A stretch of DNA of 49,962 nucleotides from an uncultured Candidatus Saccharibacteria bacterium (GCA_964587465.1 CAZPLH010000001.1:1-49962); one strand, 5' to 3'. Positions 1-49,962 are shown, numbered from the stretch's first letter. Notes: a model not told the origin generated them from the letters alone. A program made the numbers and translations.

Positions 1-551
1 TCTTTATACGTGCCTTCCTTGCCTTCAACGCCATAGTTTCCAACAGCATATTGGTCGAACGGCTCACCACCCTTTGTGCGACAGTAACTTAACAGGCCTA
101 TTTTTCCTTTGTAGGTAAATACATAGCGTGGGTCTGGTTCGAAAAAAGCTGTATCGCCGCGACCGCCACGAGAAATCTGGAACACTTGGTGAAAGAACAC
201 CCGAATTTGTCGTTCTTGGGGCAAGAGGTTAGTAATTTTCAGTGTTCGAATAAAGGCGTCAATGGTAGAGTCGACAAAATCAGTTAGCTGTAGCCTAAGC
301 CCCAGCGTATTATTTAGCAGCTCGACATTGGTAATAAGTGCGTTATCTTCTACGCTGTAAGTAACCGACCACGCGTTATCATCAACCCAGCTGAATGTAC
401 CATCAACCCAAATACCGATTTTGTGGCTGAGGCTTCGCGCGGTTGTTAAGTTGTCTTGGCCGACATACGGGTAATAAAAATCGTGTACGAGACCACGTTC
501 ATCAAGCCCAACCAACAGGCGCCCGTTACTGAGTATGAGCGGCCGACCCAT
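1..551 (-). CDS. Glycoside hydrolase family 15 (glucoamylase/glucodextranase-like), N-terminal part only; truncated by the window edge
   Basis: Hand translation of the reverse strand from ATG at 551-549 is open to position 1 (MGRPLILSNGRLLVGLDERGLVHDFYYPYVGQDN...FDQYAVGNYGVEGKEGTY). This is the GH15 N-domain pattern. The start overlaps the upstream stop as TAATG. Confidence 0.6.
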   Translation of the reverse strand, partial: MGRPLILSNGRLLVGLDERGLVHDFYYPYVGQDNLTTARSLSHKIGIWVDGTFSWVDDNAWSVTYSVEDNALITNVELLNNTLGLRLQLTDFVDSTIDAFIRTLKITNLLPQERQIRVFFHQVFQISRGGRGDTAFFEPDPRYVFTYKGKIGLLSYCRTKGGEPFDQYAVGNYGVEGKEGTYK

Positions 552-1774
552 TAGGTTTGAATTCCTTTTTCGGCAAGCCTAAATTGCAAATCGTGCCAAG
601 CGTTCATGAAATTAGTGAAAGCCTCGTATGGTGTTTTGTACGGGCTAAAGTAGGCGTGCACGTCGCCGTCGCTAAACCATTTGGTGCACATGTAATAAAA
701 ATGATCACTAGTCTGTAATTTTCGCCAATCTTCTATAAGCGACCAGTCGCCACTACTTGTTATAGCTTGTTCAAGCGCATAGAGCGCGCTAATAGCTTGC
801 TGCTGCATGCCGTTACCAAGCCATGCCGTTAAATCGCGCTCGTTGTCGGCCCAGGTAATGGTTCGCGGGATGTCCATGTCGCCAACTGGCTCGAACGTGT
901 CAATCGCCTCACTAATGGTCATAAACGTACGGTTTTCGCGGGTGTTTATCCAAGCTTCGGGCAAGGCTTTTAAGAAGTCAAAAATACCGCTCTCGGCCCA
1001 TTGGTGTTCACCGAACGTCTCGTAGTCCATGAACAGGTTAAAAGTTTGAGCGTTATCGCCAGCAGCACCCAGCCAGTGCGCGAACTTATCAGCGGTAAGT
1101 GGCCACTCACTCCAGTTTTGGTCACCAAACCTAAAGGCGACATCGTCGCTTAAGTGGTAATTCTTCATAAGCAGACGAATGTTTTGCGTCCCTGTTGGGC
1201 GGTAGACGTAGTTGGGGCTTCTCCACTCTAGTATTGGATCCCAGCCTTCGGTAATTATGCCTTTGTAGCCAGCTTGGTCGGCCCATGCTGCAAGCTCGTT
1301 GTTATAGCTGAGCTCGGTGTTACGGAATACTTTAGGCGTCTGCCCAAACACGGCTTCGATTTTTTCGCGGTGCATTTGCACCTGTGCTTCAAATTCGCTG
1401 CGCGAATAAAAGAACGCCAAGCTGTGGTGATACGTTTCCGCAACAATTTCAACCCGGCCTGTAGCAACCAGTTGCTTGAACGATTCAAGCACATCGGGCG
1501 CCCAGGCTTCGAGTTGCTCAATAAGTGTCCCGGTAATAGATAAGCTAATTTTAAATTCGGGGTAGCGGTGCATCAGTTCAAGTAACGCATGGTTCGTGGG
1601 CAGATACGATTTGTGCGCCACTTTGTCGATGATAAAGCGGTTATTCGTGTCTACGCCAGGGGCTTCATCGTTGAAGTAATTGTGGTCATTGCCCGCATTA
1701 AAAATAGTGTAATGCTTAATGCGGTACGGCTGGTGCGCGTGTAAGTACAGCGTTATTGCTTGTGGCGCGCTCAT
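551..1774 (-). CDS. Glycoside hydrolase family 57 protein (alpha-amylase/branching-enzyme-like)
   Basis: 407-aa ORF. N-terminus 'LYLHAHQPYR' and the overall GH57 pattern. ATGA overlap with the upstream GT4 gene. Confidence 0.8.
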   Translation of the reverse strand: MSAPQAITLYLHAHQPYRIKHYTIFNAGNDHNYFNDEAPGVDTNNRFIIDKVAHKSYLPTNHALLELMHRYPEFKISLSITGTLIEQLEAWAPDVLESFKQLVATGRVEIVAETYHHSLAFFYSRSEFEAQVQMHREKIEAVFGQTPKVFRNTELSYNNELAAWADQAGYKGIITEGWDPILEWRSPNYVYRPTGTQNIRLLMKNYHLSDDVAFRFGDQNWSEWPLTADKFAHWLGAAGDNAQTFNLFMDYETFGEHQWAESGIFDFLKALPEAWINTRENRTFMTISEAIDTFEPVGDMDIPRTITWADNERDLTAWLGNGMQQQAISALYALEQAITSSGDWSLIEDWRKLQTSDHFYYMCTKWFSDGDVHAYFSPYKTPYEAFTNFMNAWHDLQFRLAEKGIQT

Positions 1775-3006
1775 GAGGTAGCTCCGGTGTTAATACGCTG
1801 GTGGTGGTATTCGTAGGCGCCAAGCATTTTATTCGCAGCGCCTTCCCAGGACATGCGCAAAAATTCAGCATAGCTTTGCTTTAACAACTCATCACGGTAG
1901 GAATCGTTTTGGACAACCGCAGTTATTTGGTTAGCCATTTCGTTGATGTCCCAAAAGTCTACCTTGATGCAGTTTTTAAGTACTTCAGACACTCCCGATT
2001 GGTTGCTGACAAGCACCGGCGTGCCGTAAATAATTGCTTCGAGCGGCGTAAGGCCAAATGGCTCGCTGACACTAGGCATAACAAACAAATCAGCTATTGC
2101 AAAAGCATCACGCAAGCGTTTGCCTCGCTGGAAATCGGTAAAGATAACGTTTTTGGCTATGCCAAGTTCAGCCGAAAGTTGTAATAGTTCGGTGTATTGC
2201 TCGCCAGAGCCAACAATCAAAAATATGGTTTTTGGCGCGCGGTATACCACTTCTTTTGCGGCAAGCAGTAAATTGTACAAGCCTTTTTGTACCGTTAAGC
2301 GGCCAATATTGGTAACCACTCGGTAGCCGTTTTGCTTCATGACTTCTAGGTAGCGGTATGCGTTATTTGGGTCGAGGTTTTCATAGGCATCTATGTCGAT
2401 GCTATTGTGCACGACCTCAATCTTGCTTTCAGGAATGTCGTATTCGCGCGTGATTATATCTTTAGTGAGTTGGCTAACCGCAAGCACGCGGTCGGCAAGC
2501 AGCAAGCCCATGTACTCAATTTCGTGCACTAACGGATTACCGCTCTTACCGCCAGCACGGTCGAACTCGGTTGCGTGCACGTGCGCAATAAGCGGTTTGC
2601 CGCTAATTTCTTTGGCGCGTAACGCTGCCCTAAAGGTAAGCCAGTCGTGTGCATGAATAATGTCGAATTCGCCTAAAGTGGCGATTTGTTCAACTGCTTG
2701 TACGTAATTTTCGGTGTGTGTAAATAAATCGACGTCTTTTTGCGAACCATCCGGCAAGGTGTACTTAAAACTGTCGTAGGCAATGCCGCTTTTTTGAATG
2801 TCGCGTGCCGATACTGGCAGAGCAGGCGTAACGCGCATAAACTGAATGTCGGAATGCGAAGCAGTGTAGGGCACAATAAACTCAATATCGACACCCTGCG
2901 ATGCTAAGGCTTTGCACATTTGGTAGCAGGCTACTCCAAGGCCACCGCTGTTATGCGGAGGCAGTTCCCACCCGAGCATCAGTACCCTCATTGGCCTCTT
3001 TTTCAT
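1771..3006 (-). CDS. Glycosyltransferase family 4 (glycogen-synthase-like, GT-B fold)
   Basis: 411-aa ORF with 'GGLGV' near the N-terminus and C-terminal 'PSVSEPFGLTPLEA' (E-x7-E type GT-B motif). First gene of a GT4-GH57-GH15 operon. Confidence 0.8.
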   Translation of the reverse strand: MKKRPMRVLMLGWELPPHNSGGLGVACYQMCKALASQGVDIEFIVPYTASHSDIQFMRVTPALPVSARDIQKSGIAYDSFKYTLPDGSQKDVDLFTHTENYVQAVEQIATLGEFDIIHAHDWLTFRAALRAKEISGKPLIAHVHATEFDRAGGKSGNPLVHEIEYMGLLLADRVLAVSQLTKDIITREYDIPESKIEVVHNSIDIDAYENLDPNNAYRYLEVMKQNGYRVVTNIGRLTVQKGLYNLLLAAKEVVYRAPKTIFLIVGSGEQYTELLQLSAELGIAKNVIFTDFQRGKRLRDAFAIADLFVMPSVSEPFGLTPLEAIIYGTPVLVSNQSGVSEVLKNCIKVDFWDINEMANQITAVVQNDSYRDELLKQSYAEFLRMSWEGAANKMLGAYEYHHQRINTGATS

Positions 3007-3137
3007 TTTAATTTCTATTACTTGATATTATAGGTGGTAACAGATGAAAAGCACAACCGTTTTATAGTAGATTTTTAGCTTAAAATATGTCGTTACCACG
3101 AAGTTAAAGAAATGCCGTATAATTTGCCCTAAGAACC

Positions 3138-3938
3138 ATGACAATAATCACAAATTATTTTAAGTCTCGTGAGCAAGCTGGGCAGCTTTTAGCCGAAAAA
3201 TTAGCTAAATATCGATACGAAGACGTTATTGTATTGGCGTTAAGCGAGGGCGGAGTGGTTGTAGGTGCTGAAATTGCCAAGTCGCTTCACGCGCTTATTG
3301 CAATGTTGCTTACAAAAGACGTGTATTTGCCGGATGGTCGTACCCTTATGGGTGTGGTAAACGAGCAGGGTGGTTTTGTATATAACGACGCATTCAGCAG
3401 TGGCGAAATTGAAGAATTCGAAAGCGAATACCACGAGGTTATACAAACCGCCAAGTTTAATGCTTTGCATGAGTTGCACGTTGCGCTAGGGCAGGGCGGT
3501 ATTTTGTCTAAAGAATATTTTCGGAATCGTGTTGTCATTTGTGTTGCAGACAGTGCCTTTAATGGCCTTACCTTTGACATTGCCTACGATTTTTTAAAAA
3601 CCGTACAAATACAAAAGCTTGTTATGGTTTCGCCGCTTGCAACCGTACAGGCTGTAGACAAGCTGCATGTTTTAGCCGATGAAATTGATATTTTGTCGGT
3701 TACTGAATACCCACAAGATGTTGACCATTATTACAGCGATACCAAGACTCCAGAACATAGCGTCATACTCGAAACGTTGAACGATATTGTTTTGCAGTGG
3801 CAGAATGACGAAAAAAAGAAGCACGCAAAAGATAACCCGTATATGGCAAGTGTCAATAAAGCGTTGAAAGTACAAAAACCAGCAACTACAAAGCCTGCAA
3901 CGCGCCAAGTTAAACGTTCGTTACTCGAAAACAGCTAA
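3138..3938 (+). CDS. Phosphoribosyltransferase-domain protein (divergent PRPP loop) with a Lys-rich tail
   Basis: N-terminus 'FKSREQAGQLLAEKL...VIVLALSEGGVVVGAEIA' is typical of the predicted-PRTase family. The second loop 'VVICVADSAFNGLTF' is degenerate. TATAAT at 3118-3123. Confidence 0.55.
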   Translation: MTIITNYFKSREQAGQLLAEKLAKYRYEDVIVLALSEGGVVVGAEIAKSLHALIAMLLTKDVYLPDGRTLMGVVNEQGGFVYNDAFSSGEIEEFESEYHEVIQTAKFNALHELHVALGQGGILSKEYFRNRVVICVADSAFNGLTFDIAYDFLKTVQIQKLVMVSPLATVQAVDKLHVLADEIDILSVTEYPQDVDHYYSDTKTPEHSVILETLNDIVLQWQNDEKKKHAKDNPYMASVNKALKVQKPATTKPATRQVKRSLLENS

Positions 3939-4000
3939 ATTTGTATTGCCCGAATATTAAATTTGCCGTACGGTTTAAGTAGCAAATATAGGAGGCCGCG

Positions 4001-4723
4001 GTGCTTACTGCAATAATCATTTGTTTTGTATATGTGGTTTTTTTACTTGGCATTAGTAAGCTATTTAAAGTTAATTACACCGAAATTATTAAAACCACCA
4101 ACAACATTAAACGCGGCCTTATTTACACGGTTGGCATTTGTACCGTATTGCTTACGGCGTTTGCTTATGCGTTCGATTGGCTTCCGGGCGTGCTTTCGTA
4201 TAGCCCGCGACTCGATAAGCCTATTTTATGGATTATTCCAGCACTTGTGCTAATCGGTGCAATTTGGCGCTTTACGCACGCTAAATGGAAGTCGTTTACT
4301 CCAGAAGGCGTGTTTTTCCTCGTATTTGGCGCATTTTTGGTAGGTTTTTCAGAAGAGCTGCTTGTTCGCGGTATTGTCGCGGGCTCGTTATTCGACCATG
4401 GCTTTTCGCTTTTTTGGGTAGCGGTACTTTCGTCGTTATTTTTTGGACTTGCGCACAGTGTTAATTACTTTAATGGGCAAGACGCTAAAACAACTGCAGG
4501 CCAAGTGCTGATGACAACCTTTTTTGGTTTAAACTTCTTTATTGCGTACGTAATTAGCGGGACACTTTGGCTGCCAATATTTTTACATTTTATTCACGAC
4601 TTAAGCATTTTTTCTCAGGGTGGCGAAATTAATGCCGAAAAAGACGACACGCAAAAAGGCGAGATGTACATCGTGCTTGCTTTAGTAATATTGCCGCTGT
4701 TAGGATTGTTCTTCTTAATTTAG
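4001..4723 (+). CDS. CPBP family intramembrane glutamic endopeptidase (CAAX protease/Abi family)
   Basis: Motifs 'FSEELLVRG', 'FGLAHSVNY' and 'LHFIHDL' in a polytopic membrane protein. GTG start. Confidence 0.75.
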   Translation: MLTAIIICFVYVVFLLGISKLFKVNYTEIIKTTNNIKRGLIYTVGICTVLLTAFAYAFDWLPGVLSYSPRLDKPILWIIPALVLIGAIWRFTHAKWKSFTPEGVFFLVFGAFLVGFSEELLVRGIVAGSLFDHGFSLFWVAVLSSLFFGLAHSVNYFNGQDAKTTAGQVLMTTFFGLNFFIAYVISGTLWLPIFLHFIHDLSIFSQGGEINAEKDDTQKGEMYIVLALVILPLLGLFFLI

Positions 4724-4797
4724 CCGTCACTTAATCGATGCTTACGCATAACCTATTTAGCAAACACAAAAACGAAGAGTCTTATGCGGTGCAGTTT

Positions 4798-5082
4798 TTA
4801 AGCGTATAGAAAAATACCAAAAATAATCAGTAACTCTGAAATCATCCAAAGCAAACTTGTAAGCGCCAAGGGGCGACTTTTTGTGCGTATGCCATAAAAC
4901 AGCCACATACAAGTTGTGCCCAAGTATAAAAGCTGGGAAAGCATTGAAAGAGAAGAGGCGTCTTTACTAGTGTATATCTGAATAATCTGAGGTATTGCTG
5001 TGGCCGGCTCGAAAATTGCCAAGCCTATCATGGCTGATTCAAATACGTAGTGTCTTGTGAAAACTATTTTGTTTTTTGACAT
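4798..5082 (-). CDS. SemiSWEET (PQ-loop, 3-TM) sugar transporter
   Basis: 94 aa with three predicted TM helices. 'ATAIPQIIQIYTSKDASSLS' and 'WLFYGI' match the SemiSWEET PQ-loop pattern. Confidence 0.7.
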   Translation of the reverse strand: MSKNKIVFTRHYVFESAMIGLAIFEPATAIPQIIQIYTSKDASSLSMLSQLLYLGTTCMWLFYGIRTKSRPLALTSLLWMISELLIIFGIFLYA

Positions 5083-5701
5083 TTTTAGCAGTATAACAAA
5101 TTTCGCTATTTTTTATTTTTTCGGCTCGCCAGGCTCGACGTTTGTGCAAAATGTATACCCCAAAGCCGCTCACGGCAGTTACGTATAGCGGAAACGAGAG
5201 TTTGGCTGGGTCAAGCTCGCCCACAGAAACTACGCTTAAAATTGCTGCTACCGTCATAAGGCTCCACGACAATAAGTTTTCGCTGTAGGGCGCCTTCCAT
5301 GCCTTCACGATAGTGAGCCAATAAGCCATAAAATCGACCGCAATGGTAATAAGCAGGGCGAGTACCGGGTTTTTGGTAAACCACCACAGGCCAAGCCCTA
5401 CAATGGTTAAAGCTAAGGCAATAACGTCGTGTTTACCGAATTTACCGTAGCCGTACTTAATGGAAAGTATGGCTACAATTATGTTTGCTACAAAAAATAC
5501 GGCCGTAAATAGCACTGACCATGTTGCCCCAATGGCAAGCTGTGCCAAAACAACAACCGCCATTAAAGCAGACCACACCCACCACGACGAGCGCTCGGGT
5601 TTAGTTTTACCTTTCAAAATACTGGCAATGTATGGGATGAACGCAATGGCATTAACAATTGCCGAACTAATGCCTAAGATTGCTAATGCTTGCGAACTCA
5701 T
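5039..5701 (-). CDS. Seven-TM membrane protein with two PQ-loop-like half repeats
   Basis: 220-aa ORF with about 7 hydrophobic helices. Related segments 'IPYIASILKGKTKPERSSWWVW' and 'WLTIVKAWKAPYSENLLSWSL'. Overlaps the downstream SemiSWEET ORF by 44 nt. Confidence 0.5.
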   Translation of the reverse strand: MSSQALAILGISSAIVNAIAFIPYIASILKGKTKPERSSWWVWSALMAVVVLAQLAIGATWSVLFTAVFFVANIIVAILSIKYGYGKFGKHDVIALALTIVGLGLWWFTKNPVLALLITIAVDFMAYWLTIVKAWKAPYSENLLSWSLMTVAAILSVVSVGELDPAKLSFPLYVTAVSGFGVYILHKRRAWRAEKIKNSEICYTAKNVKKQNSFHKTLRI

Positions 5702-5753
5702 TGGCTAATCATAGCAAACGGCGCTGGCAAGAATAAATTCGCTGCCATCTCTT

Positions 5754-6605
5754 TTATAAAACTATAAACAGTACACCTAGAAAACACACAGCGGCCGCCG
5801 ATAGCTTTAAGGCAATCCTATTGCGTTCTTTAGGCAAGAAAATAAGTGCGAGTAAGACTGTAACAATAATTGAAGTTTGGCGCAACGGAGTAACAATAGT
5901 GAATGTACCTTCTTTGTATGCAAATAACATAGCGAGACTACCTATCGCGTACAATACCCCTAAAAGTAGAAGTTTAGGGAGTAGCTTACCGGTTATAAGC
6001 GGAGCCATTTTGTGAATCGTCGACGGCTTAGCCATAAACGCCACAAATGAAGTACCAATAAAGCTGATTGCCGCCCATGAGAGTCCATCTGTGTGGCGGC
6101 CAACATATGACCAGCTGGTTATGGCGATGCCGAATAAGACACCTGTTAATAGGCCAAGTAGCGTTCCTTTATCGATACTTAGCGAGCGGATATTCTTTAC
6201 TAAAAGGCCAACGCTACTAAAAATCAGTAAGGCGCCAAAAGCCTGCGAGATCGCTAAAGTTTCATTAAACAGGACAATACCAAGTAGCATTATCCAAACA
6301 GCCTGCGTGGCGAATAGTACTGAAAATGCTGATGCCTCAACCAACTGAAGCGTCTTAGCGTAGAATATGTGCCCAAGACCAAATGCCACAATTGACAGTA
6401 TGGCCGGAAGTAAATAGAGGGTAATATTTGGTAGTTCAAAACCGCGGGTTAGGGCAAATGCCATTAAAATAATGCCAACAATTCCCTGGAATACTACAGC
6501 GTATGCGAACGGGTCTGTCTTGTCTTTGTGTATCAAGATTCTTTGGAGCAGCACGGAAAGCGAAAGGCTAAAAACGCTTATTGCTGTCAAGAGTTGCCAT
6601 GTCAT
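5754..6605 (-). CDS. EamA/DMT superfamily transporter
   Basis: 283 aa, 10-TM pattern with two EamA-like halves. Confidence 0.75.
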   Translation of the reverse strand: MTWQLLTAISVFSLSLSVLLQRILIHKDKTDPFAYAVVFQGIVGIILMAFALTRGFELPNITLYLLPAILSIVAFGLGHIFYAKTLQLVEASAFSVLFATQAVWIMLLGIVLFNETLAISQAFGALLIFSSVGLLVKNIRSLSIDKGTLLGLLTGVLFGIAITSWSYVGRHTDGLSWAAISFIGTSFVAFMAKPSTIHKMAPLITGKLLPKLLLLGVLYAIGSLAMLFAYKEGTFTIVTPLRQTSIIVTVLLALIFLPKERNRIALKLSAAAVCFLGVLFIVL

Positions 6606-6854
6606 AATACAGATATCTTACAGCATCGCTTAAGCTTTTAACATAAGCTTCATCATGGGGGGCGGGCAAACTTTCGCCTGCGACAAAAATTGCTATGCAA
6701 TTGCGCAAGGATAAGACAGTGCATTTCGACAAGCTCAGATAATTCGGCACGTGCTCGGTGCAAGCACCTGTGCGCGTGGCTCGTATGTGTACCTGCGATT
6801 TTGCCAGCAAGCTGTCAATCGCAGAACCAAGCATGGCTCCTGGCCAATTCAAAA

Positions 6855-6872
6855 GCCCGACAAACGTCGGGC
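6855..6872 (-). terminator. Rho-independent terminator downstream of tRNA-Trp
   Basis: GCCCGAC-AAAC-GTCGGGC hairpin. On the minus strand it is followed by TTTTGAATT. Confidence 0.6.
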
Positions 6873-6880
6873 CTATGAAT

Positions 6881-6956
6881 TGGCAGGGGAGACAGGACTT
6901 GAACCTGCGACACCTGGTTTTGGAGACCAGTGCTCTACCAACTGAGCTACACCCCT
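6881..6956 (-). tRNA. trnW: tRNA-Trp (anticodon CCA), CCA end encoded
   Basis: The reverse complement folds by hand into a cloverleaf: AGGGGTG TA GCTC AGTTGGTA GAGC A CTGGT CTCCAAA ACCAG GTGTC GCAGG TTCAAGT CCTGT CTCCCCT G CCA. There is one T-T mismatch in the acceptor stem. Confidence 0.9.
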
Positions 6957-6970
6957 AAAAGCCAGACCTA

Positions 6971-6999
6971 ATAGTACGAAATTTACGGCAAAATGCCAA
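6971..6999 (-). promoter_or_regulatory. Putative sigma70-type promoter for tRNA-Trp
   Basis: Minus strand reads TTGGCA - 17 nt - TACTAT. The -10 element lies 14 nt upstream of the mature tRNA 5' end. Confidence 0.45.
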
Positions 7000-7048
7000 G
7001 TAAACTAGCCTTTATTTAAGAGGTAAACAATGCTACACTACTTGACGT

Positions 7049-7714
7049 ATGCATAAAAATCGTCTGTTGCAACCAACGATAATCTACTTCTTAGGAATGC
7101 CCGGTGTGGGCAAAAGCTACGTTGCGCGTCAACTAAGTGACCTTTTAGGTGCTGCGCACGTAAGCAGCGACCGTTTGCGCTACGAACTGTTTGCCGAACC
7201 ACGTTTCGACAAAGGCGAGCACATGGTTATTACGCGCCTTATGGAATACATGACCGAAGAATTCTTGGGCATTGGCCACAGCGTGGTCTACGACATTTCA
7301 GTAAGCCGCCTACAAGACCGCCGCGAACTACGCGAACTTGCGCGTAAAAACAACGCTAAAGAACTACTTATTTGGATTCAGACTGACATGGAACACGCCT
7401 GGAGCCGCGCTCAAACCATTGACCGCCGCAAGCTGGACGACAAATACCGTGCACCAATCGACCGTGCCGTGTTCGAGCAGTACGTGCGCCTTATCCAGAA
7501 CCCGCAACACGAACAGTATCTGGTATTAAGTGGCAAGCAAATGTTCGAAACCCACAAATCGGCAATTTTGCGCCGCTTGAAAGAGATGAATCTGTTAGAT
7601 ACCCAAAACCTTAACCCGCAAGTTGGCAAGCCAGGCTTGGTAAACCTCGTGTCGCAAGCACAGGCGCAAGCGGGTCGTGTTGACCCTAATAGGCGTAATA
7701 TAACGCTCCGGTAA
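7049..7714 (+). CDS. P-loop kinase / AAA_33-like ATP-binding protein
   Basis: Walker A 'GMPGVGKS' close to the N-terminus. About 220 aa, as in zeta-toxin/gluconate-kinase-like small kinases. Confidence 0.6.
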   Translation: MHKNRLLQPTIIYFLGMPGVGKSYVARQLSDLLGAAHVSSDRLRYELFAEPRFDKGEHMVITRLMEYMTEEFLGIGHSVVYDISVSRLQDRRELRELARKNNAKELLIWIQTDMEHAWSRAQTIDRRKLDDKYRAPIDRAVFEQYVRLIQNPQHEQYLVLSGKQMFETHKSAILRRLKEMNLLDTQNLNPQVGKPGLVNLVSQAQAQAGRVDPNRRNITLR

Positions 7715-7724
7715 GCGAATATAC

Positions 7725-8432
7725 ATGGCATCGAAGCAATTCACGCTCGAGTCAATTGGTGAGGTAACAATTTATAAGCGTAAAGGTGTGCGACGCATAA
7801 ATTTACGCATTCAGGGCGGTGCAATTAAAGTAACGCAGCCTGCGTGGTTGCCGTATGCTACGGGTGTGCACTTTGCGCAGTCACAAAAAGAGTGGATTGT
7901 GACAAAGCGCGAACAACAAGCTGACGTTATTATCAAAAATGGCCAAACGTACGGTAAAAAGCACACACTTTATTTTGCAACGAGCACACGGGTCGCCTCT
8001 AAGGTAAGTGAATCGCAAATTATTGTCAGCCACCCTAAGGGCGTGTCAACCGAAAGTGAACACGTGCAACTGGCAGCCAAGCAAGCAATTAAAAAAGCCC
8101 TCAAGCAAGAAGCCGAATTGTTACTACCAAACCGGCTAGACCTTATGGCCAAAACATATAATTTCACCTACAGCAGCGTACGAATCCGCGCCATGCACAC
8201 ACGGTGGGGTAGTTGTACCAACAAAGGTGCAATCAGCCTTAACTTGTATCTTATGATGTTGCCCTGGGAGCTTATTGACTACGTATTACTACACGAGCTA
8301 ACGCACACCAAACACCTGGACCATAGTGCCGCATTTTGGGCGGCATTAGAAGTCGTTATGCCCGACAGTAAAAAACGCCGCGCAGCGTTAAAAAAGATTC
8401 AAGCTAGCATTACGCCACTACAACAAGTTTAG
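7725..8432 (+). CDS. YgjP-like (DUF45) zinc metallopeptidase-fold protein
   Basis: 'RWGSCTNKGAISLNLYLMMLP...LLHELTHTKHLDHSAAFW' is the DUF45/WLM-type HExxH signature. Confidence 0.75.
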   Translation: MASKQFTLESIGEVTIYKRKGVRRINLRIQGGAIKVTQPAWLPYATGVHFAQSQKEWIVTKREQQADVIIKNGQTYGKKHTLYFATSTRVASKVSESQIIVSHPKGVSTESEHVQLAAKQAIKKALKQEAELLLPNRLDLMAKTYNFTYSSVRIRAMHTRWGSCTNKGAISLNLYLMMLPWELIDYVLLHELTHTKHLDHSAAFWAALEVVMPDSKKRRAALKKIQASITPLQQV

Positions 8433-8462
8433 TTTAGCCACGTTGTTGCTATAATAACGCTA

Positions 8463-9605
8463 ATGGCTACAAAAAAAGCAAAAACAACAGTTGCGAGCGA
8501 AACACCAAAAACGGGTTCGCTCGAACACGAGCGGTTAACGGCGCTTATTAACAGCATGGCCGATGGTGTAATTGCGCTTGATGAAAGCGGTAAGGTTGCC
8601 GTGTATAACGGTGCTGCGCTTAACATTTTGGACAGTAACAAGGGGTTGGCCGACCAGACATTGGCAGACGTACTCGTTTTGGTAGACAAAACCGGCCAAC
8701 AAGTTCCTGTCGCAGACCTTATTAAACAAGCATCTTCGCAGTACACCACACGTGACTTACGCTTAAAGTACCCAAATGGTGAATTCATAAACCTGTATTT
8801 AAGTGTCGCCCCTGTGCACCTTGGCTACGGAGTAAAAGGTCAAAAAGGCTTCGTGCTGCTGTTGCGTGATATTACGCGCGAAAAAAGCCTAGAAGAAGAA
8901 CGTGATGAATTTATTAGTGTCGTAAGCCACGAGCTGCGAACGCCAATTGCCATTGCAGAAGGCAACATTAGTAACGCACAACTTATAGTGAACAAAACGC
9001 ATGGTGTGCCCGAAGCAGTGGCCTCATCATTAAATGCCGCTTACGAACAGACCATATTTTTAAGTGGCATGATTAACGACCTCGCAACACTCTCGCGCGC
9101 AGAACGGGGCAAATTACAAGTAGATATTGAACCGATAAACCCGCACGATTTATTGCACGACCTCGTTAACAATTACACCCCACAAGCAGAAGAAAAAGGC
9201 CTAAAACTTAAAGGCAGCACCGACCCAGAGCTTGTGTTGCTATATTCGAGCAAGCTGTACGTCCGTGAAATACTGCAAAATTTTATTACGAACGCTATTA
9301 AATACACCGAAAAGGGAAGTGTGCACATTTCGGCGCACAATCATCCAAAAGGTACGCTATTTGAAGTAACCGACACCGGCATTGGCATTAGCAAAGCAGA
9401 CAAAGAGCGTGTGTTCGACAAGTTCTTTAGAAGCGAAGATTTCAGAACTCGGCAAAGTAGCGGTACAGGCCTTGGCTTGTACGTAACCATGAAGCTCGCT
9501 CGGTTAATTCAGGCAGATATAAACTTAGAAAGCGAACTTAACAAAGGTTCGACCTTTAGCATCGTGTTCCCCAGCTTGGGCGAAAATAACACTACTCAAT
9601 CTTAG
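8463..9605 (+). CDS. Cytoplasmic PAS-domain sensor histidine kinase (orphan)
   Basis: PAS-like N-terminus, H-box 'SHELRTPIAIA', N-box 'NFITNAIKYT', G-boxes 'DTGIGI' and 'GTGLGL'. No TM segment. TATAAT at 8450-8455 lies only 7 nt before the ATG, so the mRNA may be leaderless. Confidence 0.85.
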   Translation: MATKKAKTTVASETPKTGSLEHERLTALINSMADGVIALDESGKVAVYNGAALNILDSNKGLADQTLADVLVLVDKTGQQVPVADLIKQASSQYTTRDLRLKYPNGEFINLYLSVAPVHLGYGVKGQKGFVLLLRDITREKSLEEERDEFISVVSHELRTPIAIAEGNISNAQLIVNKTHGVPEAVASSLNAAYEQTIFLSGMINDLATLSRAERGKLQVDIEPINPHDLLHDLVNNYTPQAEEKGLKLKGSTDPELVLLYSSKLYVREILQNFITNAIKYTEKGSVHISAHNHPKGTLFEVTDTGIGISKADKERVFDKFFRSEDFRTRQSSGTGLGLYVTMKLARLIQADINLESELNKGSTFSIVFPSLGENNTTQS

Positions 9606-11070
9606 GTAACTTTGGGATTGTTTGCATAACTGGCACGCACACGTTGCGGCCTTTCCAGTAGACTTCGCGAAATTCGTACAAGTACATAGAAGTATTGAGT
9701 GCGATTAAGTCCAAAATAATGCTAAATACTGCAGTAAACGGTGCCAACCACACCGCTGCTCGGTTCGTGGCAACGGTAATAACGACGTGCGTGGCGGTAA
9801 TAAGCATAGCCGCTGTAAGCGACAAGGCACGTACAGCGTTGTTCGGAGCGGTGAAAATAAGTATGAAGGGGCCGACGACAAACGCTAGTAGTCCAAGCAT
9901 TTGAAACGCCACAAGCTCTGGCCGGCGGTGCAGCTGCGGGTAGCGCGTGCGTATTGCAGTGCTCCATTGGCTCGCAAAATCTTTATGAGTGGTAATAACA
10001 CTTGTTTCGCTTGTGCGTTTAAAGGCGTATTTGCTCCCTAAGTCTCGTGCAAAATGACGTTCGGGCAAAATAGCTCGCTTTACTGCCTCGAACCCACCAG
10101 CTTTAAGCGCCGCCTTGCGGTCTATCATCCAGCAACTACTGAGTACTGGTGGCCATTTCTTAAGCTTGCGCGCTATAGCTAGCTCCCAGAAATAACGCAT
10201 AGGCTGCACTAGTATTGCCGCAAAGCCTGATTTTGTACGGCGCGGCAAAACACTTACCATAGTTTGCTTATGCTCGGTCATAGCCTGCACGAGTGAACGT
10301 ACGCTTGTAGCGTGGAGGCGAATATCGACGCCCATAAAAAGTACGTATTCGCCAGATGCTTCGTCCAATAGCTGTTTATAGGCATAGTTTTTGGCAAGCC
10401 AATCTTCGGGCGCTACTTGCCCCAGCACGAATCGTACGCCTTCGTGAGCAAAGCTTTTTATAACAGCTGCGGTTTTGTCTTGGCTGCAATCGTCGAGCAC
10501 AATAATTTCAAGTTTTGGGTAATCGCTGCTGAGCGCAGCAATAAGGCAGGCTTCGAGCGACTCGGTTTCGTTGCGTGCAGGTATGGCAATGGTAACGGTT
10601 GGTAAATCACGGTCAGCCATAGGCGCGCCTGTATCTGGCCTCGATTCAAGCATGTTAATCATGCTACATATAAAAAAGAATAGGCCCAGGGTAATACCGC
10701 CTAAAGCAAAAAAGAGCGCCACACTACTAAAAGATACAGTGACGAATAAACTACCCACGCTTACAAGTGCCAGTAAGCCAGTAAGCCACAGGTAGCTGAC
10801 AAAACTTGCGTGTTTGAGCCGCTCGACATTCGTACGCCCTTCAATGAGCCGTAAAACAGAAAACCCTTTATATATGCACAATACGGTAATAATTGCGCTC
10901 AACACCCAGGCAGCGCTCATAATGACGTACCCAGTCCCGAAGGCCAGAAACATAATAGACACAGCTGCAAGGCCTCTGCGGCGGCTCCAAAGGGGTGTAA
11001 CGTACAAAAGGAGCTCTATTATGCAGCTTACGGCAATACTAACTAGACCTAAGCGTAAGCTTTGTTCCAT
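9592..11070 (-). CDS. Membrane-embedded family 2 glycosyltransferase
   Basis: 'VTIAIPARNETESLEACL...IIVLDDCSQDKT' GT2 core flanked by multiple TM helices. The track ORF extends to 11232. I prefer Met at 11070 (alternative 11130) because it leaves a divergent promoter region. The start is uncertain. Confidence 0.7.
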   Translation of the reverse strand: MEQSLRLGLVSIAVSCIIELLLYVTPLWSRRRGLAAVSIMFLAFGTGYVIMSAAWVLSAIITVLCIYKGFSVLRLIEGRTNVERLKHASFVSYLWLTGLLALVSVGSLFVTVSFSSVALFFALGGITLGLFFFICSMINMLESRPDTGAPMADRDLPTVTIAIPARNETESLEACLIAALSSDYPKLEIIVLDDCSQDKTAAVIKSFAHEGVRFVLGQVAPEDWLAKNYAYKQLLDEASGEYVLFMGVDIRLHATSVRSLVQAMTEHKQTMVSVLPRRTKSGFAAILVQPMRYFWELAIARKLKKWPPVLSSCWMIDRKAALKAGGFEAVKRAILPERHFARDLGSKYAFKRTSETSVITTHKDFASQWSTAIRTRYPQLHRRPELVAFQMLGLLAFVVGPFILIFTAPNNAVRALSLTAAMLITATHVVITVATNRAAVWLAPFTAVFSIILDLIALNTSMYLYEFREVYWKGRNVCVPVMQTIPKLPKIE

Positions 11071-11141
11071 ATAAAAAAGTGTAGCATGCACAATACCCCT
11101 TGTGCTTGCATAGTTTTGAGTTGGTGACATAATCGGTAGCA

Positions 11142-11819
11142 ATGGCAAAACACGCAACACCTCCAAGCCTTGAAGTATCTCGCCCAATTTTAAGTTATGT
11201 TGGCCCAGACAAAGCCGCCCTTGGCACGGCATTTAAAGAGGCGGGCTTCGATAAAAAGCACCTTAAGTTTACGACTAACAAGTTCGAAAAAGTCGACCTT
11301 GTGCCCGTCGAAGATGTCCTGGGGTATCTAGAGGCAATCGGCAAAGAACCGACCCCTGCATTGATTGATGAACTCGCTGCCTATTTAGATGAAACACTCC
11401 CTCGCAATCTTAACGTAACGTTCGAAGACACTATTGACGAAGTTATCACCAGTAAAAAAACAGATGCTCAGGGCGGGGTGCAAGTTTCGCTTGGGGGCGC
11501 TAATATACCGGTGCTCGTGCAAGAGCGCGCTGAAGTAATAGCCGATATAGAACATTATTTTGGAATAAAAAGCGATTATACATGGCAGGCACAGAGCTTA
11601 GGTGAACTTGCGCTTTTTCGGGTTTACAACAAGAAACACGTAAAACCACTCCGTGAAATTATTGAACGACATTTGGGTGAGCGTACAGTGACGCTTATAC
11701 TCGGCGGAATAGAAATTACCGATACAATTGCCGAAAACGAGCTTGGTCAGATTAAGCTTGCACGACGTAGTATAGAATTGCCTTCTTACATGACACCAGA
11801 TACAGCGGCGAACGGCTAA
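11142..11819 (+). CDS. Hypothetical protein
   Basis: 225-aa ORF with native-looking composition and no motif I can name. Confidence 0.45.
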   Translation: MAKHATPPSLEVSRPILSYVGPDKAALGTAFKEAGFDKKHLKFTTNKFEKVDLVPVEDVLGYLEAIGKEPTPALIDELAAYLDETLPRNLNVTFEDTIDEVITSKKTDAQGGVQVSLGGANIPVLVQERAEVIADIEHYFGIKSDYTWQAQSLGELALFRVYNKKHVKPLREIIERHLGERTVTLILGGIEITDTIAENELGQIKLARRSIELPSYMTPDTAANG

Positions 11820-11862
11820 ACCTTTTCAAAAGAAGAAAACTCTGGTATATTGACAGCAAGCA

Positions 11863-11889
11863 CCTAAGAACTATTTCTTAGGCTTTTTT
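11863..11889 (+). terminator. Rho-independent terminator hairpin
   Basis: CCTAAGAA-CTAT-TTCTTAGG followed by CTTTTTT. It ends about 1 nt before the secE ribosome-binding site. Confidence 0.55.
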
Positions 11890-11902
11890 AATGGGAGAAG
11901 AA

Positions 11903-12310
11903 ATGGCTGACGAGAAACCTGCAAAAGACGCGCCAAGAAAGCGCAAAAGTCCGACAACCGTTCGCGAGCATGCTGAAAAGCAGGCTGAAAAACGCGTTGA
12001 AAAGCCAAGCAAAATTAAGGGTAAAATTCACAAGCCACTTACTGTCTTGCGACAAGCTGGTAAAAAAGAATTTACTCCGGTAAAGGTACCAGAAAAGAAG
12101 GGTGTCCGCCATCTAAACAAACGAGTTCGCTTCGTACCTAAATTCATACGAGAATCGTGGGCTGAGCTTAAAAAAGTTACCTGGCCAACTAAACGTGAAG
12201 CGATTCGTTTAACCTTTGCAGTTTTTGTTTTCGCTACCGTGTTCACCCTATTTATTCAAATTATTGACTTTGTATTTAACAAGCTCGTGAAGGAGATATT
12301 ACTACGATGA
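11903..12310 (+). CDS. secE: Preprotein translocase subunit SecE with a long Lys-rich N-terminal extension
   Basis: C-terminal 'ESWAELKKVTWPTKREAIRLTFAVFVFATVF...' is the SecE signature plus TM helix. GGGAGAAG Shine-Dalgarno before ATG 11903 (alternative ATG at 11891). ATGA overlap with nusG. Confidence 0.85.
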   Translation: MADEKPAKDAPRKRKSPTTVREHAEKQAEKRVEKPSKIKGKIHKPLTVLRQAGKKEFTPVKVPEKKGVRHLNKRVRFVPKFIRESWAELKKVTWPTKREAIRLTFAVFVFATVFTLFIQIIDFVFNKLVKEILLR

Positions 12311-12852
12311 GCGTAAAACGTTACGATTCTAGCAAACAGTGGTACGCAATCCACACTTACAGTGGATATGAAGAAAAAGTTGCAGAAAGCATTCGCCAGC
12401 GTGCGGACAGCCTTGACATGGCCGACAAGATTTTTGCCGTACTTGTACCAAAAGAAAAGCAGATTGAAATTAAGAACGGTAAGCGTAAAGTTGTCGAAAA
12501 GCGTATTTTCCAAGGCTACGTATTAGTACAAATGAAGCTTTCTGAAGACGCATGGTACATAGTGCGCAACACGCCAAACGTAACTGGTTTTGTTGGTAGC
12601 GGTACTGAACCTACCCCGGTCAGCAACGACGAAATGGAAAAAATTAACAAGCGTATGGGTATTGACCAGCCTAAGCACAAGATTGACTACAATGTCGGCG
12701 AAGTCGTCAGCATTATCGATGGTCCGTTCAAAGGCTTCGACGGCTCGATTAACGAAATTGATACTCAAAAAGGTAAAATTAAAGTATTGGTTAACATGTT
12801 CGGCCGTGAAACACCGGTTGAACTCGACAGTCTTCAAGTTAAGCGCGTGTAA
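12307..12852 (+). CDS. nusG: Transcription termination/antitermination factor NusG
   Basis: 'WYAIHTYSGYEEKV' NGN domain and C-terminal KOW ('GEVVSIIDGPFKGFDGSINEID'). Confidence 0.95.
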   Translation: MSVKRYDSSKQWYAIHTYSGYEEKVAESIRQRADSLDMADKIFAVLVPKEKQIEIKNGKRKVVEKRIFQGYVLVQMKLSEDAWYIVRNTPNVTGFVGSGTEPTPVSNDEMEKINKRMGIDQPKHKIDYNVGEVVSIIDGPFKGFDGSINEIDTQKGKIKVLVNMFGRETPVELDSLQVKRV

Positions 12853-12888
12853 TATTACTTAGGTGCGGTGGGCAGTAGGCGGTAGTGT

Positions 12889-13266
12889 ATGGCTCGGCCC
12901 AATAACTCGGCAAATTCTGAACAAGAAATTCTTGTGAGTGCTATTATCCCAAACAACGATGAGTCGGCATATGTAGTGTCGAGCAAAGGCGAAACCTTGC
13001 CGGCAAAAAAGCAAGAAACGGGCACGCACGAAAGAACATTTGCAGCTTTAAGTAAAGAAGTTACCGGTTTAGCACTTTCAATAGACCACATGCGTGGTCG
13101 TCAAACTGGCGTCGGTGCGGTTATGTTTGCTTTGGCGAAGCCAGTTTATGAAGACAAAGCACATTTAGCCGATGGATACGAATGGTGTACGCCCGAAAGA
13201 GCTGAACAACTGCGCTCGTTTACTCGTGATTTATTTAAGCTACACGCACTAGAGGATGGTAAATAA
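12889..13266 (+). CDS. Hypothetical protein, possible degenerate Nudix fold
   Basis: 125-aa ORF. 'GETLPAKKQETGTHERTFAALSKEVTGL' aligns by eye to the Nudix box GX5EX7REUXEEXGU, but the RE..EE residues are replaced. Confidence 0.4.
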   Translation: MARPNNSANSEQEILVSAIIPNNDESAYVVSSKGETLPAKKQETGTHERTFAALSKEVTGLALSIDHMRGRQTGVGAVMFALAKPVYEDKAHLADGYEWCTPERAEQLRSFTRDLFKLHALEDGK

Positions 13267-13270
13267 AATC

Positions 13271-13651
13271 ATGACATCAAATGAATTCGCCTCGCAAGTA
13301 GAAGCAACTCGACAGAAGTATCCTGAATGGTTCGAGGTTGCCGAGGCACTCGGAACCACTCCTATTGACGATAAAGCAGATGAATTTGACGAGCTAATGA
13401 GCGTTCTTGCAGGGTTGAAGCCCATGGAGCTTTACGCCACGACAATTGTTGCAGGCGAATGTGGAAACAGCACGTTACTTGCACTAATTTCACAATTCTC
13501 ACTTGAGGTGTTCGAGTACCAACAAGCCCAGGCGGCACAAGCAACAACAGTCGTCGACAAGTTTGCGAATAATAGAACTGTAGAACAATATGCGTTTATA
13601 GAAGTAACGGCGACCCAGCTATTGTTTAATTCTGACGCGCCAGTACAGTAG
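13271..13651 (+). CDS. Hypothetical acidic protein
   Basis: ORF in the track starts at 13256. ATG 13271 has better spacing from the GAGGA at about 13252. No recognisable motif. Confidence 0.4.
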   Translation: MTSNEFASQVEATRQKYPEWFEVAEALGTTPIDDKADEFDELMSVLAGLKPMELYATTIVAGECGNSTLLALISQFSLEVFEYQQAQAAQATTVVDKFANNRTVEQYAFIEVTATQLLFNSDAPVQ

Positions 13652-13677
13652 ACAAAAACCCCAAAATCTGTTACATT
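13649..13677 (+). promoter_or_regulatory. Putative promoter of rplK
   Basis: TAGACA - 17 nt - TACATT with TG two nt upstream (atcTGtTACATT). It shares 'ATCTGTTAC' with the rplJ promoter candidate. Confidence 0.4.
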
Positions 13678-13764
13678 AGTTCAGTTACGCACTACTGAAA
13701 TAAGTAGGAGAGTTAGTAAGACTGCTTCAATATCTGAACACTCGTTAAATCTAGGAGAAATACT

Positions 13765-14193
13765 ATGGCAAAAGCCGTAAAAGCAAACTTAAAAATGAAG
13801 ATTAAAGCCGGCCAGGCTTCAGCAGCGCCTCCTGTAGGTAGCTCACTTGGTCAGCACGGTGTGAACATGATGGATTTCATTAATCCATTTAACGATGCAA
13901 CCAAAGACCGCATGGGTCAGGACGTTACCGTTCACATTACTATCTACGAAGACCGCACCATGGACTGGCGCGTTGTTGGCACCCCAACAGACGTGCTTAT
14001 TCTTAAGGCGCTTGGTGTTAACAAAGGCTCTGGCCGCCCTAACACCGAAAAAGTTAGCAAAAAGCTAACCGATGCTCAGCTTACGCAAATTGCAGAAGCA
14101 AAAGCAGCTGACATGAACACTGAAGATATTCCAGCAGTTAAGAAAATGGTTGCCGGTACTGCACGCAGTATGGGTGTAGAAGTAGAGGGCTAA
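13765..14193 (+). CDS. rplK: 50S ribosomal protein L11
   Basis: 'KAGQASAAPPVGSSLGQHGVNMMDF' is the canonical L11 N-domain. AGGAGA Shine-Dalgarno. Confidence 0.95.
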   Translation: MAKAVKANLKMKIKAGQASAAPPVGSSLGQHGVNMMDFINPFNDATKDRMGQDVTVHITIYEDRTMDWRVVGTPTDVLILKALGVNKGSGRPNTEKVSKKLTDAQLTQIAEAKAADMNTEDIPAVKKMVAGTARSMGVEVEG

Positions 14194-14194
14194 T

Positions 14195-14758
14195 ATGGCT
14201 TTTCCAGACTCACGCTCATTCCCAGGTGGTGGTGATTTCAGGCCACATGTAGGCGATGACGATAGGGTAACGGGTGCGTATGAAGGCGACTACCTAGACC
14301 CTGCAGCAGAAGCAGCCTGGGGGCGTCTTTACGGCGATGCTGTACCAGTAGCGCCAGCAGAGCCCGAAACACAAGCTGTTTCAGGTACAGATGAAGAACT
14401 GTTGCGATTATGGTCGCATGCCATTGATAACGAGGATTATGCTCTAGCCGCAAGAATCCAAGCAGAAGCTAGTGGTGTCGAAGTAGCTGATGATGTACCT
14501 TTCGACTTTCATTCTGAAGTAATTATATACGGGAGTACAAAGGCCGACCCACATGTTTTAGCCGCCCTTCGCACTCAAAGCAACTGCTATTCAGAAATGT
14601 TGCGCTGTGAGGCAGCCGGAGATATTGCAGGAAGCGCCGCTGCTCAAAAACAACTAGATTTTTTCACTCAGAACAATCCAGATCTAATTGCACGCGCCAA
14701 TGCCATTCGTCGCGAATTTGTAATAAAGCTCGCTAAAGATGGATTTTTTACTAAGTAA
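14195..14758 (+). CDS. Hypothetical acidic protein inserted between rplK and rplA (UVR-like helix)
   Basis: 187-aa ORF. The ATG lies 1 nt after the rplK stop, with GAGGG inside the rplK 3' end. 'EELLRLWSHAIDNEDYALAARIQAEA' resembles a UVR motif. Confidence 0.55.
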   Translation: MAFPDSRSFPGGGDFRPHVGDDDRVTGAYEGDYLDPAAEAAWGRLYGDAVPVAPAEPETQAVSGTDEELLRLWSHAIDNEDYALAARIQAEASGVEVADDVPFDFHSEVIIYGSTKADPHVLAALRTQSNCYSEMLRCEAAGDIAGSAAAQKQLDFFTQNNPDLIARANAIRREFVIKLAKDGFFTK

Positions 14759-14822
14759 TAACGTTAATTAAGTAAGTGGGAGGCCCTTAAAAAGCCGTTT
14801 GCACCACGAAAGGAACATAGTT

Positions 14823-15770
14823 ATGGCAGAAGCCAAGAAGAAAGCCGTAAAGGCAGAAGAAGTAGAAACTAAAGTAGAGGCCATAGAAGCTGCAGCTGAA
14901 GTAGTAGCAGTAGAAGAAGCACCTAAGGCAGAAAAGAAACTTACAGCGAAAGCTGGCAAGCGTAGCGCAAAAGCAATCGCCGAAGTTGAAGAAAAGCAAG
15001 AAAAAGAAGCTCGCAAAGCTGACGCAGCTACTGCAGCACCAGCGCCAAAGGCAGCACCTAAGCCTCGCACTCGTCTAGAGCGCCAGGGTAAAAAGTTCCG
15101 CCAGGCTGCAACTTTGCTTGAAAAAGGCAAAGAATACGGTGTAAAAGAAGCGCTTGAACTAGCTGCTAAAACCAGCACAACTAAGTTTGATGCAACAGTT
15201 GAACTACACGTTAACCTTGGTGTTGACCCACGTCACGCAGACCAAAACATCCGCCAAACGCTTGTTTTGCCTGCTGGTACCGGTAAAACTGTCAAAGTTG
15301 CTGTATTTGCCGAAGCTGACGACGCTGCTAAGGCTAAAAAAGCTGGTGCAGATATAGCTGGCAGCGAAGAATTCTTGCAACAGCTCGACAAGGGCGTTAT
15401 CGACTTTGACGTGCTTGTAGCAACCCCAGCTGTAATGCCAAAACTTGGTAAGTACGCACGTGTACTTGGGCCAAAAGGTCTTATGCCAAGTCCAAAAAGC
15501 GGTACCGTAACAACTGACGTTGAAAAAGCCGTAACTGAAGCTAAGGCCGGTAAAGTTGAATTCCGTGTCGACACAAGCGGTATTGTGCACCTTGGTGTTG
15601 GAAAGGTTGGCTTTGGCGCCGACAAGCTTGCACTTAACGTAAACGCAGTTCTTGCAGCAATTAAGGCTGCTAAGCCTGCAAGCGTTAAGGGCGCATACGT
15701 AAAGTCTATTTATGTCACCACAACTATGGGCCCATCGCTCAAAATCGCATTAAGCGAGATGAACGTATAA
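14823..15770 (+). CDS. rplA: 50S ribosomal protein L1 with an N-terminal Lys/Ala/Glu-rich extension of about 80 aa
   Basis: The canonical L1 core starts near 'RQGKKFRQAATLLEKGKEYGVKEALELA...FDATVELHVNLGVDPRHADQNIR'. AAAGGAA precedes ATG 14823 (track ORF starts at 14799). Confidence 0.9.
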   Translation: MAEAKKKAVKAEEVETKVEAIEAAAEVVAVEEAPKAEKKLTAKAGKRSAKAIAEVEEKQEKEARKADAATAAPAPKAAPKPRTRLERQGKKFRQAATLLEKGKEYGVKEALELAAKTSTTKFDATVELHVNLGVDPRHADQNIRQTLVLPAGTGKTVKVAVFAEADDAAKAKKAGADIAGSEEFLQQLDKGVIDFDVLVATPAVMPKLGKYARVLGPKGLMPSPKSGTVTTDVEKAVTEAKAGKVEFRVDTSGIVHLGVGKVGFGADKLALNVNAVLAAIKAAKPASVKGAYVKSIYVTTTMGPSLKIALSEMNV

Positions 15771-15788
15771 TCACTGGTTGTCCACTTG

Positions 15789-15818
15789 AAAAAGCTCCGA
15801 GAAATCGGAGCTTTTTAA
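15789..15818. terminator. Bidirectional rho-independent terminator
   Basis: AAAGCTCCGA-GAAA-TCGGAGCTTT, a perfect 10-bp stem flanked by A and T runs, between convergent rplA and the hydrolase gene. Confidence 0.75.
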
Positions 15819-16905
15819 TTACGGCGTTTACCCTCGAGCTGGTTCGATTCTTGATACGGCAGTACGAGGTATCTAAAAAGTGCATCGGCAAATTCTTTTG
15901 GTTTATCGGTTTCGTCGGCGTGTCCGCCATTCTTTACCAAAATGCGAACAAGGCGAATGCCAAGCTCTGATTCGTAGCGGTTTGCGGCTTCCCGCGTAAA
16001 CACGGTTTCGTCGGCGTGCTGATTTTCGGGCATAACGTAGTAAACGGCCATTGCTTGCTTAATTCGTTCGGCTGAATCATCAATGTCAATCGTCCCGAGC
16101 TTACCAAGTTCGTCGGTAAATAAGCGGGGTGAACTACCGGTTATTGAAACTCGCCAAGCGTCTTTTACTTGTTCGGCAATACTAAGGCTATGGTTGGCGT
16201 GCAGCATGGTATTGTTTACAATTTCAAATCCAAACTTACTTAAAAAGCCACCCCCGTAAAAGTCGGCCGGGCCGCTCGCTTTTGGCGAAAAGCTATTTTT
16301 TGCATCGTATATCCATGACGGTGAAGAATCATAGACCACAAATTTGATTCTATATTCGCTAGGTACATACTTAAGGATTTCTGACAGTAAGACGCCACCC
16401 ATACTGTGTGCCCAAAAGCTTACTGTTTTTGCATCGTGCTTTTGAAGAAGCTGCGTAATTTGCTCGCCTGCTTCTTGCGGGTCGACGCCGTTATCTTCGA
16501 ACGATAAATAGCCAACATCCCCGTATAATGCAGAGTACTGTTGTCTACCGAGGCAATACCTTCGCCACTTTGAACCCCTAATCCGGGCACAATTATCCAA
16601 AGATTATCAGATGTTTTACCTTCGTATTCTGAAAGCACAGCAGCTTTTGTTTCGCCACCGTTCCACATGGCAAAACCAAGTGCTTTGTCGGTATTTACAA
16701 AAACCGAAAGTCCAAGCAGTACACCTGCACCAAATTTACGAAGACGAATATTGTCGAGCGGCGGATGCTGCACTTCACTAGAGCGAAGTGCTTGTTTTGC
16801 TAATTTTTTACGGAGCCGTTTTTCTTTGCGCGGTCGCTTATAGGCGCGGAGCTCAAACTGCTGTTCTAGCTCATCTGTTTTTGGTTGTTTTTCTATAAGT
16901 GCCAC
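15815..16905 (-). pseudogene. Membrane-anchored alpha/beta hydrolase (lipase/esterase-like) split by a 1-nt frameshift
   Basis: ORF 16420..16905 (TM anchor, 'WIIVPGLGVQSGEG') and ORF 15815..16600 ('GDVGYLSFEDNG', nucleophile elbow 'AHSMGG') overlap in different frames. Adding one G to the GGGG run (plus-strand CCCC at 16519-16522) joins them as ...STLHYTGDVGYLSF... Confidence 0.6.
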
Positions 16906-17028
16906 AATTGCGCATTATTGTACGCCTTTTTTCACAGAATAGTACAGTTGTTTGCTATGATTATTTTAAGAAGTGGGCCGTACATTCCTGAATATGCATT
17001 TATTGGACGAAAATGCACTATAACCACA

Positions 17029-17751
17029 ATGATTGATATAACCGGCACCTACAGCAATACTCAAATTAAAAAGGCCATAGAAAATGGTCATATTGTGTGC
17101 GTACCGCTTGTGCCCGAGCATATAAACGGTAGTAGCGTCGACGTTACGCTTGGTATGCACTTTTATCGTATTCAAGACCGCCGCGTTGGCTCGTTGGTGT
17201 ATAACCCGTACGAAAAAGCCCAGGTGGACAAGCACTTTGTCTATAGCAAAGCAGAAACACATAAAGAAGTCATAGAACGGCTTGGTGTTGAACCGCTCGA
17301 AAACATTCCGCTTGACCAGTTAGTAATACATTTAGAGCCCGGTGAGCGTATTTTAGGACACACGCATGAGTTTATTGGCATTAAGGCGCCCGGTACTAGC
17401 AGTATGCAGGCACGTAGTACTACTGGCCGTAACGGCATTGCCGTGTGCTTAGACGCCGGGTGGGGTGACCCAGGTTACATAAACCGCTGGACTATGGAAA
17501 TTTATAATATGCACCAAGAAAAGCATATGTTTTTACCTGTTGGTTCGCGCATAGCGCAGCTGGTGTTTTACCACACCGGGCCAGTAGAGGGCGAGTACAG
17601 TGGACTCAGCGGCAAATATCAATCTGTCGGTGCCGATAATTTAGATGAACTTATTGCAAGCTGGAAACCCGAGCAAATGCTGCCCAAAGCATACAAAGAC
17701 GTATTGGTGCCGTATGTGCCACTTGTGTGTGACGAGGTGAAGGAGAGCTAA
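17029..17751 (+). CDS. dcd: dCTP deaminase family protein (dUTPase superfamily)
   Basis: 'SSVDVTLG', 'SMQARSTTGRNGI' and 'DAGWGDPGYINRWTMEIYN...RIAQLVF' motifs. The start is chosen at Met 'MIDITG' because the track ORF's N-terminus runs into the divergent promoter region. Confidence 0.8.
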   Translation: MIDITGTYSNTQIKKAIENGHIVCVPLVPEHINGSSVDVTLGMHFYRIQDRRVGSLVYNPYEKAQVDKHFVYSKAETHKEVIERLGVEPLENIPLDQLVIHLEPGERILGHTHEFIGIKAPGTSSMQARSTTGRNGIAVCLDAGWGDPGYINRWTMEIYNMHQEKHMFLPVGSRIAQLVFYHTGPVEGEYSGLSGKYQSVGADNLDELIASWKPEQMLPKAYKDVLVPYVPLVCDEVKES

Positions 17752-18426
17752 ATGGCTTTAATTGTAGATTTTGAAGGTAATGATGGTTCTGGCAAAGGGG
17801 TTCAGTTCCAGCTTTTGCAGGACCGACTCGCCATAGAAGGCAGAGAAGTATTGGCGTTGTCTTTTCCTTACCTTCAATCGGAATCTGGGCAAGAAATTGA
17901 TGCTATGTTGCACGGCGAAAAACCGGCCGACCCGTATGAAATGGCAACAGTGTATGCCAAGAACCGTCTCGAACGCTTACCAGAAATTAGAGAAGCCATG
18001 GGGCGTGGTGCCGTATTGTTGTTCGACCGCTATGTGCCATCAAACATTGTGTTCCAAACCGAACGCCTAGAAGGTGCAGCGAAGCAGCTAAGCATGCGGC
18101 ACTGGATAACCGACATGGAATACCGTTGGAATGGCTTGCCTGAACCAGATTTGACTATTGTGCTTGCCGTTAATGCTAAGGTTGCAAGGCTTAACATGCT
18201 CGGTCGTGACCCACGGACTAACGTTGAAAGCTTAGATATTATTGAAAAAGACACAGCACTGCAAGAACGTGCCGTAGCCGCCTACGACGCACTCTGCCAA
18301 GAGCACCCAGATACGTATCAAAAAGTTGACTGCGTAGATGAGCGCTTAGGTAGAATGCGCGACCGCGACGTTATTCATGCCGAAGTGTGGTCGTTGGTAG
18401 CCAGAAAACTAGGTATAGAGCACTAA
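17752..18426 (+). CDS. tmk: Thymidylate kinase-like protein with an atypical Walker A
   Basis: 'IVDFEGNDGSGKGV' (GKG instead of GK[ST]) and the 'FDRYVPSNIVFQ' DRY motif. The ATG immediately follows the dcd stop. Confidence 0.7.
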   Translation: MALIVDFEGNDGSGKGVQFQLLQDRLAIEGREVLALSFPYLQSESGQEIDAMLHGEKPADPYEMATVYAKNRLERLPEIREAMGRGAVLLFDRYVPSNIVFQTERLEGAAKQLSMRHWITDMEYRWNGLPEPDLTIVLAVNAKVARLNMLGRDPRTNVESLDIIEKDTALQERAVAAYDALCQEHPDTYQKVDCVDERLGRMRDRDVIHAEVWSLVARKLGIEH

Positions 18427-18430
18427 AAGT

Positions 18431-19888
18431 ATGGCCGGCACGCTTATTGCGCTCGAATCAACGAATCAGCAGCTACTAAATAAAACTGCACGGTATTTGG
18501 CGTTAAAACTACAGACAGAAGGTAAAAGCGTAGAGGTTTTAAGCTTTCCGCAAGCTAAACAAAGTAGCGGACATTTTGTACAATCTCACCAAAACGGCGA
18601 ATATGGGCAGGTAAACCCGTACGCCGCAAGTATGTTTTATATTTTAGACCGGTACGATGCCAGCCCGCAGATTAGGCAATTTTTAGAACAAGATGTAATA
18701 GTTATTTGCAAAAGCTACCGTGGTACAAGCCTTGCCGAATTAGGTGCGCAAATTAGCGATGCTGAAACACGCAAAGGCTTTTACATTTGGGCAGATAGTT
18801 TAGAGTCTGGCACTTTTAGTGTGCCACGCCCTGATGTCGCAATTGTATTAAGCGAAGAATTGCCAACATTGTACGAACTATGCGAGCTATTCCCTAAAGA
18901 TTATATTTTTGCCATAGACCCAACTAAAATCCGCAATATGCTTAACAAACTCATCCCTCCAGCACCTGCTGTTCGAAAAAAACAGGCTGCGACCAAAATA
19001 AGCTGGATTGACGCATTGCGCGCACTTGGAGAGGGCAGGCAGGTAGATTTTGCTCCTACTAACTCGTACGTAACACTTGCGAACAAATCGTCGCAGCATA
19101 AAGCATATGCCAAAGGATTGCATGAGCTAGAAGAGCTTAAAAAAATCGCGCTTAGTAAATTGCCCGAAGCGGAACACGCGAATGCCGGTCACCAAGTGAC
19201 ACCAGTCGGGCATATGGGTGCAACAACAAGTGAACTCCCGCAACGTGGGGGCTATAAAAATCGCATTCTTACAAAGCTCATTGCCCAAAATTTCGAGTCA
19301 AATTATGGAGAACTCAACGACGAGGTGTGTGTAGTCACACGTTCATACCGGAACGAATTAGGCGCACTTCCAGAATTGCTTTCTGGCAGAACTGAACAGA
19401 ATATTTCAGAGCTTATTGCATTAACGGCCACAATGCCAATTACTAAAAAAATAGAATTGTATAAAGCGTATTTAGCTGGTTACGACAATGACCCGGCTGA
19501 CTATAGCTTAGCCGCGCTACAGCTTACCGTAGCGCTACGAATTTCATATGCAGATTTGTGGACTCTGGCCCGTAAGTTGCCGAGTATCCGCTTTTCGTTT
19601 CAAGAGCCAACCCCACGGTGGGGCTATGACATTACAAAAAGTCAGCAAAACGCAGAAGGCGAGCTTGAAAACTGTTATTTAGCAAGCCTGAAACTTTTTA
19701 GCGAGCTTGAGGCAGCGAATGAGCCTAAAGCTGCAAAGGCAGTGGTGCTACAGGGGCACTTTACACAGGCTGTAGTTACGCTTGACGGCTCTGCAATGCG
19801 CAACTTTGCCGCCGTTGCAGACCAGTCATCGGCATTGCAACGTTTGCAAAATGTAATTACGGAACAATTTCCAATTATAAGTTCTTAA
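18431..19888 (+). CDS. Fusion protein: P-loop-less thymidylate-kinase-like domain plus ThyX-like domain lacking the RHRxxS signature
   Basis: N-terminal 'LIALESTNQQLLNKT...LDRYDA...KSYRGTS' follows the Tmk layout without GxxGxGK. C-terminal 'LTVALRISYADLWTLARKLPSIRFSFQEPTPRW' and 'AKAVVLQGHFTQAVVTLDGSAMRNF' align by eye with the ThyX core (RHR becomes RKL, SxRY becomes TPRW). Confidence 0.45.
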   Translation: MAGTLIALESTNQQLLNKTARYLALKLQTEGKSVEVLSFPQAKQSSGHFVQSHQNGEYGQVNPYAASMFYILDRYDASPQIRQFLEQDVIVICKSYRGTSLAELGAQISDAETRKGFYIWADSLESGTFSVPRPDVAIVLSEELPTLYELCELFPKDYIFAIDPTKIRNMLNKLIPPAPAVRKKQAATKISWIDALRALGEGRQVDFAPTNSYVTLANKSSQHKAYAKGLHELEELKKIALSKLPEAEHANAGHQVTPVGHMGATTSELPQRGGYKNRILTKLIAQNFESNYGELNDEVCVVTRSYRNELGALPELLSGRTEQNISELIALTATMPITKKIELYKAYLAGYDNDPADYSLAALQLTVALRISYADLWTLARKLPSIRFSFQEPTPRWGYDITKSQQNAEGELENCYLASLKLFSELEAANEPKAAKAVVLQGHFTQAVVTLDGSAMRNFAAVADQSSALQRLQNVITEQFPIISS

Positions 19889-19897
19889 GTAGTGCTT

Positions 19898-19938
19898 GGG
19901 GCGGGGCCGATGTCTTGTAAGACTATCGGCCCCGCCCC
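19898..19938 (-). terminator. GC-rich hairpin downstream of the 79-aa high-GC ORF (no U tract)
   Basis: GGGGCGGGGCCGAT...ATCGGCCCCGCCCC, a 14-bp perfect stem. The loop is extended by GTCTT/AAGAC pairing. Confidence 0.45.
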
Positions 19939-19967
19939 ACAGTGGGCATGTTCGCGGGTTGCGCTAC

Positions 19968-20207
19968 TTAGCCCGGTAGTGGCGCGGGTGCTGCCTGGGC
20001 AGCATCGGTCAGGTCGGTCACCTGCTTGCTTCGCTTCTCGCGAATGGCTGCGCCGAGGCGCTTGATGTCGTTCTTCTGATCTGATGGTGCCCCGAAGCTT
20101 GCTGCTTGCAGCTCCAGCTCACGCAGGTAGCTGCTGGCGCCGTCGCAGTCCCCCTTGTCCAGGCACTCGTAGGCGCAATCGATAAGATCGAGCGGACTTG
20201 CCACCAC
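19968..20207 (-). CDS. Hypothetical small helical protein in a G+C-rich segment
   Basis: 79-aa ORF with GTG start 10 nt after AGGAG. Strong G/C preference at third codon positions, unlike its neighbours. Confidence 0.45.
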   Translation of the reverse strand: MVASPLDLIDCAYECLDKGDCDGASSYLRELELQAASFGAPSDQKNDIKRLGAAIREKRSKQVTDLTDAAQAAPAPLPG

Positions 20208-20275
20208 TAAACATCAGCTCCTTTCACCCAAGCTGTCTTGCCGCCAAACGGTTTGGCGACAAGATTACTAAAATG

Positions 20276-20311
20276 AAAAACCGAGTTCTTTGCTGGAACT
20301 CGGTTTGGTTT
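20276..20311. terminator. Rho-independent terminator of the GGDEF gene (bidirectional shape)
   Basis: AAAAA-CCGAGTTC-TTTGCTG-GAACTCGG-TTTGGTTT. On the minus strand the stem is followed by TTTTT. Confidence 0.65.
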
Positions 20312-20424
20312 CAAAAAGAAATATCGTTCCAGCAGCTATACGTCAATAATCAGCACCAGCACGTGGCTCTGAATTGATTGTGCGTAGCTTAGTAACGACA
20401 TATATGTAGTAAAACATACTGCGC

Positions 20425-21108
20425 TTACGAATCAAAGTTTTGGCGGCCAAGTTTAAGTTGATACATCTCGCTATCGGCAGCTTGTAATGCTTCTTGCGCT
20501 GAACCATAGTCGGCGACGTTAACAAATCCAAGTGAAAACGTAACTGGCTCGCCGTATAAGTCGGTAGCTTTAGCAATTGCACGCTGGTGAACGAGCGGTG
20601 GTAGGGTACGCAGTACGTCTGGGTCGGCGAGTGATACCCGTACCAAAAAAACGAATTCGTCGCCCCCATAGCGACAAATGGTGTCAGACGGTCGAAGCGC
20701 TCCTCGAAGCCCATCGGCAACAGCCTTAATGAGTTGATCTCCGGCAGCGTGCTTGTCGGGGTGCTCGTCGTTTACGCGTTTTAACCCGTCAATATCTGCA
20801 AAACACAGTAAAATAGCCCTCGGGAAATCGCGTTGTTCGCCTTGCTCTTGGGCAACAATAAATCGTTCGAGTTCATCTATACAAAATTCATCGAAGAAGC
20901 GTCGTGAGTTTATGCCGGTTAACGAATCGATCCAGGCAATACGTTCAAGCCTTTCGTTGGCAGTTCGCAGTCTTTCGTTTTCGGCGAGTAATTTACTGAC
21001 AATTGTCTGCAAGCTTGCGAGTGCAAACCGAGCATCGCTCTCAATGGTAACCTCGGGCGTGCTAGTAATATCTATCGATGGTTCTGAATTGTGTGGTTGT
21101 GTAGTCAT
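20425..21108 (-). CDS. Diguanylate cyclase (GGDEF domain) with an N-terminal coiled coil
   Basis: 'RYGGDEFVFL' active site with an 'RPSD' I-site 5 residues upstream. 'DSLTGINSRRFF' is the start of the GGDEF domain. Confidence 0.85.
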   Translation of the reverse strand: MTTQPHNSEPSIDITSTPEVTIESDARFALASLQTIVSKLLAENERLRTANERLERIAWIDSLTGINSRRFFDEFCIDELERFIVAQEQGEQRDFPRAILLCFADIDGLKRVNDEHPDKHAAGDQLIKAVADGLRGALRPSDTICRYGGDEFVFLVRVSLADPDVLRTLPPLVHQRAIAKATDLYGEPVTFSLGFVNVADYGSAQEALQAADSEMYQLKLGRQNFDS

Positions 21109-21262
21109 AATAAAAAATCTCCGGCAAAACCAGAGAATATACGAGTATTGTCCGGTTTCGCTACTAGCTCGGTTATGTACAAGCGACCAGATACATACAT
21201 AACGTCTTTGCTTACTAATTTGTGATAATTATCATACTACAAGATTGAATATATAGCAATAG

Positions 21263-21291
21263 TTGACCGTAGCTGCCGTATCTGTTACCAT
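21263..21291 (+). promoter_or_regulatory. Putative promoter of rplJL
   Basis: TTGACC - 17 nt - TACCAT with an extended -10 TG (atcTGtTACCAT). Confidence 0.45.
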
Positions 21292-21297
21292 AGATAC

Positions 21298-21467
21298 GAA
21301 TTACCAAAGACAGTGACTGGTAGCGATGCCTTAATTTGTCACCGAGGTGAAATAATCTAGTTTTAGCTTGTTTCAATCCTTTGGTAGTGTCCAAAGGAAT
21401 TTTTATTTCCAGGACAGAACATTTACAAATTGGTCGATTGTAAATAACTAAACAAGGAATCTATTCT
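21298..21467 (+). promoter_or_regulatory. rplJ 5' leader with an attenuator-like hairpin (candidate L10 leader)
   Basis: About 170-nt untranslated leader. TCCTTTGG-TAGTGT-CCAAAGGA followed by ATTTTTATTT at 21377-21409. A second AT-rich hairpin ATTTACAA/TTGTAAAT at 21421-21445. Confidence 0.4.
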
Positions 21468-21992
21468 ATGGCGTTAAGCAAAGAACAGAAATCTACCGTT
21501 GTTGCCGACCTTACCGAACTTCTTTCGGGCTCTAAGATGACCGTTGTTGCCGAATACAAAGGCATGACCGTTAAATCTATGCAGAAGCTCCGCAAAGACG
21601 CAAAAGGTAATGGTACGTCAGTAAAGGTAGTAAAAAACCGCTTGGTTAAACAAGCGATTAGCGGCGTTGACACCCTTAAAGGTGTTGAAGTAGCTGCACT
21701 ACAAGGTCAGCTTTTGTACGCATTTAACGATGCAGACGAAGTTGCTCCTGCAAAAGCGCTGAGCGACTTTGCAAAAACTGAACCAGCTTTACAGTTTGTC
21801 GGTGCAATTACCGCTGAAGGTGCTTTTATTAGCGCTGACGAAGTAAAGGCGCTTGCAAGCCTACCAAGCAAGAATCAGCTTATTGCTGGTGTTATTAACA
21901 CTCTTAACTCACCTGTGCGTGGTGTTATGGGTAGCCTTTCAGGCAACCTTCATGGTCTTCTACAAGGTCTTGAAGCTAAAGCAAGTAATTAA
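21468..21992 (+). CDS. rplJ: 50S ribosomal protein L10
   Basis: 174-aa ORF with the typical L10 pattern ('VVAEYKGMTVKSMQKLRKD'), immediately upstream of rplL. Confidence 0.93.
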   Translation: MALSKEQKSTVVADLTELLSGSKMTVVAEYKGMTVKSMQKLRKDAKGNGTSVKVVKNRLVKQAISGVDTLKGVEVAALQGQLLYAFNDADEVAPAKALSDFAKTEPALQFVGAITAEGAFISADEVKALASLPSKNQLIAGVINTLNSPVRGVMGSLSGNLHGLLQGLEAKASN

Positions 21993-22010
21993 TTACAAGG
22001 AATCTACACA

Positions 22011-22391
22011 ATGGCAGATCTAAAGAAACTCGCTGAGCAACTTGTTGCTCTTACCGTTCTAGAAGTGAACGAACTTGGTACAATTTTGAAAGACGAATAT
22101 GGTATTGAGCCAGCAGCCGCTGCAGTAGCAGTAGCAGCAGCACCTGCAGGTGATGCAGGCGCACCAGCAGCAGACGAAAAGAGCGAATACGACGTTATCC
22201 TTAAGGATGCAGGCGCTCAAAAAGTTGCTGTTATTAAGGCAGTTAAAGACGTTACCGGTCTTGGCCTTGGCGAAGCAAAAGCTATCGTTGACGGTGCTCC
22301 AAAGCCAGTACTAGAAAAAGCTAAGAAAGAAGATGCAGAAGCAGCCAAGAAAGCTCTTGAAGAAGCTGGCGCAACTGTAGAACTTGCTTAA
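22011..22391 (+). CDS. rplL: 50S ribosomal protein L7/L12
   Basis: N-terminal dimerisation helix, Ala-rich hinge and C-terminal '[27 protein letters not shown]'. Confidence 0.95.
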
Positions 22392-22412
22392 TTTTAGTTC
22401 TAACAGTAAATT

Positions 22413-22440
22413 ACCCACCTGAAATATGGTGGGTTTTTGC
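22413..22440 (+). terminator. Rho-independent terminator after rplL
   Basis: CCCACC-TGAAATAT-GGTGGG followed by TTTTTGCTTTT. Confidence 0.8.
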
Positions 22441-22498
22441 TTTTCAGGGGTTGGCGAACCTAGTTATCCACAGCAACGCGCGTAATACTGTTGCAAGA

Positions 22499-22528
22499 TT
22501 GACATTTATCACACGTTCATGATATGGT
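22499..22528 (+). promoter_or_regulatory. Putative promoter of the 169-aa ORF
   Basis: TTGACA - 18 nt - TATGGT with TG at the extended -10 position. Confidence 0.4.
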
Positions 22529-22582
22529 ACGGATATTAGGAGATAAGGGAAACAAAAACCCAAGGGAAGAAGGATAACTGCG

Positions 22583-23092
22583 ATGTCCGATATGCCAGAA
22601 AAACAAATCAAGCGACTGCGAAGCCTGATTAGCGAAGCCGAAACAAATTTGGCTGCTGCTAAAGAACTTTTGATTAGCCTTGTGGGCGAAGACCCAGTGG
22701 TTACTTCAACAGCGCGTGAAAACATTTCGGGCAAAGTGCTCGAAGGTGTGTTCGACGGCCAAAATATGGTTGGTAGCGACGGTAAAACATACCCTGTGCC
22801 GGCAAACTACGCGAGCAAGTCTAAGCTTGTCCAAGGCGATATTCTTAAGCTAACCATTGGCGATGACGGTGCATTCTTGTACAAGCAAATTGGACCAATC
22901 CCACGCAAACAACTTGTTGGCGTGCTTGTGCAAAAAGAAGGTCATTACTTTGTAGAAGTTGGCGACCACAGCTACCGTGTATTACTTGCAAGCGTAACCT
23001 ACTTTAAGGCAAAGCCAGGCGACCAAATTAGTGTCAACGTACCAGAAGATGACACCGAAGCAGAGTGGGCTGCAATAGAAGCCGCACTATAA
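22583..23092 (+). CDS. Hypothetical protein (N-terminal helix plus beta-rich C-domain)
   Basis: 169-aa ORF with a purine-rich leader and its own terminator. No motif I can name. Confidence 0.55.
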   Translation: MSDMPEKQIKRLRSLISEAETNLAAAKELLISLVGEDPVVTSTARENISGKVLEGVFDGQNMVGSDGKTYPVPANYASKSKLVQGDILKLTIGDDGAFLYKQIGPIPRKQLVGVLVQKEGHYFVEVGDHSYRVLLASVTYFKAKPGDQISVNVPEDDTEAEWAAIEAAL

Positions 23093-23110
23093 AAACTTCA
23101 TTCGATTGTT

Positions 23111-23140
23111 AAAGGGAGCTGGGTCTCCCTTTTTTATTTT
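23111..23140. terminator. Bidirectional rho-independent terminator
   Basis: AAAGGGAG-CTGGGT-CTCCCTTT followed by TTTATTTT. It overlaps the stop codon of the convergent nucleotidyltransferase gene. Confidence 0.7.
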
Positions 23141-23949
23141 CCGGTTAGTTCGTGGAATGCGGCAAGCGCCTCAACGGAGGCAAGTAGCGCGCCTTCGAGA
23201 GCTTCGAAGTGCATTTCTCCTAAAGCATCAGTATAGTAGCGAAGATCTCTTTTGCCTGTACGGATGTCTTCCATGAGCTGTGAATACTCCGCATCAAGAC
23301 TAGACAGTAACTCCAAGTGCGCTACAAACGAATTAGGTAGTTGCGGAACCGTAATATCTAGTGCCTGTAGGAATCGGCGGCCAAAAGCGCGAGGTAGTTC
23401 TAAGGCTCGCTGCATATCACGGTAATTTTCATTGTCCTCGGAAGATTTAGTGAACTTTTCCTTTTTATGGATAATATATTGCCGTAATGACTCGAGGGGG
23501 TCTAGCTCACAGGGAGTTACTAATCCTGTAATGGACTCAAGCTCGTCGGGCTTTTCTATAAACGGACCACCATCTCGTTCGGCGCTGGCGAGATAATCTA
23601 AAAACAGAGTGTCTATCGTGTGTTCTCCTGCCTTTGCTTGCGATTCGGTCATGACTATCGGCTCCACAGTAAGTCGTTTTTCCCAGGCGGCGCCATGCAA
23701 GCTGCAAACGTAATCATGAAACTCATTCGGGCTAATGTCATCGGGTACTATCGCCAAAAAATCTACATCTGAGCGTACTGTTGCTTCTAGCCGCGCTGTC
23801 GACCCGTGAACCATTGCGCCAATGATAGGAAATTTGGCGTGCGTAATTTCGCTTCTTAATGCTAGAAGCTCGCGCGCAAGCCTATAGTGTGCTCCATCGT
23901 CCGGATATCTACCTCGACCAATTTCGTCGGGACTGTATACTTTACCCAT
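23134..23949 (-). CDS. Pol-beta superfamily nucleotidyltransferase with a helical C-terminal (possibly HEPN/KNTase-like) domain
   Basis: 'GAMVHGSTARLEATVRSDVDFLAIV' (GS...DxD NTase core). The C-terminal helical half contains 'RQYIIH' (Rx4H). Confidence 0.65.
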   Translation of the reverse strand: MGKVYSPDEIGRGRYPDDGAHYRLARELLALRSEITHAKFPIIGAMVHGSTARLEATVRSDVDFLAIVPDDISPNEFHDYVCSLHGAAWEKRLTVEPIVMTESQAKAGEHTIDTLFLDYLASAERDGGPFIEKPDELESITGLVTPCELDPLESLRQYIIHKKEKFTKSSEDNENYRDMQRALELPRAFGRRFLQALDITVPQLPNSFVAHLELLSSLDAEYSQLMEDIRTGKRDLRYYTDALGEMHFEALEGALLASVEALAAFHELTGK

Positions 23950-24020
23950 ATCGCCTCATAGTGCTCCAAGCTCTAACAGATTGCAAGCACAAGCAATTTG
24001 TGCGTAGAATCAACAACAAA

Positions 24021-24047
24021 ACAGCGACAAATGCGTCGCTGTTTTTT
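24021..24047 (+). terminator. Orphan terminator-like hairpin in the tdk upstream region
   Basis: ACAGCGAC-AAATGC-GTCGCTGT followed by TTTTT. It lies about 11 nt downstream of a TTGCAA-18-TAGAAT promoter-like element (23981-24010). Confidence 0.5.
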
Positions 24048-24096
24048 ATACTGGTTGTAAAGCTGCGAAATAAAAATAGTAAAAAGAGGTGTTAGT

Positions 24097-24684
24097 GTGG
24101 CTAAGCTTTATTTTAGATACAGTGCAATGAACAGCGGTAAAACCACGGCGCTTATTCAGTCTGCCTTTAATTACGAAGAGCGTGGCATGCGTGCTTTAGT
24201 GCTAAAACCGGGCGTTGATACTAAAGGTGGGCAAGAAATTGTTTCGCGCATTGGCGCTAAACGGAAAGTAGACGTGGTACTTGCGTCTGAAGCAAGCGCC
24301 AAAGAAGCAATTCAGGCATTCCGTGGCAGCACGGAGCTATACTGCATTTTGGTAGATGAAGCTCAGTTTTTACAGCCATCACAGGTAGATGAGCTGTTTT
24401 GGTACGCCGTTAACGAAGATGTGCCAGTGCTCAGTTATGGGCTACGCACCGACTTTAAGGGCACTGGGTTCCCGGGTAGTACACGGCTTTTAGAGCTTGC
24501 GCATGAACTACAAGAACTAAAAACCATATGCCGGTGCGGCAAAAAAGCTTTATTCAACGGCCGAAAAGTAAATGGAAAATTCGTAGCCGAAGGCGACCAA
24601 GTGGCAATAGACGGCGAAGATGCGGTAGAGTATGAATCACTGTGCGCACGCTGTTATCAAAACGAAGTTTTAGGAATTCTGTAG
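24097..24684 (+). CDS. tdk: Thymidine kinase
   Basis: 'MNSGKTTALI' P-loop, 'VDEAQFL', and zinc ribbon 'CRCGKKA...CARCY'. GTG start after AAGAGG. Confidence 0.9.
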   Translation: MAKLYFRYSAMNSGKTTALIQSAFNYEERGMRALVLKPGVDTKGGQEIVSRIGAKRKVDVVLASEASAKEAIQAFRGSTELYCILVDEAQFLQPSQVDELFWYAVNEDVPVLSYGLRTDFKGTGFPGSTRLLELAHELQELKTICRCGKKALFNGRKVNGKFVAEGDQVAIDGEDAVEYESLCARCYQNEVLGIL

Positions 24685-24747
24685 TTAACACAACAGACAA
24701 ACAAACAAATGCGAATTATACTAAATACAAATAGAGGGGAAATCTAA

Positions 24748-26268
24748 ATGGGGCAGGCGTTATATCGCACGTATCGTTCAAAGACGCTCGACGAAGTCGT
24801 GGGTCAAGAACCTGTTACTACTGCGCTAAAGAATGCCCTAAACAGTGGTAAATTAAGCCACGCTTACCTATTTACCGGGCCGCGTGGCGTCGGTAAAACC
24901 AGCATTGCTCGTATATTGGCGTTTGAAATCAATAAAATTCCGTACGATACCGACGCATTGCCACTCGACATTATAGAAATAGACGCCGCCAGTAATCGCC
25001 GTATTGATGAAATCCGTGACTTGCGCGATAAAGTACGCATTGCGCCCGTTAGCGCGCCGTACAAGGTGTACATAATCGACGAAGTGCACATGCTTACCCG
25101 CGAAGCATTCAACGCGCTACTTAAAACGCTCGAAGAACCACCAGCACACGTTATTTTTATTTTGGCTACCACCGAAGCGCACAAATTACCCGAAACAATT
25201 GTTTCGCGTACCCAGCGCTACAATTTTAAACTTATAGATGCTAAAGAAGTCGCAGCGCACCTAAAGACCATAGCTGCAAAAGAAAAAATTGATATTACCG
25301 ATGACGCGCTTGAGCTTATTGCTCGCCACAGCGGCGGCAGCCTACGTGACGCGCTTAGTTTGCTCGACCAAATCAGGCACACTGCAGGTAAAATTGATGC
25401 CAAAGAAGTGCAAATGGCCATTGGCCTACCCACAACCGACTACATAACCAACTTATTGCAGGTACTTGCTGACGGCAGTGCAAAAGATGTTATAGACCAG
25501 TGCAAAGAAGCTGCAGACAACGGCATTTCGTCAGTTCTTTTGGCGCAGTCACTCAGCGATGAGCTTCGTAGCCAACTTTCCGACCCAAAACCAACCCTAG
25601 ACCTAGAAACAAGCCTGACGCTCCTGCAAGAGCTTTTGGCCGTAGAATCAAGCACCAGCCCCGACACCGCGCTACAGGTAGCGCTTTTGGGTGTTACGCT
25701 AGCACATAAAACACCGGCTCCGGTCGCTAAAAGTCAAAGCATTACCGAAACCGGCCCACCACTGACACTTAGTAAGCCCGTAGCGGCAGCAAAGCGTGAC
25801 ATTGCTGAGCATGAGGCAAAAATAGCTAAAGAAAAGAAAAAGGCACATGCGGAAGCAATTGCGCCGCCAAAGGTAGATCCGGTGGCGCCCGTACCGCTTG
25901 ACGAAGCTATGTGGAGCCAAACACTCGAAAGCCTAAAAGGCACCCACAACACGCTTTACAGCGTTGTGCGCATGGCAAACGCCGACTTGTCTAAGGCTAC
26001 TGACGGCGTACTATGCCTTAACTTTAAGTTTCCATTCCACCAAAAACGCATAAACGAAGCGCGTAACAAGCAAGTTATTTTAGATAAATTAGATTCACTA
26101 GGTGTAGCGGGTGTAGAAATTTTGTGCCAGCTACAAAAAGCAGTTAAGCCAGAACCTATGCAAGAAGTTGCACTAGAGCCAGTTACCGCTGCAGATATGC
26201 CGCCAAAAGATGAAGCATGGCTTGACCAAATAAAAACAGTCTTTGGCGGAGCCGAAGTACTAGAGTAA
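24748..26268 (+). CDS. dnaX: DNA polymerase III subunit gamma/tau
   Basis: 'HAYLFTGPRGVGKTS', 'IIDEVHMLT' and 'SRTQRYNF' clamp-loader motifs. Confidence 0.92.
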   Translation: MGQALYRTYRSKTLDEVVGQEPVTTALKNALNSGKLSHAYLFTGPRGVGKTSIARILAFEINKIPYDTDALPLDIIEIDAASNRRIDEIRDLRDKVRIAPVSAPYKVYIIDEVHMLTREAFNALLKTLEEPPAHVIFILATTEAHKLPETIVSRTQRYNFKLIDAKEVAAHLKTIAAKEKIDITDDALELIARHSGGSLRDALSLLDQIRHTAGKIDAKEVQMAIGLPTTDYITNLLQVLADGSAKDVIDQCKEAADNGISSVLLAQSLSDELRSQLSDPKPTLDLETSLTLLQELLAVESSTSPDTALQVALLGVTLAHKTPAPVAKSQSITETGPPLTLSKPVAAAKRDIAEHEAKIAKEKKKAHAEAIAPPKVDPVAPVPLDEAMWSQTLESLKGTHNTLYSVVRMANADLSKATDGVLCLNFKFPFHQKRINEARNKQVILDKLDSLGVAGVEILCQLQKAVKPEPMQEVALEPVTAADMPPKDEAWLDQIKTVFGGAEVLE

Positions 26269-26317
26269 ACCGCTCATGGTAGGCTTTAATTTGGTAATAC
26301 TATAAAATAAGGGCACT

Positions 26318-27685
26318 ATGGCGGATAAGATAGGGACGGTACCACCACAAAACCTCGAGGCGGAAGCATCGCTTTTGGGCGCTATTCTTATTGATGCAGA
26401 CGCTATTGTCCGTATTGCCGACACCGTAAATGCCGAAGACTTCTACGACGAGCGCCACAGCCACATTTACCAGGCAATTAAAAAGCTGTACGAAAAGCAC
26501 AGCCCCATAGATGTTTTGACACTTTCTAACCGCCTTAAAGAAGACGGTTTACTAGACACCGTTGGTGGTTCGGCGTACCTTACCGACCTTACAAACTATG
26601 TACCAACGGCAGCACACGTCGAGCACTACGCCGAAATTGTGTCGCAAAAAGCAATTCGCCGGCGCTTAATTAAGGCCAGCCAAGACATGATTGGCCTCGG
26701 GTACGATGAAACGCAGGGTGTTCAAGACCTTATTGAACAAGCCGAAACCGAGCTATTTAAGGTGAGCCAACAGCACGTAAAACAAGACATTTCATCAATT
26801 GAAGAAATCTTGGCAGAAAGCTTCGACCGTTTAGACGAACTACACAAAGATAAAGGTAAAATTCGTGGTGTACCGACCGGCCTGCGCGACCTAGACAACA
26901 TTCTGGCCGGCCTACAACGCAGCGACCTTATAATCTTGGCTGCACGCCCAAGTATGGGTAAGACAGCGCTTACTTTAAATCTTGCGCACAACATTGCAAC
27001 CAAATCAGAACAGCCAGTACTGCTGTTTAGTCTGGAAATGAGCAAAGAACAGCTTGTCGACCGTATGCTTTCTATGGAATCGGGCGTAGATGCCTGGAAC
27101 ATTCGTACGGGCAACCTGAGTGATGCCGACTTCGAGAAAATCGGGCAAGCAATGGGTACGCTGAGCGAAGCGCCAATTTACATTGACGATACCCCAGGAA
27201 TAACCGTAAGTGACCTGCGTACTAAAGCCCGTCGTGAACAGCACCAAAGGCAATTGGGTGCCATTATGGTGGACTACCTGCAGCTTATGAGTGGTGGCGC
27301 CCGTTTCGGTGGCGACGGCAACCGCGTGCAAGAAATTAGTGAAATCAGTCGTGGGCTAAAGTCTATTGCTCGTGAACTGAACGTGCCAGTTGTTGCGCTA
27401 AGTCAGCTAAGCCGTTCGGTTGAATCACGTAGCCCACAAATTCCGCAGCTTTCTGACCTTCGTGAATCGGGTTCAATCGAGCAAGACGCCGACGTCGTGG
27501 CCTTTATTTACCGTGAAGATTATTACAACCCCGAAACCGAGCGTAAAAACATCACTGACATATTCATTAAGAAGCACCGTAATGGGCCAGTTGGCCAGGT
27601 AGAACTGTACTTCGACAAAGACCGTCAGCGCTTTAGAAGCCTCGACAAGCGCCAGTCTAACAACACACAACCATTTGAAAACTAG
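26318..27685 (+). CDS. dnaB: Replicative DNA helicase DnaB
   Basis: 'PPQNLEAEASLLGAIL' N-terminus, Walker A 'ARPSMGKTAL' and 'LSQLSR...DLRESGSIEQDADVV'. No intein. Confidence 0.95.
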   Translation: MADKIGTVPPQNLEAEASLLGAILIDADAIVRIADTVNAEDFYDERHSHIYQAIKKLYEKHSPIDVLTLSNRLKEDGLLDTVGGSAYLTDLTNYVPTAAHVEHYAEIVSQKAIRRRLIKASQDMIGLGYDETQGVQDLIEQAETELFKVSQQHVKQDISSIEEILAESFDRLDELHKDKGKIRGVPTGLRDLDNILAGLQRSDLIILAARPSMGKTALTLNLAHNIATKSEQPVLLFSLEMSKEQLVDRMLSMESGVDAWNIRTGNLSDADFEKIGQAMGTLSEAPIYIDDTPGITVSDLRTKARREQHQRQLGAIMVDYLQLMSGGARFGGDGNRVQEISEISRGLKSIARELNVPVVALSQLSRSVESRSPQIPQLSDLRESGSIEQDADVVAFIYREDYYNPETERKNITDIFIKKHRNGPVGQVELYFDKDRQRFRSLDKRQSNNTQPFEN

Positions 27686-27730
27686 CGATGTTAAAGTTCT
27701 TACGTCTAGTGGTATACTATTCGTAATTAC

Positions 27731-28948
27731 ATGAAAAAATTCTTTAGTGTTAGCGTTGACTGGCTGCAGTCACATTGGCGTGGGCTGGTAAGTTCGTTAA
27801 TCATTGCTACATTGGCAGTGCTTACTTTAAGCCTGCAGCTAACTACACTCGTACCAGGGCAAAATAAGTTCGAAACAATCGCACTTGGTGTTATTCAAAA
27901 GACGCCGTGGCCGTGGCAGTCGCCCGAAAGCGCCCCTTATAACGTGCCGGTTTACATAATTGGCAAAGTTACCGGTGATTTTTTACAAGCCGGCCGTATT
28001 GTCAGCGTTATGTATGCTCTCTTTGCAACAGCGTGTTTGTTTTATGTGCTAAAAAAGTGGTTTAACATTCGCATGGCTACGGTTGGTAGCTTGTTATTTG
28101 TTACGAGTAGCTGGTTATTGCACCTTGCGCATGTTGCCACGCCACTGATTCTTATGGTGTTCGCGCCGTTGGCATGCCTAGCTGCGTTTACCTGGCTTAT
28201 TCGTACTAAGCGCTATAAAATTTTTGCCATTTTAACGTTTGTTGGCGCACTTGGCTTTGCCGCGTACGTGCCATACATGACGTGGGTGCTACTTGTTACG
28301 GTAGCGGTGCTGTATTTCCAATCTAAAGACAAAATCAAATCTATTGAGTCGTGGCAATGGATTGCTGGCGGTGCTTTGTATTTTGCGCTTGTTTTGCCGC
28401 TACTCGTTGGGCTGGTGAAAGACCCGTCGTCTATTAGGGTTTTGCTTGGCATACCAGCTAACCTGCCAAGTTTTAACGAATACCTTAATAACTTGCTAAA
28501 CCTCATTTTGACACCATTCTTCCGTTCGCCACTTATGCCCGAACTACACCTAGGACGATTGCCGCTGCTCGATATATTTAGCACGACAATGTTTTTACTT
28601 GGCGTGTATTACTATGTGATGCGCCCGGGAAACCGCCGCAGCATTATTTTGTTTGCAAGCTTTGGGCTATTGCTCATTATTTTGCCGCTCACGCCGTTAT
28701 ATTTACTTGGCGCAAGTATTTTGTTACCGCTTATTTATATTTTTATTGTCAGCGGCATAGTAGAGCTACTTAACCAGTGGTTTAGCTATTTCCCGCGTAA
28801 TCCACTGGCGCGAAGCATTGGCGTCGGCGTGGTTGTGATTGCCATTGGGTTTACGAGTTTTTATCACCTACAGCGTTATTTTATTGCATGGCCAAACACT
28901 CCCGATACAAAGACGGTTTACGTGGTACAATTAACAGATAAGAAATAG
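27731..28948 (+). CDS. Polytopic membrane protein, possibly a GT-C type (ArnT/PMT-like) glycosyltransferase
   Basis: 405 aa with about 10-11 TM helices. The functional assignment rests on overall shape only. Confidence 0.4.
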   Translation: MKKFFSVSVDWLQSHWRGLVSSLIIATLAVLTLSLQLTTLVPGQNKFETIALGVIQKTPWPWQSPESAPYNVPVYIIGKVTGDFLQAGRIVSVMYALFATACLFYVLKKWFNIRMATVGSLLFVTSSWLLHLAHVATPLILMVFAPLACLAAFTWLIRTKRYKIFAILTFVGALGFAAYVPYMTWVLLVTVAVLYFQSKDKIKSIESWQWIAGGALYFALVLPLLVGLVKDPSSIRVLLGIPANLPSFNEYLNNLLNLILTPFFRSPLMPELHLGRLPLLDIFSTTMFLLGVYYYVMRPGNRRSIILFASFGLLLIILPLTPLYLLGASILLPLIYIFIVSGIVELLNQWFSYFPRNPLARSIGVGVVVIAIGFTSFYHLQRYFIAWPNTPDTKTVYVVQLTDKK

Positions 28949-28956
28949 GAGTTGTT

Positions 28957-29250
28957 ATGAGTAAGTTTGATCAGGCTAAAATGCTGATGCAAGTTCGCAA
29001 GGTGCAAAAAGAACTTCAGAAGCAAATCATAGAAGTAGAAGCCGGCGAAGGTGCGGTAGTTGTTGAAATTACCGGTGAACAAAAGATTAAGAAAATTCAC
29101 ATCGACCCAGAATACGTAGACCTCGATGACATTGGTCAGCTTGAGCGCTGGATTGAAGACGCCGTTAAAGATGCGATTGCACAAAGCCAAAAGATTGCTG
29201 CCGAAAAAATGCAACCAATGCTTGGCAACTTAGGCAACCTAGGGCTGTAA
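28957..29250 (+). CDS. ybaB: YbaB/EbfC family nucleoid-associated protein
   Basis: 97 aa. 'MLMQVRKVQKELQKQ...VEAGEGAVVVEITGEQKIKKIHIDPE' is the YbaB pattern. Position immediately upstream of recR. Confidence 0.85.
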   Translation: MSKFDQAKMLMQVRKVQKELQKQIIEVEAGEGAVVVEITGEQKIKKIHIDPEYVDLDDIGQLERWIEDAVKDAIAQSQKIAAEKMQPMLGNLGNLGL

Positions 29251-29263
29251 GGACAACAACCTA

Positions 29264-29872
29264 GTGTCTATACTGCCAAAAGCGCTCGAAGCCGCTATAG
29301 AGGCATTTGGGAGCTTACCCGGAGTTGGGCCACGTACCGCAGAACGGTACGCCTACTTTGTGTTGCGCCACGACCCAAGCACAGCCCGCCGTTTAAGCGA
29401 TAGCTTGCTGACCCTGCACGAGGGCATCAAGTTCTGCCCAAAGACATTTGCACTTATTGATGCTACGCAAGATGTTTCGCCACTCTATAGTGACGAAAGC
29501 CGCGACAAGCAACTTGTTGCTGTTGTGGCAGAGCCATTCGACATTGTGGCACTAGAAAAAACGGGCAGTTATAAAGGCACGTACCACGTGCTTGGAGGGC
29601 TTATTTCGCCCATAGATGGCATTGGGCCCGAAGATTTACGTGTTCGCGAACTACTGCAGCGCATCTCTGATGACAATGTAACCGAAATTATTCTGGCAAC
29701 GAGTGCTGGCGTAGAGGGCGAATCAACCGCACTCTACTTGCAGCAACAACTGCAAGCCACGGACGTCACACTTACACGTTTGGCGCGTGGCCTACCAATT
29801 GGCGTTGACCTTGAATACGCTGACCAAATAACCCTTACACGGGCGCTCGAAGGAAGAACGGGGGTTGTATGA
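29264..29872 (+). CDS. recR: Recombination protein RecR (zinc-finger cysteines largely missing)
   Basis: 'FGSLPGVGPRTAERYAYF' HhH motif and a Toprim domain ('VTEIILATSAGVEGESTALY'). GTG start. Confidence 0.85.
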   Translation: MSILPKALEAAIEAFGSLPGVGPRTAERYAYFVLRHDPSTARRLSDSLLTLHEGIKFCPKTFALIDATQDVSPLYSDESRDKQLVAVVAEPFDIVALEKTGSYKGTYHVLGGLISPIDGIGPEDLRVRELLQRISDDNVTEIILATSAGVEGESTALYLQQQLQATDVTLTRLARGLPIGVDLEYADQITLTRALEGRTGVV

Positions 29873-30864
29873 TACCAAAGCTCGATGAACTAAAAACATT
29901 GGTGGATGGCGCTCAGCGCATACTGATTATTCAGGCAGACAACCCTGACGGCGACAGCCTTGGCAGTGCGCTCGCGCTCGAAAGCATTTTGGGCGATTTG
30001 GGCAAAGACGTCTGGCTATATTGTGGGGTCGATATCCCCGGCTATTTGCGCTACCTAGAAGGCTGGGATAGAGTTATGCAAAGTGTGCCGAGCCAGTTCG
30101 ACATTTCAATTATTGTCGACACCTCTGCCAATAACCTACTTGAAAAACTTAATGCCAGCCAAGAGCGTAATTGGGTAGCTGCAAAGCCAGTGGTGGTACT
30201 CGACCACCATAAGGGTGTTGAGTGCGATATACCGTACGCAACGCTCGTAGTAAATGCCTCTGAATTTGTGTCGACCGGCGAGCTCATTTTGCAGCTAAGT
30301 AAAGAAGCTGGCTGGCCGGTAAGCGTAGCCGCTGGCGAAAATTTACTGCAGTCAATTTTGTCTGACACCCTTGGCCTGAGTAGCGACGCACCTAAAGGCG
30401 ATACCTACCGTCGTATTGCCGAACTACTCGACAGTGGAGTAAGCCGCTCTAAGCTTGAAAACGCACGTCGTGAGCTTTCTAAAATGCACCCCAAAGTGTT
30501 CGCATACAAAGCCGAACTGATTAAGCGAACCGAATTTTATAACGACGGCCGTACGGCAATTGTGGTAATACCCGAAGACGAGCTATATGACATTAGCCCA
30601 TTGTATAACCCTGGGGCGTTGTTCTTAGCAGAAGTAGGCATGGTTGAAGGTGTCGATGTTGGCATATCGTTTAAGGTATACAAAAATCGCGTCACCGGCG
30701 CCATTAAGTGTAGCGATAACGCGCTTATTGCCGGTCAGCTTGCCGAAACATTTGGCGGCGGCGGGCACCCTTTTGCCGCAGGTTTTAAGATTGAAGGCAG
30801 CGACATCAACTTCCAACAAATCAAAAATGATGTACTTGCCAAAGTAACGGAGCTTTTAGGCTAA
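29869..30864 (+). CDS. nrnA: DHH/DHHA1 phosphoesterase (NrnA-like nanoRNase/pAp phosphatase)
   Basis: 'QADNPDGDSLGSALAL', 'LDHH' and 'GGGHPFAAG' motifs. ATGA overlap with recR. Confidence 0.8.
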   Translation: MIPKLDELKTLVDGAQRILIIQADNPDGDSLGSALALESILGDLGKDVWLYCGVDIPGYLRYLEGWDRVMQSVPSQFDISIIVDTSANNLLEKLNASQERNWVAAKPVVVLDHHKGVECDIPYATLVVNASEFVSTGELILQLSKEAGWPVSVAAGENLLQSILSDTLGLSSDAPKGDTYRRIAELLDSGVSRSKLENARRELSKMHPKVFAYKAELIKRTEFYNDGRTAIVVIPEDELYDISPLYNPGALFLAEVGMVEGVDVGISFKVYKNRVTGAIKCSDNALIAGQLAETFGGGGHPFAAGFKIEGSDINFQQIKNDVLAKVTELLG

Positions 30865-30873
30865 AATTATTGT

Positions 30874-32277
30874 ATGAAGTTTTATAACACCAAAACCCGA
30901 CAAATAGACGAATTCACCCCAATTGCCGAAAAAAAGGTAACGCTGTACACCTGTGGCCCTACGGTTTACAACTATTTGCACGTTGGTAACTGGGTTGCAT
31001 ACATTCGCTGGGACATTTTAGTGCGCACCCTTATTGCGAGCGGTTACGATGTTTCGCGTGTTATGAACATTACCGACGTTGGGCACTTAGTAAGCGACGC
31101 CGATGACGGCGAAGACAAAATGGAAAAAGGCGCCAAGCGCGAAGGTAAAACTGCTTGGGAAGTCGCCCAAATGTATACCGAAGATTTCTTAAGCGGCATG
31201 CACAAGCTTAATTTGATTGAGCCTACCTTTATTACTAAAGCAACCGACTACATCCCGCAGCAAATTGCGCTTGTAAAAACACTCGAAGACAAGGGTTTTA
31301 CGTACGAAATTGATGACGGAGTGTATTTCGATACCAGTAAGTTTCCAACCTACGCCGACTTTGCACACCTAGACCTCGCTGATCAAGAGGCAGGCGCCCG
31401 CGTTGAATTTAACCCCCAAAAACGTAATGGCAGTGATTTTGCCCTATGGAAATTTAGCCCTAAAGGCGAAAAACGCGACATGGAATGGGAAAGTCCGTGG
31501 GGCGTTGGATTCCCTGGCTGGCACCTAGAATGTAGTGCCATGGCCATGGACAAGCTGGGCGAAACTATAGACATCCACACGGGTGGCATTGATCACATTC
31601 CGGTGCACCACACCAACGAAATCGCCCAAAGTGAAGCAGCGACTGGAAAAACATTTAGCAACTATTGGCTCCACAACAACTTTTTACTGGTTGATGGCAC
31701 TAAGGTAAGTAAAAGTATTGGCAACACCTTCACGCTTCAAGACTTGGCCGAAAAGGGCTTTGCACCCGAAGATTTTCGCATGTTTGTACTGCAAAGCCAC
31801 TATCGTACCGAAAGCAACTTTACATTCGATAACTTGCAGTCTGCAAAAAACCGGCTACAGGGGCTTAGAAACGTGGCGGAACTGCAGTATCAAGCAACCG
31901 AATCGGCACCACGCGTAGACTTTGCATCGGAAAAAGAACTTGTGCTAAAAGCGCTGCAAAACGACTTTGATACGCCAAAAGCACTCGTACACATGAGCAT
32001 GCTTGCAAGCACGGTAAACGACAACCTTATTAATACCGCTGATGTTACAGCTTTTGCAGACTATATTCGCTTTATTGACGATGTGCTTGGCTTAAGCCTC
32101 GGTAGCGTCACAGACATTACTGCTGCCCAAAAAGAGCTGCTACAGGCCCGTACAGCGGCCAGGGAAGCAAAAGACTGGGCTGAATCAGACAAAAAACGCG
32201 ACAAGCTAAAAAGCCAAGGTATTGAAGTTCGTGACGCAAGTACTGGCCAAATCTGGTCACGAATAAGCGCAAATTAG
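30874..32277 (+). CDS. cysS: Cysteine--tRNA ligase
   Basis: 'CGPTVYNYLHVGN' (HIGH-type) and 'KVSKSIGN' (KMSKS) class I motifs. 467 aa. Confidence 0.95.
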   Translation: MKFYNTKTRQIDEFTPIAEKKVTLYTCGPTVYNYLHVGNWVAYIRWDILVRTLIASGYDVSRVMNITDVGHLVSDADDGEDKMEKGAKREGKTAWEVAQMYTEDFLSGMHKLNLIEPTFITKATDYIPQQIALVKTLEDKGFTYEIDDGVYFDTSKFPTYADFAHLDLADQEAGARVEFNPQKRNGSDFALWKFSPKGEKRDMEWESPWGVGFPGWHLECSAMAMDKLGETIDIHTGGIDHIPVHHTNEIAQSEAATGKTFSNYWLHNNFLLVDGTKVSKSIGNTFTLQDLAEKGFAPEDFRMFVLQSHYRTESNFTFDNLQSAKNRLQGLRNVAELQYQATESAPRVDFASEKELVLKALQNDFDTPKALVHMSMLASTVNDNLINTADVTAFADYIRFIDDVLGLSLGSVTDITAAQKELLQARTAAREAKDWAESDKKRDKLKSQGIEVRDASTGQIWSRISAN

Positions 32278-32282
32278 GCAGA

Positions 32283-32420
32283 TTAGCTAGACGCTTCTTT
32301 TTCGGACTCGGTTAAAACTAGTTTTGCTAGTTCACTAGCTACTGCATAAGTTGGCTCTGCAGCTTCTAGCAACTTCATGGTGTGCTCATCTGCTCTTGCA
32401 ATCTCTCTATTTTTTGCCAT
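32283..32420 (-). CDS. Small hypothetical protein (45 aa)
   Basis: Within track ORF 32283..32549. The Met at 32420 is preceded by AGGAG with 5-nt spacing. Sequence MAKNREIARADEHTMKLLEAAEPTYAVASELAKLVLTESEKEASS. Confidence 0.45.
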   Translation of the reverse strand: MAKNREIARADEHTMKLLEAAEPTYAVASELAKLVLTESEKEASS

Positions 32421-32511
32421 TGCTACTCCTAGGAACAATTTTACATCAAATTGTTTATATATAGTGCGGTAGAATAGTTTTTGACTGTCAAAAATAAACA
32501 TGGAGCATTCT

Positions 32512-33585
32512 ATGGATTCTACCGAAGCAACCGACAACCAACCCACCATGAAAGAAGCGCTTGCAGCAGCCGAAGCGCCGCTTACGATTGCTAACGAAAA
32601 AACTAAAGTCGCTACAGTTGACGGCTATAACGAAACAGATATTTTTGCGTGGGCCAATAACCTCGTGCAGTACGTAGACGAGCTCAAAATTGACCTCTAC
32701 TTCTTTAATAAGAATTACACCGTGTACCGCACTAAGTTAACGGGCGACGTTGCGCGTCAATTGCGGCCGTTATTTTTAGATGACGTGATTGAGTACATTT
32801 TAGGCGGCATAGAAACTGGCCTTATTGTGCGTGACTTCGAAGCTGCCGAAAAAGAGGACGGCGTGCTGCAAAAAACCCGCACCGGAAATGTAGAAAAGCT
32901 GACGACTGTACTTAACTGGATTCGTAACGAGCAACACAACATAGAAACGTTCGACGACGCCGAACACGACCTAAAGCGCATAAAAGGGGTCGCTGCCCAC
33001 TGTAGCCACCCAGACATGCCCAAAAGCTTCACGTTATTTAAAAATCTGCCGACGAGCCAAATTATGAAAGGGCCAACAGCCTGGACGCTTAAAGACGGCG
33101 TATTTAAACCGTTCGACACCATGACTGCCCTTAAAATACCTGCAGAAAACCAATTACTTGTGGTAGATCAAGACTTATTTGTGTTTAACCAGACAAAGCT
33201 CAAGCAGCTTTTCGGTTACGACGCCAAAGCTTCGTACATTGCTGCAAAAAAAGTAGAAGAAATTGAAGCAAACTTTAGGCTTAACTTTGCAGACGGTTTT
33301 GGGTTGCAATCACTGGTTAAAGGCAGCCCAGCGACCATTAAAAAACTGCAAAAGATTGAACCAAGTCTGGTTAAGCAAGAAGACCTAGTAAGTCACGCCG
33401 AAGATATGGGCGTAGAACTTATGGTAGATGAATCAGGAGCCATAATTATTATGGACGACAAAGACTTAAAGCGGTTTGTCAACCTGTTAAACGACGATTA
33501 CGTTGAATCAAACATGACTGGCCAACGCTACGAAATCTTAACTAAACGCGTGCTTAAACCGACCGATTCTGACAGCCAGTTATAA
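32512..33585 (+). CDS. Hypothetical protein with a KwaB/DUF4868-like sequence pattern
   Basis: GGAG lies 6 nt before ATG 32512. 'LLVVDQDLFVFNQTKLKQLFGY' and C-terminal 'FVNLLNDDYVESNMTGQRYEILTKRVL' resemble the DUF4868 pattern as I recall it. Unverified. Confidence 0.4.
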   Translation: MDSTEATDNQPTMKEALAAAEAPLTIANEKTKVATVDGYNETDIFAWANNLVQYVDELKIDLYFFNKNYTVYRTKLTGDVARQLRPLFLDDVIEYILGGIETGLIVRDFEAAEKEDGVLQKTRTGNVEKLTTVLNWIRNEQHNIETFDDAEHDLKRIKGVAAHCSHPDMPKSFTLFKNLPTSQIMKGPTAWTLKDGVFKPFDTMTALKIPAENQLLVVDQDLFVFNQTKLKQLFGYDAKASYIAAKKVEEIEANFRLNFADGFGLQSLVKGSPATIKKLQKIEPSLVKQEDLVSHAEDMGVELMVDESGAIIIMDDKDLKRFVNLLNDDYVESNMTGQRYEILTKRVLKPTDSDSQL

Positions 33586-33879
33586 ACAGTTTGCGCGCTA
33601 AATAATACAACGATTATCCTCTGGCATAAGCATAAGCGTCGGTCTACAATTAGACCCAGCTATGTAAGTACTTTCGCTTTGCGGATTTTCACTCACAGGC
33701 TGTACATTTCACTGTAAAACATACACACCACCAGTAATGGCAGGCGTCCCTGTATTTACACATATTCAATTATTGCTACCAAGCGAGGCTATTAACACGA
33801 ACGGTCAGCCCCGTAGTTGCAGCAGTAACCAAAAACTCCAATCCCGTTCGGCTTAACTAAACAATAAGCGGAGAAGAAT

Positions 33880-34149
33880 ATGACACAACCAAAAGTTGTA
33901 AACGAGCAAGTCGACGTAACGGCTTTGTACTTTCGAAAATCAAAAAACGGCCTTAAAAGCTTTCCAAAGCGTATTGAATACGAAGGGGAAGCGCTCACCT
34001 TTATGGAGAGTGGCCTACAAATAATGGTCAACAAAGGTCAAGAGCTCATTGAGCTATTTACCATGACAGACGGTAGAAGCGATTATCGCTTGCGCCACAA
34101 TGTCACGGCAAAAGAGTGGACACTCATGACCATCAGTCAAAACGCCTGA
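33880..34149 (+). CDS. Hypothetical small protein (89 aa)
   Basis: GGAGAAG Shine-Dalgarno 4 nt before the ATG. No recognisable motif. Confidence 0.5.
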   Translation: MTQPKVVNEQVDVTALYFRKSKNGLKSFPKRIEYEGEALTFMESGLQIMVNKGQELIELFTMTDGRSDYRLRHNVTAKEWTLMTISQNA

Positions 34150-34187
34150 AGCACTACGCCTCGGGCGTTTTGCTTTATAAAAGACAT

Positions 34188-34231
34188 GAAGATACCCCAG
34201 CCGCCACAAGTGAAGCGGGAGGGGTATCTTC
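34188..34231 (-). repeat. Perfect 11-bp inverted repeat (hairpin) downstream of the high-GC membrane gene
   Basis: GAAGATACCCC - 22 nt - GGGGTATCTTC. No clear U tract. Confidence 0.6.
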
Positions 34232-34247
34232 ACTAGGGCCGCTGGGG

Positions 34248-34814
34248 CTAGTCGTACGTGATGTCGAGCGGCACGGTGACGGTCTCTTGGCTGACGACCA
34301 TGACGGGGTCGTCGGTGGCGTTGAGGAAGCCGACATCATCTCGCTCGACACTCTGTCCTGAGCGCGTCAGTCCCGTCGTCTTAACGACGGTGTTGTCGGC
34401 CTGCTTCTTCTCGATGAGGGCCTGACTGGAGTCCTCGATGCGCTTCTGCAGGTAGCTGGCGCCCTGGAAAGCCGCTAGGAACACGGCTACAAACAACGCT
34501 CCGTTCAGGTACAGGCTGCTCTGCTCGACGAGCTTGCCGTCGCCGTTGGTGTACGAACCGACCATCGCCTGTTTAGCAAGCACCTCAGCACTGAAGTAGC
34601 CGACCCATCCAGCCGTGAACGACACGAACAGGTTACCGAACTGGCCCATCGCGATGACCTTGGTGGTCGTCACGCCGTCCTTGTCCTTGATGTGCATCCG
34701 CGTCGGAGCGAGCTTCCGGGGATCGGTGTTGGTCGTTCGTGCGAAGTACCCAGCTGCACCAGCAATCAAGCTGACGATGGTCACCAAAACGATGACCCAG
34801 AAACCACTTCCCAT
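34248..34814 (-). CDS. Hypothetical 3-TM membrane protein encoded in a G+C-rich segment
   Basis: The Met at 34814 is preceded by GGGAGGAAAA (track ORF starts at 34865). Three hydrophobic helices and a soluble C-tail. Codons are strongly G/C-ending. Confidence 0.6.
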   Translation of the reverse strand: MGSGFWVIVLVTIVSLIAGAAGYFARTTNTDPRKLAPTRMHIKDKDGVTTTKVIAMGQFGNLFVSFTAGWVGYFSAEVLAKQAMVGSYTNGDGKLVEQSSLYLNGALFVAVFLAAFQGASYLQKRIEDSSQALIEKKQADNTVVKTTGLTRSGQSVERDDVGFLNATDDPVMVVSQETVTVPLDITYD

Positions 34815-34874
34815 TTTTCCTCCCAGTAGTCGGTGGTGTTTATTTAATATACTATAACAGCGCACGAGTCAAGT

Positions 34875-35051
34875 TTATTCGCCGAAGTTTTGAGCGGCTT
34901 TGTAGCCAAAGAATAGGCCAACAAGGCTACCAATGGTGCCGCCAATAAGACTTATAATGCTCAGCCCGTCTGCATGAAACAACCATACGGGCAAGTAAGC
35001 ACCAATAATACCGCCAAGGGTTATGCCGCCGTAAATAAGCATTTTTTCCAT
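34875..35051 (-). CDS. Unlisted small membrane protein (58 aa, Gly-zipper-like)
   Basis: Hand translation gives MEKMLIYGGITLGGIIGAYLPVWLFHADGLSIISLIGGTIGSLVGLFFGYKAAQNFGE. Its ATG overlaps the stop of the upstream GT4 gene (TAATG). It is below the ORF-track length cut-off. Confidence 0.5.
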   Translation of the reverse strand: MEKMLIYGGITLGGIIGAYLPVWLFHADGLSIISLIGGTIGSLVGLFFGYKAAQNFGE

Positions 35052-36148
35052 TATTTTGCTCCGTAAATTTTAAGAATTTTCTCGCCAACGTAGGCAACAT
35101 CATATTGCCCAACAGCATTGTGCGCCCACGCAGCTGCTTCTTCGCGTGCATGCTTATATTCTAAGAAGTGTGCCAATCTGTTCGCGAATGCCTTAGTGTC
35201 TTTAGGATTAACCAGTAGGTCTGGGTGGTCGCCAAGTACGGTACGGTAGCCCGAATTATCGCCACCAAGCACCACGCGCGAACCTGCCGCCATTGCTTCT
35301 ATAAGGACAATACCGAAACTTTCACCTCCCGTACTCGGGAACACGGCAATATCTGCGCCGGCAAGCAAAGCCGGCTTGTCTGCTTCATCAACAAAACCTA
35401 AAAAGCGTATGTTTTTAAGCCCGTGGTTATGAGCGTACTCTTTTAACTTAGGCAGCAGGGGGCCTTTGCCGCCAATTATTACCTCGTATTCGCCCGTATG
35501 AATGTGTTTAAGCTCGTTTAAGGCCTTAAGTAGGTACATACAGCCCTTGCGCTCAACTAAGCGCCCTAGGAAGACTATAGTTGGTACGTTGCGGTAAATT
35601 GGCTCGTGTACGAACAGCTTTGTATCGACAACGTTCGGCAAAACAACCGAATCAAGTCCAAACACCTCTTTCGCAAATTCTTGTGCAGCCGTTGAAACCG
35701 CAATAAGGGTGTCGAATAAGTGCGAGCTACCACGGGTAAGCACTTTAAGACTTTTCGCGCCAGTAGACTGCACCCAACCTGCGGGAACAATATGAAAGGT
35801 ACCAATAATCTTAGTTTTGTCGGGGGCGGCCTTCATGACTTTGCCTGCCATAAGTGGGCTGTAAGGCACTTGTACGTGCAGTACGTCCAAATCAAGCTCT
35901 TGTAAAAGCGCTTTTATGGCTTTTTTGTTAGCTGGTAATGGAATGCTTAATCTGTTTTGGTTGAATCGAACCTTCATATTTCGAGCAAGCGAGTGCACGT
36001 TGTCGACATCGGTGCGCTTAGATTCGCCTACTAAATAATGGACTTCATGGCCTTGTTGGCTCATCCATTTACCAACACCAAGTACGTACTGCTGTACGCC
36101 GTCGGGCGTATCGAGTGTATCGTCTAGAACGAAGCCTATTTTAAGCAT
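35051..36148 (-). CDS. Glycosyltransferase family 4
   Basis: 'MLKIGFVLDDTLDTPDGVQQYV' N-terminus and 'PSTGGESFGIVLIEAMAAG' GT-B motif. Confidence 0.8.
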   Translation of the reverse strand: MLKIGFVLDDTLDTPDGVQQYVLGVGKWMSQQGHEVHYLVGESKRTDVDNVHSLARNMKVRFNQNRLSIPLPANKKAIKALLQELDLDVLHVQVPYSPLMAGKVMKAAPDKTKIIGTFHIVPAGWVQSTGAKSLKVLTRGSSHLFDTLIAVSTAAQEFAKEVFGLDSVVLPNVVDTKLFVHEPIYRNVPTIVFLGRLVERKGCMYLLKALNELKHIHTGEYEVIIGGKGPLLPKLKEYAHNHGLKNIRFLGFVDEADKPALLAGADIAVFPSTGGESFGIVLIEAMAAGSRVVLGGDNSGYRTVLGDHPDLLVNPKDTKAFANRLAHFLEYKHAREEAAAWAHNAVGQYDVAYVGEKILKIYGAK

Positions 36149-37268
36149 ATGAGTGTGTAGAAAGCGCTGTTTTATATGTTGCTTCGTAGGCTTGTGCTAC
36201 GCGTTCAAAACCATATTTGTCTACTTCTTTGCGAGCCCATTCGTTCCATAGGTCTCGAAGCTCTTCATCGTACAGCATAAGTTCGAGCCGTTGCGCAAAG
36301 TCGCCAACTTGCTTAGGATTTACCAAACTGAGTCGCCCGCGACCAGTCATAACACTCGAATACCCGCTGTTATTGCCAGCGACAATTGGCGTACCCGTCG
36401 CCATAGCTTCTAGCAGCACAATGCCAAAGCTTTCACCGTAAAGGGCAGGCGAACAATACAGGTCAGCGTGCTGTAAAAGTTTAAGTTTCTCTTCTTCGGT
36501 TACAAAACCCAAAAATGTAACGTCGGGTACTTCATATTGTTCAACGAGCTTTTCGAGGGTCTGTTTTTTAACGCCGCTGCCGGCAATAACAAGCTGTACG
36601 TCGTTATGTGTATTCCGCAGTTCGTCGTAAGCTTTAATTAAATACTCAACACCTTTACGTGTTTCTAGGCGGCCTATGTACAGTATCGTTTTAACATCGG
36701 CAGGTTTTTTCTGGATGGGCACAAAATGCGCTAAGTCGACCCCGTTCGGAATAATAGTAATTTCTTGCTTGGTAAGGGTGCGCACGAACTCTGCTGCCGC
36801 TTCTGACACCGCCGTTAGCACATGCAGTTGCTTCAGCACCGACTTTGTATAAGGGGTTACCGCGTTTGCAAGGGCTTTACTAGTGTAGTTTTCGGGAAGT
36901 TTCGCATGGAATGTCGCTATGTTTATAGCGCTCGATTTGTTAAGAATTTGCCTACTAAGCAGTGGCACCCAAGGCTCGTGAAAATGGAGTACTTCGAACT
37001 GCTCGTTCGCTAAAATCGATTCAATTTCAGTGCCATCAGCTTCAAACCCAAAGTCTACCATGGTGCGGAAGGGAGTATTTGCCTTAACGCTACGGCCGAC
37101 AAGTATCATGTCCTCGGGTATTTCACCTTCGAACTGACGGGGACGTGGCGTAATAATGCGCACTTCGTGCCCGTGTTTTTTCAAATAGGTATACTGCTGA
37201 GTTACGATTTCCTGAACACCGCCGGCGAACTGGAACATATTATAGGGGCAGACAAGGCCGATCTTCAT
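36141..37268 (-). CDS. Glycosyltransferase family 4, PimA-like
   Basis: 'MKIGLVCPYNMFQFAGGVQE', 'HFHEPWVP', 'GRLETRKG' and 'ALYGESFGIVLLEAMATG' follow the mycobacterial PimA layout. Confidence 0.8.
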   Translation of the reverse strand: MKIGLVCPYNMFQFAGGVQEIVTQQYTYLKKHGHEVRIITPRPRQFEGEIPEDMILVGRSVKANTPFRTMVDFGFEADGTEIESILANEQFEVLHFHEPWVPLLSRQILNKSSAINIATFHAKLPENYTSKALANAVTPYTKSVLKQLHVLTAVSEAAAEFVRTLTKQEITIIPNGVDLAHFVPIQKKPADVKTILYIGRLETRKGVEYLIKAYDELRNTHNDVQLVIAGSGVKKQTLEKLVEQYEVPDVTFLGFVTEEEKLKLLQHADLYCSPALYGESFGIVLLEAMATGTPIVAGNNSGYSSVMTGRGRLSLVNPKQVGDFAQRLELMLYDEELRDLWNEWARKEVDKYGFERVAQAYEATYKTALSTHSYA

Positions 37269-37293
37269 GCCCGTATTATACCTTATTATGCGC

Positions 37294-38241
37294 CTAAGAA
37301 GCCTTTGGTTTTTGTGCCAGCATACGACGTACAGTGCTTGGAATAATGGCGCCAGCTTCTTTTACGTCATCAATAATGGTAGGAGCGTGATTTGCCAGGT
37401 TCGACTTAACAACACGAACGTCTTTATAAATCTTTTTTAGGTTTTTAACGACCTTTTTGTTGTCAAAATACTGGTCAGAATCAACCGCGACATGGACCAT
37501 TGGCATATCTATTTTTTGTCCGGTCAGGTCAAGGTTAAACATAATGTTATTGGTGTACATATAGGTGCGTGCGTCGTTGCTTTGCCAGAGCTCAACCTCA
37601 AAGCTTACCCGGCGCTCTAACTCTTCTTTATTGGCATCCATCATTTTAGGGTGTCTAGACGCCATAATCCGGTAGGTGTTTTTAATAACAAATGAGCGGA
37701 GTAGGACGTATTTAAAAAATCCGGCCGTAACGGCGCCCGACATAATTTTTGATGTAGCGCGTGCAGCCTTTTGCTTATTCGGTGCTATTTTAAAGTCTTC
37801 TGCAGATGCAAATCCAACAAAACTAATAAGCAGGTTAACTTGAGTGGCAAGTTCGGGGTATTTTTGTAGCATTCGGGTTGTAACCAAAAAGCCCCAGCTC
37901 ATGGCGCAAATGGTAATCGGTTTCTTTTTATAGTGTAAACGTATAAATGTAGCCAGGTAGTCGGCCATGTTATCGAGCGTCGGCTTTTCGCCGAGCACAT
38001 AAAAACTGTCCATACCCCCAAAACCGGGTAAATCGGGCATGGTAACATTGCCGTACTCCGCCAAATTAAGCGCAATGGTATACATGCGCTCGAGGCTAGA
38101 ATGGTGGCCGTATACAAGCAGTATTTCGCGCTTACGCGTCTTTTTTGCGCTCTTAATACGCATAACACGTCCATTAAGACCGTTAATGCTTAAATGCGTA
38201 ATATAGTCATTTGCCGATGGTACGGCTCGTTCATTTTTCAT
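37294..38241 (-). CDS. Alpha/beta hydrolase fold protein
   Basis: 'LLVYGHHSS', 'PDLPGFGGMD' and the nucleophile elbow 'AMSWG'. Confidence 0.65.
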   Translation of the reverse strand: MKNERAVPSANDYITHLSINGLNGRVMRIKSAKKTRKREILLVYGHHSSLERMYTIALNLAEYGNVTMPDLPGFGGMDSFYVLGEKPTLDNMADYLATFIRLHYKKKPITICAMSWGFLVTTRMLQKYPELATQVNLLISFVGFASAEDFKIAPNKQKAARATSKIMSGAVTAGFFKYVLLRSFVIKNTYRIMASRHPKMMDANKEELERRVSFEVELWQSNDARTYMYTNNIMFNLDLTGQKIDMPMVHVAVDSDQYFDNKKVVKNLKKIYKDVRVVKSNLANHAPTIIDDVKEAGAIIPSTVRRMLAQKPKAS

Positions 38242-38283
38242 AAGTTAGAACACTCTTTTAGTATTATAGCAAATTTACAGGTA

Positions 38284-38313
38284 TAAAAAACCGCCTTTTA
38301 TAAAAAGACGGTT
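38284..38313 (-). terminator. Rho-independent terminator
   Basis: Minus strand AACCGTCTTTT-TATA-AAAGGCGGTT (one mismatch) followed by TTTTTATAC. Confidence 0.5.
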
Positions 38314-38330
38314 AATTAACAAACTAAATA

Positions 38331-38834
38331 CTACTGGGGAATAGTAATACCGCTACAAGAACTGCCACACTTTGATTTAAGCTGTTGAGCTGTGGTGTTA
38401 AGACCCTTGACTTGAACCTGCAGTTGCGTGTTTTGCGTCTTTAACGTTTTGTTGTCGTAGGTAAGCGATTCGTTTTCTTGTTGAATGCGCGAAACGTCAA
38501 CGGTGGCTGCAGCTGGAGCTGGCTCTTTATTGCTTTGCATGTAGAACCAACCGGCTGCTGCGGCAGCTGCAATAAACAAAATTACAAAAATAGTTAGAGC
38601 AACCTTAAGGCCTTTACCCGAGCCACCTGATTGTTGTGGCGGTTCAACGTGCTGCTGTTCGGTAGGTTGTTGTTCAGGTAGGGAATTATCCGGTGCATAG
38701 TCTGCATCGTTAAATTGATTTAAACCACCAGTATTTGCAGGTGCGCCGTTAAAGCTACCACTTTGTGGTGCGCTTGGCTGGTTGCCAGAGCCTTGCATTC
38801 CGTCAAGACTTCGACTTGGTTTAATATCGTCCAT
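38331..38834 (-). CDS. Hypothetical bitopic membrane protein (disordered Q/P-rich N-terminus, TM, coiled coil, Cys-rich tail)
   Basis: 167-aa ORF. GGGGGG Shine-Dalgarno and its own promoter-like element. Confidence 0.5.
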   Translation of the reverse strand: MDDIKPSRSLDGMQGSGNQPSAPQSGSFNGAPANTGGLNQFNDADYAPDNSLPEQQPTEQQHVEPPQQSGGSGKGLKVALTIFVILFIAAAAAAGWFYMQSNKEPAPAAATVDVSRIQQENESLTYDNKTLKTQNTQLQVQVKGLNTTAQQLKSKCGSSCSGITIPQ

Positions 38835-38874
38835 GAATCCCCCCTGGAGTTATGTAATTTTACGCTTAAGGTTA

Positions 38875-38903
38875 AGTATAAAGTTGACAGCCTGAAATTG
38901 CAA
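38875..38903 (-). promoter_or_regulatory. Putative promoter of the 167-aa ORF
   Basis: Minus strand TTGCAA - 17 nt - TATACT. Confidence 0.4.
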
Positions 38904-38922
38904 CGGGTTTACGCCCCTAAAA

Positions 38923-39335
38923 CTACTGTTTCGGGTGTCGTCGTTTCAACTTAGCAACGTTCAGACGTACCATCTGTCGGTCGACTAAGGCTTGGGCATG
39001 CGCAAGCTCAACTTTATCTTTGGCGTTTTCTTGTTGCTTTTGGGCGTTTGCTAAAGCTTCTTCTATTTCTTTTTCGACTAATTCATCGCTGTGCTCTGAA
39101 TCATCTGAAAGCACACGACAGACATTGTTTTCGAACTCTAAAAGCCCGCCAAAGGTCGTAAATAACTCTGTTTTACCGTTTGGAGTTGTCACGCTCACGC
39201 TACCTGGCAACACTATGGTTGTAAGCGGTTCGTGTAGAGCGTACACCGCAATACTGCCCGAAGCAGTATTAACGACTACCTCAGTAGCTTCGCCGTTAAA
39301 TTTCGCCCCATTAAGCGTCAAAAGCTCAAACTTCA

Positions 39336-39336
<1 letters not shown>
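38923..39336 (-). CDS. atpC: F1 ATP synthase subunit epsilon
   Basis: 137 aa, last gene of the atp operon. Beta-sandwich plus helical hairpin pattern. TAATG overlap with atpD. Confidence 0.9.
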
Positions 39337-41584
<2,248 letters not shown>

Positions 41585-41590
41585 AGTCGG

Positions 41591-43132
41591 CTACTTTGCT
41601 GCCTTTGCTTTAGTAAATGTCTTGGCTACATCACGTGCAACTTTAACAATGGCATCGGTTTCTTTGTCTTCGGGCTTGGTGCCTTCGTTCAGGCTTTTAA
41701 CAATTTTAGGGTGCGATTTCTCAACACCAGCAATAAGATGCGAAACTGCAGATTCGACATCAGCACTCGAAAGCTCGTCTAGCGCACCACTGGTAGCCGC
41801 AATAAGTGCAATAACTTGGTCGCTGACACTTTTTGGTTGGTACTGCTTTTGCTTCAAGATTTCAGTTAGTAGACGGCCGCGGGCAATCTTTTGCTTGGTG
41901 TCCTCATCAAGGTCGCTTGCAAATTGCGCAAAGGCCGCGAGCTCACGGAACTGTGCAAGCTCAAGACGCAAGTTACCCGCAACGCTTTTGGTAGCTTTGG
42001 TCTGTGCGGCGCCACCAACACGACTCACCGAAAGTCCAACAGAAATAGCTGGGCGGACACCTTGGTAAAATAGGTCGGTTTCCATAAAGATTTGACCGTC
42101 GGTAATGCTAATAACGTTGGTTGGAATATAAGCGCTAATGTCTCCAGCCTGCGTTTCAATGATTGGCAGGGCAGTAAGGCTACCGGCACCTAGTTCATCG
42201 CTTAATTTTGCAGCTCGCTCCAACAAACGACTGTGAAGGTAGAACACATCACCAGGGTAGGCTTCACGTCCTGGTGGGCGACGAAGCAAGAGCGACATTT
42301 GGCGGTATGCAACCGCGTGCTTACTTAGGTCGTCATAAATAATCAGCGCATGACCTTTATTGTCACGGAAGTATTCTGCCATTGCTGTTCCAGCGTAAGG
42401 GGCTAAGTACAGCATACTTGCAGGGTCACTTGGGCTCGTTGCAACGACGATTGTTTGCTCCATCACACCCTCAGCCTTTAAGCGAGCAACGAGTGCTGCA
42501 ACCTTAGAAAGTTTTTGGCCAATGGCCACGTAGACGTTTATAACGCCAGTCTTTTGGCGAGCCTGGTTAATCATGGTATCGATGGTAATGGCCGTTTTAC
42601 CAGTTTGGCGGTCGCCAATAATAAGCTCACGCTGGCCACGTCCAACAGGGACCATGGCATCAATTGCCGTAATACCAGTAGCGAGCGGTTCGTGCACACC
42701 CTTACGATCCATAACACCAGGAGCTTGGCGCTCAATAGGGCCAGTTGCTTTTGCGTTAATGGGGCCTAAGCCGTCAAGTGGGCGACCTAGCGGGTCGACA
42801 ACTCGGCCAACAAGTTCTGGGCCTACAGGCACTTCAAGGCCTTTACCACTTAACGTAACTTTTGCTCCGGCTTTTACATCTGTTTCACCGCTCAAAAGCA
42901 CGGCGCCAATTTCATCTTCAAACAAGTTCAGCACAAAGGCTCGGGCGCTCGCGCCACCTGTTTCAATGTCCAGTACTTCACCGAATCCACATTCGTGCAA
43001 ACCGTACACCCAAATAACACCGTCACTCACACGAGTCACTACGCCTGATTCACCAAGTTTGCTGGTGTCTTTAAGCCCCGCTATGGCTTGTTCGAGCTCT
43101 TTGCTCAATCCTTTTACATCAATGTTGCTCAT
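41591..43132 (-). CDS. atpA: F1 ATP synthase subunit alpha
   Basis: 'GDRQTGKTA' Walker A and '[41 protein letters not shown]'. Confidence 0.97.
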
Positions 43133-43515
43133 TACGCTTCAACCTCTCTTATCAATGCTTGTAGTCTACTTTTAACTGTTTCGTCTAAGGTACTCGATGG
43201 AGTATCGATACGTACGCCGCCTATAACGCTCGGATCAACAATTACTTCTAGCTCAACCTCACGTGCATTCGATGATTTCTTAATGTACGCAGTTATTTCT
43301 GCCTCTGTCGCGGCCGTCAATGGCTTAGCGACCGTAACACGGGCAAAAACATAGCCTTCTTGTTCGAGTACCCAAGCGACATCTTTTGCCAAATAGCTCG
43401 CTTGACGCACTTTACCTTTAGCGCTCAACCATATAGCCGCTTCGGTAATTGCTTTTTGGCGATCACCAGAAAGCCCATGGGCAATGTGCCGCGCAATTTG
43501 CATGCGAGTCGCCAT
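43132..43515 (-). CDS. atpH: F1 ATP synthase subunit delta (short, 127 aa)
   Basis: C-terminal '[15 protein letters not shown]...[26 protein letters not shown]' is the OSCP C-domain. Operon position between atpF and atpA. Confidence 0.8.
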
Positions 43516-44039
43516 TACTTAGAAGCCTCGTTTAGCGAGCGAGCAATCAACTCTTTATCTTTAGAATCGGTTAGTTTTTCGTCTAACACAGTTGCCGTAG
43601 CAGCGGCTACTAAGCTTGCAGCTTCGGCTTTAAGCTCGGTGCGCGCTTTTGCGACATCTTGTTTAAGCTGTTCGCGTGATTCAGCCAATAGGCGCTCAAC
43701 TTTATGGCCAGCCTTAGCCTCGGCGTCCTTAACGACTTCAACAGCTTCTTTGTGGGCATCAGCCGCAACTTCATCGGCGGCTGTTCGTGCGGCTTGTAAT
43801 ATCTCGCTTGCTTTTTCATCAGCTTCTTCCAGCGCGCGCTTAGCTTCGTCTACATTTTTCAAACTTTGGTCGATTTCGGTACGTCGGGCTTCAATGGTGG
43901 TGAAAATCTTACGTAGCGCAAACTTATTCAAAAGCCACATAATAATCACAAACGTTATCAGCTGGAATATAAAAGCTTTAACATCGAGCCCAAGGCTGCT
44001 GATGCCGGTTGCTTTTTCGCTTGCAAATAAAATAGTCAC
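43515..44039 (-). CDS. atpF: Fo ATP synthase subunit b
   Basis: Single N-terminal TM ('FIFQLITFVIIMWLLNKF') plus a long charged helix. I prefer the GTG at 44039 (after the atpE stop, GGAG upstream) over the track's TTG at 44093, which overlaps atpE. Confidence 0.8.
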   Translation of the reverse strand: MTILFASEKATGISSLGLDVKAFIFQLITFVIIMWLLNKFALRKIFTTIEARRTEIDQSLKNVDEAKRALEEADEKASEILQAARTAADEVAADAHKEAVEVVKDAEAKAGHKVERLLAESREQLKQDVAKARTELKAEAASLVAAATATVLDEKLTDSKDKELIARSLNEASK

Positions 44040-44058
44040 TAGGTGTGTTGCTCCAAAA

Positions 44059-44274
44059 TTAAGTAGTAAAGACAATAAGTAGTACGAACACAAGTACGGC
44101 GTCTACAAGACCAGCCATAATAAGCGCCATGGTCAAGACTTTACTTTGTACTTCGGGGTTACGGCCAACAGCACTCACGGCTGCTGCACCAACTAAACCA
44201 AGTCCAATAGCTGGCCCAATTGCACCGAGTCCAATGGTCAAACCTTTAATCAGTTCTGGTGATACTTCTTGCAT
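44059..44274 (-). CDS. atpE: Fo ATP synthase subunit c
   Basis: 71-aa hairpin with 'GRNPE' loop and a TM2 carboxylate ('AGLVDAV'). Confidence 0.9.
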   Translation of the reverse strand: MQEVSPELIKGLTIGLGAIGPAIGLGLVGAAAVSAVGRNPEVQSKVLTMALIMAGLVDAVLVFVLLIVFTT

Positions 44275-44301
44275 TATTTTCTCCTAAATTAATTCTTTAC
44301 G

Positions 44302-45144
44302 TTATCCAGCTTCACCGGCTGCTGTCTTAGCTATCGGGGCGGGTGAATGCGAATCTTCTTTGTGCTCGTCATGGGCAGTACCCATTTGTAGGTAGACCGA
44401 CGAAAGCATAATGAACAGGTAAGCCTGCAGGCTTGCGAAAAACAGCTCCATAAGGACAATCGGTATTGTTCCAATAAATGCGAAGTTGCCTGCAAGTTGT
44501 GTAATAACATGGAGCAGCACTTCACCGGCGTAAATAACACCAAACAATCGAAGCGCCAAAGTTATAAGGCGCGTAAGTTCACTTATGATTTCTATAGGGC
44601 CCAAGAACGCGTTCATAGGGTTCCACCATGGTGTCGTAACACTAAAGTAGTGCTTTACGTGCCCGAACAAGCCACGTTCACGGATTGCATAAAACTGCAC
44701 CGTACCTATGGCAATGACGGCTAGCGCAAGTGTGCCATTAAGGTCGGTGGTAAATGGTCGTAGCAACGCTGCCTTTACGCCACTGTCGGTGACTGCGTAG
44801 ACACTTCCGCCCATACCCGGCAGCAAGCCTGAAAGATTATTGAGCAGAATAAAAACAAAAAACGCGAAAAACAACGGTAAGAACTTACGCGCCTTTTTTT
44901 CATCGCCGGCAAAGTTAGCCGAAAGTGTCGTAATCATAAATTGCACAATCTGCTCGACAAAAAATGCGTACTTAGATTTTGGCTTTACGGTGCTTTTCAT
45001 TGCCGCTACCACAAGCAGCCCGACAACTAAGAGCCCAATAAGCGCACCCATAAGCATAGAGTTCGTAACAGTAAAGTTGCCAATCTGGAAGAGTGGCTCA
45101 GCCGAAACAGGTACGCCTTCGCTCGCAGCAAGTAAATTAAACAT
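44302..45144 (-). CDS. atpB: Fo ATP synthase subunit a
   Basis: 'TLALRLFGVIYAGEVL' carries the essential Arg. The Met at 45144 follows GAGG with 6-nt spacing (track ORF starts at 45171). Confidence 0.9.
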   Translation of the reverse strand: MFNLLAASEGVPVSAEPLFQIGNFTVTNSMLMGALIGLLVVGLLVVAAMKSTVKPKSKYAFFVEQIVQFMITTLSANFAGDEKKARKFLPLFFAFFVFILLNNLSGLLPGMGGSVYAVTDSGVKAALLRPFTTDLNGTLALAVIAIGTVQFYAIRERGLFGHVKHYFSVTTPWWNPMNAFLGPIEIISELTRLITLALRLFGVIYAGEVLLHVITQLAGNFAFIGTIPIVLMELFFASLQAYLFIMLSSVYLQMGTAHDEHKEDSHSPAPIAKTAAGEAG

Positions 45145-45227
45145 ACTTCGCCTCATTCGCTCGAGGCACACCGGTAGCTCGCAGTTGTGTACTATTGTTA
45201 CCCATTCGTTAGGGTAAGTGTAACAAT

Positions 45228-46214
45228 TTACCGGTGTTTGTTCAAACGATTTATCAGTTTACGGTAGCTTTTTTCAGTCGGTTCGGCTATTGTGCGTCGC
45301 CACCACGCACGGAGCGGCCAGCCACGCTTACGTTGCCATTCAAAGAATGCGTTTGCTGCAACATATGCCAAAACTGCGTACAAAAAACCAAGAAGAACAT
45401 CGATGATATAGTGTTCGCCTAAGTAAACTACCCCGAGCCACAGACTTGCCGGGTACGCCCACACCCACCAGGTCTTTTTTAGCCCGTACAATCGGTTAAT
45501 AAAAAGCGCGAACAAGGTAGGGTATGCCGAATGTAGACTTGGCACTGCCGCGACAGGGTTCGGAGATAAGTTCGCATAAAAACTCGAAAAGTCTTTAATG
45601 CCCATCGCCCACCAAATATCGCTTGAAATACGGCGGATTTTTTCTATGTAACCAAGTTCACTGGCCATCCACGGTGGTGCAGCCGGAAATAACAAATACG
45701 TTATAAACGCTGCGTAGCTCAGTATTAAAAGTGCCAGCATAAATTGCCAATACATGCGGTCACCAAATTTTTTCCAAATCAGCACGCCCAGCGCAATCGG
45801 CATTAAAAAGTGAATCGTATACAAAAAGTAAAAGTAAAAATCGTACCACCTTAGGCTTCCGTGCCACATGTGTTGTTGCAGCCATGCAGTCGGGAGTCGT
45901 CCAGCACCCAACCATTCATCAAACCGTATCATTTCCCAGAAATGAACATTGGTATTTAAGTGCGGTACGATGCTTCGAAAGCCTTCGTATGCCAAAAGTA
46001 AAATTACCAGTGGTGCAAATCGCAATAAGAAAGGCCTGGCTTGTCCAAACACTGCAAATATTACGAGTAACGCTACAAATAACGTGTCTGGCGTCCAGAA
46101 CGTTCGCTCGCCAACCAATAAAGCCGCTGCAATTATAAGCACTACGGCACGAACACCGTTTTGCCACGTTAACAGCTTTCTTTTTTGTATCTTCTTTTTC
46201 GAAACCATTGCCAA
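45228..46214 (-). CDS. PAP2 superfamily membrane protein (PAP2_C / inositol-phosphorylceramide-synthase-like)
   Basis: 'VPSLHSAYP' and 'GEHYIIDVLLG' match the C2/C3 motifs of the PAP2_C branch. Polytopic. Confidence 0.6.
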   Translation of the reverse strand: MAMVSKKKIQKRKLLTWQNGVRAVVLIIAAALLVGERTFWTPDTLFVALLVIFAVFGQARPFLLRFAPLVILLLAYEGFRSIVPHLNTNVHFWEMIRFDEWLGAGRLPTAWLQQHMWHGSLRWYDFYFYFLYTIHFLMPIALGVLIWKKFGDRMYWQFMLALLILSYAAFITYLLFPAAPPWMASELGYIEKIRRISSDIWWAMGIKDFSSFYANLSPNPVAAVPSLHSAYPTLFALFINRLYGLKKTWWVWAYPASLWLGVVYLGEHYIIDVLLGFLYAVLAYVAANAFFEWQRKRGWPLRAWWRRTIAEPTEKSYRKLINRLNKHR

Positions 46215-46224
46215 CTAGTATAGC

Positions 46225-46608
46225 TTACTTTTGCTTTCGCTCGAGCTCTTCAATGCGGTCGTGATTCAGGCCAAAATAATGCGCAACTTCATGCCACACG
46301 GTATTTTTAATCTGCGCCACAAGCTCCTCGTGGTTCGCTGCAAACTGCATATGCGGATTCTGGAATATGGTTATGCGGTCAGGTAGGGTAAGCGCGTAAC
46401 CACCGCGCCGTTCAGTAAGAGGCACCCCTTGGTATAGACCAAACAATGACTGGCATGGACGCAGGCCAAGTGACTTGCGTTGTTCGTCGTCAGGCTCATC
46501 TTCAACCATAAAGGCAACATTCTTAATTGCTTCGAGTCGTTCTTCAGGTAATGACTTAATTGCGTCAGTTACAAGTTTTTCAAACTCAGGTTTTTCAACG
46601 TGATACAT
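46225..46608 (-). CDS. Zincin_1-type metallopeptidase family protein
   Basis: 'FEKLVTDAIKSLPEE', 'AFMVEDEP', 'LFGLYQGVPLTER' and 'VWHEVAHYFGLNHDRIEELE'. The start is placed at Met 46608 to leave room for divergent promoters. Confidence 0.7.
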   Translation of the reverse strand: MYHVEKPEFEKLVTDAIKSLPEERLEAIKNVAFMVEDEPDDEQRKSLGLRPCQSLFGLYQGVPLTERRGGYALTLPDRITIFQNPHMQFAANHEELVAQIKNTVWHEVAHYFGLNHDRIEELERKQK

Positions 46609-46664
46609 GTACACCAGTGTAGCATTGCGACCACTACCTTCAGAGCGTATACTTTTCACTAAGC

Positions 46665-47549
46665 ATGAGCGTTATTGAATTTTCAAATGTCACGAAGCGG
46701 TTCAAGAAATTTACCGCTGTCGACAGCATTTTCCTGCAAGTTAACCAGGGCGAAATTATCGGATTTGTCGGCCCGAACGGAGCAGGCAAAACTACCACCA
46801 TTAGTATGCTTTTGGGTTTTTTGGGCGCTACAGAAGGCGTTGTTAAGCTACAGGGCAGTGAGGTACACCCAGCCGTGGCGCACTCTCAGCATCATACACT
46901 CGGCTATGCAGCCGGTGACATGGCACTGTTCGACAACTTAACCGGCGCACAGTACCTTGCGTACTTTGCTAATCAGTATGGCTCAAATGCCTCACAAGCA
47001 GTGCTCATTAAGGCGCTCGCACCTAAACTTACCGTGCCTCTTAAGCAGCTTTCACGAGGAAATAAGCAGAAAATTGCCATAATCGCAGCCTTACAGCATC
47101 AGCCCGAGGTTATTGTGCTCGACGAGCCAACGAGTGGGCTCGATCCGCTTATGCAAAAAGTATTTCTAGAGCTCATTTTGGCTGAAAAAGCTCGCGGAGC
47201 CACCGTATTTATGTCATCTCATATTCTTACTGAAGTATCTGAAGTTTCCGACCGAGTCATTTTTATGCGTGAAGGCAAAATAATTATCGACCAATCCATG
47301 GCAGAAGTGCGCGGGAAACAGGGTAAACAGGTGACGATTATGGGCATTAAAAAACTTAGTCAGGATGCACTCCCTAAGGGCTCAACTGACGTAACGTACG
47401 ATTCTACCTCGCTTTCATTCCGATTTAGTGGCGAGCCAAAATCCCTTGCAGCGTGGTTGGCCAAGCAAAAATACACTGATTTCACCGTAGAGACCATCGC
47501 GCTCGACACGCTATTTGAGCATTTATATGAAAGCGAGTCGTCACTATGA
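46665..47549 (+). CDS. ABC transporter ATP-binding protein
   Basis: Walker A 'GPNGAGKTT', signature 'LSRGNKQK' and Walker B 'VIVLDEPTSGLD'. Confidence 0.9.
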   Translation: MSVIEFSNVTKRFKKFTAVDSIFLQVNQGEIIGFVGPNGAGKTTTISMLLGFLGATEGVVKLQGSEVHPAVAHSQHHTLGYAAGDMALFDNLTGAQYLAYFANQYGSNASQAVLIKALAPKLTVPLKQLSRGNKQKIAIIAALQHQPEVIVLDEPTSGLDPLMQKVFLELILAEKARGATVFMSSHILTEVSEVSDRVIFMREGKIIIDQSMAEVRGKQGKQVTIMGIKKLSQDALPKGSTDVTYDSTSLSFRFSGEPKSLAAWLAKQKYTDFTVETIALDTLFEHLYESESSL

Positions 47550-48340
47550 TGCACTCTGCATTCACTAAAACGCTGTATGACAAGCGATGGTTCGTACTAG
47601 GCTGGTCGGCGGCATTTGGGTTCATGTCGCTCTTGGTAGTCGTCTTTTACCCCTCATTTAGCAGCACATTTCAGTTCGACCAACTCGCAAGTCAGCTACC
47701 GCCAGCATTTCAAGGGCTTATAGGTGACGCAGCAAATCTTAAAACGCTTTCAGGATACATAGCCGAACAGCTTTTTAACATCCGCATTCCACTATTTATG
47801 ATAATAATGTCAATTGTGCTCGGTCTTGGGCTCTCTATAAGTGACGAAGAATCAGGTAGAACACGCACGCTTCTTATGGCTCCAACAAGTCGGACTGTAT
47901 TGCTACTTCACAAAATTGCAGCTGCAATTGTAATTGTTGGTGCAATTTCACTCGCGACAGTGCTGTTTTTGTACCTCGGCATATTCATTATTCGCGAATC
48001 TGCCCCGCATGCACTTATTTGGGAGCTTTTTGGGCTGTCGTGGATATTCGGAGCAACGGCAGTTACGGTCGTGATTAGCATAGGCCACGCAATTGGCGAA
48101 CGAGCGCCGACAACAGGCATCGCACTCGTCATAACCATTGGTAGCTTTATTCTTACGACGTTTGGAGCAGCGGTAAGCTGGCTAAAACCATACGAGCGTG
48201 TATCGCTACTGCATTATTACGACGCAACAGGGCTAAGTAAGCATACTTTTCACCCATCACACCTATGGATACTCTTAAACGTTGCCGTACTGGCAGTAAT
48301 AATTGCCGTTGTTCGTTTTCGCGTTCGTGATTTGCACTAA
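47546..48340 (+). CDS. ABC-2 type transporter permease
   Basis: 264 aa, about 6 TM. ATGA overlap with the ATPase gene. Confidence 0.7.
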   Translation: MMHSAFTKTLYDKRWFVLGWSAAFGFMSLLVVVFYPSFSSTFQFDQLASQLPPAFQGLIGDAANLKTLSGYIAEQLFNIRIPLFMIIMSIVLGLGLSISDEESGRTRTLLMAPTSRTVLLLHKIAAAIVIVGAISLATVLFLYLGIFIIRESAPHALIWELFGLSWIFGATAVTVVISIGHAIGERAPTTGIALVITIGSFILTTFGAAVSWLKPYERVSLLHYYDATGLSKHTFHPSHLWILLNVAVLAVIIAVVRFRVRDLH

Positions 48341-48816
48341 TCTATTTTTGTAAGGCCCCTAAGTTCTGCAAGAGCCGCCTCGGGATTATCGAGTCCAATA
48401 AGCCGAATTGTTTCGGCATTTGTCATCATACTTAAGTCGAGCGTTATGTTACCGTAGCCGAGCTTTGCGCCCATAAAGGTTTGGTCCATTCGCATACCAG
48501 TTACATGCGCCATATCGTAGATTTTCTTTTGCTTAGCGCCAAAAGCACCGCGCTCGATGATAATGGAATCTTTCGTGGCGTAATATCGAACTTTTTTCGA
48601 ATTGGTGTATGCCACAAGTAGCGCCAAAACAATAAGTAGGATTACAATCCAGCGTGCAAGTCGTGTCAGCCCACTGGCATCAAACGAGGCAAAATCATCG
48701 AATGCCCTAAAAAGACTCGTCGAAAATATAAGCAATACTAATCCACCAGCCCCAATAACTATGCTCTGAATAAGAAATGGTTTGGTACTTTGAGTAAATT
48801 CTATTTTTTGATTCAT
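48337..48816 (-). CDS. Membrane-anchored bacterial PH domain protein (bPH_2/DUF304)
   Basis: Two TM helices followed by 'YYATKDSIIIERGAFGAKQKKIYDMAHVTGMRMDQTFMGAKLGYGNITLD'. The Met at 48816 is preferred over the track start at 48885. Confidence 0.6.
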   Translation of the reverse strand: MNQKIEFTQSTKPFLIQSIVIGAGGLVLLIFSTSLFRAFDDFASFDASGLTRLARWIVILLIVLALLVAYTNSKKVRYYATKDSIIIERGAFGAKQKKIYDMAHVTGMRMDQTFMGAKLGYGNITLDLSMMTNAETIRLIGLDNPEAALAELRGLTKID

Positions 48817-48893
48817 GCCTTGATTATAAAACACTTTTCGTTTCAGTAGCGTGAGTTTGCGAAGGTTGTTACTTTGGGCTACCATATACAGAT

Positions 48894-49595
48894 ATGAAAC
48901 TACACAAACCTACACGCGAAGAACACCGTTCGCATCGTTCACCCTGGCTCCGCGCGGCCGTACTAGGCGCAAATGACGGTATTATCTCTACCACTAGTAT
49001 TATGCTCGGTGTGGCAGCTGCAAATACCTCTCCGGCTGTTGTACTAACTGCAGGTTTTGCTTCACTCACCGCAGGCGCCATTAGTATGGCAGTGGGTGAA
49101 TACGTATCGGTAAGCTCACAAAAAGATAGTGAAAAAGCTGATCTTGAAATTGAAAAACGCGAACTGCAACACTACGAGCAAGAAGAGCTTGAAGAACTCG
49201 AGCAAATTTATATTGATCGCGGCCTTAGTAAGGGACTCGCTAAAAAAGTAGCCTTAGAACTGCACGAGCACGACGCACTTGCCGCACATGCCCGCGATGA
49301 ACTTGGCATCGATAAAGACGAGCTGTCAGACCCAATGCAAGCTGCTATTAGCTCGGCAATTTCGTTCGCGCTTGGTGCGTCACTACCAATCATTGCGAGC
49401 GTCTTAGCCCCAGCAGGGCATAAGTCGGTCGTAATTATTGTTGCCGCCCTCATAACGCTCTGTATCACAGGGGCAGTTGGAGCCTACGTCGGTGGTGGTA
49501 GCAAATTCGTTGCTGCGCTTCGTGTATTTATTGGCGGTGCCGCTGCCATGGGAATCACCGCACTTATCGGTAATCTTGTTGGCCAAAACCTTTAA
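48894..49595 (+). CDS. VIT1/CCC1 family iron/manganese transporter
   Basis: 'WLRAAVLGANDGIISTTSIMLGVAAA', an acidic cytoplasmic helix bundle and C-terminal TM helices. Confidence 0.85.
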   Translation: MKLHKPTREEHRSHRSPWLRAAVLGANDGIISTTSIMLGVAAANTSPAVVLTAGFASLTAGAISMAVGEYVSVSSQKDSEKADLEIEKRELQHYEQEELEELEQIYIDRGLSKGLAKKVALELHEHDALAAHARDELGIDKDELSDPMQAAISSAISFALGASLPIIASVLAPAGHKSVVIIVAALITLCITGAVGAYVGGGSKFVAALRVFIGGAAAMGITALIGNLVGQNL

Positions 49596-49948
49596 ATGTC
49601 GGTATCTTCACCTAGGAGCTTTTTAAGTCGATCCCTAATACTGCCTGGGTGGCGCCCGAATTCATGAGTAAGTTCAGATACTTTTTTGCCTTTGCCAAAG
49701 AGTTTTAAAAGCTGCGCATCGTCAGCTTCAGTCCATGGTGTATAAGCATTCGGGTAGTCATGGCGCATTTTTTCGAGCTTTTCAGCCCAGCTAGAACCAG
49801 TTTTGGGCTTTTTAGCCACCTTGGTTCGAGTTTTATTGCGCGCCTCCCAGTCCAAAAAGTAATTCTCGTGTTCTACTACGGCAACCGCACTTTTATGGCG
49901 CAATTCTTCGTCAATTTGTTTTGCAAGTGGACTTACTCGCAAAGCCAT
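49592..49948 (-). CDS. Hypothetical protein with a C-terminal Myb/HTH-like segment
   Basis: 'WTEADDAQLLKLFGKGKKVSELTHEFGRHPGSIRDRLKKL'. The start is close to the window edge. Confidence 0.45.
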   Translation of the reverse strand: MALRVSPLAKQIDEELRHKSAVAVVEHENYFLDWEARNKTRTKVAKKPKTGSSWAEKLEKMRHDYPNAYTPWTEADDAQLLKLFGKGKKVSELTHEFGRHPGSIRDRLKKLLGEDTDI

Positions 49949-49962
49949 GCCGTTTAAGCCAT

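What the first reader, a model, noticed from the sequence alone, without database searches (positions are those of the whole stretch)
17029..19888. dcd-tmk operon ends in a fusion of a P-loop-less thymidylate kinase and a signature-less ThyX fold
Three tightly packed genes: the tmk ATG follows the dcd stop directly, and the next gap is 4 nt.

- Gene 1 keeps all dCTP-deaminase motifs.
- Gene 2 has the Tmk layout and the DRY motif, but its Walker A reads GNDGSGKG. It lacks the Mg-binding Ser/Thr after the Lys.
- Gene 3 (485 aa) starts like Tmk but replaces the P-loop with 'ESTNQQLLNKT'.
- The C-terminal 190 aa of gene 3 align by eye with ThyX. 'LTVALRISYADLWTLARKLPSIRFSFQEPTPRW' matches 'FTFhv.apifvarQwfRHRiaSy.e.SgRY'. 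'AKAVVLQGHFTQAVVTLDGSAMRNF' matches 'Ar.vLP.....t...T.N.RSLmNF'. The catalytic RHR, Ser and SxRY residues are all substituted.

Two dUMP/dTMP-binding folds that both look inactive, fused together and encoded with a dCTP deaminase, do not form a described arrangement that I know of. Possible roles are a nucleotide sensor or regulator, a non-canonical pyrimidine-modifying enzyme, or a dNTP-pool-manipulating (anti-phage-like) module. Kinase-plus-dCTP-deaminase proteins are known defence effectors.
Basis: partly seen in the sequence, partly recalled or inferred. Interest (0 to 1): 0.7.

Follow-up and report, generated by a model that had tools for sequence, protein, structure and literature searches.

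The report
Dead thymidylate kinase–ThyX fusion protein
In a Saccharibacteria genome, a conserved gene encodes a fusion of a thymidylate kinase fold and a ThyX thymidylate-synthase fold that have both lost their catalytic residues yet are under very strong purifying selection. It is the stripped-down descendant of a working kinase–synthase fusion common in this phylum, so it must have kept or gained a non-catalytic job that nobody has described.

Summary
The three genes dcd (17029-17751), tmk (17752-18426) and a 485-aa gene (18431-19888) sit tightly packed between rplA and rplJ.

**Gene 3 folds.** A high-confidence AlphaFold model (pLDDT 95) has an N-terminal Tmk fold (M. tuberculosis TMK, TM 0.80). 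An earlier, shallower model had already matched the C-terminal part to T. maritima ThyX (Foldseek probability 1.0).

**Lost catalytic features.**
- Kinase half: no P-loop, no catalytic DRY arginine (it reads KSY), no LID.
- ThyX half: no RHR and no SxRY.

**Origin.** Gene 3 belongs to a large Pfam-dark family (about 490 clusters at 50% identity), found so far only in Saccharimonadia/Patescibacteria genomes. The family derives from a Tmk + tandem-ThyX fusion of about 780 aa that follows dcd in most Saccharimonadales examined. In that fusion, repeat 1 keeps SxRY and repeat 2 keeps RHR.

**Window clade.**
- Kinase activity has been moved to a swappable stand-alone tmk.
- Sister lineages carry an actinobacterial thyX (62% GC). 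The window does not.

**Selection.** Gene 3 has dN/dS 0.04, and its dead kinase domain 0.005, lower than rplA.

**Interpretation.** The best reading is a non-catalytic nucleotide-binding or scaffolding pseudoenzyme of the dTTP pathway. The mechanism is inferred, not shown. A defence role is not supported.

The parts
17029..17751 (+). dcd: dCTP deaminase family protein, 240 aa. It could also be a bifunctional dCTP deaminase/dUTPase; this was not resolved.
   Evidence: Pfam DCD at 7.9e-34. TIGR02274 scores 83 bits, below its cut-off of 92.8. Best solved relative is 4xjc, with RSxxGR and TxE aligned. It is 99% identical to L034 with dN/dS 0.011.
17752..18426 (+). tmk: stand-alone dTMP kinase of the M. 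tuberculosis type, 224 aa. Walker A is GNDGSGKGV. It is probably active and sits in a slot where the kinase gene is often replaced.
   Evidence: Pfam Thymidylate_kin at 2.7e-18 and NCBIfam PRK07933 at 2e-35. The alignment to 1g3u keeps D9, K13, F36-P37, R74, D94-R95-Y96, N100 and E166. Residues invariant among relatives are kept. Related genomes fill this slot with non-orthologous Tmk types. The gene is only 66% identical between strains whose dcd is 99% identical.
18431..19888 (+). Gene 3: a 485-aa protein in which both halves are pseudoenzymes (Tmk-like domain, remnant of ThyX repeat 1, ThyX-like repeat 2).
Evidence: AlphaFold model with pLDDT 95.1 and pTM 0.75. dN/dS is 0.037 against L034 and 0.064 between L003 and L031.
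18431..18910 (+). N-terminal Tmk-like pseudokinase domain (aa 1-160).
   Evidence: Mtb TMK 4unp gives TM 0.80 and rmsd 2.7 A. PRK07933 matches at 6e-14 but far below its cut-off. Pfam Tmk scores 20.8 bits against a cut-off of 27. The domain is 98.8% identical to L034 at dS 1.1, giving dN/dS 0.005.
18455..18487 (+). Degenerate P-loop 'ESTNQQLLNKT' (aa 9-19), where relatives read EGSDGSGKTTQ.
   Evidence: Alignments A1 and A3. In the model, helix 1 starts at residue 13, only 3 residues after strand 1.
18710..18718 (+). 'KSY' (aa 94-96) in place of the catalytic DRY motif. The thymine-binding 'LDRY' (aa 72-75, nt 18644-18655) and 'FP' (aa 39-40) are kept.
   Evidence: HMMER alignment to Mtb TMK 1g3u/4unn. 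Sequence read-out. A 34-residue LID deletion is seen relative to P0010.
18992..19300 (+). Remnant of ThyX repeat 1 (aa 188-290). Only its C-terminal half survives ('..Y..L.. helix .. TPVG..'). The half that carried SxRY is gone.
   Evidence: Comparison with the roughly 780-aa relatives, whose repeat 1 reads 'EWGRLASYLEQSTRY ... YKYFVP ... RPVLPVAT'. tblastn with the N-half of repeat 1 finds nothing in the window. Model pLDDT is 83-98 here.
19316..19885 (+). ThyX-like repeat 2 (aa 296-485). RHR is replaced by 'RKL' (aa 381-383), NAR by 'DGS', and no R174/H178 equivalents remain. It keeps the family motifs RNEL, K340, Q391..TPRWGY and GH.
   Evidence: Foldseek match to T. maritima ThyX. hhalign of the family against ThyX gives E 4.8e-4 over 185 columns. 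Multiple alignment with canonical and tandem ThyX. The exhaustive profile search finds 490 cluster representatives.
16938..16985 (+). Spacer upstream of dcd. It is homologous to the spacer that lies upstream of the horizontally acquired thyX in sister lineages. No thyX is present here.
   Evidence: blastn gives 81% identity to L031 2146-2192. tblastn with the L003 ThyX finds nothing in the window. The nearest relatives L034-L036 also lack thyX at this site.
24097..24684 (+). Thymidine kinase, an alternative (salvage) source of dTMP in this genome.
   Evidence: Pfam TK at 3.4e-38.

Best explanation
Gene 3 is a double pseudoenzyme: a catalytically dead remnant of the Saccharimonadia Tmk + tandem-ThyX fusion that selection has kept.

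**Ancestral pathway (partly shown, partly inferred).** It was encoded by two adjacent genes.
- dcd makes dUTP or dUMP from dCTP.
- The fusion has a pseudo-dimeric ThyX in which repeat 1 supplies SxRY and repeat 2 supplies RHR. This part makes dTMP.
- The Tmk domain of the fusion makes dTDP.

**Changes on the branch leading to the window (shown).**
- The fusion lost the SxRY half of repeat 1, the RHR of repeat 2, and the P-loop, DRY arginine and LID of the kinase.
- Kinase activity is now supplied by a separate tmk inserted between dcd and gene 3.
- In sister lineages a thyX taken from Actinobacteria supplies synthase activity.

**What remains of gene 3 (inferred).** It keeps both nucleotide-binding folds and the thymine-contacting Asp-Arg of Tmk. 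I infer that it binds dUMP or dTMP, or related pyrimidine nucleotides, without turning them over. It would then act as a regulatory or scaffolding subunit of the dCTP-to-dTTP module, for example by sensing the thymidylate pool or by organising Dcd, Tmk and ThyX. The fold, the loss of catalytic residues, the ancestry and the purifying selection are shown. Ligand binding and the regulatory or scaffold role are inferred.
For: **Folds.** Tmk TM 0.80 and ThyX probability 1.0, from models with pLDDT 95 overall and about 90 for residues 190-485.

**Lost catalytic elements.**
- P-loop, DRY to KSY, LID deletion.
- RHR to RKL, and no SxRY anywhere in the protein.

**Ancestry.**
- The C-terminal profile finds 490 clusters, 380 of them below 1e-10, mostly 480-800 aa.
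- Long members hit Pfam Thymidylate_kin plus two Thy1 stretches (1e-13 to 1e-35), with complementary motifs in the two repeats.
- Stand-alone tandem ThyX lies next to tmk in Paceibacterota and Kerfeldbacteria.
- The order rplA, dcd, fusion, rplJ holds in 11 Saccharimonadia loci (L008, L010-L019; L018's contig ends before rplJ).

**Displacement.**
- Every P-loop-less relative of the window's own clade whose upstream DNA was recovered has a separate or dcd-fused tmk directly upstream (L001, L003, L004, L007, L030, L031, L034-36, L038).
- The thyX in L003, L030 and L031 is 62% GC against 43-47% for its neighbours, and 86-90% identical to Actinomycetes ThyX.

**Selection (dN/dS).**

| Comparison | gene 3 | N-domain | rplA | tmk |
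|---|---|---|---|---|
| window vs L034 | 0.037 | 0.005 | 0.030 | 0.124 |
| L003 vs L031 | 0.064 | - | - | - |

**Recurrence.** 56 of 127 sampled family members lack an intact P-loop and 123 of 127 lack RHR.

**Precedent.** The inactive Tmk-fold subunit rPPK3 activates its catalytic neighbour by oligomerisation (PMC12995831).
Against: - No direct evidence of ligand binding or of any protein partner.
- The neighbouring tmk is non-orthologous between close lineages and evolves fast. This argues against a tight, co-evolving complex with that particular kinase.
- The window and its nearest relatives keep dcd under strong selection but have no recognisable thymidylate synthase in the sequence available. 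This leaves room for a catalytic role of gene 3.
- About ten polar residues of repeat 2 are conserved family-wide. That looks more like a defined pocket than a plain scaffold.
- Some dTMP-contacting Tmk residues are changed (Mtb Y39, N100 and Y103 become A, S and E).
- Residue-level superposition on ThyX was not possible.
Confidence: 0.6

Rival explanations
1. Gene 3 is still an enzyme. Its ThyX-derived module, and that of the many 'class B' relatives without RHR or SxRY, would catalyse thymidylate synthesis or another pyrimidine-nucleotide modification with a different set of residues and perhaps a different cofactor.
For: - dcd is kept at 99% identity and dN/dS 0.011 in lineages where no thyX is seen at the locus. 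A dCTP deaminase makes little sense without a consumer of dUMP.
- Repeat 2 keeps a family-wide set of polar residues: N308, E309, K340, Q391, R396, S419, S424 and H443.
- Class B fusions directly follow dcd in L008, L010 and L019 without any Thy1-detectable gene nearby.
Against: - The tested residues known to bind FAD and dUMP in ThyX are missing (RHR, SxRY, N163/R165, R174/H178).
- Sister lineages acquired a canonical thyX right next to the operon. This suggests the fusion does not supply synthase activity.
- Within the window clade several of the family-wide polar residues drift (GHxxR is lost).
- Only 50 kb of the genome could be inspected, so thyA or thyX may lie elsewhere.
- The genome has thymidine kinase for salvage.
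Confidence: 0.15
2. Gene 3 is a dedicated non-catalytic partner of the neighbouring Tmk. Its dead kinase domain would pair with the active kinase and activate or regulate it, as rPPK3 does for cPPK3.
For: - Gene 3 is adjacent to tmk with a 4-nt gap. In relatives the two genes overlap by 4-19 nt.
- A separate tmk co-occurs with every P-loop-less relative of the window's clade that was examined.
- A Tmk-fold heteromer is documented in PMC12995831.
Against: - The partner slot holds Mtb-type Tmk in some lineages and classical REPGGT-type Tmk in others.
- The slot differs by 34% between strains whose gene 3 is 95% identical.
- The dead domain is nearly invariant while the supposed partner varies, which is not the pattern of a co-evolving interface.
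- In another branch of the family, the P-loop-less P0041 has no tmk in the 2.4 kb recovered.
Confidence: 0.15
3. Gene 3 is a decaying relic with no function, left over after its activities were taken over by other genes.
For: It has lost every catalytic motif tested. It is shorter than its relatives, 485 aa against about 780 aa.
Against: - It is an intact ORF in all relatives seen.
- dN/dS is 0.037-0.064 overall and 0.005-0.025 in the dead kinase domain, as low as or lower than ribosomal proteins.
- The model is confidently folded (pLDDT 95).
Confidence: 0.04
4. The three genes form an anti-phage module that manipulates the dNTP pool, in the manner of kinase-plus-dCTP-deaminase defence proteins.
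For: Defence systems built on dCTP deaminases exist (my own knowledge). Gene 2 gives a weak PADLOC match to candidate PDC-M51B (4e-7). The tmk slot is hypervariable.
Against: - dcd and gene 3 have no PADLOC match.
- The block has a fixed position between rplA and rplJ in the Saccharimonadia loci examined, next to housekeeping genes.
- dcd is nearly invariant.
- The ancestral form is a plain biosynthetic pathway.
Confidence: 0.03

Closest known systems
Flavin-dependent thymidylate synthase ThyX (Pfam Thy1 PF02511; T. maritima TM0449)
   Same: The C-terminal half has the same fold (Foldseek probability 1.0, about 210 aligned columns). The alignment is collinear. Relatives in the same family pass the Pfam Thy1 threshold.
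   Different: - The window protein itself has no Thy1 hit.
- RHR, SxRY, N163/R165 and R174/H178 equivalents are all absent.
- It consists of one and a half repeats in a single chain, not one domain that forms a homotetramer.
Thymidylate kinase, M. tuberculosis type (PF02223; NCBIfam PRK07933; PDB 1g3u, 4unp)
   Same: Same fold (TM 0.80, rmsd 2.7 A). It keeps F-P (Mtb F36-P37), an aromatic residue at F70, and D73-R74, which contact thymine.
   Different: It has no P-loop, the catalytic D94-R95 reads K-S, N100 and Y103 read S and E, and the LID is deleted. Its scores fall below the curated cut-offs.
Saccharimonadia Tmk + tandem-ThyX fusion of about 780 aa (uncharacterised; for example the gene after dcd in OY970327.1, locus L013)
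   Same: Same genomic position after dcd, between rplA and rplJ. It is homologous over the Tmk domain, the C-half of repeat 1 and repeat 2.
   Different: The long form has an intact P-loop, a full repeat 1 with 'ASYLEQSTRY', and repeat 2 with 'RHR' and 'NAREAF..ELRTSPQGH'. It is therefore probably a working synthase-kinase. The window protein lacks all of these.
rPPK3 (Saci_2020), regulatory subunit of the archaeal polyphosphate kinase PPK3 (PMC12995831)
   Same: It is a catalytically inactive Tmk-fold protein encoded next to an active Tmk-fold enzyme, and it is retained for a non-catalytic role.
   Different: It belongs to a different branch of the Tmk superfamily and a different pathway (polyphosphate). 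It has no ThyX module. Here there is no evidence of a heteromer, and the active neighbour is interchangeable.
dCTP-deaminase-based anti-phage defence proteins
   Same: A dCTP deaminase is encoded together with a kinase-fold protein.
   Different: There is no PADLOC match for dcd or gene 3. The context is housekeeping and the vertically conserved synteny argues against a defence island.

Membership tests
ThyX / flavin-dependent thymidylate synthase (PF02511) | ThyX fold | tested here: met
   All top 50 Foldseek PDB matches are T. maritima ThyX (E about 2e-6, probability 1.0, target TM 0.55-0.58).
ThyX / flavin-dependent thymidylate synthase (PF02511) | Sequence match to the Pfam Thy1 model above the gathering score | tested here: not met
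   There is no Thy1 hit even at E <= 1 for the window protein. The PDB profile search gives only E 0.59 to ThyX. Long relatives do pass.
ThyX / flavin-dependent thymidylate synthase (PF02511) | ThyX signature RHR-x7-8-S-x-R-Y | tested here: not met
   The RHR position reads R381-K-L. The SxRY loop is deleted in repeat 2, and the repeat 1 half that carries it in relatives is missing.
ThyX / flavin-dependent thymidylate synthase (PF02511) | FAD binding and dUMP methylation activity; tetrameric active sites | not testable with these tools
   This needs biochemistry or a multimer/ligand model.
Thymidylate kinase (PF02223) - gene 3 N-domain | Tmk fold | tested here: met
   4unp gives TM 0.80, rmsd 2.7 A and 25% identity.
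Thymidylate kinase (PF02223) - gene 3 N-domain | Curated profile score | tested here: not met
   Pfam scores 20.8 bits against 27. PRK07933 scores 51.8 against 193.
Thymidylate kinase (PF02223) - gene 3 N-domain | P-loop GxxGxGK, catalytic DR(Y/H) arginine, LID | tested here: not met
   The P-loop reads ESTNQQLLNKT, DRY reads KSY, and a 34-residue LID deletion is present.
Thymidylate kinase (PF02223) - gene 2 | Profile score, P-loop Lys, DRY, dTMP-binding residues | tested here: met
   Pfam scores 66.7 bits, above the cut-off of 27. K15, D11, F38-P39, R72, D92-R93-Y94, N98 and E165 are kept. Exceptions: the NCBIfam equivalog cut-offs are not reached, and the Thr two residues after the Lys is Val.
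Saccharimonadia Tmk-ThyX fusion family (unnamed, Pfam-dark C-terminus) | C-terminal repeat 2 motifs (RNEL, WxYxxK, QxxTPR[YW]GY, CFDxSLxLxS, GH) and position after dcd between rplA and rplJ | tested here: met
   Profile search, alignments and synteny. The window clade is a relaxed variant: CYLASLKLFS, and GHFTQ without the Arg.
dCTP-deaminase anti-phage defence systems | Match to defence-system protein models; location in a variable defence island | tested here: not met
   dcd and gene 3 have no PADLOC hit. The housekeeping synteny is conserved.

The most novel reading that the evidence does not exclude
The Pfam-dark ThyX-derived module lacks RHR and SxRY, is shared by hundreds of Saccharimonadia protein clusters, and occurs here with a dead kinase domain. 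On this reading it is a new functional family: either a pyrimidine-nucleotide sensor that controls dTTP synthesis in these host-dependent bacteria, or an enzyme with new chemistry that consumes the dUMP made by the always-adjacent Dcd. In either case the near-invariant dead Tmk domain (dN/dS 0.005) would be its ligand-recognition or partner-docking element.
Probability: 0.3. Interest if true: 0.8.

Novelty: new variant of a known kind. Interest (0 to 1): 0.58.

Why it matters
**Relevance of the organisms.** Saccharibacteria (TM7) are obligate epibionts of Actinobacteria, some of them in the human mouth, with tiny genomes that retain few genes (my own knowledge).

**Why the gene stands out.**
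- It has lost every recognisable catalytic residue of two enzymes.
- Yet it is more constrained than the two ribosomal protein genes at the locus (rplA, rplJ), so it marks an unknown and probably important function in DNA-precursor supply.

**What the locus records.**
- A tandem-ThyX was fused to Tmk.
- Both halves of the fusion then lost activity.
- Kinase activity was refilled repeatedly by different tmk genes.
- Synthase activity was refilled in sister lineages by a thyX that appears to come from the Actinobacteria, the phylum these bacteria live on.

**What follows.**
- It offers a tractable case for how pseudoenzymes arise and why they are kept.
- It defines a large unannotated family (about 490 clusters) whose C-terminal domain current databases leave blank.
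- Current annotation labels these proteins 'dTMP kinase' or 'hypothetical'. For the P-loop-less members the first label is probably wrong.

Tried and rejected
- **Pfam and NCBIfam on gene 3.** They gave only a sub-threshold Tmk hit and no Thy1 hit. Sequence profiles alone would have missed the ThyX half.
- **PDB profile search with 10 sequences.** ThyX scored only E 0.59.
- **First AlphaFold model (10 sequences).** The N-domain was poor (pLDDT about 55-65). This was solved with the 127-sequence alignment.
- **The search for related loci with the 127-sequence alignment.** The 10-sequence alignment worked.
- **Reading 'TPRW' as the SxRY motif.** I first did this. I rejected it after hhalign and MAFFT with RHR-bearing relatives placed it downstream. 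A residue-level check by superposition was impossible because the tools return no coordinates.
- **Looking up the window's own contig by its gene 3 protein (P0001).** It is not on record. The assembly could not be identified and the rest of the genome could not be searched for thyA or thyX.
- **tblastn with ThyX and with the N-half of repeat 1 against the window.** Nothing was found.
- **PADLOC.** No support for a defence role.
- **Literature searches for a Tmk-ThyX fusion, tandem ThyX or Saccharibacteria thymidylate metabolism.** Nothing relevant was found.
- **Promoter and terminator scan of the operon.** Nothing above chance.
- **Pseudogene idea.** Rejected on the dN/dS values.

Full report
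**1. What is in the sequence**

The window is a housekeeping stretch of a Candidatus Saccharimonadales (Saccharibacteria, Patescibacteria/CPR) chromosome. It carries:
- secE-nusG-rplK-rplA upstream (by comparison with L034);
- rplJ-rplL, dnaX, dnaB, recR, cysS and the ATP synthase operon;
- relatives that are all Saccharimonadales/Saccharibacteria MAGs.

Three genes lie head to tail on the + strand between rplA (14799-15770) and rplJ (21468-21992):
- dcd, 17029-17751;
- tmk, 17752-18426, whose ATG directly follows the dcd stop;
- a 485-aa gene, 18431-19888, after a 4-nt gap.

No promoter- or terminator-like site above chance interrupts the block.

**2. Genes 1 and 2**

Gene 1 is a dCTP deaminase family protein.
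- Pfam DCD at 8e-34.
- Its best solved relative is 4xjc, with the RSxxGR and TxE motifs aligned.
- It falls just under the TIGR02274 equivalog cut-off. Whether it makes dUTP or dUMP was not resolved.

Gene 2 is a thymidylate kinase of the M. tuberculosis type.
- Pfam at 2.7e-18, PRK07933 at 2e-35, 1g3u at 1.5e-20.
- Its Walker A is indeed GNDGSGKG-V.
- This subfamily never has Ser/Thr directly after the Lys. Mtb TMK reads GKRT, and many relatives read GKGTQ, GKSTQ or GKATQ.
- Only the Thr two positions after the Lys is replaced (Val here, Lys in L003).
- Every residue that is invariant among its relatives is present: G9, D11, G12, S13, G14, K15, Q18, F38, P39, R72, R93 of DRY, N98 and E165.

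I regard gene 2 as probably active, though this is unproven.

**3.

- Sequence profiles see only a weak Tmk signal: Pfam 20.8 bits against a cut-off of 27, and PRK07933 at 6e-14. They see no ThyX signal.
- An AlphaFold model from 10 homologues was confident for residues 190-485. Its top 50 PDB matches were all T. maritima ThyX (E about 2e-6, probability 1.0, about 210 of 217 target residues).
- A second model, from a 127-sequence alignment, has mean pLDDT 95.1 and pTM 0.75. Its top 50 matches were all thymidylate kinases, the best being Mtb TMK 4unp (TM 0.80, rmsd 2.7 A).
- Profile-profile comparison of the C-terminal family with a small ThyX alignment is collinear over 185 columns (E 4.8e-4).

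**4. Both halves lack their catalytic equipment**

*Kinase half.*

| Feature | Typical state | Gene 3 |
|---|---|---|
| P-loop | EGSDGSGKTTQ | ESTNQQLLNKT |
| Catalytic D94-R95-Y96 (Mtb) | DRY | K94-S95-Y96 |
| N100 and Y103 (Mtb) | N, Y | S, E |
| LID | present | 34-residue deletion |

The residues that hold the thymine ring in Mtb TMK survive: F-P (aa 39-40), an aromatic at the F70 position, and D73-R74.

*ThyX half.*

| ThyX feature | Gene 3 |
|---|---|
| RHR | R381-K-L |
| NAR (N163/R165) | DGS |
| R174/H178 | no equivalents |
| SxRY loop | absent |

Relatives that still carry RHR show that the invariant 'TPR(Y/W)GY' lies downstream of where SxRY would be. The conclusion that the signature is missing is nevertheless right.

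**5. Gene 3 belongs to a large family**

An exhaustive profile search with the C-terminal part found 490 cluster representatives. Of these, 380 score below 1e-10, and most are 480-800 aa. They form a series.

- *(a) Stand-alone tandem ThyX.* In Paceibacterota (L022) and Kerfeldbacteria (L021), a tandem-repeat ThyX of about 400-470 aa lies next to glyA/tmk or tdk/tmk. It hits Pfam Thy1.
- *(b) Long fusion.* In nine Saccharimonadia loci (L009, L011-L018), including the complete chromosome OY970327.1, the gene after dcd is a protein of about 780 aa. It combines Tmk with an intact P-loop and two Thy1 stretches (E down to 1e-35).
  - Repeat 1 reads 'EWGRLASYLEQSTRY': SxRY is present, and RHR is reduced to WGR.
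  - Repeat 2 reads 'LQRHRMVDDL..TPRYGY .. TYNAREAF..ELRTSPQGH': RHR and the R174/H178 region are present, and SxRY is absent.
  - ThyX active sites are built from several subunits (established knowledge from the T. maritima structures). These complementary halves therefore look like a working pseudo-dimer.
  - I infer that dcd plus this fusion encode the route dCTP to dUMP to dTMP to dTDP.
- *(c) Short fusion, live kinase.* A second class (L008, L010, L019 and most database members) keeps a live Tmk. It has lost the N-terminal half of repeat 1 and the RHR of repeat 2. Pfam no longer sees its C-terminus.
- *(d) Window clade.* It has additionally lost the kinase motifs.

Among the 127 members I aligned, 56 lack an intact P-loop and 123 lack RHR. 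Doubly dead proteins are therefore common in this family. In the window protein, residues 188-290 are the surviving C-half of repeat 1 and residues 296-485 are repeat 2. tblastn with the missing N-half of repeat 1 finds nothing in the window.

**6. The lost activities were refilled from outside**

*Kinase.*
- Every P-loop-less relative of the window's own clade whose upstream DNA was recovered has an active-looking tmk directly upstream. It is either separate (window, L003, L007, L031, L034-36, L038) or fused to dcd (L001/L006, L004, L030).
- These kinases are not orthologous. Some are Mtb-like (FPRY, GKGxQ) and others are the classical REPGGT type.
- Between two strains whose dcd is 99% and gene 3 is 95% identical, tmk is only 66% identical. 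The slot between dcd and gene 3 is evidently refilled repeatedly.

*Synthase.*
- L003, L030 and L031-33 carry a canonical thyX (RHR..SGRY intact) just upstream of dcd.
- It is 62% GC against 43-47% for its neighbours.
- It is 86-90% identical to ThyX of Actinomycetes such as Frankiales.
- That points to transfer from Actinobacteria, the known hosts of Saccharibacteria (my own knowledge).
- The L003 ThyX is closer to actinobacterial proteins than to the L030 copy (78%), so there may have been more than one acquisition.

*The window itself.* The window and its nearest relatives (L034-36, Tmk 89% identical) lack this thyX. The spacer that precedes thyX elsewhere here precedes dcd (16938-16985). 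The window does encode thymidine kinase (24097-24684).

**7. The dead protein is under strong purifying selection**

| Comparison | Gene or region | dN/dS | Note |
|---|---|---|---|
| window vs L034 | gene 3 | 0.037 | |
| window vs L034 | gene 3 N-domain | 0.005 | 98.8% aa identity at dS 1.1 |
| window vs L034 | gene 3 middle | 0.074 | |
| window vs L034 | gene 3 C-terminal repeat | 0.049 | |
| window vs L034 | rplA | 0.030 | |
| window vs L034 | rplJ | 0.036 | |
| window vs L034 | dcd | 0.011 | |
| window vs L034 | tmk | 0.124 | |
| L003 vs L031 | gene 3 | 0.064 | |

Gene 3 is therefore neither a pseudogene nor a passive relic. Its kinase-dead domain is the most constrained sequence at the locus.

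**8. How it most likely works**

*Shown:* the two nucleotide-binding folds, the loss of catalytic residues, the descent from a synthase-kinase fusion, the constant partnership with dcd, and the strong constraint.

*Inferred:* the protein still binds a pyrimidine deoxynucleotide. The thymine-contacting D73-R74 and a family-wide set of polar residues in repeat 2 are conserved (N308, E309, K340, Q391, R396, S419, S424, H443). It would use that binding, or its oligomerisation surfaces, to regulate or organise the dCTP-to-dTTP module.

A precedent for an inactive Tmk-fold subunit that activates a neighbouring catalytic one is rPPK3 of Sulfolobus PPK3 (PMC12995831). Against a specific Tmk partner: the neighbouring kinase is interchangeable while the dead domain is nearly invariant. 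dcd is the constant neighbour, which makes Dcd, or the nucleotide pool itself, the more likely target.

*Main rival:* the ThyX-derived module retains or has gained catalysis. This would explain why dcd is kept where no thymidylate synthase is visible. It cannot be excluded because only 50 kb of the genome was available.

*Rejected readings:*
- A defence role is not supported. dcd and gene 3 have no PADLOC match, and the position is fixed and housekeeping.
- A functionless relic is contradicted by the dN/dS values.

**9. Novelty**

Both folds are well known, and pseudoenzymes are a known phenomenon. I found no description of Tmk-ThyX fusions, of tandem-repeat ThyX in CPR bacteria, or of this dead derivative. 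Databases name these proteins 'hypothetical protein' or 'dTMP kinase'. I file it as a new variant of known kinds. It is of moderate to high interest because of three things:
- the extreme constraint on a protein with no recognisable active site;
- the size of the family;
- the stepwise record of fusion, inactivation and refilling by horizontal transfer.

**10. Limits**

- No atomic coordinates were available for residue-level superposition.
- No multimer or ligand modelling was possible.
- The rest of the genome could not be searched.
- Class assignments rest on motif patterns in alignments, not on assays.

Noticed in passing
window 21141-21223 (-), with 20425-21108 (-) and 19968-20207 (-): A c-di-GMP-II riboswitch (RF01786, 54.2 bits against a gathering score of 53.5) lies directly upstream of a GGDEF diguanylate cyclase gene (Pfam 2e-22). 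A conserved 79-aa ORF of unusually high GC (63%) follows. A cyclase controlled by its own product would be a feedback loop. The arrangement is conserved in L003, L031 and L035.
   Followed up: partly
window 15815-16905 (-): The alpha/beta-hydrolase gene next to rplA is split into two overlapping ORFs by a single frameshift near 16520. The orthologue in L034 is an intact 363-aa ORF, and it is about 99% identical on both sides of the shift. This is either a recent pseudogene or an assembly error.
   Followed up: yes
L003 2761-3492; L030 3075-3809; L031 2212-2943: A canonical thyX is inserted between the hydrolase and dcd in sister lineages only. It is 62% GC in a 43-47% GC neighbourhood and 86-90% identical to Actinomycetes ThyX. 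It looks like gene transfer from the host phylum of Saccharibacteria. It may have been acquired more than once, because the L003 copy is closer to Frankiales than to the L030 copy.
   Followed up: partly
window 17752-18426 and the same slot in L003, L004, L007, L030, L031, L038: The tmk slot turns over fast. The gene is 66% identical between strains whose dcd is 99% identical. Different lineages fill it with Mtb-type or classical REPGGT-type kinases, sometimes fused to dcd.
   Followed up: partly
window 23134-24684: A nucleotidyltransferase-domain gene (23134-23949, -) and thymidine kinase (24097-24684, +) lie between a conserved 169-aa ORF and dnaX. The nearest relatives L034 and L035 have neither gene at this place. 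L031 and L001 do have TK nearby.
   Followed up: no
window 32500-33585 (+): This protein has a KwaB-like domain (PF16162, 1.6e-12), a component of the Kiwa anti-phage system. No KwaA partner was looked for.
   Followed up: no
window 21286-21414 (+): A ribosomal protein L10 leader (RF00557, 59 bits) precedes rplJ, as expected. It confirms that the dcd-tmk-gene 3 block and the convergent GGDEF unit are inserted between rplA and the rplJ leader.
   Followed up: no
L022 2891-6606; L021 60-2830: Other CPR phyla cluster a tandem-repeat ThyX with their thymidylate genes. In Paceibacterota it sits with glyA (SHMT, the CH2-THF source) and tmk. In Kerfeldbacteria it sits with tdk and tmk. The tandem-repeat ThyX with complementary half-motifs seems to be a general CPR feature.
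   Followed up: partly
window 7049-8432 (+): An AAA_33/zeta-toxin-like kinase (7049-7714) is followed by a YgjP-like metallopeptidase (7725-8432). This was not examined further.
   Followed up: no
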